Origin: Octopus vulgaris
Lineage: Eukaryota
DNA: 64,000 bases
Reading direction: 5' to 3'
NCBI GenBank assembly: GCA_951406725.2
Contig: OX597827.1
Location: 58,962,001-59,026,000, forward strand
Below the pieces are notes generated by a model. The model saw only the letters and a list, made by a program, of their open reading frames with translations, had not been told where the DNA came from and did no database searches. Shown here in pieces: positions 1 through 64,000 of the stretch (positions are counted from its first letter, which is position 1; the number at the start of each line of letters is the position of its first letter). A program made the translations under genes and the position numbers.

Positions 1-430
1 ATATGAACTTTATCAAGTGCTAGAAAGTAAGAAATATAAGATGTTATAGGATTTTAACATTCAGACTGACAAAATAACAGAATAACAGAAGCTAGAAGAC
101 CTGATTTAGTAGCAGTAGGCAAAGAGAATAGATATTGACTTTACAGTCTCAAATGACGAGAAAGTTAATATGAGAGGTCTAGAGAAAAACATAACAAAGT
201 ACCAAAATTTAGCTATTGAGTTAAAATGCATCCTTGTAGTTATAGGCGTATTAGAAACTATTCCTAAGGATTTGAATTGATGGATAGAGGAAACAGATCT
301 AAAACCTAGTTTAGTGATACTCCAGAAAACAGTATTATTATAGGCAGCTAGGGTCCTTACAAAGGTTCTAGACATCTAAGGTTACTTGTAGCCTGATATT
401 AGGAATTTTTTTCAACAATCTAATCTATAG
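1..430 (+). mobile_element. 3' fragment of RLE-type (R4/NeSL-like) non-LTR retrotransposon, degraded
   Basis: Broken frames read DFNIQTD, RPDLVAV, IDFTVSND, KYQNLAIEL, ILQKTVLL...VLDI*, the PD..D..K restriction-like endonuclease C-terminus. Confidence 0.75.
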
Positions 431-439
431 TGCATTTAA

Positions 440-2141
440 CAAGACATACTGACAGATAAAGGGCATGGCTATGGGTACAAAATTCGCACCTTCATATGCC
501 AACCTGGTGATGGGTTTCCTTAAGAACAAACTATATGATGAAATAGGGAAAGCCTTCGAACGCGACTTCAGAGAAGACATCAAGAAAAAGTGGAAACGCT
601 ACCATGATGACTGCTTCATCTTTTGGAACAGATCAGGAGATCTACGAACATTCCACAACATCCTCAACATAATGCACCCATCCATCAACTTCACGATAGA
701 TACCAGCCACAACGAACTTCCCTTCCTAGACATCAACATCAAGATACACAACTCCATCATCACAACAGACATCAACTGCCACCCATCCCACATAAAAAGA
801 ATCATCCCATATAGTATGGCAAGACGTATATGTAGCATAGTAACTGACTCACAAACACGCCAAATAAGACTAGATGAACTTAAAACTCCCTACTAGAACA
901 AAAATACCCACACAAAATAATAAAAAATGGAATCTCAAGAGCAATGAAACTAGACATGACACAACTCAGAACTCCAAAAACGAAAAACAAAGAAAACATC
1001 ATCCCTTTCATAAACACACATAACCCTGGAGTTACCAACATGTTTCAAATCATACATTCAAACTTACCAATAGTCCTACAAAGCCCCAAAATGGGAAACA
1101 TATTAAACAAATATTGCATAAAAAACAGTAAATGACAAGACAAAAACCTGAAGAAACAACTAACAAGAGCGAAATTCTCATCAGAAACTAAAACCGAATT
1201 CTTTGTAAAAGAGTGCGGAGATGGTAGATGTGGGATCTGCAGTAACACCACGTATAAATATATAGAGTGAGACAAACAAATGAAATTTAAGAGTGGTCAC
1301 ATATTCAAAATAAATGCAGACATGAACTGCAAGACGCAGAACGTAATATACAGCATAACCTTCCCCACATGCAAGGAGAATTATATAGGCGAAACTGGAA
1401 ATTCTTTATGCCAATAAGCTAGAATTCACTGACAACATGTCCAACAGGAGGAACTGCGAAAGATTCCACTGAGTAAACACCTAGATACATGTGGAGAAGG
1501 AAAATTTAAGATCTTTCCCTTCTACAAATATCCAAAGAACGACACCTCCTTCAGGAGAAATATAGAAAAATACTTCATAACAAAGTTCTCCCCCAAATTG
1601 AATGGCTGAAAATATTTCTATAAAAATTTGTACTAGATGAAGGACCAATTTTGTAAAGTAAATTGCATTAAACACACACACACACAGTACTACACATATG
1701 TACATATACATAAATAAAAACAATCTTTCATCCAGATTCTCCAACCCATGTCAGCATGGGAATCAAACATTGGATTGAAAGAACTGAACAGTGGTATAAA
1801 TGTCAACACAATTATTTCTTCTTCCTCTCTTTCTTCTTTTTTCCCTTCTCAAGAGACACACCTTCCAGATACATAGGTACCCCCCCACACACACACACAC
1901 GCACATACACACACACACACACTCACAAAACAATAATAAAAAGAAATCCAGACAATTTTTTGAGAAGTGACATTTTGCCCCCCTTGAAGTGGCCAGCTGA
2001 GTTTGCCATTTCTAAAAGCCAAGAATCATTTACTATTGAAAGACTGACCAGTTGCAAAAATGTAAACACATATAACACATTCCTATTTCTCTCCTCCTCC
2101 TCCTTCCTTTTATTCCCCATTCCCATTTGACACTCTTTCAG

Positions 2142-2238
<97 letters not shown>

Positions 2239-2746
2239 AGACAGTGATAAAAAGGAAATCCAGACAATTTTTTGAGCAGTGACATTTTGCCCCACTTAGA
2301 GTGACCAGCTGGGTTTGCCATTTCTAAAAGCCAAGAATCACTTACTATTGAAAGACTGACCAGCTGCAAAGATATCAACAATATTTTTTCTTCTTTCTCT
2401 CCTTCTTCTTCCTTTCCTTCTCTTTTTCTTTAACACTTCTTTCAGATACAAACACACACACACACACACACGTGTGCTCTCTCTCACTTTCTCCCCATTC
2501 CTCTTGTACTATCTTATATCTCTCCCCACCCCTACACACTCAATAATACTATAAAAAGAGACAAAATTCCTGCAAAAGTTCAATTTGAAAACTCTACTAG
2601 AGTGGATGAAAGTGCTAATATATATGATTCATAAAAACATGCAACATACTAATAAATATCTGTAAATATAAAACTATCCAGATTTCTGAGTACCTCATTT
2701 CTTCTAATATATAATACTTGTACATCATCTCCAAACCTTCTAATAT

Positions 2747-2750
<4 letters not shown>
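440..2750 (+). mobile_element. Penelope-like retroelement remnant (RT + GIY-YIG, pseudogenised) with 3' repeat region
   Basis: AMGTKFAPSYANL, RYHDDCFIFW, HPSINFT...LPFLDI (PLE RT), then NCKTQNVIY...C...YIGETG (GIY-YIG) to about 1550; duplicated ~150-bp block at ~1921-2060 and ~2233-2380; right boundary approximate. Confidence 0.88.
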
Positions 2751-2795
<45 letters not shown>

Positions 2796-4051
2796 TATAT
2801 ATATACAAAATTATATATCTATATTTATAAAAGAGGCTTTGGGTCAATATTGTGTGCACATTTTGCTATGTCAGAGGTTGGCAGCCAGACCAGTGGTTGG
2901 ATCGAGCTGAAAATTGACATAGAAGACGTGATGAGGCAGAGAATTGAGTAGGTTAACTTGCCATCTGGAAAGATGCGGTTGCTATGGTGAGAAGAGTGAT
3001 TTTTTTATCGATTCAAGGGGGCATCTAATCTAATCTATAAAATGAAGAAGGCGAACATTGATACAAATTGGCTTTTTGTGTAAAAAAGGGTCTAAATGGG
3101 GCTGGAAGGGGATTAAAATTTACAAGAGGGGGTAACTTGAGGTGAGAAATTGATTGGGAGACGTTTTGGGGTGCTACAGTGGTTGCGCTGCAGTGAAAAA
3201 AGATTTTATTGATTTTTGGGGACACTTGGGGGTCTAGATTGGACACCTTTTGCTTGATTTCAATCAAATTTCAACACGGTAAAGTAGAAGTGGATTTGTA
3301 ATTTAAGCGCAGAAAATGGGTTTGAAATTTTGAAAATTAAGGCAAAACTTTTGAAGTTGAAAAAATTTCTCGTTTTTACATATTTTTGCCTTTTCTTTTT
3401 TATAGTTTTCATTTTTTCTTAAAGAAATTTACAGTTGCATGTAGCTCATGTTTAGAGCTTTCATTTGCTTGGTCAATCGTCGAAAAATTCCCAAAATAAG
3501 TACTAAATTTAACAAAGAAATCTTTTTATTCCTTATTTTTAATTGCTCAAATAGTGGCACATACAAAAGGCAAGTGTGCTTTCCGTTGTCACTGCCTGAT
3601 ATTTATGATTGATCTTCTAAAATATTTTCTTTCTCAACATACTCAAGATCTTTTGCTTTTTATAAATAGGAGAGAGATAGATAAACATAGAGAGTAAGAG
3701 AATGCGAGGGAGAGCCCGAGAGAAAGGAAGAATAAGAGAGTGGCAAAGTGAGAGAGAAACAAAGAGGGAAAATGTAGTATTCATTCTAATAGCCCTTTTG
3801 TCTTAATGATGTCAATCACACAGTAATTTCCCTTTGTTTAATGGTCATTTTCCTAGCATTTTTTTTTTGATGGCCCGATAACTAAAGAGATGCCAGCATG
3901 GGTTTCCACCCCGACATCCAAAACTTAGAGTTTTATCATGACTGCTGAATAATTGCCACATACATATTATATTTACAGATAAAGTCCTCTATTTACATAA
4001 TATCGAGGTCTCTTTCATTCTTTTGTTGTCTTGCCATTTCTATCAATATAT

Positions 4052-4127
<76 letters not shown>

Positions 4128-4559
4128 AAATCTCAGAGCGAGTTATAAACAGTAGCGGCAACACATTGTGACATATATTTGCCATTTGATATTGGCTAAC
4201 CCCTAAGGGTGGATGCTACTGTAGTTTGTAGCACCAGGAAGACACCTCCTCCAGCTGGCTATAGACACACTTTCTGTGCCCTATCAGTATTTCCCTTCAC
4301 AAATACTGATAGGGCACAGAAAGTGTGTCTATAGCCAGCTGGAGGAGGTGTCTTCCTGGGGCTACAAACTACAGTATCATCCACCCTTAGGGGTTAGCCA
4401 TATTCAAATGGCAAATATACGTCACTATATATATATATTTACAATATATGTATATATACATATAAAATATACACACATATCTATACAGTATTTTTTTTTT
4501 TGCTTTAGTTTCAGTTGATAGTTGTGGCCATGCTGATGCACCACCGTTTTGCTACACTG

Positions 4560-4972
4560 TTATTACTGAGCGCCTCCTCCAATATGTGGCACTTGGTGAA
4601 GAATGGAGTTTGATGCAGCTACCCTCATTTGCACCTCTTGCCATGAGGTAGTATCATCTGGGACTTTCAACAGGAAGATGTCCAGCTTTCATTTACAAAT
4701 GCCTACATCTACTTTGTGCAAGTTCTTTAGGTTCTCTGGAAGAATATTAAAAAGCTGTGGGCCCCTGAAACCCAGGCTGTTGCAGTAGCTGGTCCTGATG
4801 GCATTGCTGGGATTTTTGGCATTATGCAGTGTTGTCCTGTTCTGGCATTAGAGTAGCTTTCAATGCCAAAATTTGGCACAATTCCTTCCAGGATCTTTCA
4901 GATGTATATTACTGCATACCTCTCCTGTCTTTTCTCCAGGGAGTAGAGTCTTAGCTGTTTCAACCTTTCTGA
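4560..4972 (-). mobile_element. LINE (L2/CR1-like) 3' fragment
   Basis: Minus strand reads ERLKQLRLYSLEKRQERYAVIYI. Confidence 0.6.
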
Positions 4973-4990
4973 GCACATATATATATATAC

Positions 4991-5026
<36 letters not shown>

Positions 5027-5351
5027 TGTAGGCTCAAAACGTAAAAGACTTACTCATTTCCTGAGCGTTAAACTAATACATCTGTTTGTTGTTTATACAC
5101 CCGCCTTCATCTTTTGTTCTGTTTTTTTTTTGTAAATTCTAACTATATACAGTGTATGTATATATATATATATATATATATATAAATACAATATATATAT
5201 ATATATACATACATATATTATATATATAAAATTATATATATGCATACATATATTACAAAAAAAATATATATATATATAAAATATATATATATACATATAT
5301 TATATATATAAAATTATATATATGCCTACATATATATATATATATATAAAT

Positions 5352-5530
<179 letters not shown>

Positions 5531-6110
5531 ATATATATATATAGATGAGATCAGATCCCACAAAAAGAAAATATTAAGATATAATTGGTTACAATGCATA
5601 TAAATACATACCTTCCTCAGTGAGCATATGTAATAATCTAAGAAAAATAGCAAGTTTAACTTATATACTCTCCCATCTGTGCCCACCCCTAATCTCTATG
5701 GGACTTATTTAATGAAAAAATAAATTAATAACCATAGAAAAAAATTGAAATAAAAAATATAGAGTGCAGTGAAAATATAGTGAAATAGAAATTCTTAAGT
5801 GGATAAAAGTGATATCAAAGAAGTCAAAAATGAAATAAAATAATAGCTTTAATAATTAATCAAATGATGCTGTGTGAATTAATTTAAATTTCTGAATTAC
5901 TAAGTTATCTATTATGTAATGTCATTACAAATAATGTTGGTATTCACAACTGTTTTATCAACTATTTTTAAGGTCGATTTTTGTTGTTTTAGCTATGTTT
6001 TTTTAAGATTTGTATTAACATCTAATTGTGACTTTCTTATGTTTGTTTAATGGCAAGTAAATAAGTGATGTGTTTTGTAATTGTTGTTATGGTCTATGTT
6101 TATATTTGCT

Positions 6111-6184
<74 letters not shown>

Positions 6185-6523
6185 TGTATATATGTGTATA
6201 TATAGTGCTATACTTGGAGATAGTCATTTTATATTACCATCACTAATATCATTCACTCAGATTTATTCATGCATGTATTTGTGCATGTACACATACATAT
6301 GTTTTTGTGTGTGTGTATGTGTGTGTGTGTTTTACCCCACAACTGCTTGACAACTGGTGTTGATGTGCTTACATCCCCTAACTTAGTGGTCCATCATAAG
6401 AAACTGATAGAATATGTACCAAGCTTAAAAAAAATAAAAAGTACTAGAATCAATTCATTTAACTAAAATTCTTCAAAGTGGTGCCCCAGCATGGCCACAG
6501 TTTAATTACTCAAACAAGTAAAA

Positions 6524-6574
<51 letters not shown>

Positions 6575-6575
6575 A

Positions 6576-7605
<1,030 letters not shown>

Positions 7606-8009
7606 TTTACCTTTCCAAATCTTTGACTTTGAATTTTTAATATTTGATAAGTTTGACATACAAATTGAAACCAGAAATATTTTACAAAAGTCACTTAATG
7701 TAACAATAAAAATAATAGTTATCCTGTCTAGTTAAAAGAAAAAGAAGTCAAAAGATCTTTAAATATACTTCTGTACTATTTCCATTTATACTTTCATTTG
7801 TATAAATTCTTAACCCCTTTTCAACTATATGTATGTATATCGTTACTCAGTTTTATTTAAAGATTTCTTGCCTTCATATCAACAGAGAAAGAGTCAGCTT
7901 CTAACCTAGAGCCAAGGTTCCTTCATTGGAATTTCAACAACATCAACATGGTATTGCTGCATGTATGTGTGCAGATTTGTGAGGAATTTTTATGTATGTA
8001 TTCTCATGC

Positions 8010-8240
8010 ATATACTTGCAAGTCTAGACATGCTCACACATACTTAAATGACAAACTTCTGGAAAATTTTACAAAGTTTTACAGTTCTAGCGATGACTTT
8101 GAATCTGTAGTCTTTGCATCAGCTTTCTCCTTTCTGGTTTTGGAAAGCCTAATTTCTCAAGATTGATATTTAGGCAGTGCATTACATATCCCAGAGCCCC
8201 AATAATTACAGGTATAAACCTGAACTTGTAATCTGGAATG
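8010..8240 (-). mobile_element. RLE-type LINE 3' fragment
   Basis: PDYKFRFIPVIIGALGYVMHCLNINLEKLGF; same family at 19600-20150 and 48860-49040. Confidence 0.7.
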
Positions 8241-8754
8241 TGTGTGCATGTGCTTGCATGCGTGCATGCATGCATATTCACATATATGTATGCATATTAG
8301 TGTGTGTGTGTGTAAGTTGGTGTTGCCTTGTCCTAACATCATGTGACTATTAAAAATGAGTGTCGCCCTCATACAAGTGACATTCCTCATTTCCAAACTT
8401 CTAGCTATGAGGTGTAATGTTAATTTTCTTGGAAACAAGTGAGGGTTGGTGACAGGAAGGGTCTCCCGACATAGAAAATCTGCCTCAACAAATTGCATCC
8501 AACCCATGCCAGCATGGATAAGTGGACAATAAAATGATGATGATATAAAATTTCTGTCTTTTCAGCTAAACTAATCAAACAAACCACTACACCTCAACAG
8601 TTCTATATGAAATTATAAATCAGAACAAGAAAAGGCAGAAATCATATGCTTCAGAACAAAGCACTAAAATCTGCTAAAATATTTTCAATTTAAGGAAGAT
8701 AAGACAGTCAATCAGCAAACTAAATTAATTACTAAACAATATATTTAAAATGAT

Positions 8755-9010
8755 AAATAAATGCACCCTTTTTAAAGCCTAGCCAGGCTCATGGGCCCAT
8801 TTTCCAGGTTTCTATGGTATATGTGTTCCCTAACTGGACAGGACACCAGTCCATCACAGCATTACTCATTTTTGCCAGCTGAGTGGACTGGAGCAATGTG
8901 AAATGAAGTGTTTTGCTCAAGAACACAACACATCGCCCGGTCCAGGAATCGAAACCACAATCTTATGAACATGATGCTGACACCCTAACCACTAAGCCAT
9001 GCGCCTCCAC

Positions 9011-9054
<44 letters not shown>

Positions 9055-9152
9055 CCCTGATGCAGTACAAGACATTGCCCAGTCCAGGAATCGAAGCCAC
9101 AATCTTACGATCATGATGCTGACACCCTAACCACTAAGCCATGCACCTCCAC

Positions 9153-9184
<32 letters not shown>

Positions 9185-9282
9185 CCCTGATGCAGTACCA
9201 GATATTGCCCGGTCCAGGAATCGAAGCCACAATCTTACGATCATGATGCTGACACCCTAACCACTAAGCCATGTGCCTCCAC
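8755..9282 (-). mobile_element. tRNA-derived SINE with its head triplicated in tandem (units separated by (AAT)n)
   Basis: A/B-box head ggaggcgcatggcttagtggttagggtgtcagcatc...ttcgattcctggac repeated at ~8935, ~9075, ~9205. Confidence 0.8.
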
Positions 9283-9347
9283 AAACAACATATTTAGATA
9301 AGAAAAAATATTTCTGCAAAGGTAAAATTCAACTTTTGTTCAACCTG

Positions 9348-9397
<50 letters not shown>

Positions 9398-9950
9398 ATT
9401 TCTTTTTGCTTTTTAGATTTTACACTAGCTGCTAAGTACCAAATTCTTCAGTCTATTATTTCACTCAAAAGTATTTTTGCTTGTTTTTAATCTGTATGTA
9501 ATATTTTTCAAAAACTGTGATTTTGGATTCAGTTCCACAGCACAAAACCTTGGGCAAGTATCTTCTACTATAACCTGAGGCTGACCAAAGCCTTGTGACT
9601 GGATTTGGTGTATGGAAACTGAAAGCTCACCACATATATAGATGTGTGTGTGTGTGTGCACATGTGCATGCGTGTGCACACATGTGAATGTATGTGCACA
9701 TGTGTGTATGTGTGACTGTGTGCATATATGGGTGTGAGTGTATCTTTATGCTTGTGTTTGTCTCCTATAGCTTGAGAATCAGCATTGGTTTCTTTACTTA
9801 GTGGTTCATCAAAAGAGAACAATAAAATAAATATCAGAGTATAAAACCAAGTACTGGGTTCTAAGACCCTTCATTACAATGCTCCAGCATGGCTGCAGTC
9901 AAATGACTGAAACAAGTAAATCATAAGAAATATAAGATAATACCAAAGAA

Positions 9951-10003
<53 letters not shown>

Positions 10004-11769
10004 TAATAACAACAACAATGATAATAATGATAATAATAATAATACTAATAATAGAGATGCTTTGAAAAGAAGATGCATTATGAAAGTCTACATGCGAAAG
10101 AGTAAATCAGTGGAGAAAAATTAATTAATTAAAAAATTAATTAATAAAAAAAGATGTAGAAATTTTAATTAGAATGAAGTAATTCTAAAACAAATACAAA
10201 GAATTGTTGAAGAAACCTTTATAAGTGTGTAAGAGAATGATGGAAAGAGAATGATAAAGAGAAATAGATAAAGAAATATCGTACAGTGAAGAAATAGTGG
10301 TTGGCAATAAAAGGGGCATCCAGTTGCGAAGACCCCAGCCAAAACCTCATGCAATACGGTGCAGGATTGAGATGTGTATAAGGATTCTGTATTGCATACC
10401 CATCCAACCCATGCCAGCATGGAAAAACAGATTTTAAAACTGGTGACGATTGGTGATGGTCATGAGGATGAAGAGGATGATAAGGAGGAAGAGGAAGATG
10501 ATAAATAATAATGATTAGAATTATTATTATTAATATAAAGATTTATCATTATTACATTTATTATTGTTATTGTGCATAGAACAAAAATGCAACAAATATA
10601 CAAACAATAATGTGATGCAACACAGTATACCGAACAAACCATTTGATATGTTGTCATTATTATTTAATATGTAAGAAATATAAATTTTTTGCTATATGAT
10701 GATTTGAATAGAACATGTATGTTGTTATAGGAACAACTACCAATAAAGTGTATGTGTGAATGTGTGTGTATTCGTGTCTGTATGTGTCTATGGATGAGTG
10801 GGTGTTATGATCCTGTTTAGTTATAGTGCTACTCATAATAACAAAACATACAAATCTGCAAATATACATACATACATGCAGATATACATACATACATACA
10901 TACATGCATGCATACAGATATACATACATACGTACGTATGTACGTACGTACATACATACATACATACAACATATACATACATACATACAGATATACATAC
11001 ATACATACATCCATACATATATACATGCAGATATACATACATACATACATACATACATACATGTGTACGTACGTATGTACATACATACATACATACATAC
11101 ATGCAGATATACATACATACATGCAGATATGCATACATACATGCAGATATACATACGTACCTACATACATACATACGTACTTACATACATACATACATAC
11201 AGATATACATACATACATACAGATATACATACATACATACATATATACACGCAGATATACATACATACATACATACATACATACATGCAGATATATATAT
11301 ATGTACATACATACAACAATACCCGGTTGATGTTATTGAAATTCCATATATTTATACTTCACTGTAAATTATCATGTTTATAGTACAAGGCTTAAATATT
11401 GATTTCAAATTTTGGCACAAGGCCAACAGGTTTGGTGGGGAGGAGGCTAAGTCAGTTACAGTGACCCCAGTGCTTAACTGGTACTTCTTTTATCAACCCT
11501 CGAAAGGATCAAAGGCAAAGCTGACCTTGGTGGAGTTTGAAGCCGGAACGTAAAGACAGATGAAATGCCACTAAGCATTCTACCCGGTGTGCTAACGATT
11601 CTGCCAGTTTGCCACCTTAGTACAGAGCTTAATCATTAATTAATGAGTGAAAAAAGGTCATGAATTATGTAATTTATGTTCTCTGCATGCATGCAGCCCA
11701 GAGATGAATTCCTGTGCAGACATCTTGTTGCTTCCTTGGAGCTCTTTGAATGTATGTATATGTATATAT

Positions 11770-12166
11770 ACTCTCTCTTTACTCTTTTACTCGTTTCAGT
11801 CATTTGACGGTGGCCATGCTGGAGCACCGCCTTTAGTCGAGCAAATCGACCCCAGGAATTATTCTTTGTAAGCCTAGTACTTATTCTATCGGCCTCTTTT
11901 GCCTAACCGCTAAGTTACGGGGATGTAAACACATCAGCATCGGTTGTCAAGCAATGTTGGAGGGACAAACACAGACACACACACATATATATATATATAC
12001 ATATACATATATACGACGGGCTTCTTTGAGTTTCTGTCTACCAAATCCACTCACAAGGCTTTGGTCAGCCCGAGGCTATAGTAGAAGACACATGCTCAAG
12101 GTGCCATGCAGTGGGACAGAACCCAGAACCATGTGGCTGGCAAACAAGCTACTTACCACACAGCCA
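11770..12166 (-). mobile_element. abundant octopus-type tRNA-derived SINE (family A)
   Basis: Matches near-full copy at 57359-57765; further copies ~9520, 27320, 38930, 40635, 45745, 48455, 55687. Confidence 0.85.
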
Positions 12167-12949
12167 TGTGTATGTGTATGTATATGTGTGTGTGTGTGTG
12201 TGTGTGTGAGTGTCTGTGTGTGTGTGTAAATTTGAGAGAGTGGGTATCTCTGTACACATATGCATATGTACATATGTCCCAGAGCTTGTGCATGTCTCTG
12301 TGTGTCTCTGAGTTGGGTTTTTGCATATGTGTGTCTGTCTGTATCTGTGGGTGACTCAGAGTGCAATTATATGTATGTATACATATATTTTCACTTATGC
12401 CTCTAATCAAATTTTGGACATACACTTTTCTTACATACATCTGTATTGACTTAACTCATTGATGATGGAGATGAACTTCCATAGCAAGTGATTTGATCTG
12501 AGATCGTGTGCTGAAACGAAAACAATTGCAGCGTGGAAGGTGTTTGTAAGCCATTAAAGAAACACACAAAAGCCATTCGATTCATTTCAACATGTTTAAT
12601 TTGTCAAAATATGCTGCAGCACGGATTTTTGCCAGTGAACAGGTCGCGGTCTTAAAGCGACGAAAATATTTTGAAAAATTAAACTTAAATGTTGAAGTGA
12701 ATCGAACGGCTTTTGTGTGTTTCTTAAATGGCTTACAAACACCTTCCACGCTGCAATTGTCATTGATGATGCCATTCCCTATATGGGTACAAATGTAATT
12801 CTACAAATGTAATGTAGTTCATAAAATAATCATTTGTTCCTTTGTCATCTCTTTTTCTTATTACCACTCTATACTCAGCCAACATTTCGTTCTGAAACAT
12901 ATGTATATTGAGCTCTACATTGAGTTATTGGTCTTGCCTAAGTTAGTTA

Positions 12950-13445
12950 GTTAATTTTTTGGCTCAAAAAGCAAAAAGCAAGGCCATGTAGGGGGGCATG
13001 GAGTTATGTACAGGGTGGTGTTCATGTAAAGAGTTCAGGCCACTTGTGGTCAAGGGAGACTTTGAACTGAGCAGTCGTCGGCATCTTCACTATCTCGTCC
13101 GGCAGCTTATTCCACAGATCCGCAACCCGGACAAAGAAAGCCCCTCTCCTTCGATTGAGATGAAATCATCGCAGATAGAGCTTTTCAGAGTGACCCCGCA
13201 GCCGACACTCTGGAGCAGGAGTGAAGAACGGCTCGTTCGAGAGGTTACACTTTCCGCTTATGATGTTGTGAGCGAGAATGAGATCACCATGGCATCGTCG
13301 TTTTTCTAGAGAATAAAGGTCGAGTGTCTTCAACCTTTCTTCAAAAGACAAATGCTTGAGACCAAGAACCATGCGGGTAGCCAGCTTCTGGACTCTTTCG
13401 AGATGCTGTATGTCTTTGAGGAGATAAGGAGAAGAGGCTTGAATG
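12950..13445 (-). mobile_element. CR1/L2-like LINE 3' fragment
   Basis: SPYLLKDIQHLERVQKLATRMV...EERLKTLDLYSLEKRR..GDLI...LRGHSEKL; related copy 41810-42100. Confidence 0.85.
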
Positions 13446-14031
13446 AATACACACACATACACATATACACACACACTATTATCTACACACAATCAAAGAT
13501 TACAAACATCATTCAGGAATAGCAAAATCCTATGAAAATACTGGTTAGTTACCTATACAAAGAATATTGAATATCATATTTAATACTCAACTGCAAAGTA
13601 ACTATATAAACCGTGGTTTATAAATATTTATTCATTATAATAATAAAATGAGAAAATAGAAAAGTAATTAAATTAAAAGATTGACAAACATCCTTTACAG
13701 CTGTTTTAATCCAGACCTCCAGAAAATTAATGAATTAAATTAAAAATTATTTGAAAGTTGAATCTCTTCAGAGGTAGATAAAGATGTATGAAATAGATGT
13801 GTTCTATTTCTGCATGTTGAGTAAATGGCTGCAAACCGTTAACTTAATTGTTTGCAGCCGTTCACTCAACATGCAGAAATTCAACATCTATTTCATACAT
13901 CTTTATCTACCTCTGAAGAGATTCAACTTTCAAATAATTTTTAATTTAATTCATTTTCTGGGGGTCTGAATTGAAACAGCTGTAAGGGATGTTTGTCAAT
14001 TTTTTAGTTAATTACTTCTCTATTTTCTCAT

Positions 14032-14078
<47 letters not shown>

Positions 14079-14824
14079 AGGTTATGAGAGGTAATGGTGT
14101 CAAGAAGACCCAAAGGTGTCAGGTAATGCTGAGTAAGTGCTATGGACAGACTATAGTTAAGCTCCAGGTTCTGTAATTATGCGAATGAGGAGTCCAATGT
14201 AGGTCATATATCAGCATGTGTATGTATATAAAAAATTAACAGAATAAGATAAAAATCCAAGGCTGTGAAAGATTTTAGAACATTTATAAAGAGAAGGTCT
14301 TACAGCTGTTTCCGGGATATTTTATATAAGAACAATAACTAAATGAAATTCTGCACTACCTGATTTCCAATTATCTCATCTTGAAGACAAGTATTGCCAT
14401 AAACATTAGCCAGTGGCATCCACTGCCCAAGCCACTCTGCCTCATGGCATCTTTCCTTCAGACATGACAGCTTTATCTCAGTTCTATATTTAAGTGATGA
14501 GGAATTATGTACATTATTTACATTTGACGGATATTTGTTCTCCTCTTGTTTGTTGTTAACACAACATTTTGGCTGATATACCCTCCAGCCTTCGTCAGGT
14601 GTCTTGGATAAATTTCGAACCTGGGTATTTTTTGATGTTATTATTATTATTATTATTATTCAGGTCACTGACTGGAATCGAACTTGAAATCTTGGGCTTA
14701 GTAGCCTGCGCTTTTGACCACTATACCATATGCCAATGAGCCCACGGGCATATGGCGCAGTGGTTAAGAGTGTGGGCTACTAACCCCAAGATTCTGAGTT
14801 CAATTCCAGGCAGTGACCTGAATG

Positions 14825-14855
<31 letters not shown>

Positions 14856-16279
14856 CAACATCGAAAAATACCTTAGGAATGACAATTGTTGTAGTGGTTC
14901 ACCAAAAGAGACTGATAGAATAAGTACCAGGCTTTAAAAAACAAAACAAAAGTACTGGGGTCGATTTGTTTGACTAAAATGCTTCAAGGCAGTGCCCCAG
15001 CATGGCCACAGTCTAGCTACTGAAACATGTAAAAGGTAAAAGACAAGAGATAAAAGCTAATTATATTTCACTTCTCTCTCTTGATTCAACAAGTAATTCC
15101 TATGCCTAAAACACTGAAATTTAATTAAGCGGTTATAATACATAAGACTGCATTAAGCTTTTTATTATAATACATGAAAATGAGGAAGTTGTGTGAGGAG
15201 GGAATAGCCACTCATAAAAGAAACCAATATACTCTGGAGATTCTGCACAGAGGTTTTTATAATTAGTCATTAGAGATATCGTGTAGACAAGGAAATTGAA
15301 AAATAAGATATAAATTATGGTTCAGCTACAAAGCAATTAAATTAACACCAACAAATGAACAGCAACAACAATATCAACAATATTGTATATAAATAAATTG
15401 ATAAATAAACACAACTATGTAACAATGAAATTGAAATTAATTACCCACAGGAGACAACTAATTATTTAGGAAGGAATCAAAACAAAAGAACAGAGACTTC
15501 CGAGAATAATTAAATTTTGAGATTAATTTCAAATTTGCCAAAACACAGGTGCAGGCATGTGTAAGCGTGTGGTTAAGAAGCTCAGTTTGTAACCATGTGG
15601 TTTCAGGTTCAATCCCGCTGTGCAGCACATTGGGCATGTGTCTTCTACGATAGATCTGGGCTGATCAATGCCTTGCGAATGAATTTGGTAGGTGGAAACT
15701 GTGTGGAAGCCCATTGTATGTATACATGTGTGTGTGTGTGTGTGGGGGTATATATACATATATACATACATACATATATTCATAGATATGTATTATGTGT
15801 ATGTGTGTGAAGGTGCATGGTTCAGTGGTTAGAGTGTTGAGCTTACAATCATGAGGTTGTGAGTTCGATTTCCAGACAGGGTCTTGAGCAAGACACTTTA
15901 TTTCATGTTGCTCCAGTTCACTCAACTGTAGAAATTAGTTGCAATGTCAGTGCAGCCAAGCTGTATCAGCCTTTGCCTTTCCCCTGGATAATATCGGTGA
16001 TATGGCGAGGGAAGGCTTGTATGCATGGGCAACTGCAGGTCTTCCACAAACAAATTTTTCTAACTAAAATTTACAGCCAAAAAGATTACTTTGAAGGACC
16101 AAAATATTCCGTGTGAATTGCAGCAGGATTTGGAAAGATATTGATGATATTTCAATGTTTACATGTATTGTGAACTGTGAGAATAAGTACACAATACTGT
16201 AGTTAACCAGTATATGTGCTTGTAAACTTTCAAAGCATGAAACCGAAAGTAGTAAAGAAAATCCACAAAGTATGTGTGC

Positions 16280-16327
<48 letters not shown>

Positions 16328-16426
16328 ATGTGTGTGTGTAGACAAACAAATAAGAAACAAAGATGACAAAACGTGTCTACAAGCATACACTTTTTTTCCT
16401 CTTTCACCCTATTTCTTATTTATGTT

Positions 16427-16468
<42 letters not shown>

Positions 16469-17905
16469 AAATGTGTGTATATACACCTGTTTAAGTGTTG
16501 AGTAGATAAAGTTTAACACTGGAAAAATAAGAAATTATTTAAAGATAAAATCACAGGAATACAAGGAACCAAGAGAAATGATAAAAATATTCCAAAATTG
16601 ACAGGCACTTGCTATATAAAAATGTTTGTATTTTGTATATATGTAAATGTACATATGTGTGAATATACAAGTATTTAGGCATAAAAGAAGATAATCTATG
16701 AACGATTGGAAACCTCAGAAAAGTTTTTGAAAAAGAAAATAGAAGAAAAAATATAAAGAAACAAAAGAAAGAATGAAGATACAAAAATGGTCAAATGAAT
16801 TTTTTCAATTTGTGAAGAAAATAAAAATAAACCAAAAATTTCAGATTGAATCAAAGATTAAGTTCCCACAAAAATTAATCACATAAATCTCTGTTCTTTA
16901 ACATTCATGTTTCCATATTTCCGCTGAAATACGCTGCCTTCATTTCAATAATTTTTAAAATGATGGAAAATTTAGTAAAATAACTGTCATTATTAAGATA
17001 GTATTTGAAACATGAATTAACATTATTATTATTATTATTATTATGGTAAGTTTTCCTTTGGTAGTTTAATGCAAGTTTCTTGTGTACCACTTCATGCATC
17101 TCTGCGGACCTGATGTATACGAAGCATTGTGTTGTTATTTTTATTGGGATTGGGGGAGCACAGACAACTCTTCTTGGTGTACTGCACCAGTTCGTTATAT
17201 GACAGGGTTTAGTTTTTTGTTTCTTGATATAATAGTGTATGTTCTGTAGTGTGCAGAGTGTGTAACATGAGTTCAGTAACCTTATCGGGCCTTAGTCTTG
17301 TATAGTATACATTGTGTGAGTTGTGTTTTAGACTATTAAGCGTCTGTGAATGTTGCGCATGAAGACAGTTCTATTTGAGCTATTGCATTGAATCATGTGC
17401 TATTCTATTGAACTGATAGTGCCTTGTGCTGTTCTTAATAACTTGCAAAAAGAATAAGAAAATATTAACCTTTTGTTATTCTAATTTCTTAACTTAATTG
17501 TTTTAATTAACTAATAAATGAATAACAAGCAAAGAAATAAAAATGAAGAAAGGGCTTCAGAAACAAAAGCATAGCACAAAGAATAAAAGAGAGATTCTTA
17601 AAATTTGTTGGGGTTTTTTTTTTTCCTCTTCTTCAAATCAATAAATAATAGTAATTAACAAATAAATTAATAAATGGATAAAATATATATAAATATATAT
17701 AAAGAGCAAAAATACAATGGATGCAAGGCTATGGTTTTTCTGGTGGTGGTGAAGGTGGTGGAGGTGGTGGTGGTAGTAGTAGTAATGGTGATGGGTGGGA
17801 ATAATGTTGTTGTGTGCTGGTGAGGATAAGGTGAGATGGGGTAATGAGAAAAAAAAACTAAACACCCGGGCATGTCATACATATATGATATATATATTAT
17901 ATATG

Positions 17906-17946
<41 letters not shown>

Positions 17947-18034
17947 TATACACATATATATACACATATACATATATATAAATACAGATATATACATATA
18001 TATGTATGTATATATATATACATATATATGTATG

Positions 18035-18066
<32 letters not shown>

Positions 18067-18110
18067 TGTATGTATATATATATGTATGTATATATGTATG
18101 TATGTATATA

Positions 18111-18149
<39 letters not shown>

Positions 18150-18178
18150 ATATATATATATATATACATGTATGTATG

Positions 18179-18286
<108 letters not shown>

Positions 18287-18338
18287 TATATAATATATAT
18301 ATTATATATATGTATGTTGTTCAAATAAACATATTTAC

Positions 18339-18383
18339 TTTTATAAAAAAACAGCTTCCGTTTAGTGCACTTCTCGATGGGTT
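18339..18383 (-). CDS. candidate 45-nt alternative microexon of unc-79 ([15 protein letters not shown] in phase 1)
   Basis: cactaac branch point then gccttgttttacag acceptor; AA|gtaaat donor; frame-preserving and open in phase 1; no homology support. Confidence 0.3.
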
Positions 18384-19599
18384 CTGTAAAACAAGGCGTT
18401 AGTGACAAGAATGTTTAAAGTGACAGTAGAGAGCATAGCACTCATTTATGGATTAACAGCTCAAGCTTAAAGAAACATGGTTAGCGCGTGACAGAGAGGA
18501 GAAGGAAGAGGGGGTGAAAGGAGGAGGAAGTGGAGAGAGAGAGGGAGAGAGTGCAAAAGCATTAAGACGAAAGGAGGGGGGAGAAGACGAGGAGGAAGAG
18601 TGCAAAAAACATAAGAGAGAAGATGAAGGAGGAGAAGAAGAAGAAGAAGGAGAAGAAGAAGAAGAAGAAGAAGGAGAAGGAGAAGAAGAAAAGGAGAAGG
18701 AGGAGAAGAAAAAGAAGAAGAAGGAGAAGAAAAAGAAGAAGAAGAAGAAAAAAAAAGGAGAAGAAGAAGAAGAAGAAGAAAAAAGAAGAAGAAGAAGAAG
18801 AAGAAGAAGAAGAAGAAGAAGAAGAAGAAGAAGAAGAAGAGGAAAGTTAGAAGTGAAAAGTAAAGTTAAAAAGAAATGATACAAAATAAGAAGAAAAAGA
18901 TAAAAACGAAAAGGAAAAACTGTGAGTAAGATTAAATTTTTGTTTTCTTTTTTAGTTTTCTCTTGTTTTGTTTTTGTTTAATTTCTTTTATTTTTTAAGG
19001 CAACAACTTGTGTGACATGTGCAAAAGACAAATGAAAATATCCAATTGTTAGTCTGAAAAATGCTGTTATGAATGTTGCAAAACTGGATACAAGCCATAA
19101 AAAACCTCAACAACGTTAGAGAGAAAAAAAATAATAAAAGAAAATGTATATATAAAAAAAAAAAATCACAAAATTAAAAAATGAATAAAACAATGAAATG
19201 GATAAGACTTAAGGGATGGGGTATTCAAGAGAAACAAGAACTACCCAACATGTTTTTGATGTGCCGAACAAGGAGCTTCTAGGATGTCACTGAACCTACT
19301 AAATATAATGGCCAAATCTTAGTCACATCGCACACCCTACCAACAGAAAAAAAGCAGGAGAAATAGAAAGAAAAATGTGTCTAGGAAAGTGGAGTTCTGT
19401 ATACATTACAGTTTTAGAGATAAAAAAGAAAAAGAAAATAAAGCTGGATGATCACAGCAGCATGCCTTTGACCATAGGCCAGTTTGAGCTTGAAATGACC
19501 AGGAACTAAGAACATCCTCTCCCAGATCCTTCACCTCATTTCTCATCTCCTCAGTCTCTCAGCTATTTTACATATACTTCCTTGCTTAACTGCTTTTTA

Positions 19600-20150
19600 T
19601 ATTTGGATATTATATACTAGGTAGGAGGCATTTTATTTGAATATTATATATTACAGGTATAAACTTGAACTTGTAATCTGGATAGAGTAACTGCAGATTT
19701 CTCAATAGTTCAGTGTAGGTATTCACTTTTTCACCAATCTTAAGCTTTATATTAACCTCTGCTGGACAGCTGATTTCCACAGCTGTACACAATTTCTCTC
19801 TCCTATTTTAAATCATTATATTAGGTTTATTTTGTTTACATTTTCTTGAGGTTTTCGCTAGGACATTCCACTAGTACTCCTTTTTATTATGAGTGGCTAT
19901 GGCTTCCACCTTACTGTGGATTCTTATTTCTTTATCTTTGGGGTTATCCTTTCAATGGATCTTGTTATACAGTGTCCCAGCTATAATATCATGTCTGTCT
20001 GTATGTATGTACTTATGTACATACGTATATATGTATGTGTATATGTATACATACATACCAACTCCAAAGTTGAACTATTTCCCCCCTTTGAAGAGTGTCC
20101 AAGCATTTGCACCTACCAAAACATTTCATAGCCAATTCATGTATTTGATG
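19600..20150 (-). mobile_element. RLE-type LINE fragment
   Basis: KPNIMI...CTAVEISCPAEVNIKLKIGEKVNTY.ELLRNLQLLYPDYKFKFIPVI. Confidence 0.7.
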
Positions 20151-20952
20151 GAGCTAAAAAACTTTTTTTTATTTGTCTGCCTCTCTCTCTCTCTCTCCCC
20201 CTCCTCTCCCTCTCAGTATGTATGTACAATCACAAATAATCGCAATGTATGCATGCATACATACATACATACATAGCTATACTGTACCATGCTTTACATG
20301 TATCTCATCACACACAATCCAGTTTGATATTCCTTCCTGATCTTTATGTGCCTTAAGCAGAGCTCCCTCTGTTGCAAGCATCAAGAGCCACAGTTTCTTA
20401 TCAACAAATGCTATTTTTCACAATGTTTAAACTGGACATCAGCCACAAGAATCTCTCCAGCCTTGGAAAGCAGATGATGCAAATGCTATGGTTATGGTCT
20501 CACCTCCTGTTACTACTCACAAATTGTTGCAAATGAAGCAAAAGGCTTACTTTAACAACAAAATTTTATTTAAGGGTAAACACTTGTGTGCTGAGCAAGT
20601 ACTGCTGTATTCTGTCTCAGAATGTGAAGCAGCTCTGTAGGTGTTTTGGCCTTTTCTGCCAAGACACCAGAGCTGTCTGGGGCCACACGCCGATGTGGGT
20701 GATGAAACTCCAGCAAAACAGTACAAGCTTTATTGAGTCAAATGATACGACTTTGGGCTAGGTGTTCCTACCATTCCCAATGCTTGTTCTTGCTGCACCA
20801 CTTCTTGAGCCAGATGTAAAGGTTTGCTCTCTCAGTGGCATCTGACAATTAATTAGATCAGTTTGTATTTCATGCTAGTTTCAACTACTTAACCAGTCAT
20901 ATACAAGCAACACTATATATTTCCTCAATCACCACTATTACAAGCCAATTAA

Positions 20953-21193
20953 CCCTTTCACTGTGAAATTAAATTTCATGGATATTCCAATAACGATGTT
21001 AACTATCTACCAAAAACAGAACTAGTTTTTTCTGCAAATATTTTTTGCCTCACTAAACTCGATATATCTCAACAGAAAATACTCCCAAATATGATATTTC
21101 TCAATGAAAGATAGGTTGGTATATTAAACAGCTTACAGAAGATAAGAGTAAAGAAATTTTGTGTGGACATATATGATTTCTAAAGTTAAAGGG
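20953..21193. mobile_element. piggyBac-like MITE
   Basis: TTAA|CCCTTT...AAAGGG|TTAA. Confidence 0.6.
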
Positions 21194-23135
21194 TTAAAGA
21201 ACCTCTACACAGTAAATCTTCTTGTTTGTGTAGTGGGAATATACAGCAATTACTGGATGTCAAAATTTACTAGAATATTACCCACATGATAAAGAAGTTT
21301 ATCCAATCAGAACTGGCTCCAGCAATGATTCTGTCATTTTGTACCTTTCTCTCTGAGCCTATCCAGCACTATAAAGTCAGCATGCCAGGACTTCTTGAGA
21401 GAGAGCATTGAGAGAAAGCACAGAGAGATGACTAGGAGACAGCCCACACAGATGTGGACAGCTGCTGCCCCAAGCTGACAGCAGCTGAACAATGATGACA
21501 ACAGCACAATGACCTACTGATAACTTTTGATTGTTGCTACAATTACACCAAGAACAATAATATTCAAACTCTCTCAATGTTTTGTCATTCATAGTAATGA
21601 AGTAAAGACAGTATTTGTTTTTTGTTTATAGGAAGAATAAAAGTTTTGTTTATCAAAAAATCAAAATAGATCTCCTTCTTCTTTGTACACTGGAGAAAGG
21701 AAACACATCTGCCAATCAAAAACCTGCCAACTTGAAAAATAAAAAACAAAAACAAAAAAAAAAAGGAACTTTATGCTGAAGTAGTCTTAAATATACAAAA
21801 CATCAGAATGATCATGGTAGGAATGGCCCCTCTCTGAACCTAGGTTTGCTCAAACAAAGGTACTGTGAGGCTAAACTACAAGAACTTTGGTGAATTTTGA
21901 AAGATCTTAAATTCTATAATTGTTTCCTTTCGGCAACAAACTTTACCACTAAACCACAACCAAAAACAAAGATTATAAAAAATTCAAGTCATTAAACTAA
22001 CAAAGAAATAACAAACTAAGCAAACATGAAAAAGGAGAGAAAAAAAACACTACAAAAACAGAAATAGCTAATTAAGAATGACTATTAAAATAAATACCTA
22101 AAGCTTGATAAAACAGAACTTCAGCACATCAATACATAAAGCTACAAACTCGGAGAAGATGACAAGCTGATGGCATTTCTAAAGACATTATTGCTCAACA
22201 TACATATATACATGTGTGTGTGTGTGTGTGTGTGCATGTGTGCGTGAATGTGTGTGTGTGTGTGTGTGTATGAGATAAAAGCAGCTCTACTATAATAGAT
22301 ATTATTAACTACATATACTTAATGCATATGCTTTGTATATTTTCCAGTGGCTGAAATAGCATGGTTGTTGTTTTTTCCTTCTCGAGCTATGCCTGGCCCA
22401 TAAGGGCCAGTTTCCCGGTTTCCTTGGCATATAGGTTCCCCACCTGGACGGGATGCCGGTCCGTCGCAGGTGAGCTGTAAGATGTAGGAGGAAAGAGCGA
22501 GAGAAAGTTGTGGCAAAAGAGTCAGCAGTTGCTGGAGCAACGTGGAGCTTAGGTGTTTCGCTCATAAACACACACATCACCTGGTCTGAGATTTGAACCT
22601 GTGATCCCTTGACCAAGAGTCTGCTACTCTAACCAGTAGGCGATGTGCTTCCTCAAAATAGCATGGTGGAATATATACACTCTCAAAGCACCAGTGCCTT
22701 GAAACTGTTTATACTCCACTGCACAATTGATTGCAGCCACTGGAAAATACATGAAGTATATACATTAAGTATATGTAGTTAATAATATTTGTTTTATATA
22801 TATATATATATATGTGTGTGTGTAAATGTAATATGTGACAATTATTCGGTACCCATGACAAAACTCCGAGTTTCGGATGCCAAGGTGGAAATCCACGCCG
22901 CCATCTCTTCAGTTCTGATGGCCGGATAACTGAAGAAATGGTGTGGATTTCCATCTCAGCATCCAAAACTCGGAGTTTTGTCATGGCTACCGAATAATTC
23001 TCACATATTACATTTACAGATGAACTTCTCTATTTACATAATATCGAGGTCTCTTTCATTCTTTTGTTGTCTTACCATTTTTAGCAATATATATATATAT
23101 ATATATATATACATACAGTACTGGAAACATTATTA

Positions 23136-24405
23136 TGGATTTTTAGAAAACACTATATATCTTGCTTGTTTGGTTATTTAAATGAGACAAATAAGTTTAA
23201 ATTATATTAACCATGCATGGGCTACAAATCATATTGCATGGGCTCCTGAGTAATGGGAGCAGGTAAGACTATCTAAAATAGTGGATTAGAGTCTTTATGT
23301 ATTGTATCCATGATAAAATATGATGTTATTGATAAAATAAGGTGTTACCATTGATTTCAGTCATCAAACCAGTTTTATAAAGGATTACTTAAAAATAGCT
23401 ATTAATTTCTGACTGCCATGCACTGAAACAATAACTTATTCTGGATGTCCTATTAATCAAATATGGTTTTCAATTGTTGCAGGTAATGTTTGCAGATGAA
23501 TTCACCATAGTAGTGTTCATTGATCGGGTGCAAAGAGAAGGAGGCTTGGTGAGGAATTTCGTCCAGATTGTCTTTGAAAAACACTAAAATTCCCACAGAA
23601 GATTATGGTTTGGAGGACAATTTCTACCCATGGAGCTAGTTAACTGAAAATAATTGAAGGTTCTATGAACCAAGAGAATTACATAGAGGTACTTAGAAGT
23701 AGAAGTAGGTGGAGGTGCGTGGCTTAGTGGTTACGGTGTCAGCATCATAATCGTAAGATTGTGATTTCGATTCCTGGACCGGGTGACGCTTTGTGTTCTT
23801 GAGTAAAACACTTCATTTCACGTTGCTCCAGTCCACTCAGCTGGCAAAAATGAGTAATGCTGCGATGGACTGGCATCCCGTCCAGCTGGAGAACACATAC
23901 ACCATAGAAACTGGGAAACCGGGCCCATGAGCCTGGCTAGGCTTTAAAAGGGCACACTTATTTACTTAGAAGTAGACTAAAACCACAAGTATGGGAATGG
24001 TATGAAGACGGGCCTTGGATATTCCAACAGGACTCAGAACCATGTCATACAGCAAAATTGGTAAAGACCTGGTTCGCCAAAAATGCTGTTAACGTACTAC
24101 CACGGCTAGGAAATTCACCTGACATGAAACCAATTGAGAGCCTATAATGCCTGTTGAAAGATGAAACACAACAATCTCCTATTACAACCAAATGCTTTCT
24201 TACAGAATCAAGGATTTGTGCAGAATACTAGTTCATGGCATGCCTTGACGTGTACAAACCCTTAATTCTGCAAAAGGAAGGCAAACTGACTAATGAAATA
24301 CTAGTTCTGAGTAAATAATAGGAAATGAATCATCTGCCAATATATAAATTTAGTTTATATAGAAATACCCAAAATTTCAAAAATCCATAATAATGTTTCC
24401 GGTAT
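23136..24405 (+). mobile_element. Tc1-family (DD34E) DNA transposon fossil, intron-containing, with nested SINE
   Basis: TIRs tactggaaacattattatggattttt / aaaaatccataataatgtttccggta; motifs VMFADE, IFQQDSEPCH, GNSPDMKPIE with D-34-E spacing; SINE at ~23711-23962 flanked by tacttagaagtaga duplication. Confidence 0.88.
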
Positions 24406-24788
24406 TTATTTTATTTTATTTTATTTAGTTTCAGCTCACGAGCTGTGGCCATGCTGTGGCACCGCCATTTGGTGTTGCTACATGATTTACTTCACGAATG
24501 CTTTTTAGCATATATATATATACATATATACACTTCAATCTGTGTTTTTTATATATATATATGTATATGTGTGTGTGTGTGCATGTGTGTGTATGTATGT
24601 ATATATATGTGTGTGTGTGTGTGTGTGTATGCATGTATATAAGTGTGTGTGTTTGTGTATGTATATAAATTTATATATATGTATGTATGTTATACATGCA
24701 TCTAAGTTTCTTTTCAGAAAATTACAACTTTAAACAAAAAAAAAAAAAATAAGCAGCAAAAAGTTTTGTTCAGTACTGATATACTGAC

Positions 24789-24968
24789 CTTTCGGTGGTG
24801 CTGTTCTGGTAACAAGGTGAAGAGGCACTGACACGGCTCTTCGGTATGGAGGTTTGTTCTTTAGACTTTCACTAACTGACCGAATGCTGTCAGTTCTGGC
24901 CAATGCAAACCGAGCGCGGTTCAGTTTCCGAAGGAAGTGCTCACTTTCACGGTCACTACTAGTTAAAT
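24789..24968 (-). CDS. unc-79: UNC79 exon: DLTSSDRESEHFLRKLNRARFALARTDSIRSVS...RRAVSVP...TAPPK
   Basis: tttaacag acceptor, G|gtcagt donor, 180 nt, phase 1 to 1. Confidence 0.9.
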
Positions 24969-25017
24969 CTGTTAAAGAAAGCAGATCATCATCATCATCA
25001 TCATCATTTTCCATGCT

Positions 25018-25067
<50 letters not shown>

Positions 25068-25070
<3 letters not shown>

Positions 25071-25271
25071 GGATACTGAAAAGTTCCTGGCTTTGGGTAA
25101 AAGAAAATACAGGAGGATCAGTTAATTATTTTATTCAGCATATTCCCTTCTCAGATTCATATACTTATTGCAGCGGTCCTTCAAATTTTCTAAGCCCTGT
25201 AAAAGAACTAAGAAGTTTGGGCCTCCAACCAACCCTTTTGCGTACCCTTAAGCCCGGAACTTTTCAGCATC

Positions 25272-25275
<4 letters not shown>
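25068..25275. mobile_element. mariner-type MITE
   Basis: Inverted ends gagggatactgaaaagttcc / ggaactttttcagcatccct. Confidence 0.65.
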
Positions 25276-25308
<33 letters not shown>

Positions 25309-26065
25309 ACAACAATTGAGGAACGGCTACAATAGGCCGTTCGACCCACTAGAAATAGCAGCCAGGGCTCCAACCGCAAATAGTAGTAATTCCGAAATCT
25401 AAGGAAAAATTAAAAAACATTTACCTGGAATTACTACTATTTGCGGTTGGAGCCGTTCCTCAATTGTTGTTGAATTTATTCATAGTCTCTGACTATTTCC
25501 TCTTTCTCACTAGACCACTGGTGGCAAAATAATTTCTATTGAATTTTTTGCTACCCTAAATTGATTAATTATATATATATATATATATATATAAATGCTG
25601 AGACCCCCTTCGGTCATGACTGACCATGGGATTGCACCTAGAAAGTTACCCTCCCAGGCACAAGTCCGGGCAAGGTTGTTTATGGAAGACATAGAAAGAG
25701 ACAGAGACAGACAGACAGAGACACAGAGAGAAAGGGGAGCGACAGATAGACAGACAGGCAGACTGACAGGCACAGAGAGAGAGAGAGAAAAAGGAGGGAG
25801 GAAGAGAGAAAGGAGGGAGAAAGGAGAGAGAAAGAGATAGACAGAGACACAGAGAGAAAGAAGAGCGACAGACAGACAGACAGGCAAACTGACAGGCACA
25901 GAGAGAGAGAGAGAGTAAAAAGGAGGGAGAAAGAGAGAAAGGATAGAGAAAGAGACAGACAGAGACTGAAAGAGAGAGATAGAGAGAGAGAGATAGACAG
26001 ACAGAGAAAAAGGAGAGACTAAGAGAGAAGGAGAGAGAGAGAGAGAGAGAAAGTTCGTGAATTAC

Positions 26066-26267
26066 CTGTAGGGTAGCTTATGTTTCCAGTATTTTCAAGG
26101 TCTAGTTGAGCTTCTAGTGATAAGGTGTCAAAACGAGAGAGGAAGAAATTCCAGGTGAGAATGGGCTGATCAGGTAGAATGCTGGAGAGGAGATACATCC
26201 TGTGTAAAATCATAGTGCGATCACTAATCACTGTATCAAATTGAAATTCCAAACACTGAATTAGGCA
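26066..26267 (-). CDS. unc-79: UNC79 exon: CLIQCLEFQFDTVISDR...LTWNFFLSRFDTLSLEAQLDLE...YPT
   Basis: tttcag acceptor, G|gtaat donor, 202 nt, phase 0 to 1. Confidence 0.95.
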
Positions 26268-26554
26268 CTGAAATTAAGAGACAAGAAATGAGAATATTAA
26301 ATAAGCTATTAGATAAAAGAAAAACAGTTGCAAATTGTAAATAAAATTAAGGATTTACACAATGAAGGGAGAATCTTTATCAGATCTAATTTTCATGATT
26401 CTTCATGTGAAACCATGTTGAAGCAGGAACACCAATAGTAAACATAAGCATTGGTTCTAGTTCTAGTTCACTTCTGTATTATCATCATTATTATTATTAT
26501 TTTTCTTTAATAGCACCGTGTAGATAATAATGTGTGACTTTTTCAACCTCTTTA

Positions 26555-26696
26555 AGAAGAAGAAGAGGAGGAGGAGGAGGAGGAAGCAGAAAGAGAAGAA
26601 GAAGAAGAAGAAGAAGAAGAAGAAGAAGAAGAAGAAGGAGAAGAAGAAGAAGAAGAAGAAGAAGAAGAAGAAGAAGGAGAAGAAAGAGAAGAAAGA

Positions 26697-26729
<33 letters not shown>

Positions 26730-26923
26730 AAAAGAGGAGAAGAAGAAGGAGAGGAAGGAGAAGAAAGAGAAGAAGAAGAAAAAGGAGGTGAAGAAGGAGA
26801 AAAGAAAAAGGAGGAGAAGAAGAAGAAGAAGAAGGAGAAGAAGAAGAAGAAGAAGAAGAAGAAGAAGAAGAAGAAGAAGAAGAAAACAACAACAACAACA
26901 ACAACAACAACAATAACAACAGC

Positions 26924-26986
<63 letters not shown>
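26555..26986. repeat. compound (AAG/AGG)n-(AAC)n microsatellite; one of many SSRs (TA, CA, TACA, AAT, GAT, AAG)
   Basis: Directly visible; similar tracts at 5150-5540, 10860-11310, 17880-18310, 18620-18840, 40095-40365, 47490-47665, 56370-56640. Confidence 0.95.
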
Positions 26987-26987
<1 letters not shown>

Positions 26988-27045
26988 TAATATTGAAATC
27001 ATAAAAAAAAAGCTGGAAAATGGTAAAACACAAAAACAGACTTAC

Positions 27046-27227
27046 TTTAATAGCCGATGGCTTAATGGTTTCCAAATAAATAATTGTTCTTTGAGAAACA
27101 GCAGTGTTCATGTCTTCTAGAGAACCAACAAGGTAGCAGAATGCATGGGAGAGAGCAGTCTGCACAACTTGATTGTTATGTATAGAGTCAACATCTAACA
27201 GACGACAAATCACCACAACTTTTTCAA
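27046..27227 (-). CDS. unc-79: UNC79 exon: VEKVVVICRLLD...LSHAFCYLVGSLEDMNTAVSQR...ETIKPSAIK
   Basis: tttcag acceptor, AAA|gtaag donor, 182 nt, phase 1 to 0. Confidence 0.95.
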
Positions 27228-27454
27228 CTGAAATTAGATAATATTTCCATTTTGTTTTAAATACAGTTAATTGTATGATAATACAAGTTAATGTCGGATT
27301 CAAATTTTGGCACAAAAGAGATTTATTCTATCAGTCTCTTTTGCTGAACTGCTAAGTTACGGGGATGTAAACACACCAGCATTGGAAGTCATGCGATGTT
27401 GGGGGGAGGGGGACAAACACAGACATACAAACATATACACACACACATACATAT

Positions 27455-27521
<67 letters not shown>

Positions 27522-27735
27522 CATATATATGATGGGCTTCATTCAGTTTCCGTCCACCAAATCCACTCACAAGGCTTTGGTCGGCCCGAGGCTATAGTAG
27601 AAGACATTTGCCCCAGGTGCCATGCAGTGGGACTGAATCCGGAACCATGTGGTTCGTTATCAAGCTACTTACTGCACAGCCACTCCTATAATAATAACAA
27701 TAATAATAATAATAATAAAATGAAAAATTCATTAC

Positions 27736-27893
27736 CTGCAGCAAAACGTACTTTCCAGTCATCTGATCCAAAATCATTTTCTACCATATGCCAGAGTATA
27801 TCAGCACCGGTGGGTAAAGTGAGTGTGTGTAAAAGGAATGGCACACAAATGGATGCCAGCTGAGAATGTTCTGCTTGCATCATCTTCCACAGA
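27736..27893 (-). CDS. unc-79: UNC79 exon: LWKMMQAEHSQLASICVPFLLHTLTLPTGADILW...DWKVRFAA
   Basis: ttgttcag acceptor, G|gtaat donor, 158 nt, phase 2 to 1. Confidence 0.95.
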
Positions 27894-30130
27894 CTGAACA
27901 ACAATATTAAAAGGAAACAAATTAACAAATTAAATAAAATTAATGAACAGTTATGAAAAATGAATTTATATTTTAGTTTGTTTTTTTTTTCTAGTCATGA
28001 AGCAACAATAAGATATTTGTTCCTTCTCGAGCTATGCCTGGCTCATAAAGGCCGGTTTCCTGGTTTCCTTGGCGTGTAGGCTCCCCACCTGGACAGGACG
28101 CCAGTCCGTCGCAGGTGAGCTGCAAGATGCAGAAGGAAACAGCGAGAGAAAGTTGTGGCGAAAGAGTCAGCAGAAGTTTGCCAAGTCTGCTGGAGCTGCG
28201 TGGAGCTTTGGTGTTTCGCTCGTAAACATACACATTTGCCTGCTCTGAGATTCAAACCCACGATCCCTCAACCGCGAGTCCGCTGCTCTAACCACTAGGC
28301 CATGTGCTTCCACAACAACAAGATGCAGAAGTCGAGAATGGAAGATAAAATTAGAAACTGAAGATTTAACAGCTGCTATTTTTTTTATTTATTTCATGAA
28401 TCTGAAAAACATGTGACCTAATGTTTAAGCTGTTAGGCTCACAACCATAAGGTTACAAGTTCAATTTTTCAAATGAGTGTTGCATTGTGATTATGGGCTT
28501 CATTTAATGTGGCTCCAATCCACTAAGCTGAAATGAATCACATCTCCTGCAGAGTAGTACCTTGCACACTATTAATAATAATTAACTCTCTAGCATTCAA
28601 ACCAGCCATCATCATCATCATCATCATCGTTTAACATCCGTTCTCCATGCTAGCATGGGTTGGACGGTTCGACCGGGGATCTGGGAAGCCAGAAGGCTGC
28701 ACCAGGCTCCAGTCTTATCTGGCAATGTTTCTACAGCTGGATGCCCTTCCTAACGCCAACCACTCCGTGAGTGTAGTGGGTGCTTTTTACGAGCCACCCG
28801 CACAGGTGCCAGGCGAGGCTGGCAACGGCCACGGTCGGATTGGTGCATTTTACGTGCCACCGGCATGGAAGCCAGTCGAGGCGGCACTGGCTTCAGCCAC
28901 CATATCTGGGCAAAATATTCTATCTGCTTTATGTCCAAACTGGCTAAATCTGGCTCTTCACACCTACCTTAGAATGTTATTCTAAAAATAAACAACCACA
29001 TCATCTAACTCTTGAAGCTATAATATTATTCATGATTAATTCAAAACAATGTGAATAAAAAAGTATTACATTTGTTAGAATAATCTGAATATTCCCAATA
29101 TTAAGGGTTAAAATGATCTGAATATTAAGGGTCATGAAAATGCAAGGAACCAATGGCCTTTTATCATCCACAAAGAATGATAAAGAAAGAATGTGTATAT
29201 TATGAGCCAGCACAATTGTTTGTACATTAGTGGCTTAGTGGCATTTTTTCCAGCTCTATACATTGTTGGGTGAGTGTTTTCGCTCAATAAACACACACAA
29301 TGCCTGGTCTGGGAATCGAAACCACGATCTTCCGACTGTGAGTCAGCTGCCCTAACCACTGGGCCATTGCGCCTCCACAAAATGGCAATAACAAGGATAA
29401 TAAAGATTGAAAATGTCTGTAATAATGAGAAAGACGCTGATAATGGCAATGATAGTTACATGATAGAAAAGCTCTTACACTGGCATTAATGATGATGATG
29501 ATGATGATGATGTTAATGACGATGACAACAATGATTATGAATGATGACAACAATGGCAACAACAACAAGGATGAGGAAGAAGTGAAAGTAATATGGAAAA
29601 TTATGCAGATGAATGAGGTAATGATGTGAAAGCAATAATGATGATGATGATGGCAGTTGTAGTAAGAGCAATTGTGATACAATTCCACTGTTGTTTAACT
29701 AAATTCCATTGTGCTGTCTGACTGGCACCTGTGCCGGTGGTATGCAAAAAGCACCATTTGTGTGTGGCTGATACCAGTGCTGCCTGACTGGCACCCATGC
29801 TGGAGGCATGTAAAAATCACCCACCAGACTCTTGGAGTGTAGAAACTTAGCCAAATCAGATTGGGGCCTGGTGCAGCCTCCCGACTTACCGGTTCTCAGT
29901 CAAACTGTCCAACCCATGCCAGTATGGAAAGCAAACATTAAACGACAACGATGATGATAATCATCATCATCATCATTATCGATAGCAATAAAATTATGAT
30001 ATCAAAGCACAGCTGTATTCATCATGACCATCAACCACATTTTTTTTTATCCTTATCATCATCATTATTATTGCCAATAACATTGTTGATAATAAAGACA
30101 CTACAGTTACATGATAGAAAAAGGTCTTAC

Positions 30131-30279
30131 ACTGGCATTAATTTCTTGCTGAGGGAATATTTAACAAAGTCTTGATGTGTTTGAACACTGTAGTTTAATG
30201 TTTCACCATGAAGGACTAAATACTTGAGACTTGTTAACAAATAAAAGCAGACATCCACATCCGGGTCAGAGCACAAACC
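30131..30279 (-). CDS. unc-79: UNC79 exon: GLCSDPDVDVCFYLLTSLKYLVLHGETLNYSV...KKLMP(V)
   Basis: cttacag acceptor, GT|gtaag donor, 149 nt, phase 0 to 2; LK.L.LHGE motif. Confidence 0.92.
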
Positions 30280-30497
30280 CTGTAAGTAGCAGAAAACATT
30301 TCAGGAATATAGGAATACATATATATATATGAAATTCAAAATAAAAAATGTCTTTGCATCACAAATGTTTTTGTATAATAGTTCTATTGAAAATATATTG
30401 TTCAATGCATTTATAATATTAGTCTGACATACATAACACAAGTAAAAATGAGACAAGGAATGGAAAAGGATCACATGTTATTTTGAGATTTACATAT

Positions 30498-31203
30498 ACT
30501 CTTTTCCTCTTTTACTTGTTTCAGTCATTTGACAGTGACCATGCTGGAGCACCGCCTTTAATCAAGCAAATCGACCCAAGGTGTTATTCTTTGTATGCCT
30601 AGTACTTATTCTATCGGTCGCTTTGCTAAACTACTAAGTTACGGGGACGTAAATACACCAGCATCGGTTGTCAAGCAATGTTGGGGGAACAAACAGACAC
30701 ACAAACACATATATATATATATAAGATGGGCTTCTTTCAGTTTCCTTCAACCAAATCCACTCACAAGGCTTTGGTCGGCCCAAGGCTATAGTAGAAGACA
30801 CTTGCCCAAAGTTCACACAGTGGAACTGAACTCAGAATCATGTGGTTGGTAAGCAAGCTACATACCACATGGTTCTGGGTACAGTCCCACTACGTGGCAC
30901 CCAGGGCAAGTGTCTTCAACTATAGCCTCGGGCCGACCAAACCCTTGTGAGTGGATTTGGTAGAGAGAAACTGAAGAAGCCCATCGTATATATGCATATG
31001 TGTGTGTGTGTGTGTATGTGTGTGTTTGTCCCCTCCAACATCGCTTGACAACCAATACTGGTGTGTTTACATCCCCATAACTTAGCAGTTCGGCAAAAGA
31101 GACCGATAGAATAAGTCTTGGAGGGGTCGATTTGCTTGACTAAATGCGGTGCTCCAGCCTGGCTGCAGTCAAATGACTGAAACAAGCAAAAGAGTAAAAG
31201 AGT
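30498..31203. mobile_element. head-to-head inverted pair of family A SINEs
   Basis: Minus copy ~30498-30858 abuts plus copy ~30866-31203. Confidence 0.85.
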
Positions 31204-31261
31204 GTTTTTAGAAGCAAGTAAACAAACAAATTGACCAAAGAAGAAATAGAAGCCTTCTCAC

Positions 31262-31386
31262 CTGTAACAGTGAATTGTAGAGTTGCAAATAAATTGGCAT
31301 GCCTGCTATAAAAAAGTCATATTTCGGGCTCTCTTGGAGGTGTGGTGCCATTTTTTCTTGACCACTGCTGCTACTAGAATCGCTTG
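31262..31386 (-). CDS. unc-79: UNC79 exon: ASDSSSSSGQEKMAPHLQESPKYDFFIAGMPIYLQLYNSLLQ
   Basis: ttttatttccag acceptor (present in four tandem copies), CAG|gtgag donor, 125 nt, phase 1 to 0. Confidence 0.88.
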
Positions 31387-31611
31387 CTGGAAATAAAACA
31401 GATTTTTGTACTAAATTTTTTCTTGACCACTGCTGCTACTAGAATCACTTGCTGGGAATAAAACAGATTTTTGTACTAAATTTTTTCTTGACCACTGCTG
31501 CTACTAGAATCACTTGCTGGAAATAAAACAGATTTTTGTACTAAATTTTTTCTTGACCACTGCTGCTACTAGAATCGCTTGCTGGAAATAAAACAGATTT
31601 TTGTACTAAAT
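31350..31611. repeat. 4 x 65-bp tandem repeat spanning an unc-79 intron/exon junction
   Basis: Unit attttttcttgaccactgctgctactagaatc(g/a)cttgctgg(a/g)aataaaacagatttttgtactaa starting at 31350, 31415, 31480, 31545. Confidence 0.95.
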
Positions 31612-32058
31612 AACTGGTATTTATTTAATCGACCCTGAAAAGATGAAAGGCAAAGTCGACCTTGGCAGAATTTGAACTCAGAATGTAGCAGCAGACAAAA
31701 TACCGCTAAGCATTTCGCCCAGCGTGCTAACGATTCTGCCAGCTCGCCACCCTGAACAGCACCTATACCAGTGCCACATAAAAAGGCCCTTGCTGGTGCC
31801 ATGTAAAATGTGCCTAGCATACTCTATAAAATGGTTGGCATTAGGAAGGGAATCTAGCCATAGAAACCAAGCCAAATCAGACTGGAACCTTGTTGACAAT
31901 TCTCCTGCTGGTCAAACTGTCCAACCCATTCCAGTATCGAAAATGGATGTTAAATGATAATGATGATAATGGCTGCTTGGTGACAAAAAGCCAAAAAGCA
32001 ATACATATAGAAAGAAAAATATTAAAAAATTTTTTTTAAATAAACTCTTTTTAACTAC

Positions 32059-32344
32059 CTTTCGAATGTGCTGTAGACACAGATGATAGATTATCAAGCT
32101 TGGGTAACTCTTTTGCAGGGATCTTAGCAACATCACGTGGGCATATGTAGTGCAATATCTTTGAAGACATTTGATACCACATGGCAATATTCTGACAGTA
32201 GAGGCAGTTGATAGACTGGTGTTCCTCGCTGCATGTATGTGTGCCATCCCATGGCCCATCGAGGGTTGTTGACAGGAGATGCATCAGCTGTTGACTTGTC
32301 TCATTATAAATTCCTAGATTTCGTGGAGTTTCTTGTAATTCCAG
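32059..32344 (-). CDS. unc-79: UNC79 exon: LELQETPRNLG...PWDGTHTC...CLYCQNIAMWYQ...STAHSK
   Basis: ttgtgtag acceptor, G|gtagt donor, 286 nt, phase 0 to 1. Confidence 0.93.
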
Positions 32345-32504
32345 CTACACAAATGATGATTGGGGGAAAAAAAGTAGAAAGAAAAACAATTTACATATAT
32401 ACACATACTTATATATATATATACATACATATATACACATACATACATACACATACATCTATACACATACATAAATGCACATGCATACACATATATACAC
32501 ATCA

Positions 32505-33498
32505 ATAAATACTTGCCATTACATCTTTAATCAACCAAATATGAACCATTTTGTTGCACAATGCGTCTCCATCTTTCCTTAACTTGAATATACCCTCCTC
32601 CAAGAATTGAGGTGGTTTCATGGCAAAGAATTCATCAAGGTATCTTTTTACGTCATCCAAGGAATAGAAATATTTGCCCTTAAGACTATTCTGCAGAGAC
32701 CTGAATAAGACCTGAATCAGGCATTTGCCATATTCTGAATGCCTTACTTCCCTGGGCGTGGACACATTGAAACTCCGACGTCTGGCAGCTGACTTGGCAG
32801 ACACCCATAAAATTATCAATCATCTTACAAACAATGACTCTGAGCACCTTTTCAAACTCCACCTGTCTAACATCCGTGGACAAATTTACAAAGTCAGAAA
32901 ACAGCACAGCTCCCATGACTTTCAGAAACATTTTTTCACGCTAAGAGTTGCTGAAGCATGGAACAGACTGCCGGCATCAGTTGTTAGTTGTCAGAGCACT
33001 GCATCCTTCAAAACTTCCATGCTTTCTGAGATTCGCCAACACTACACCTGATTTTCTCCCCTCCATACACACGCAAGCATGTATCTGACTCATACACTGT
33101 TTGCTTTCCAGACATTTGTACATTACTGCATATACTTTATATGCACTTTTTGACAAGTTGTGGTGCACCTGAGCACTGTATACAATAATTTCATTATATA
33201 TTATATAAGTGGAAATCTGAAGGAGCAATATCTGGTGAATATGGACGTGGGGTAACACATCCCAGCTGGTTCCCAGAGCATCAAGTGCCGAAAATGAACT
33301 TTCTCATCTTCCATTTTAAAGGGTTACAGAATTAACACAGGTTATAGGAACATAAACCTTCTTCCACGAAAAGATAATTTAAACTGTGCTCTAAATGGAG
33401 GTGTAGTCAAATCCTATTTTATGGACTCAACGATATTCTAAAATAAGTTGAAAGGTAAGCTACTATGAATCGGCACAAACTTTCTGGACAACCCAATA
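32505..33498 (-). mobile_element. internally deleted mariner element interrupted by a CR1/L2-like LINE 3' fragment (32710-33204, +)
   Basis: MEDEKVHFRHLML joined directly to WDVLPH.PYSPDIAPSDFHL, continuing as LFRSLQNSL...LDEFFA on the other side of the LINE; short ataag duplication; LINE reads LKLRRLAADL...FFTLRVAEAWNRLP. Confidence 0.85.
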
Positions 33499-33833
33499 TA
33501 TACACACACAGGGGACAAACACTGGCATAAAGACACACACATATAGATATATACATATATAAATGATGATGATGTATGTATATGTATATGTGTGTATGTG
33601 TGTGTCCTTGTGTCTGTGTTTGTTCTCCACCACTACTTGACAACTGGTGTTGGTGTGTTTACATCCCCGTAACTCAACGATTTTGCAAAAGACAGCGACA
33701 GAATAAGTGTCAGACTGAAATAAAATAAGTACTGGGGTCGATTCGTTCAACTAAAATATCTTCAAAATATCTTCCAGCATGGCCGCAGTCTAATGACTGA
33801 AACAAGTAAAAGATAAGAGAAAGCTATGCAAAC

Positions 33834-34115
33834 CTGTTTCAAGAGAATGTCTAACATCATAAGGAAGCAGGGTAGATGCAATTCTGTCTCTCGTTCGAAT
33901 AAGTCAACAGTCTCATTCATGGTTTTGGACCTCTCAGGACTAAATTGGGGTAAGTATTCTTCGACAGGGGAAGCAGGTGACAGTAGTGACTGAGAGGCCA
34001 GGTCTCTTCCAGAGGATGCTTTAGAAGGATCAGAACGATGAAGGAATTCTACACCATTTTTGAACATTTTCAGGAGCAGATGAATCGGAATAATGATGTC
34101 CAAGGAAGACAATAC
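33834..34115 (-). CDS. unc-79: UNC79 exon: VLSSLDIIIPIHLLLKMFKNGV...LHLPCFLMMLDILLKQ
   Basis: tttttacag acceptor, CAG|gtttg donor, 282 nt, phase 0 to 0. Confidence 0.94.
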
Positions 34116-34842
34116 CTGTAAAAATTGAAAACAAAAGGAATATCTAAATTCTTGCATTTATATAATTTTTTTTTTTTACCATTTGCATTGCAGAAGCACT
34201 TCAGATTTCCACAAGAGTGAAAACACGTAGCGCAGTGGTTAAGCTGTTGCATTTATGATTGCTAGATCATGGATTTAATTCCCAGTATGGGAAGCACATT
34301 GTGTTCTTGAGCAAAATACTTCATTCCACATTGCTCCAGTCACCCTTTTGATCAGGAATGTTAGCCTAGTCACCTTGCCAGTTGGGTGGTGTCATTAAAA
34401 GGCTAAAATGATGCAAAGCGCATTGTGACTAGCGATGTGTAATAACATCTGATAATCTCAATTCCAGCCGGGAATTAAACTCACAACCTCACAATTGTAA
34501 GCTCGATGCTCTAACCACTGAGCCATGCACCTTCACTAGCCCTCAGTAGTAATAATAATATTAATAATAATAATTATAATAATCATAATAATAATAATAA
34601 TAATAGTAATCATCACCATCATTGTTTAACGTCCACTTTCCATGCTAGCATGGGCTCAAATCGTCCAACCCATGCTAGCATGGAAAGCGGACGTTAAACG
34701 ATGATGATGATGATTACTACTACTATTATTATTATTATTATTATTGCTGAGGGCTAGTGAAGGTGCATGGCTCAGTGGTTAGAGCGTCGAACTTACGTAA
34801 TGATAATGATAATAATAATGATGATGATGATGATGATCCTAC

Positions 34843-34966
34843 CTGAAGCCATTGTAGTGATTGTTCTTGAACATAAGCACTGCCATCATGGAATCTTTCA
34901 GACACAAAGTGGTACATACGTTCCAATGTGAATGGTAAAGGGCACATGTCAATGTCAAATGCTTTG
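34843..34966 (-). CDS. unc-79: UNC79 exon: KAFDIDMCPLPFTLERMYHFVSERF...VQEQSLQWLQ
   Basis: cttcacag acceptor, CAG|gtagg donor, 124 nt, phase 2 to 0. Confidence 0.95.
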
Positions 34967-36083
34967 CTGTGAAGCAGAAATGAAAAAAAAAAGAAAGTAA
35001 GAAAAAGGTTACTTGTTTACTGAGTAATGATTGTTGGTAGTCTTCTTTTTTTCTTCATCACCACCTCCACCATTCACCACAACCACCCTCCTCCTCATCA
35101 TTATCATCATCATATAACATCCAATTTCTATACGGACATAGGTTGGATGGTTTGACAGGATCCACCGTCAGCTTTGGCATGGTTTCTATGTCCTGCTACC
35201 CTTCCTAAAGCCGTAGAGTCTTGTCATACTCAATACTGTCAGTATGTAGTTAGAGAGTCTGTCTCTAGCATGAGATCAAAGCTGACATCTCCAAATAGAT
35301 ATAGCATATCAGATTCTGGCTAGTACTGCATTATATATATGTATATATACATGTGTGTTTATGTATATGTTATCTCCCCTACTGTCCCTCTCGCGTCTGA
35401 CCACTGTCTGAAGTCAGGACGCCATGATAGATCGTTAGCTCCTACATGCATTTTTTTCTCTCCTTTTTTTTCTGTGTATCTTTCAGTCAAAGAGCGTAGG
35501 CTCGAAATGTAAAAGACTTGTTCTATTTCTATTCCTGAGCGCCATACTAATACATTTGTTTGTTTGTACTCCACCTGCCTTCGTTTTTTTGTTTATTTTC
35601 GTAAACCTTCCCGTTATATATATATATATATATATATATTTTGTGGCGACATTCACCCTGGGCATGTTGAGTCGGCTTCTTCTATCACCCTCGAGGCAGC
35701 CCAAGCACGACGGTCCTGCGCCAGTTCACTGGAGATAGCGAGCCAGTTGGTTGCTTAGCTTGTGCAGCTCACTTTCATTCCAAATGACACATGTTGGATG
35801 TTTTCCTGATTGAAGAGTGAGAGAGCTGGAAAGACACCTGCCTCTCTCCTCACAATCACCTAAGTTGCCAAAACTTTGCAAAAGCATAGCACTTGCAACC
35901 AAGTAATCTTAAATCATGAATGATGGTTAGTGTGTGGATACATGTGCTTGTGTGTGTGTGGAAACACCAAGTCCAGTGCCCATTAAGCAATCAGCTTCTG
36001 TATCAGAACTACCACAATCCTTACCTTTACAGAATATTAACACTCTAGGAATTTAGAAAATAAAAATAGTGGTGCGGACTTAC

Positions 36084-36172
36084 TTTAAAAGGACTTTTAA
36101 TTCATTCAATTCATCCAAAGGGACTTCAGTACGAATTGCCTCAAGCCAATAGGGCATCACATAATCCCATAT
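36084..36172 (-). CDS. unc-79: UNC79 exon: IWDYVMPYWLEAIRTEVPLDELNELKVLL(N)
   Basis: tttacag acceptor, AA|gtaag donor, 89 nt, phase 0 to 2. Confidence 0.95.
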
Positions 36173-36250
36173 CTGTAAACAAAATCAAGATGGTTTCATT
36201 TTAAAGTTTGGTGATCTTCTACTCACTAAAACAATGCTCATTCTGATTAA

Positions 36251-36471
36251 CCCTTTCATTATGAACCCAGCTGAAACCAGCTCTGGCTCTGAGTACAGAT
36301 GTCATGTTTTCATAAGTTTTGAATTAAAATCTTCCACCAAACCTTAGTTACAATTTAATGTTCCTAACACTAGCTGAATGATGACTAAGTTATTTTACTA
36401 AATTCTTTGTTATATTTAAAGTAATTGAAAGAAACACAGAGCATCTCAAAATAAATACAGTAACAAAAGGG
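36251..36471. mobile_element. piggyBac-like MITE
   Basis: TTAA|CCCTTT...AAAAGGG|TTAA. Confidence 0.65.
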
Positions 36472-36677
36472 TTAACAGCAACTCTTTCACTTAACTTTCT
36501 CTATTAAGTAATATATCAACATATCATATTCTACCTTTATTGATGCGAGAAATGTCTCTTAAACTCCAACAAGGTTTTTAAAAGTCTCTGGATTATAAAT
36601 ATGTATCTATTATTCCATGTGCATCTTGTATTCTCCTCACTCTCTTCCACACACACACAGAGTTTATAGGAGTTATA

Positions 36678-37192
36678 CAGGGTGTCCCCAAACATTTGAC
36701 ATCATTTCATAGTTTAATAACATAGCCAATTCTCACTCAAATGATCTCAAATTTTAACAAAATGTGTAAAATCTAAGTTTGGATCGAGTATGCCAGTGAC
36801 AACGACAATGTGCTGTTGAAATGGTCACCACATTCACCTGACTCAACAAAAATGTGATGTTTTTCTATGGGACTATGTGCAAGAACTGGTCTATATCCCC
36901 ACTCTTCCTACAAGCCTCGAGGAACTAAAGCAGAAAATCACTGAGGTGCTGGAGATGTTATGCAAGACATGCTACAGTGTATTTGGTAGGAGCTGAACTA
37001 CTGACTTGAAGCCCTGTGAAGCTTTGTGAAATCGGTTATAAAATCTACATCCTTCTGAATCTCAAGTTTGAATTTTGATAAATAAATATTTTATTGTTCA
37101 ACATGAAGCCTAGTTAGTTTCATTTGCTTTTGGACATGTAGTTACTCAGATATTCACATTTCAAATGATGTCGATTTTTGGGGGATATCCTG
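36678..37192 (+). mobile_element. Tc1/mariner-superfamily deletion derivative
   Basis: TA|CAGGGTGTCCCC...GGGGATATCCTG|TA; remnant WSPHSPD...FLWDYVQELVY. Confidence 0.7.
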
Positions 37193-37445
37193 TAATCTAA
37201 GATGTATTCTCGTGAAGCACATCTGCATGTTCTAGAAATCAAATGTAGGTATTATTTTGAATCTTTGTCTGAAGAATTACAAGTAGGAGATCCTATACAT
37301 GTTTTTTCTACATGTATACCTTTGTAACTTGTAACGCCTACCCTGTAGTGAATCATGTGTAATATGGAATTAAATATATAAAAAATTCTCTGTCTTTCAT
37401 TTTGATATATATATATATATACACAAACATATATATATGTATATA

Positions 37446-37509
<64 letters not shown>

Positions 37510-38243
37510 CATATATGTATGTATGTAATAATAATAATGGGTAAAATTAATTCATTAATAATTAAAAATTTTACCAAGTAGTTCGGCATGTTAAAAGAAC
37601 CATTATCAGTAAATTTAAACAAAAATTTTTATAATTATGAGTATAATTATAATTAAGGTTCAGCAAAAAATTTCCTTCACCACATACCGAAATTTAGAAA
37701 TAGCAGTCAAAACAGATTTTCTTATGGTAGAGAAATAGCTAGTTTTGACTGCTATTTCTAAATTTCTGTATATGGTGAAACAAATTTTTTGCTGAGCCCT
37801 AATTATGATTATACTCATAATTATAAAAATTTATGTATGTATGTATGTATATATAACAAAAAGGAATTAATAAATCCAAGCAGGTATCTAGAAAGCACTC
37901 AGTATTAAGCAAACGTGATTTTTTCCATTCTTGTTCTTGTTGCTACACCCAATTACTCTACACCATCTTAAGTGAAATGAATTTCAAGGTTGGCTGAGCA
38001 GGATTTGAACACAAAATGAAGAGGGGCAAAGTCAAATACTGAAAGACATTCAGTAAAGCATCATTAGCTAGCAGTTCAGCCATTCACTAGTATTAAACAT
38101 ATGATAATAAATAATGGAGAAGTACTTGCATAGCAAGTGACCTGATCTGAGATCGTATGCTGGAATGAAAACAATTACAGCATGGAAGGTGTTTATAAGC
38201 CATTTAAGAAACACATTAGATTCACTTCAACATTTAAATTTAA

Positions 38244-38294
38244 TTTGTCAAAATATTTTCGTCACTTTGAGACCGAGACCTGTTCACTGACAAA
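38244..38294 (-). ncRNA. hammerhead-like motif with G3:C8 core variant
   Basis: UUUGUCA-GUGAACA-G-GUCUC..GUGAC-GAAA-AUAU-U-U-UGACAAA; second copy 12628-12678 (+). Confidence 0.5.
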
Positions 38295-38360
38295 ATTCCG
38301 TGCTGCATGTGAAAAACAATGAAAACCTAACAAAGAATGAGGTGGATGTTAAAGACATAC

Positions 38361-38448
38361 CTCAAACGTAATAATGTCATAGGGTACTAAGCAAAAAAAG
38401 CAGTTCAATCCTTCTTTTATCTGAGTTGTACGTGTTGTTATTGTGTCC
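38361..38448 (-). CDS. unc-79: UNC79 exon: DTITTRTTQIKEGLNCFFCLVPYDIITFE
   Basis: tttcag acceptor, GAG|gtatg donor, 88 nt, phase 2 to 0. Confidence 0.94.
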
Positions 38449-39874
38449 CTGAAAATCAAGAAAATGAGAAAAAAAACTTTACAATAACATGTTTACAATA
38501 ACACCACCATCGTCATCACCACCAAGATTATAGGGGCTTGTCATGAAGCTTTTGCTCTCCTTATAATGTAATCCTTGAGGAAAAGTAAAAGACAGTTCTA
38601 GGAACTCTCAAAGGGTTTTTTTTAAGCACATTGAACAACATGAACAGCCAGGGTCGGCTGTTGATGTTGACAATCCACAGCCATCTATATTTGCAAAGTA
38701 AACAACCAAATTGTATGTACATATTGGTAAATTTAAAATAATTTAGTTTTTTTTCACAATTGCAAAATAATAATAATTATTGAATTTGTTTTTTAAGCTT
38801 AAAAAAGGTTTTTATTTTACTATGTCTTATAGCAAACCGCATTCATAAATAAAGCATCTGCAACATAAGGTAAGCATCGCCAAATTGTATTCATAAATTT
38901 AGATTACCTTTTTTTTTTTTACTGCTACTCTCTTTCTCTTTACTCTTTTTCTTGTTTCAGTCATTTGACTGAGGCCATGCTGGGGCACCACCTTTAGTCA
39001 ACCGAATCGACCCCAGGACTTATTCTTTGTAAGCCTAGTACTTATTCTATCGGTCTCTTTTGCCGATCCGCTAAGTTACGGGGACGTAAACACACCAGCA
39101 TCGGTTGTCAAGCGATGTTGGGGGGGGGACAAACAGACACACAAATACATATACACGTATATATATACATATACATATATGCGACGGGCTCCTTTCAGTT
39201 TCCGTCTACCAAATCCACTCACAAGGCTTTGGTCGGTCCGAGGCTATAGTAGAAGACACTTGCCCAAGCTGCCATGCAGTGGGAGTGAACCTGGGACCAT
39301 GTGGTTCGTAAGCAAGCTACTTTCCACACAGCCACTCCTTTGGCTATTCTGTTCTGTATTAAAAAATAAAAATTATTTGTTTGTAAGCTTAAAATAGGTT
39401 TTTATTAACCATGTATTACTGAAAATGCATTCATAAATAAAGTACAGAACTGGGAATGGTTATTATTGGTTTAGCCAAGAGACAAGTAAATTCAGCCTAG
39501 CCTAGCCTAGAGACAAGTTAATTCAACTTAAGTCGTGTGTTCTGGAACCAATTAACATTGTTAAATATTTCTTATTTAACCAATTAACAATGTAGGGTGA
39601 GGTATGTATGTACTGTGCTGTTGCCTACCTGATGGCTGATATCAGTGTTACTCGAGTAATATTTTAGAAAGACTATCTTTGGAAATGCTGTAAGTGAAAA
39701 CGACTTAACCAGAGGTATATGTATATATGTATGTATGTAGGTAGGTAGGTAGGTAGATAGATAAATAGAGATATATATACATACATAGATGTGTGAGTAT
39801 CTCTGTGTGTGTGTGCACGCATGCGCACATGTGCACACAGTTATACGATTGCATTAAAAAAAAAACCAACTTAC

Positions 39875-39978
39875 CAGTAACCTCCCACTCGAGCATATTC
39901 AACAGGATGGGGGAGCAAGCAGGACACTATTACTTCAAAATGAGATTTAGCAACTTTCTGAAGCCATTTTGAAATGTA
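39875..39978 (-). CDS. unc-79: UNC79 exon: YISKWLQKVAKSHFEVIVSCLLPHPVEYARVGGY(W)
   Basis: tttcag acceptor, TG|gtaag donor, 104 nt, phase 0 to 2. Confidence 0.95.
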
Positions 39979-40298
39979 CTGAAAGGAGAATTTAAAAGAC
40001 AAAAGAAATATTTCAATTATGAAGTAAATCTCAGAGTCATTCATTCATTGTATTTTAAACAACACATGGTGCTACATTAGTGTACAGACTACTGTATATA
40101 TAAATATATACATATATATACATATATATATATATATATACATACATATACATATACATATATATACATATACATATATATATACATATATATACATATA
40201 TATATACATATACATATACATATATATACATATACATATATACATATATACATATATATATACATATATACATATATATATATACATATATATACACA

Positions 40299-40358
<60 letters not shown>

Positions 40359-40597
40359 TATATACATGTATAGAGGTATGACTGCCCTCACTGCCGAAAC
40401 AGCTGTCAGTTTTGATTTAATTGCATATTATATTTGAAATTTTTTACTTATATCTCTTTATCTTTTTACTATTACTGTATATCTCATTTTGTATAATGCC
40501 TTTACTCATATGTAATGGTGTATTAAAGTATTGATTGGGTATCATCGGATAGTTGATATTTTATTGATTTAAGTATGTTTCTCCACTAATTTTGTAG

Positions 40598-40638
<41 letters not shown>

Positions 40639-41057
40639 CGACGGGCTTCTTTCAATTTCCATCTACCAAATCCACTCACAAGGCTTTGGTCAGCCTGAGG
40701 CTATAGTAGAAGACATTTGCCCAAGGTGCTAAGCAGTGGGACTGAACCCAGAGCCATGTGGTTCGTAAGCAAGCTACTTACCACACAGCCACTCCTACGC
40801 CTACATTTTGCCCACATTTTTTCATGAGTTTTAATCACTTTGTTACACTACTTCTTTTGAAATACACTGCCTTTATTTCAGTTAATTTTGAAAATAACAA
40901 AGAATTTATTAAATAATTTTGTCATTATTAAGCTGGTGTTTGGAACATGGTTTTTAATCTAGTTTACTTTAAAACAAGGAATCTATATGCTAGAACCAAG
41001 GGCAGTTTCAGCTGGGTTGGTATGCAAAGAGTTGGAAAAAAAAACGTTTCTTCCTAC

Positions 41058-41095
41058 CTCGGGTTTCAAACGTTCAAGAGCACTTCCAGCATTAT
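41058..41095 (-). CDS. unc-79: UNC79 38-nt small exon: DNAGSALERLKPE
   Basis: tttttctgcag acceptor, GAG|gtagg donor, phase 1 to 0; required to keep frame; resembles vertebrate DEVGSLVEKLKPQ. Confidence 0.9.
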
Positions 41096-41224
41096 CTGCA
41101 GAAAAATAATTTATAAATTTCTTAAATTCTTAATAATTTGTGACATTTCATTTAACATATTAGACAGTAAACTATAATGAATTTTATACTCTGTCTCAAG
41201 AGCAAAACATGTGTATGTGTGTAC

Positions 41225-41765
41225 ATCATCATCATCATCATCGTTTAACGTCCGTTTTCCATGCTAGCATGGGTTGGACGGTTCAACTGGGGTCTGGGAA
41301 GCCAGGAGGCTGCGCCAGGCCCAGTCTGATCTGGCAGTGTTTCTACAGCTGGATGCCCTTCCTAACGCCAACCACTCCGAGAGTGTAGTGGGTGCTTTTT
41401 ATGTGCCACCTGCACAGGTGTCAGACGAGGCTGGCAAACGGCCATGATCGGATGGTGCTTTTTACGTGCCACCGGCACGGAGGCCAGTTAGGGCAGCGCT
41501 GGCAACAACCACATTCAGACAGTTCTCTTACGTGCCACCGGCACTGGTACCTCAGCAACAATTTCCATACATATAGATTTGCACATATATATATATATAT
41601 ATCTATCTCGGAGTGGTTGGCGTTAGGAAGGGCATCCAGCTGTAGAAACACTGCCAGATCTGACTGGCCTGGTGCAGCCTTCAGGGCTTGCCAGACCCCA
41701 GTTGAACCATCCAACCCATGCTAGCATGGAAAGCGGACGTTAAACGATGATGATGATGATGATGA
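41225..41765. repeat. foldback of RTE-tail-like SINE (inverted arms ~160 bp)
   Basis: catcatcgtttaacgtccg...aaccactccgaga at 41225-41381 versus its reverse complement at 41607-41765. Confidence 0.85.
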
Positions 41766-42323
41766 TCTATACATTTATTTATACATACATACACATATTC
41801 AATTCAATTCAATTCAATTTTTATTGGCTCAAAAAGCTAAAAGCTAGGCCATGTAGGGGGACAGGGAGTTATGTACAGGGAGGGTGGTCATACAAAGAGT
41901 TCAGGCAATTTCTAGATTTCTGGTCAAGAGAGACTTTAAACCGAGCAGTCGTCGGCATCTTCACTATCTCGTCCGGCAGCTTATTCCACGGATCCGCAAC
42001 CCGGACGGAGAAAGCCCCTCTCCTTCGATTGAGATGAAATCGTTATAGATAGGGCTTTTCGGAGTGACCCCGCAGCCCACGCTCTGGAGCAGGAGTGAAG
42101 AACACATGTACACATATATGACAGGCTTCACCTACCATATTCACTCACAGGGATTTGACTGGTGTGGAGCTATAATTGAAGACACACACCCAAGAAACTG
42201 CACAGAGACTGAACCTGAAAGCACATGGTTGGGAAACAAGCATCTTAACCACACAACCATGTCTGTGCCTATAGTTTATAAAACATCACAAAAGACAGAA
42301 ATATACTAAATACGATAACATAC

Positions 42324-42390
42324 CATCAGTTAAATAGGCTGTGGCATCAAACCACTGGAATAGCATACTTAGGAGACGACCAAGGATTTC
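42324..42390 (-). CDS. unc-79: UNC79 exon: EILGRLLSMLFQWFDATAYLTD
   Basis: ttttacag acceptor, G|gtatg donor, 67 nt, phase 0 to 1. Confidence 0.93.
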
Positions 42391-42883
42391 CTGTAAAATA
42401 TGGCAGAAAACAAAAAATAAAAAAAACAAACAAAAGTAAAAGAATAATTAGAGAAATCAAAATGAGTGTAAAATATTTAGCATTCAAATTACTCTGTCAT
42501 TCATTCATATTGTTTTGGATTAATTATGGTTTATATTGAATAGCTTTGTGACCCTATAATGTGATTGTTGATTTTTAGAATATTAAAGAGTAGGTGTGAT
42601 AGGCTAGATCTGGGGTGCTGCTTCAAAAAATTGTTAGCCGTTGTTTTAACATTGAATAAAAGGAAAGAAACATATAAAAAGAATATTTATACATAAATTT
42701 GATTGGTTTACATTTTAGCCACTGCCGGGTAGCGTGTTTAATTTGTTCACTGAATACCACAGCGAATTCCCCCTTATTTTTCAAAAATACCCACCTAATC
42801 CAGCCATTTTGAATATAAAACAGGGAGATTATTTGGGTCCAGTTTAAATGTTAAAAGACTAATCAACCGTATTTGAGACTTAC

Positions 42884-43067
42884 AATTGAAATGTCTTCTT
42901 TGGGTTTGCAAAGTTCAACTAGCAGCCAAATACCGTAGCGGCTCAACAGCTTCCGGTCAGTGCCGCCTTCATCATAGAAGTCGTCTTCCTCGGGAACTTG
43001 ATAGAAGTGTTCTTCACCCATTTCAACAACTCGTTTTGATTGCAGGGGTTGTGCTTCTTTGAGTAGA
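42884..43067 (-). CDS. unc-79: UNC79 exon: LLKEAQP...DRKLLSRYGIWLLVELCKPKEDISI
   Basis: tttcag acceptor, ATT|gtaagt donor, 184 nt, phase 2 to 0. Confidence 0.94.
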
Positions 43068-43110
43068 CTGAAATTATATATAAACTCAATCAATTAACCT
43101 CACAAATATA

Positions 43111-43321
43111 CAGGGTGTTCATAAATTATCTTTACAACTTCTACAACTTATTGTCTAGATGTATTGCATCCAACTAATGAAGCCCATGTGGAAGTGTTCA
43201 GATGCTTCCAGTAAAACTTTATTTGTTTGCCTAATTTTTCCAATAAACTCTGCTGAGTTAGCATTAATATTAATTTTTTTCTGAAGTTTTCATATTGTAA
43301 AGATAATTTCTGGACATCCTG
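43111..43321. mobile_element. Tc1/mariner-type MITE
   Basis: TA|CAGGGTGTTCATAAATTATCTTTACAA...TTGTAAAGATAATTTCTGGACATCCTG|TA. Confidence 0.75.
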
Positions 43322-43371
43322 TAATTATATATAAAAAAAGAATGGTCTGTTCAGGCTATTGATCTATAGAG

Positions 43372-44750
43372 TGAGGTGTCAACTTGAGAACATGACATTT
43401 TTGAGTTGTTACTGTTTCCAATTTAACTTTATGCCATTTATTTTTTAGAAAATAATAATGGTAGACACTCAGCTTACTCAAGAAATGAAGAGACCTGCAG
43501 TAACTGTGGCCTCAATGGCTGAGCAAAGCAATTTAGAGAGAGTTCAGTTTTTAAAAGTTGCCAGATCTTTTGTCTACTAAGTTTGCAAGGAGTTAGAAGC
43601 TTCAAATGGAAAGGTGTCACTAGTATCAAAATGCAAAAAGCATTCCCAACAATCCAATATCATCAGAAAACCCAAATTTATTCAAGAAGTTCAGTGGATC
43701 ATTGATGGAAATCTTACAAAATCCATGAGGCCAATAGCAAAACATCTTCCTGTCCACAAAGACATCTGATACAAATCTTACATGATGAGAAGGGGTCAAT
43801 TTGTTTCAGAAAAAACCCAGATGACATAATTTAGTTTTTCTCAGATGAGGAAAACTTTGACCAAGACCAGAAGATTAACAGCTAAGACCAGAAGATTTAA
43901 GGCGGCGAGCTGGCAGAAACGTTATCATGCCAGGTGAAATGCTTAGCGGTATTTCATCTGCTGTTACATTCTGAGTTCGAATTCCACCGAGGTCATCTTT
44001 GCCTTTTATTTTTTCGGGGTCGATAAATAAATACCAGTTGCGCACTGGGGTCGATGTAATCGACTTAATCCCTTTGTCTGTCCTTGTTTGTCCCTTCTAT
44101 GTTTAGCCCCTTCTGGGCAATAAAGAAATAAGAAAATTAACAGAAGAAATGACAGATGATTATGCTCAGATCCTTCTGAAGTTCCAACAATCATGCACAC
44201 AAGATTTCTGACAACTGTCATGGCTTTTGAAGTTGTCCATAATGAAAGACATGTGATGCTTCCTCACTTCTTTCCATAAGGCCTTAGAGTTAACTACATT
44301 AAGGTCCTGGAAACTGTTGTCAAGCCCTGGATAAATAAAGAATGTATTTCAGCAGGACTCTGCACCATCACATAAGGCTCAAGCAACCTACAAATGACAA
44401 TTTTCATGACCATATAATCCCTAACACTTAGCCTCCAAACTCACCAGATCTTAGTCCATAGGACTACTATGTGTGGAGTGTTGTTGAGAGAGAAGTCAAT
44501 TATAACACCAAGGATTCTTTGAAAGCTGCCATACTCGGAGTATTGTCTGATATGAACCAGGACCATATAATTTGGGAACATAGATGATTCAGATCTCACA
44601 TACAAGCAGTTACTGATGCTGAAAGTGGTTACATTGAATAACATTATGAAGAAGATAATCTAGTTTTTTTCATTACTAAAGCTGTTTTTCTGCTGTTCTA
44701 TGTGTTTTACTAAAAAAACAAATTTGTCCTCAAATACATTATGTACCCTG
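43372..44750 (+). mobile_element. maT (DD37D)-like transposon fossil with nested SINE (~43897-44135)
   Basis: FSDEENF, VFQQDSAPSHKA, PPNSPDLSP.DYYVW motifs in broken frames; boundaries approximate. Confidence 0.75.
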
Positions 44751-45130
44751 ATTGATGTACCAAGAACCACATAATGAAGACTACAATGATATATCTGGGT
44801 GAACATTATTTAAACAAATCCTTCATTATTTTTTTAAAGATGGTAGGATGTGATTTGAGGTAGTTTTGGCTGTTATTTTGTAACAGGCCCAGCAACAACA
44901 TCGAGATTTCCCTATAGACTCAACATCCAATCGGCCTTTGTTATAATTATGTTTAGAACTACATTATCCAGTGTGTCGTTCTTCCTTCCCTAAACAGCAG
45001 GGTATAATTTAAGAGAGATTTAGCTCTGCTATTTCTAGCAAGTGATGTAACCAGATAGAAGCTCCTTCATTGGTTCATTTAGACTATAATGATTTACCTG
45101 TGTTGTCAAATCCTGAAACATGTAACTCAC

Positions 45131-45345
45131 CTTACAATAGCATCGATTAAATAACGCTGCATCTCTCGATCACAATGCCAGATTTCTGGAATGCTTTCAT
45201 GGAAGATATGTCTCTGTCCAGTTTCACTGCTGTGGCGTACCATGTGACAGTTTTGACAGTACCTGATTGGTCGGTTACCATTCTGACTAGCACAGTTGAT
45301 ATTAAAACAGGTACACACGGCAATGGCATTGCTTGAACGGCAATT
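45131..45345 (-). CDS. unc-79: UNC79 exon: NCRSSNAIAVCTCFNINCASQNGNRPIRYCQNCH...YLIDAIV(S)
   Basis: tttag acceptor, AG|gtgagt donor, 215 nt, phase 0 to 2; Cys/His-rich. Confidence 0.94.
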
Positions 45346-45938
45346 CTAAAGTGTTAAAACAGTGGTAAAATATATGCATTAGATAGATTCATTAACTCAA
45401 TCTATATTCACAATTTCAATCAACATCGTAATTACCTGACATAACATTGGCAGAGGCAGAACTGTATGGATATGGAGCTTGCTTCATAGTCACATGGTTT
45501 CAAGGTCTTTTTCCACTACATGTCACTTTGGGCAAGTGTCTTAGGTTAACCAATACCCTGTGAACAGAATTGGCAGATGTGCTGTCTATCTCAATATGAG
45601 ATCACCATGCCATGCACATGTGGTTGTGATGCATGTATCTGCTGTACCCTTAGCAGATGGGTAGTCATTATGGGTATATTGGACTTTATATATTTGCACC
45701 CAGGTGTCACTCTGACAACATGCACTGCTCTCTCACTCAATAATACTCTTTTACTTGTTTCAGTCATTTGACTGTGGCCATGCTGGAGCACTACCTTTAG
45801 TCGAGCAAATCGACCCCAGGACTTATTCTTTGTAAGCCTAGTGCTTATTCTATCAGTCTCTCTTGCCGAACTGCTAAGTTACAGGGATGCAAACACACCA
45901 GCATTGGTTGTCAAGCGATGTTGAGGGGACAAACACAG

Positions 45939-45987
<49 letters not shown>

Positions 45988-46378
45988 TATACATGACGGG
46001 CTTCTTTCAGTTTCTGTCTACTAAATCCACTCACAAGGCTTTGGTCAGCCTGAGGCTATAGTAAAAGACACTTGCCCGAGGTGCCACGCAGTGGAACTGA
46101 ACCCGGAACCATGTGGTTCGTAAGCAAGCAACTTACCACACAGCCACTCCTACACCTATGATATTAATAATAATGTAATATGGATAAAATGATAAATGTT
46201 TTGGTGCATGACTTTTGGCCTACCCTGTATATGCCACAGAATTAGGGGTTTGAGAAGGACCTTTGATCTTCTTTTGATTTTAAGCATAATATGGTTTAAC
46301 TGGTTCTGCAAACATTAGACATTAAAAAGATGCTAAAAGAATTTGCCAAAAAATATTAAAAGAATTAAAATGTTTTAC

Positions 46379-46537
46379 CTTGTTCTCGCAGGTCGTTGGT
46401 ACATGAGACATTGGAAGCAGTATATCAACCATGTACTCATCATGTACTCTCTGAAGTGGTTCTGCACAGTCACTACAGACATATAGTGGGGGTGGTTTGT
46501 CCCTTGACTGAATTGCAAGAGCAGGGTTTGGACACAT
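46379..46537 (-). CDS. unc-79: UNC79 exon: MCPNPALAIQSRDKPPPLYVCSDC...CENK
   Basis: tttcag acceptor, AAG|gtaaa donor, 159 nt, phase 0 to 0. Confidence 0.95.
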
Positions 46538-47050
46538 CTGAAATATTGAATGAAGTAAGAAAAAAAAAATAGAAAAAGTGAGAGGTTAATGAAAGATGAA
46601 AATATCAAAACAGAGAAAGAAAATGTGAAGGAACTTTTTTTTTTGTTACTATGACTATTGGCACATGGGTATGCAGTTAAGAAACTTGCTTCCAAATACC
46701 ATGTTCCCATGGGTTCAAACCCATTGTGCAGCACTTTGGGCAAATGTGTGTTCTATTCTGGCTTCAGGCCTATCAAAGCCTTGCAAGTTGATATTGTAAA
46801 TGGAAACTGAAAGAAGCATGTGTATATATTCTTTTACTCTTTTACTTGTTTCAGTCATTTGATTGTGGCCATGCTGGAGCACTGAAATTAGTCGAACTTA
46901 TTCTTTGAAAGCCAAATACATATTGCATCGGTCTCTTTTGCCAGACTGCTAAGTCACGGGGATGTAAACACACCAACATAAGTGGTCAAAAATATATACA
47001 TACATACACACACACACACACATATATGACAGGCTTCTTTCAGTTTCCAT

Positions 47051-47081
<31 letters not shown>

Positions 47082-47490
47082 ACACAGACAGACAGATAGA
47101 TAAATAAATATGTATGCATGAATAAGACACGTCAAAAGACTTCATACTATGGCATGGGTTCCTTCTACCAACCAGCACAACTGTACATTATGTAATAAAA
47201 TGAGCAAACCTTTGGCATAGCTCAAGAATCATATAAGGGCCTCACACTGTATTATCAATGACCCATTTCATGATCAGAATTGATACTGTTACTTGTACCA
47301 CATGAAAAGCATTTGTTTTGGTGCCATGTTAAAAGTACCCAGTACACTCAGTGGAGTGGTTGGCACTAGAAAAGGTATCCAGCCACAGAAACCATGCCAG
47401 AACAGACAAGGGAGCCTGGTGCAGCTCCTGGCCTCACCAGCTCTGGTCAAATCGTCCAACCCTCACCAGCATGGAAAACAGAAGTTAAAG

Positions 47491-47521
<31 letters not shown>

Positions 47522-47595
47522 ATGATGATGATGATGACGACGACGATGATGATTATTGTGATGATGATGATGACAACGATGATGATGATGACAAC

Positions 47596-47640
<45 letters not shown>

Positions 47641-47910
47641 GGTGGTGGTGGTGGTGATGGTAGTGGTACATGCAAAAGTAGTCCAGGTTCTGTAGTATAG
47701 TGTAAATACAGAAGTACATTTATACACAAAAAAAAGTACCCAGCTTTTCATTTGCAAGTGTTATTGTATTATTTCAACTAAAAAAAAATAAACAGCCTGG
47801 GTCTCAGAGCATTGTGTAAATAGAGAAAAAAATTTGCACACACACACACGAAAAAGCTAAGGAACCCGGATTACTTTTTCATGCACCACCTTGTATAAGG
47901 ATTTATTTAC

Positions 47911-47975
47911 CTTGACAGCTTGACACTTTCCTGAGTTTACGCAGTTTTCTCGTTGACACAGAACACGTGGCCATG
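47911..47975 (-). CDS. unc-79: UNC79 exon: PWPRVLCQRENCVNSGKCQAVK
   Basis: ttttgcag acceptor, AAG|gtaaa donor, 65 nt, phase 1 to 0. Confidence 0.9.
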
Positions 47976-50184
47976 CTGCAAAAAAAAATAGACAAATATA
48001 CAATTGTGTGAATGTAAAGGAGAATATATTTCCATGTGAATGCGAGTGAGGATGTGCACATGAATGTATATGTGCTTGAATTTACTTATGGGTTTTCTGA
48101 ACATTTATACGAGGTGCATTCAAGAAGTTTTGAGACTTTTTTAATTGAGTAATTATAACTGTCATGGATTATTATAATTTTAGTATATCCTCATTAATAT
48201 GCTAAGCTGACCTACCAACATTTTTTTATTCCATTTTGAAGGTGATGGCTGTAACAGCACTTTTTAACACACCTTAATTGTATGTAAACATGTATGTATG
48301 TATGTATGTATGTATGTATGTATGTATGTATGTATGTATGCATGTATGTATGTATGTGTGTGTGTATGTATGTATATATGTATGTATGTATTATGTATGT
48401 ATGTATGTATGTGTATGCAGATTTGTATGTTTTATGTATGTATTTTCATGCAAGGCGTAGGAGCTGCTGTGTGGTAAATAGCTTGTTTACCAACCACATG
48501 GTTCTGGGTTCAGTCCCACTGCATGGCACCTTGGGCAAGTGTCTTCTACTATAGTCTCAGATCGACCAAAGCCTTGTGAGTGGATTTGGTAGATGGAAAC
48601 TGAAAGAAGTCCGTCGTATATACCTATGTATGTATGTGTGTGTATATCTTTGTGTGTCTATGTTTGTCCCCCCAACATCGCTTGACAATCGATGCTAGTG
48701 TATTTACGTGACCGTAACTTAGCAGTTCGGCAAAATAGACCGATAGTATAAGTACTAAGCTTTAAAAGAATAAGTCCTGGGGTCGATTTGCTCGACTAAA
48801 TGCGGTGCTCCAGCATGGCTGCAGTCAAATGACTGAAATAAGTAATAGAGTAAAAGAGTATAGTTGCATATCTAGACATGTTCAGATACATTTAAATGAT
48901 AAACTTCTGGAAAGTTTTACAGATTTTTTATTGTTCAAATGATGGATTGGATCTGTAGTCATCTAATTAGCTTTCTCCTTTCTGGTTTTGAGAAGCCTAA
49001 TTTCTCAAGATTGGTATTTAGGCAGTGTGTTACATATTGCTTGTCACAGCTGACTAGTTTGCAGAATGCAGTTGGGATATGAAGACAATATGGAAGTTCA
49101 CTATGCCAAAAAAGTTTGGAGTGAAACTGGGCAAAAATGCTACAGAAACTTGCAAAGTGCTCTAGGCTACATATGGATTAACTTATATGAGTCAAGCATC
49201 TGTTTTTTGCTGGCACAAGAGGTTCAAGGACAGGAGGAAGGTGGTGTGAGATGGAGAGAAGCATCAAATTATCCAGGCTAGTTGAGAAAATTTACAACTT
49301 TCAGGATAAAAATTGTTGTGTCTATAAAGACATGAAGCCTACAATTTAGAGTTGGGGTGGCAACTGTCACCATCATCATCATCATCATCATCGTTTAATG
49401 TCCGTTTTCCATGCTAGCACGGGTTGGATGGTTCAACTGGGGTCTGGGAAGCCAGAAGGCTGCGCCAGGCCCAGTCTGATCTGGTAGTGTTTCACGGCTG
49501 GATGCCCTTCCTAACGCCAACCACTCCGTGAGTGTAGTGGGTGCTTTTTACGTGCCACCTGCACAGGTGCCAGACGAGGCTGGCAAACGGCCACAATCGG
49601 ATGGTGCTTTTTACGTGCCACACATGCAAAAATTGTGGACTATTAATTGGCCGGGGCTCTTTCACTCAAGTCAGTGACAATTCACCAGTTCACAATTCTA
49701 TCCTATTAATCAACTACTTGACAGAAGATGAAGATGATGATGATGATGATGACTATGGCATGGGTTCCTTTTACCAGCCAACACAACTGTGCATTATGTA
49801 ATAAAATGAGCAAACCTTTGGCGTAGCTCAGTAGTTACATAAGGGCCTCACATTGCATTATCAATGACTCATTCGTTGTTGCATTTTCTACCTTGGCTAA
49901 ACAGCAAAAAAGTGATTCTTTTAAAAATTGAATGTTCATGGAGTACAAAGTTGGCATACTGGCATATTACGATCAATGCATTGTGCACTATGGTAAGGTA
50001 TGTAACTCTTCTTGTTTCAATCATCTAGCTACTAGCGGATCCAACTCTCACTTCAAAGTACTGTATTTAGCAAAAGATCATATATCCAATTGCTATATCA
50101 GTTGTTCATATAGTGATACAAGTCTCCTTCCCCCACTTCATTTAGGAACATAAACCATTTTGATTGTGTTAATATGGAAAGAAT

Positions 50185-50563
50185 GGAGGCGCAATGGCCC
50201 AGTGGTTAGGGCAGCGGACTCGCGGTCATAGGATCGCGATTTCGATTCCCAGACCAGGCGTTGTGAGTGTTTATTGAGCGAAAACACCTAAAGCTCCACG
50301 AGGCTCCGGCAGGGATGGTGGTGATCCCTGCTGTACTCTTTCACCACAACTTTCTCTCACTCTTACTTCCTGTTTCTGTTGTACCTGTATTTCAAAGGGT
50401 CGGCCTTGTCACTCTCTGTGTCACACTGAATATCCCCGAGAACTGCGTTATGGGTACACGTGTCTGTGGAGTGCTCAGCCACTTACACGTTAATTTCACG
50501 AGCAGGCTGTTCCGTTGATCGGATCAACCGGAACCCTCGTCGTCATAACCGACGGAGTGCTTC
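50185..50563 (+). mobile_element. tRNA-derived SINE (family B)
   Basis: ggaggcgcaatggcccagtggttagggcagcggactcgcggtc A/B-box head; relatives at 55218-55520 (+), 28016-28312 (-), 22365-22652 (-). Confidence 0.85.
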
Positions 50564-50613
50564 CAAATGGAAATAATAGACCGACACGAAACAATAAACA
50601 TATAGCTACTTAC

Positions 50614-50743
50614 GTTGATATTTGTAGTGAATTCCACGTCTTTCTGAATGTGATGGGTTTAATTGGGGCCAGTAGTAGAACAGTAAATTAGCAGCTGGGG
50701 CCCTTGCAGAAGGGGGTCCATATGCAATAACACTGAGCAGGTC
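50614..50743 (-). CDS. unc-79: UNC79 exon: DLLSVIAYGPPSARAPAANLLFYYWPQLNPSHSERRGIHYKYQ
   Basis: ctag acceptor, C|gtaag donor, 130 nt, phase 0 to 1. Confidence 0.94.
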
Positions 50744-50873
50744 CTAGACGAAATTTAAAGAAAACAATTATGAAAATATAATTCTTGAAACAAAGATGGG
50801 GAGAATGATAGAGGGGAGAGTGGTTCATGTACATGCTCATAGATCAAATAAAAATACCTCAATAGGACCTAAA

Positions 50874-50978
<105 letters not shown>

Positions 50979-51067
50979 TGACAACAAAAGAATGAATGAG
51001 ACCTCGAAATTATGTAAATGGAGGAATTTATCTATAAATATAATATGTGACAATGAGTTGGTTGCCA

Positions 51068-51130
51068 TAATAAAACTCAGAGTTTCAGATGCTGGGGCTG
51101 AAGTCTGCTCTGGCATCTCATCAGTTATTA
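51068..51130 (-). ncRNA. minimal type I hammerhead ribozyme-like motif (intact core)
   Basis: UAAUAA-CUGAUGA-GAUGC..GCAUC-U-GAAA-CUC.GAG-U-U-UUAUUA, folded by eye. Confidence 0.6.
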
Positions 51131-51897
51131 CACTGCTATGAAAAAATCATTAAATAAAGGGAAATTACTCCAATAGGCGTGGAGGTATATATATGGGCTA
51201 TGGTCTCACTTGGCTTGTCAGGTCTTCTCAAGCAGAGCATTTCTCCAAAGGTCCCAGTCACTAGTCATTGCCTCAGTAAGGCCCAATGTTCGAAGGTCAT
51301 GCTTCACCACCTCATCCCAGGTTTTCCTGGGTCTACCTCTTCCATAGATTCCCTCAACTGCTAGGGTATGACACTTTTTCACACAGCAGAGTTTAGTGTC
51401 CAATTAAGTCAATTACATCGACCCCAGTGTGTAAATGGTACTTATTTAATCAGCGTAGGAGTGGCTGTGTGGTAAGTAGCTTGCTTACGAACTACATGGT
51501 TCTGGGTTCAGTCCCACTGTTGGTGTTCAGAAGAGCAACCAGCTGTAAAAACCTTGCCAAAACTGACCTCACCTGTGCTTGTACCACGTTAAAAGCACTA
51601 AGTCCACTTTGCTGAATGGCTGGTGTTAGGAAGAACATCCAGCTGTAAAAATCCTGCCAAAAGTTACAGAAGTCTGGCACAGGCTTCTGCCTGGCTAGCT
51701 CTGGTCAGATTGTCCCACCCATGCTAGCATGGAAGGTGGATGTTAAATGACAATGATGATTATAATTAATTTCAAGTGCAAGTCTGTCAATACAATGCAA
51801 CATAAAAATAACTATATCTATATATATAATACGTATTGTTATCTTTTTGGTTGTTTGTGTGTGTTTCTATATATATATATATATATGATAGATAGAG

Positions 51898-51952
<55 letters not shown>

Positions 51953-52561
51953 TAGATACAAGAAGGTATATGGCTCAGTGGTTACAGTGTCAGGCTTAGA
52001 ATTGTGAGGTTGTTTGATTCCTGGAATGACAACCCTAACCCTAAAACCCTAACTCTAAAACCTTAAAACCGGTACAAACACACAAACGATGTCATAAATA
52101 ACAGTGACAAATGAAAAATACACTGCCGATAGTTGTTATTGACAAACAACGGCAGTAATTTTATTCAGCTGAATACACGTCATTGATTGGTTGAAATTAC
52201 CAAAATACGACAACTTTAACGTGAAATAACTTCATAAATATAAGTTTTTCTCAAAAATGCTATGAGAAAAACATATTTTATATGACACATTCTACCAGTG
52301 TCCGAAATTTGAAAGTGTTTAGTTACAAAAAATTATTTTTTAAATCTGTTGGTCAAAAGGTAAAAATCCTTAAAATTTCTTTCAAGAAAAAAAGAAAAAC
52401 AGGTTGTTGTTGAGCATATCAATGCAATCATTGTAGGATGCTTCTGCTGAAGGATCTGTTTCATCTTGACTAGGTTGTTATTCGGCAGCATAGTGACAGG
52501 TACAGAGGTGTACATATTAGTTATGAAAAACAGTGGAGTTAATTATCGGAATTGTACTCAC

Positions 52562-52617
52562 CTTAACTACTTCTCTTTTCATACTCATAAAGAATTCCAG
52601 AATTTGAGAATGAAACA
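52562..52617 (-). CDS. unc-79: UNC79 exon: MFHSQILEFFMSMKREVVK
   Basis: ctag acceptor, AAG|gtgagt donor, 56 nt, phase 1 to 0. Confidence 0.9.
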
Positions 52618-53725
52618 CTAGATTAGAAAGAAATATTAAAAATGAAAATAACATATAAGCACATAAAAACAATAAATACAAATCTTTTTCCATTTTGTTA
52701 CCAGTCACCATAATGTACCCCTCAACTAGTATTTTTGTGGCAATAATAAAGAAAACATTATCATGATTAATGTTGATTACACAGATCCCAATCAATACTG
52801 GGACCTATGTAATCAACCAATCCCTTACCCTCAAAACTACCGGCCTTGTGCCTTCAGTAGAAAGGATTATCATCATCATCACTATCATGATCATGATCAT
52901 CATCAATCATCCTCAATCATCATCATATTTACTTGGTGACCCTGTCAGTGCAGGGACCACTTAAAAAGCATCCAGTACACACTGTAAAGGGGTTAGAGTT
53001 TGGAAGGGAACCCAGCTGTACAGACCTTGCCAAAACTGACAACACCTGTGCTTGTGGCATGTAAAAAGCACTCAGTCCATTCTGCTGGGTGGTTGGTGTT
53101 AGGAAGAGGATTCAGCAGTAAAAATCCAGCCAAAACAGACACAGAAGTCTGGTGCAGGCCTCTTTCTGGCCAGCTCCTGTAAAACCGTCTCACCCATACC
53201 AGCATAAAAGACGAATGTCAAACAATGAAAATGATGATGATACATCTACATACATAAATTTTATAATTATAAGCATAATTATAATTAGGGTTCAGCAAAA
53301 TTGCTTCACCACATACCGAAATTTAGAAATAGCAGTTAAATACTATTCTACTACCATATCTCCCAAACAGCAATACTCCCAACTCACGCAGGCAAAGAGA
53401 AAAAAGGGGACATAAACACACCAACATCGGTTGTCAAGTGATTGTGGAGGGACCTCTTTGCCTGTATGAGTTGGGAGTATTGCTGTCTGGGAAATATCTT
53501 ATGGTAGTAGAATAGTATTTAACTGCTATTTCTAAATTTCGGTATGTGGTGAAGCAAAGTTCTGCTGAACCTTAATTATAATTATGCTTATAATTATAGA
53601 ATTTTTGTATAAGTTTACTGATAATGGTTCTTTTAACATAGCGAACTACTTGGTAAAATTATTAATTATAAATTGATTAATTAATTTTACCCTTTATTAT
53701 TATTGATAATACATACATACATACA

Positions 53726-53758
<33 letters not shown>

Positions 53759-53777
53759 CAGCACAAATGTTCAAGTA

Positions 53778-54544
53778 CCGTAAATACTTGAGTATAGTTC
53801 GCCCTTGAGTATAATACGCAGGGGATTTTTAGGGGGCTGTACCTCTGAAAAACCTAAACCTTGTGTATAATACGCACCTCTTCTCTAACTTGAGTCAAGG
53901 AGGTCTATATAACGTCCTTGGTTTGTAAAAATGTATACGGTAACGTCCTTTATTATTATTGTATATATAACATAATGCAAACGTGTAGCTTTTTTGTGCA
54001 TTTTGTTTGCAGAAAATAAAGAAATAACAGTAATAACGTTTAATAAATGTTGCTTACTGCAAGTTATGGATGATTCTTTTATGACTTCATTGCTTTCAGG
54101 CTTAGCTTAAGGTATTTACGCGCCTGACATCACAAAATGCGTCTGAATAAACATTGCTGGCCAGCAAATAGAGACTTGGACATCATCATCATTATTTAAC
54201 ATCCATTTTCCATGCTAGCATGGGTTGGACGGTTCAACTGGGGTCTGGGAAGCCAGAAGGCTGCACCAGGCCCAGTCTGATCTGGCAGTGTTTCTACGGC
54301 TGGATGCCCTTCCTAACGCCAAACACTCCATGAGTGTAGTGGGTGCTTTTTACATGCCACCTACACAGGTGCCAGACGAGGCTGGCAAACGGCCACGATC
54401 GGATGGTGCTTTTTACGTGTCACCGGCAAGGGGACCATTGCTTAAAAAATATTTTTCATTTTTAACCTCGTGTATAGTACGCACTAGGGATTTTGACCTT
54501 TAAATTTTTGGGAAAAAATGCGGATTATACTCGAGGATTTACGG
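53778..54544. mobile_element. pogo/Tigger-like MITE with nested SINE (~54181-54430)
   Basis: TA|CCGTAAATACTTGAGTATA...TATACTCGAGGATTTACGG|TA. Confidence 0.75.
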
Positions 54545-54666
54545 TATGTTGTGTGAAAGCATTTTTAAAAAGAAAGCAATAAAATTCAAGTTTGAACAAA
54601 AGTAAAACAACGGAAAACTGCAAAGAAGAGCAACAAGGCAAAAGGGAAGAAGAGACGCAAACTTAC

Positions 54667-54753
54667 TGCTATTTTCAGTGTGTTGGAAGACTATCGTAAT
54701 GATAGCAGCTGCTGATTCACTTGCATACGTGGGTTCATCATGACCAAAAGTGC
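54667..54753 (-). CDS. unc-79: UNC79 exon: GTFGHDEPTYASESAAAIITIVFQHTENS
   Basis: tttctag acceptor, A|gtaag donor, 87 nt, phase 1 to 1. Confidence 0.9.
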
Positions 54754-56154
54754 CTAGAAATATTTCATAAATATCAACATACTTATATATGTGTGCATTG
54801 TGTATATCTATACAAGCATATATACACATATGTAATTGTGTACAATTCTTAGCATATTTCATTGACGAAGGTAAAGTATTTTTATAAAGAGCCAGAAACC
54901 CAGGGTCTGGAATTATCCAATTTTCACTAGTATATTTATCTATTTGTCTTTTCCCCTTGTGCTGTATTGAATACATGATGTGGCTTTAGAGTCAGGTTTT
55001 GACTCTAAAACCACACTAAAACTTATTTTATGTCCTATATGTAAAGCATATGTTATACATGTATGTATATTCTTGTAATTGTCAGTTTAGTAAATAAATA
55101 AGTTTACATAATATAATGTTTAAAAGTTGATGAATATCATCTATTGATCCCTCCATTTTCTTATTGTTCTATAAATTAATGGTAAAACATCTCTTTACCC
55201 TCACCCATTTAGTACGTGGAGGCACATGGCCTAGTGGTTAGAGCAGCGGACTCGCGGTCGAGGGATCGTGGGTTCGAATCTCAGACCTGACAATGTGTGT
55301 GTTTATGAGCGAAACACCTAAGCTCCACATGGCTCCGGCAGAAGTTAATTGCAAAACTTCTACTGACTCTTTCGCCACAACTTTCTTTCACTCTTTTCTC
55401 CTGCATCTTGCAGCTCACCTGCGATGGACCGGTGTCCCATCCAGGTGGGGAACCTATATGCCAAGGAAACCGGGAAACCAGCCCTTCTGAGCCAGGTATG
55501 GCTCGAGAAGGAACAAACAACATCCCATTTATTACACTCGGTGAAGGTGTATCAGTTTCTGTTAGTAAATGAGGTATAATAGACAAGACAATGAGGCAGA
55601 ACAGGTTGTTATTGTAGAAGAGCTACATGTCTACTCACATTTAAGAGAGAGAGTGCAAAAAGATGAAGAGAAAGGATAAAGATATAGGCACAGGCAAAGT
55701 TGTGTGGCTGTGCGTTAAGAAACTGGCTTCTCAACCACATGGTTCCGGGTTCAGTTTCACTGCATGGCACCATGGGCAAGTGTCTTCTACTATAGCCTCA
55801 GGCTGACCAAAGCCTTGTGAATGGATTTGATAGATGGAAACTGAAAGAAGCCCATTGTATATATGTGTGTGTGTGTGTGTGTGTTACTTTGTATCTATGT
55901 TTGTCACCCCCACTATCACCACCACTTGACATCTGGTGCTGGTGTGTTTACAACCCTTTAACTAAGTGGCTCAGCAAAAAAAAACCGATGGAACAAATAC
56001 CATGTTTAAAAAAATAAAAATAAATAAGTATTGGGGTTGATTCACTCGAGTAAAATTTCAAGGCTGTGTCCCAGCATGGCCACAATCTAATGACTGAAAC
56101 AGATAAAAGATATAGACAGCTATAAACAGGAAAAATATGTTAATCCTGACTTAC

Positions 56155-56325
56155 CCAATGTCATAGGAAGAAGACTGCTGCAGAGGAGGTCAATTGTATC
56201 TTTGTGTAAAGAAGGTGGGAATATTGCCAGAGTCGATGCTACAGTGTAAGGAAGGGCATTGAGCAATTCATGCTCTAGAAATGGCACCAAACATCCAAGA
56301 ACATTCGATATTGCTTCACCAAGAT
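56155..56325 (-). CDS. unc-79: UNC79 exon: DLGEAISNVLGCLVPFL...LPYTVASTLAIFPPSLHKDTIDLLCSSLLPMTL
   Basis: ttttcccag acceptor, G|gtaag donor, 171 nt, phase 1 to 1. Confidence 0.94.
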
Positions 56326-56367
56326 CTGGGAAAATATGACATTAAAAGTGATATAAGTTGTAGTAGC

Positions 56368-56410
<43 letters not shown>

Positions 56411-56464
56411 CATGATAATGACAATAATAATAATGATAATAATAATAATAATCATGATAATGAC

Positions 56465-56548
<84 letters not shown>

Positions 56549-56602
56549 CATGATAATGACAATAATAATAATAATAATAATAATCATGATAATGACAATA
56601 AC

Positions 56603-56639
<37 letters not shown>

Positions 56640-57092
56640 GACAAATACATAACAAAAACACCAGGACTTACAAATATATATATAACAGATAGAAAATTGC
56701 ACTACTGGGCACTGCACACATCCTAAGTAAAACACTTTCAATACAGTAACCATAAGAGCATCACAGCAAACTACAGCACATACCCAAGGCACAGAGAGTT
56801 GTGCTCGGTAGTGAAGAGAAAATAATAATAAAAATAAATGCGCCCTTTAAAAGCCTAACCGGGCTCATGGCTTGGTTTCCCGGTTTCTAAGGCCAGTCCA
56901 TCGCAGCGTTACTTATTTTTGCCAGCTGAGTGGACTTGAGCAACGTGAAATGAAGTGTTTTGCTCAAGAACACAATGCGTCGGCCAGCCCAGGAATCAAA
57001 ACCACAATCTTACGATCATGGTGCTGACACCCTAACCCACTAAGCCACGCGCCTCCAGAGTGAAGAGAAAGCACACTATAAAAATGAAACTA

Positions 57093-57147
<55 letters not shown>

Positions 57148-57358
57148 TTAATAATAATAATGATTTCTTTTATTGACCACAAGGGTCCAAGATACGGAGG
57201 ACAATGTTGAAGGACGATTTACAGCACAAAAAAACAAAAGCAAAAATTATAGAAACAGGTGAGGGTTTACATCAAAGGTAGATATTTCCACATTAAAGGA
57301 TACAACAGATATATAAAAGAAAGTAGAAAAATAATAATAAGTAAATAAAGTGCATATA

Positions 57359-57765
57359 GGCGTAGGAGCGGCTGTGTGGTAAGTAGCTTGCTTACGAACC
57401 ACATGGTTCCGGGTTCAGTCCCACTGCGTGGCACCTTGGACAAGTGTCTTCTACTATAGCCTCGGGCCGACCAAATCCTTGTGAGTAGATTTGGTAGACG
57501 GAAACTGAAAGAAGCCAGTCGTATATATGCATATATATGCATGTGCGTATGTGTAGGTATATGTTTGTGTGTCTGTATTTGTCCCCCCCAACATCGCTTG
57601 ACAACCGATGCTGGTGTGTTTACATCCCCGTCACTTAGTGGTTCGGCAAGAGAGACCGATAGAATAAGTACTAGGCTTACAAAGAATAAGTCCTGGGGTC
57701 GATTTGCTTGACTTAAGGCGGTGCTCCAGCATGGCTGCAGTCAAATGACTGAAACAAATAATAGA
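57359..57765 (+). mobile_element. near full-length family A tRNA-derived SINE
   Basis: ggcgtaggagcggctgtgtggtaagtagcttgc...ggttccgggttcagtccc head, internal (TG/TA) tract, tail gcagtcaaatgactgaaacaa. Confidence 0.88.
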
Positions 57766-57843
57766 ATAGAAAAAACAACTGCAACAGGCATACAGAAACA
57801 TACACACACAAACACGTGCACATGCATACACACATATACTTAC

Positions 57844-58004
57844 CGTGTTGTTTGACAAGCAGCTGAGGAACTATATCAATTATATTCAGAACTGCTTCAT
57901 ACAAGCCAGAGTAATTCAAATTTGGGAAGACAGACAAGCGGACACTGTCTCTTTGACGTGGGCCATAGCTATCAGACGGGATATCAGGAACGTCTTTAAG
58001 TACA
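57844..58004 (-). CDS. unc-79: UNC79 exon: VLKDVPDIP...PNLNYSGLYEAVLNIIDIVPQLLVKQH
   Basis: caacag acceptor, G|gtaag donor, 161 nt, phase 2 to 1. Confidence 0.93.
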
Positions 58005-58047
58005 CTGTTGGAGAAGGGAGGTAAATCAGTTAAGTGATAGTGACAAT

Positions 58048-58385
58048 GAGAAGAGATGCGATGATTTGAGAGATGAGATGAAGTGAGAAGAAATGAAATC
58101 TGATGAAATAAGATGAGATAAAATGAGAGGAAATGAAATGAAATGAGATGAATAAGATGAAATAAGATGACACTGAGGTGAACTGAAATTAGATGAGACA
58201 AAAGTAGATGAGATGAGATGAAATGAGAGAAAATTAGATGAGACTGAGATGAGATGAAAAAGAATTGGATAAAATAAGGTGGAATTAGATGAAAAGAGAT
58301 TAGATGTGGTAAAATGAAATGAAAACAAATGAGATGATGTGAGGAGAAGAAATGAGATGAAATGATATAAGATAAGATGAGGTTG
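58048..58385. repeat. degenerate pentanucleotide satellite (GAGAT/GAAAT)n
   Basis: Directly visible; ends about 45 nt from the acceptor at 58004. Confidence 0.9.
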
Positions 58386-59059
58386 ATGTCTTCAATTTTA
58401 TCCCGGCAACAATGACAAACAATAATAACCCAAGATGTGATCCAGTAAATGTGATTATATAGATATAAATATTTAGTTGAAAAATATTATGAGAACAGAG
58501 ATATGTCTTTCATCTGAATACAACCAGACTAGAGGTCACTGGCATTACAAGGTTACTTAACCTTTCAGCATTCAAGTTATCCAGTTAAATGTGAAGGCAC
58601 ATGGCTCAGTGGTTAGAGCAGCGGGCTTACAATCATGAGGTTGTGAGTTCAATTCTCGGACTGGGATGTGCGTGTTCTTGAGCAAGACACTTTATTTCAT
58701 GTTATTTCAGTTCACTCAGTTGTAGAAATGAGTTGTGATGTCACTGGTGCCAAACTGTCTCAGCCTTTGCCTTTCCCTTGGATAATGTCAGTGGTATGGA
58801 GAGGGGAGGCTGGTATGCATGGGTGACTACTGGTCTTCCATGAACAACCTTGCCCAGACTTGCGCCTTGGAGGGTAACTTTCTAGATGCAATCGCATGGT
58901 CGTTCATGACTGAAGGGGGTCTTTACCCTTTATCCAGTTAGATGTGATAGTCACTTATTCATATTGTTTTTAATAAATAATAAATTATCTTGTAGCTTCA
59001 AGATTTTGACGATATAATTGTTTATTTTAAAAAATGACAATGTAGGGGTAGATATGAAT

Positions 59060-60375
59060 GTTTGGAACATGGCTTAACAGATTCTTACATAAAGATTATG
59101 TTAATAGCACCTATAAGAAGGTGCTTTTCCATTCACCAAACTGAATGGAGCTTTGGCCAGGAGGAACTGATGTCATCAAACGGTATCCAATATTTATCGG
59201 GTGTTTCGACCCTGAACCACAACCTCCCTCCCGTTGGTGGGTCAGCAGAGGTGGCCAAGTCACTGCTCCTCATCTCCTGGCATTCAGCTTAACTCTTCTC
59301 TCTTACATTAAAGCCAACAAGAAGCTCTTTCAGCTGCTTATCCCATCCTGCATACAGCCACCCTTCACTCCTCACCTCTCATTCCAATTGCTGTAAGCAT
59401 CCTCCATGCCAACTGTGCAGGGAATCCCCTGTAGCCAATCTCAACTGCCATCCCTTCTCCCTGCAATCCTGCAGAAGGCTCTCATATCTGGCACACATAT
59501 CTCTCATCACACCCGCCTCTTTTCCCACATGACTCGTGGGTACATCTTATGGAGTTTCTACCTACACCTTTTCCACAGATCAAACATGGTCATCTACCCG
59601 AGGAGATTTGTGATTTGTCTACCTTACTACTTTCTCAGACTTTGGTTTTTGTTAAGTTAACTCTAAGGCCCTTCAATTATAGACCTTGCTTCCATACCTG
59701 GAACTTTCCTAATGATTCAGCTATATGAACAAGGTCATCAGCATAGAGGAGCTCCCAGAGCAGCCTGTTATAAATCTCTCTATTATTGCCAGAACTATGA
59801 TGGACAAGAGGGGGATGAGGACTGATCCTTGGTGAACCCCTACTTATGTCCTGAATTCTTCACTGTACTCATTGTCAACCCTCACCTTGCTGACAGTGTC
59901 CCTGTCATGGCTTGTACAGCTCTCACCAACCATTCGCCTATTCCTAGTTTCCATATTAACCACCAGATAAGGTATCGGGGAATCCTGTCAAACGCTTTTT
60001 CCAAGTCAACAAAAACCAAGTACAGAGGTTTATCTTTGGCTATGTATTTCTCCTCCAGCTGCCTTACCAGAAAAATGGCCTCAGTGGTATTATCTAGTCT
60101 AACTCTCTCCCTAGTCAGTTGGGCTATGATCTTTTCCGTGACTTTCAACAATTTGATACCTTTGTAATTATTTTTACTTAAGTCATCTCTTTTACCTTTG
60201 TAGCAATTGACTATGATGCTGCTACACTAGTCAATGGGTATGACTCCTTTATGTACAACCTGATTTACAATACAGGTGATGAGATCATAACCCACACCAC
60301 CAGATATTTTAAGCATCTCAGCAGTGATTCCGATAGGCTGGGGACTTTTCCTTTCTTCATATGCTTTATCTACCA
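59060..60375 (-). mobile_element. RTE-clade LINE reverse transcriptase fragment
   Basis: TEAIFLVRQLEEKY...FVDLEKAFDR, GVHQGSVL, WELLYADDLV; related 3' piece at 51210-51385. Confidence 0.88.
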
Positions 60376-60975
60376 AGGTACTGTCGTGTGTATATATATC
60401 AAGCGAGGTCGTTGCCAGTGCCGCTGGACTGGTTCCTGTGCAAGTGACACATAAAAAACACCATTTGAGCGTGGCCGTTGCCAGTACCGCCTGACTGCCC
60501 CTTGTGCTAGTGGCACATAAAAGCACCCACTACACTCTCGGAGTGGTTGGTGTTAGGAAGGCATCCAGCTGTAGAAACTCTGACAGATCAGATTGGAGCC
60601 TGGCGCAGCCATCTGGTTTGCCAGTCCTCAGTCAAATCGTCCAACCCATGCCAGCATGGAAAGCAGACATTAAACGAACAATGATGATGTATGAGTGTGT
60701 GTCTCTGTGTCTGTTTTTGACCCCCACCACCACTTGACAACTGGTGTCGGTGTATTTATGTCCCTATAACAAAAGATATTGGTACAATAAATATTGGGGA
60801 TCCATTCATTTGAACATAAATTCCTCAAATCAGTGCCCCAGCATAGCCACAGCTTAATGACTGAAACAAGTATAGGTCAACAGAAAAATAGTTTACTGTG
60901 ACATAATATAAAACATATTTTTAATATAACATATATATAGACTAAAAACAAAACCCTACAAACACCATGACTTAC

Positions 60976-61096
60976 CTAAGTAACGTCTGTGAAAAGTACT
61001 TCAAAGTGTTAACTATATCCACTCCGCTTTGTTCAGGCAGCATGTCATTCCTAATGCGATTTTGGTACTCTTGTAAAGTCTGAATTTTTGATGTGA
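60976..61096 (-). CDS. unc-79: UNC79 exon (probably exon 2): (F)TSKIQTLQEYQNRIRNDMLPEQSGVDIVNTLKYFSQTLL(S)
   Basis: tttcag acceptor, AG|gtaag donor, 121 nt, phase 1 to 2. Confidence 0.93.
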
Positions 61097-61165
61097 CTGA
61101 AATTGATAAAAGATGGGCAGAATATATGAGATATTGATGATGACGATGAAGGTGATGATATATAT

Positions 61166-61198
<33 letters not shown>

Positions 61199-61258
61199 TA
61201 CATATGTATACATAAATATATATACATAAAAATACATATACATATGTGTGTGTGTTTG

Positions 61259-61298
<40 letters not shown>

Positions 61299-62039
61299 TT
61301 TTTTGTACTTGTTTCAAGATGCGGCCATGCTGGAGCACCAAATGGAGAAATACATCTAAATCAAATATCAAGGTGTTTTCGCTCAGATAATACAGCCGGT
61401 CAATCACATACAAGTTTATTAAACCACCACATAAGAGACTGTAGGGTTAAATCAAATATCAAAAGCATAAACAAATCAGTATTAAACCACCACATAAAGG
61501 AATGTAAACATAAAAAAGAACAAATCAGTGTACATAAAGGAATGTACATAAAAGAGTAATGTTGTATAATAAGTAGAATATATATAAAAGAGAATATAAA
61601 TATAAGTAAATATAAATATAAGTATAGGTTACATCTTACAGCTGTTTCGGCCATGTAGATAAGTATGTCTCATTTTACCAATATTAGCCCTTTATGGTTG
61701 GTCAATATATAGATATAAATGAGACATTTACAAAAATATCATAAGGCCTCTTCGGAGATTATGTAATATGTATATTTGCATCTAGGTACTAATTTGTGTA
61801 TGTTTATTATCACAATATTAAGTCGAAAAACTGAGACATTGAATGTGGAACACATATATATGTTTACTAATTTATATTATTTATTTATATCCCTAATTTT
61901 TGTGGTTATAGAACCTAGTTGTTCTTTTTAGCGTGTTGAATCCTGTGAGTGGATTCATAATATTGTGTACCTAATCAACATTACCTGTACAGGTGTATGA
62001 TGTACCATGCAATCAAGATGTACCTTGAAATCAAGAGGA

Positions 62040-62665
62040 CTGATCCTGATGTCTACAACTCTTTCCTGCAATCAGACCTAGACACAATGCAGCAAAAGAC
62101 TTTTGTTAGCCGCTCTCCAGCCATCTATTTAAAACTGTATACAGCTATGGTACGACCACACTTGGTATTCGCATCATCAGTTTGGAATCCCTATCTTGCT
62201 CAGAACATTGACCCCCTGGAATCTGTCCAGAGACGTGCAACCAAACGCATACCCTCCATCAGACACCTACCATATTCTGAGCGCCTTGTTTCCCTGGGCA
62301 TGGATTCACTGAAGCTCCGGCGTCTAGCGACGGACTTAGTAAACACCCACAAGGTTATCAACCACCTCACCAACAACAACACTGAACACCTTTTTGATCT
62401 CCATGTGTCTAACACACGTGGACATGCCTACAAAGTCAGAAAACAGCACAGCTCCCATGACTTTTGGAAACATTTTTTCACGCTCAGGGTTGCTGAAGCG
62501 TGGAATAAACTGCCTGCATCAGTTGTTGACTGCCATGACACTGCATCCTTTAAGGCCCTCATGCTTCCCGAAATCCGTCGAAACTACACCTGATTATATA
62601 TACACTTTAGATGAGTTGTAGTGCACCTGAGCACTGTACACAATTATTATTATTATTATTATTAT
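62040..62665 (+). mobile_element. CR1/L2-like LINE 3' fragment with (ATT)n tail
   Basis: LYTAMVRPHLVFASSVWNPY...LESVQRRATK...TRGHAYK...FFTLRVAEAWNKLP. Confidence 0.9.
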
Positions 62666-64000
62666 ATCGAAGTGATCCCAGAGCAGTATGAAATGAAGTG
62701 TTCTACTCATGAACATAATGCACCACACTGTCTAGGAATCGAACCCACGATCTCGAGATCGTGAGTGCAACACCCTAACCACTAGGCCAAGCGCTCTCAA
62801 CATGCTGTACTACAGCATCATTATACGAATATTAAACATGACCATCAGAAACACTATCAAAACCACCACAACAAGCCAACAAAAATGCTTTTACATAATC
62901 ACATGAACAACAGCTGCCTAAAGTACTATCGTCTTTAAAACCTAAAACTGCATCAAATAATGCAGCGTTAGATACGAAAAGCAAAGGGCGGGATAGTCAT
63001 TGCTTGGGTGTTTTTTAATCATGTCTGTTCAATGTAGGCAGACCATGGGTTAAACAATAACGTCCGTCATTTTGTTTGCACATTATTATCGAACAGGGTA
63101 GTTTTGTATCTTTTAAGGCTGAAGATTTTTGTTTATTTAGTTCAAGTCAATCGTACCTGGGCAAACGTATTAGCATATGCATTCCATTCTGTCTTTTATT
63201 TATGAATCATGTTTTCTTTCCAAATAGCCTACATCCCTTTTTTTAAGAGTTCGAGGGACATTTCTTATAGGTCAATCGACCACGTAGAGGTTATAAGACA
63301 ACATTTATTACAATCTATTGAATAAACTTCCGTACATATCGGATCTCCAACCCTTGGACAGATGAAATTAAAGCACTGTTAGAACATTTTATAGTCCGGT
63401 GTGGTTTACATTTTTCTACTACACCATTATTCGAGTAATATTTCTTGTATGCATTTAAAATTTTAACGAAACTATTTGTAAAACTGTTTATATAACATCT
63501 CCGCAAAACGAAACAGTCAACTACAATTATTTTAATAACAATTATTTTAATAACAGTATATTAAATGAAACAAGTGACAGAAGAAAATTGGCGGCAGCAT
63601 ATGAAATACTTATAAAATAGATGTTACCATCACGACTGAAGGTAACTAAAACTAGTCTGGAATTTGAGTGGTGATAATACTATATAAGGCCGAACTATTT
63701 TAAAGTACAGGATTTAATTCCTTCGAGGTGGGTCTACAAATAACGGTAATTAATACTTGCTCCCATAGAGGAAGAAGAATTAATGAAAAAGGTTTACGAA
63801 ATCGTAAATCATTCATGTCCTTAAAAAAACACGTAAACGTATATTTTATCTACATATATAGATAAAATGAAAATAAAATTTTAAAAAAAAACGAGGAATC
63901 ATCTTAAACACATTACCATCAAGTTAGATAATATTACTTAAACGAAAGACTACAAATTTATAAGAGATGCGGAAATGAGATGTGTATAAACGTAGTGGAA

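Follow-up and report, generated by a model that had tools for sequence, protein, structure and literature searches.

Mirage minisatellites are known from amphioxus, where they occur in the globin gene BflGb6 and also in BflGb9, Adh3, troponin C and PGBD5 (PMC3087553, PMC3902484). Their unit length ranges from 10 to 160 bp (PMC3087553); RT-PCR showed splicing to be normal, and the copy numbers of haplotypes were obtained by sequence (PMC3087553, PMC3902484). In human CBS, the variant c.844_845ins68 is a 68-bp duplication of a junction, where the distal site is strongly favoured and normal mRNA is made (PMC2630376), a choice driven by G-runs between the sites (PMC1802585). Intron 7 of human F7 contains a 37-bp VNTR that straddles the border of an exon; its splice sites are identical and, although functional, stay silent (PMC1557585).

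The array considered here lies in the unc-79 gene of Octopus vulgaris, and it belongs to this known class, i.e., that of the amphioxus mirages and of the anatomy of human CBS 844ins68, a precedent that an earlier reading of the DNA from its letters (below, the sequence-only reading) did not name. As in BflGb6, the units are arranged head to tail, and each, consisting of an intron's 3' end plus the 5' portion of the exon that follows, spans an exon-intron boundary. The splice signal, with an intact AG, is kept in four of four copies (PWM scores 5.2-7.2); the units are highly similar and of minisatellite size, with 0-2 differences in 65 bp, inside the range of 10-160 bp; and the array is present in genomic DNA, where a 95-nt junction contig is found in three runs (X1, X2 and X5). 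The hosts are different, lancelet and octopus, and unit identity is 81-100% in the former and 97-100% in the latter. Silent splicing and haplotype lengths have been demonstrated in the lancelet, whereas in the octopus the splicing is predicted and the lengths are hinted at by depth.

Like CBS 844ins68, the octopus array is a duplication of similar size that lines up identical 3' splice sites one after another, separated by part of the exon, but CBS has two copies and the octopus four or more, and the G-runs of CBS are absent from the octopus, where the sense-strand unit contains no GGG. The CBS repeat also exists in a multi-copy version in great apes. The F7 repeat resembles what is predicted for the octopus in that the site nearest to the body of the exon is used, and differs in that a 5' and not a 3' splice site is repeated. 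Two further known systems are recursive splice sites, where extra acceptors lie within an intron, and poison-exon AS-NMD switches, where a premature stop leads to nonsense-mediated decay (NMD). The octopus array shares the extra acceptors and the NMD-type stop with these systems, but it lacks the AG/GT, its intron is short, and it shows no sign of conservation or regulation. A search of literature that excludes most subscription journals found no publication on this octopus locus or on such repeats in octopus; what it gave on mirage minisatellites deals with lancelet genes.

Structure of the Array

In the window, i.e., the whole stretch of 64,000 nucleotides that was analysed, Tandem Repeats Finder places a tandem array at 31350-31611: the period is 65, the copy number 4.0 and the score 503, with 97% matches and no indels. 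On the minus strand, each of the four 65-bp units carries an intact 3' splice site of an unc-79 exon and consists, in order, of ATTTAG, a spacer rich in A, a pyrimidine tract and CAG, with the start of the exon after them. Every unit contains 30 nt of intron end followed by exon start, and 37 exon nt are repeated. The edges of the array share a 2-nt AT microhomology, which constitutes the first 2 of the 30 intron nt and is common with the exon side.

Numbered in the direction of transcription, unit 1 (31547..31611) has its acceptor boundary at 31581 and a stop codon TAG at 31543-31541; unit 2 (31482..31546) has its acceptor at 31516 and TAG at 31478-31476; unit 3 (31417..31481) has its acceptor at 31451 and TAG at 31413-31411; and unit 4, together with the AT microhomology (31350..31416), has the acceptor at 31386, which is predicted to be the productive one. 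Only two columns of the array vary. Units 1 and 4 have the same sequence, from which unit 2 departs by one synonymous base (C>T at 31512, which makes CAA/GTGATT) and unit 3 by two, i.e., the same base (C>T at 31447) and one base of the tract (T>C at 31456). The C>T changes at 31512 and 31447 fall at a CpG and make AG/CAA/GTGATT, a donor-like site 3 nt past the acceptor. The description given by the sequence-only reading, with four copies of a 65-bp unit that contains tract, AG and 37 exon nt, with these four acceptors and with two variable positions, is thus borne out by Tandem Repeats Finder and by the sequence. Its proposal to use the variable positions, together with downstream sequence, for telling the four acceptors apart needs one correction: because units 1 and 4 are identical, acceptor 1 cannot be separated from acceptor 4 by SNPs.

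All neighbouring features are on the minus strand. The upstream exon (32059..32344) is 286 nt long, ends in phase 1 and is identical to residues 722-816 of P0019, the Octopus vulgaris protein named unc-79 homolog; its donor is AAG/gtagtt at 32059/32058. A fragment of a SINE-like high-copy repeat (31612..31751), labelled as a SINE from copy number and length and not from a database name, is cut off at the upstream edge of the array. The predicted productive exon (31262..31386) has 125 nt, a strong donor CAG/gtgaga and the same start as in the proteins of O. bimaculoides and cuttlefish. The next exon (30131..30279) lies beyond an intron of 982 nt.

Identity and Integrity of the Gene

The upstream exon matches mollusc unc-79 proteins in a protein search. 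In the window, 24 exons have been mapped; their translation, of 1,140 residues, agrees at every position with residues 9-1148 of P0019, which confirms the earlier assignment of the gene to unc-79. The remainder of the protein, to residue 2383, is found as 24 tblastn blocks in neighbouring DNA, past an intron of about 30 kb. The exon with its array has one match in the genome (G000). Since there is one genome match and the residues have been mapped to 2383, the octopus unc-79 gene is otherwise single-copy and whole.

The gene models use the acceptor at 31386, and the models are not independent of the genome. P0019 was probably modelled on this genome or on one nearly identical to it; because gene finders favour an open frame, it is no independent witness to the use of 31386. 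The exon start occurs once, and is read straight through, in four of four proteins of the Octopus cluster, including that of O. bimaculoides. In a cuttlefish cluster of 48 members it occurs once in 13 of the 15 members listed, the other two being fragments outside the region. Judged from these proteins, the exon start at 31386 is ancestral. Among about 48 mapped unc-79 exon blocks, no other exon edge was seen with a tandem array of period at least 10, and the exon-start pattern had 0 matches in metagenome contigs.

Some further properties of the gene may be recorded. The intron of about 30 kb occupies positions 1-24788 of the window and continues in the neighbouring locus L009 (to 4351), while the other 23 introns in the window are only 0.5-3 kb long; in O. 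bimaculoides, model P0033 (1,203 aa) stops a little way past the point of this intron and is probably a split model. An intronic 123-bp minisatellite of 5.8 copies (L016, 5887-6596) lies upstream of a late unc-79 exon, at a distance of about 580 nt, and touches no splice site. An intronic 130-bp tandem duplication at 9023-9282 of the window has 2 copies with 96% identity and begins with a TAA microsatellite. In the intron just downstream of the array-bearing exon there are inverted arms of 72 nt (30736-30807 and 30904-30975), which are 92% complementary, 96 nt apart and nested in further inverted pairs; these arms are likely to form dsRNA and may be a substrate for editing.

Reading Frame and Premature Stops

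Consider now the message that results when the donor at 32059 is joined to each of the four acceptors. Translation from any of the three upstream acceptors gives ASDSSSSSGQEKI followed by a stop, and 31386 alone continues to EKMAPHL, which agrees with the earlier claim that each of the three upstream copies leads to a premature stop and that the last copy is open. In all three upstream cases the stop corresponds to residue 830 of 2,383. Instead of the 125 nt obtained from 31386, the exon would be 320, 255 or 190 nt long, and the distance from the stop to the end of the exon, i.e., to the next junction, is 279, 214 or 149 nt for upstream acceptors 1-3, respectively. By the rule for NMD, a premature stop is followed by a junction at a distance above 50 nt, as is expected also of an AS-NMD switch; the values of 149-279 nt are all above this limit.

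Two ways of rescuing the frame were rejected. In-frame read-through from acceptor 1, which adds 195 nt, encounters 4 stops, and its rescue by A-to-I editing would need recoding of all four of them. Skipping of the exon, which has 125 nt, leads to a frameshift. A search for truncated or shorter proteins that end at the early stop gave 97 candidates and 0 at E <= 0.001, a weak result as NMD targets rarely give contigs.

The Array in Genomic DNA

Five DNA-type runs (X1, X2, X3, X5 and X6), with data in the form of assembled contigs, were compared. An exact contig of 95 nt is found at 31350-31444 in X1 and X2, and X5 has a 95-nt contig at 31507-31601 with one letter different. The length of 95 nt equals 65+30, as expected when a tandem repeat is represented in an assembly graph of 31-mers. 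Of the 65 words of the junction contig, 28 are impossible in an allele with one copy. On the two sides of the junction there are 65 and 30 letters in X1 and X2, one short of the 31-letter rule, and 38 and 57 in X5, whose contig passes. In X1, the contig of the unique flank breaks off after exactly 30 nt of the array, at the point where a branch in the graph is forced. Contigs also end at 31748-31751, at the upstream border of the SINE-like fragment. X3 and X6 have no junction contig among the records listed, yet they have depth in the array bins. The junction contig is thus present in three of the five runs; these represent three samples, each from a different study, and carry two organism labels. 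Since at most one of these can be the source of the window, at least two runs are independent of it. The array is present in real genomic DNA and, as the sequence-only reading had supposed, it is not a stutter of the assembly.

With the flank contig (at 16.1) or the median single-contig depth of the same run as background, the relative depth of the unit is 1.4-1.7 in X1 and 4.4 in X5. For the array bins it is 6-10 in X6 but as low as 0.5 in X3, and X2 is without a depth baseline. Contig depth of this kind is no true copy number. In simulations, the ratio is 1.57 for two identical copies, 2.48 for the allele of the window and 4.57 for five copies. These values hint at a VNTR and suggest alleles with about 2 to 5 or more copies; the value for X3 fits no simple copy count.

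The array may have originated by a first tandem duplication across the intron-exon boundary at the 2-nt AT microhomology, and subsequent slippage or unequal exchange would then have expanded and contracted it. The SINE-like fragment and the upstream edge of the array meet to within 1 nt (31611/31612), the fragment being truncated there, so that two breakpoints coincide. Either a single repair event deleted and duplicated DNA, or the coincidence reflects survivorship of breakpoints that leave the intron's final 30 nt intact. Among the matches listed for the SINE-like repeat, 63 of 64 are elsewhere in the genome, and five of seven fetched loci hold the exact anchor, all five continuing past the truncation point with other sequence. 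The SINE-like repeat also occurs in tandem arrays of 184-bp period at G000:C23:45188622-45189432 and other loci, and L019 (7516-7872) and L020 (8838-9327) contain SINE-like arrays with periods of 183-184.

Choice among Four Acceptors

The branch-point consensus is yUnAy. By this consensus, the likeliest branch A is that of ATTTAG, at position -26 and inside the unit, and from the sequence of the units each copy is likely to be a complete 3' site with its own branch point and tract. The sequence-only reading had started from the premise that spliceosomes usually choose the first strong AG past a branch point. This premise concerns AGs that are served by one branch point, while the copies here are 65 nt apart, each with its own tract and candidate branch A. 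Because every copy has such a candidate, the rule that the first AG wins does not single out copy 1.

The strength of the acceptors does not single out the last copy, either. With an acceptor matrix built from the 22 other acceptors of the gene, copies 1-4 score 7.2, 7.2, 5.2 and 7.2, and the median of the 22, scored by leave-one-out, is about 6.5. According to local folding, the tract is unpaired by 0.46-0.55 in all four copies, and the upstream tracts are not hidden; the branch region is unpaired by 0.42 in copy 1 and by 0.67 in copy 4, which is a small trend only. The four acceptors are thus nearly equal by PWM, and folding gives no clear advantage for the last copy, which speaks against its being chosen. 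In addition, exons of 190 and 255 nt fall within the exon size range of the gene (38-286 nt).

What differs between the copies is their distance from the donor on the other side of the exon. The exon is flanked by introns of 477-672 nt upstream, depending on the acceptor, and of 982 nt downstream, and its downstream donor CAG/gtgaga has a U1 pairing energy of -11.1 kcal/mol, among the strongest in the gene. According to a study based on mammalian data, splice sites at least 20 nt apart compete at initial recognition, i.e., in the first step; when flanking introns exceed 200-250 nt, sites nearest across the exon are preferred; and distant 3' sites have a general upstream preference, which, when introns are long, is "significantly reduced" without a clear reversal (PMC9225289). 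With long flanking introns, the octopus exon would be defined across itself, and the strong downstream donor would pair with the nearest acceptor, 31386, giving an exon of 125 nt in preference to those of 190, 255 and 320 nt. The upstream copies would then become part of the intron, and rare mis-spliced messages would stop at codon 830 and be removed by NMD. Because the flanking introns are long and the downstream donor is strong, the prediction is that 31386, with its 125-nt exon, prevails. Exon-definition-driven choice of the last site, one of several options in the sequence-only reading, is therefore the option that our analysis favours as a prediction. Some upstream leak is plausible, because the upstream bias of 3' sites is reduced rather than plainly reversed (PMC9225289), and NMD has been described as a backup to weak splicing (PMC2809761).

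Exclusive use of an upstream copy would amount to a null allele. In the mouse, homozygous unc-79 mutants die perinatally, and heterozygotes show phenotypes, so that the gene is dose-sensitive (PMC2920847). With this lethality, and with the array in every DNA run compared, exclusive upstream use fits poorly. All 24 runs listed consist of contigs. Compared with 31215-31622, three RNA runs (X9, X12 and X19) gave 0 records each; since the filter can drop contigs, this counts neither for nor against use of the upstream acceptors. The share of words in 11 RNA-type runs is 0.43-0.46, where 0.37 is expected for properly spliced mRNA alone, 0.42 for spliced mRNA plus one loop and 0.52 with all array words; as high-copy repeat words add to this share, it does not discriminate between the readings.

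Discussion

With a probability of about 0.77, we take the array to be a real 65-bp mirage minisatellite that is likely to be variable in copy number, likely to be near-neutral and silent or nearly silent in splicing.

Of the other readings, a leaky hypomorph deserves most attention. Here the upstream acceptors would take a sizeable and unregulated share, rising with copy number, and long alleles would make less UNC79, as a splicing QTL tolerated by selection. In its favour are the near-identical strength and accessibility of the sites, the general tendency of distant 3' sites towards upstream use (PMC9225289), the depths that hint at about 2 to 5 or more copies, and the dose-sensitivity of unc-79 in mouse heterozygotes (PMC2920847); NMD would hide the leak in steady-state RNA. 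However, the known cases of the same anatomy make normal mRNA, high-copy alleles seem to be present in X5 and X6, under other organism labels, which suggests little cost, and, as weak evidence, no shorter protein was found among the candidates searched. Taken together, we regard this reading as unlikely. A more elaborate version, in which each added unit diverts unc-79 message into NMD, so that long alleles would have less NALCN complex and an altered excitability or sensitivity to ethanol or anaesthetics, as in unc-79 heterozygous mice, and in which T-type middle units might give a partial rescue by re-splicing, is improbable and is put forward as speculation.

It is very improbable that the array is a regulated dial, i.e., a selected AS-NMD switch by which the NALCN leak current would be adjusted to tissue or condition. 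The three decoys share one stop, which lies 149-279 nt ahead of the following junction and is a clean trigger for NMD, and the array seems to be common to runs under different organism labels. Such a stop, however, follows automatically when intron is read, and units that are 97-100% identical, with a copy number that seems unstable, are unlike a conserved poison cassette. Arrays of this kind occur in unrelated genes, with no sign of function (PMC3087553, PMC3902484). Both the dial and the hypomorph had been raised by the sequence-only reading, and neither gains support from the present analysis.

Re-splicing has a very slender chance. A message from a middle copy would be spliced again to 31386 and would retain one extra Thr in frame, the 126 or 61 nt removed being a nascent intron, as in the intron-gain model for mirages (PMC3087553). 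The product, ...HSKATSDSS..., is in frame, and the donor-like site of units 2 and 3 has a donor PWM score of 4.9, above those of the 3 weakest of 24 real donors. But its U1 pairing is -2.2 kcal/mol, compared with -5.3 to -12.1 in real donors, and each of the 24 real donors has -1G, +5G or both, whereas the candidate site has neither. Moreover, C>T is an ordinary transition at a CpG, X1 and X2 have unit contigs of the C type, and the extra Thr is in no listed protein. Canonical recursive splicing needs AG/GT at the junction. As the junction here is AG/CA, followed in units 2 and 3 by only a weak donor-like site 3 nt on, a recursive splice site was rejected, and with it the earlier suggestion of recursive selection of the last site.

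That the assembler stuttered on a single real unit is scarcely credible, since the absence of any listed contig spanning the entire array and the one letter missing in the contigs of X1 and X2 are outweighed by the contig of X5 that passes the 31-letter rule, by three samples from three studies, of which at most one is the source of the window, and by the flank contig of X1 that halts 30 nt into the array, as a branch in the graph predicts.

If the mirage is silent, as in our preferred reading, the octopus provides an example for a known class, and exon-defined choice of the last acceptor holds with at least four identical sites in a dose-sensitive neuronal gene. The practical value of the array lies in its alleles, apparently with about 2 to 5 or more copies, as a natural series for studying the choice among identical 3' sites, on which the mammalian data for 3' sites are weak. 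If, instead, the array is leaky, a length polymorphism would tune a channel subunit that is tied to responses to ethanol and anaesthetics in mouse and worm.
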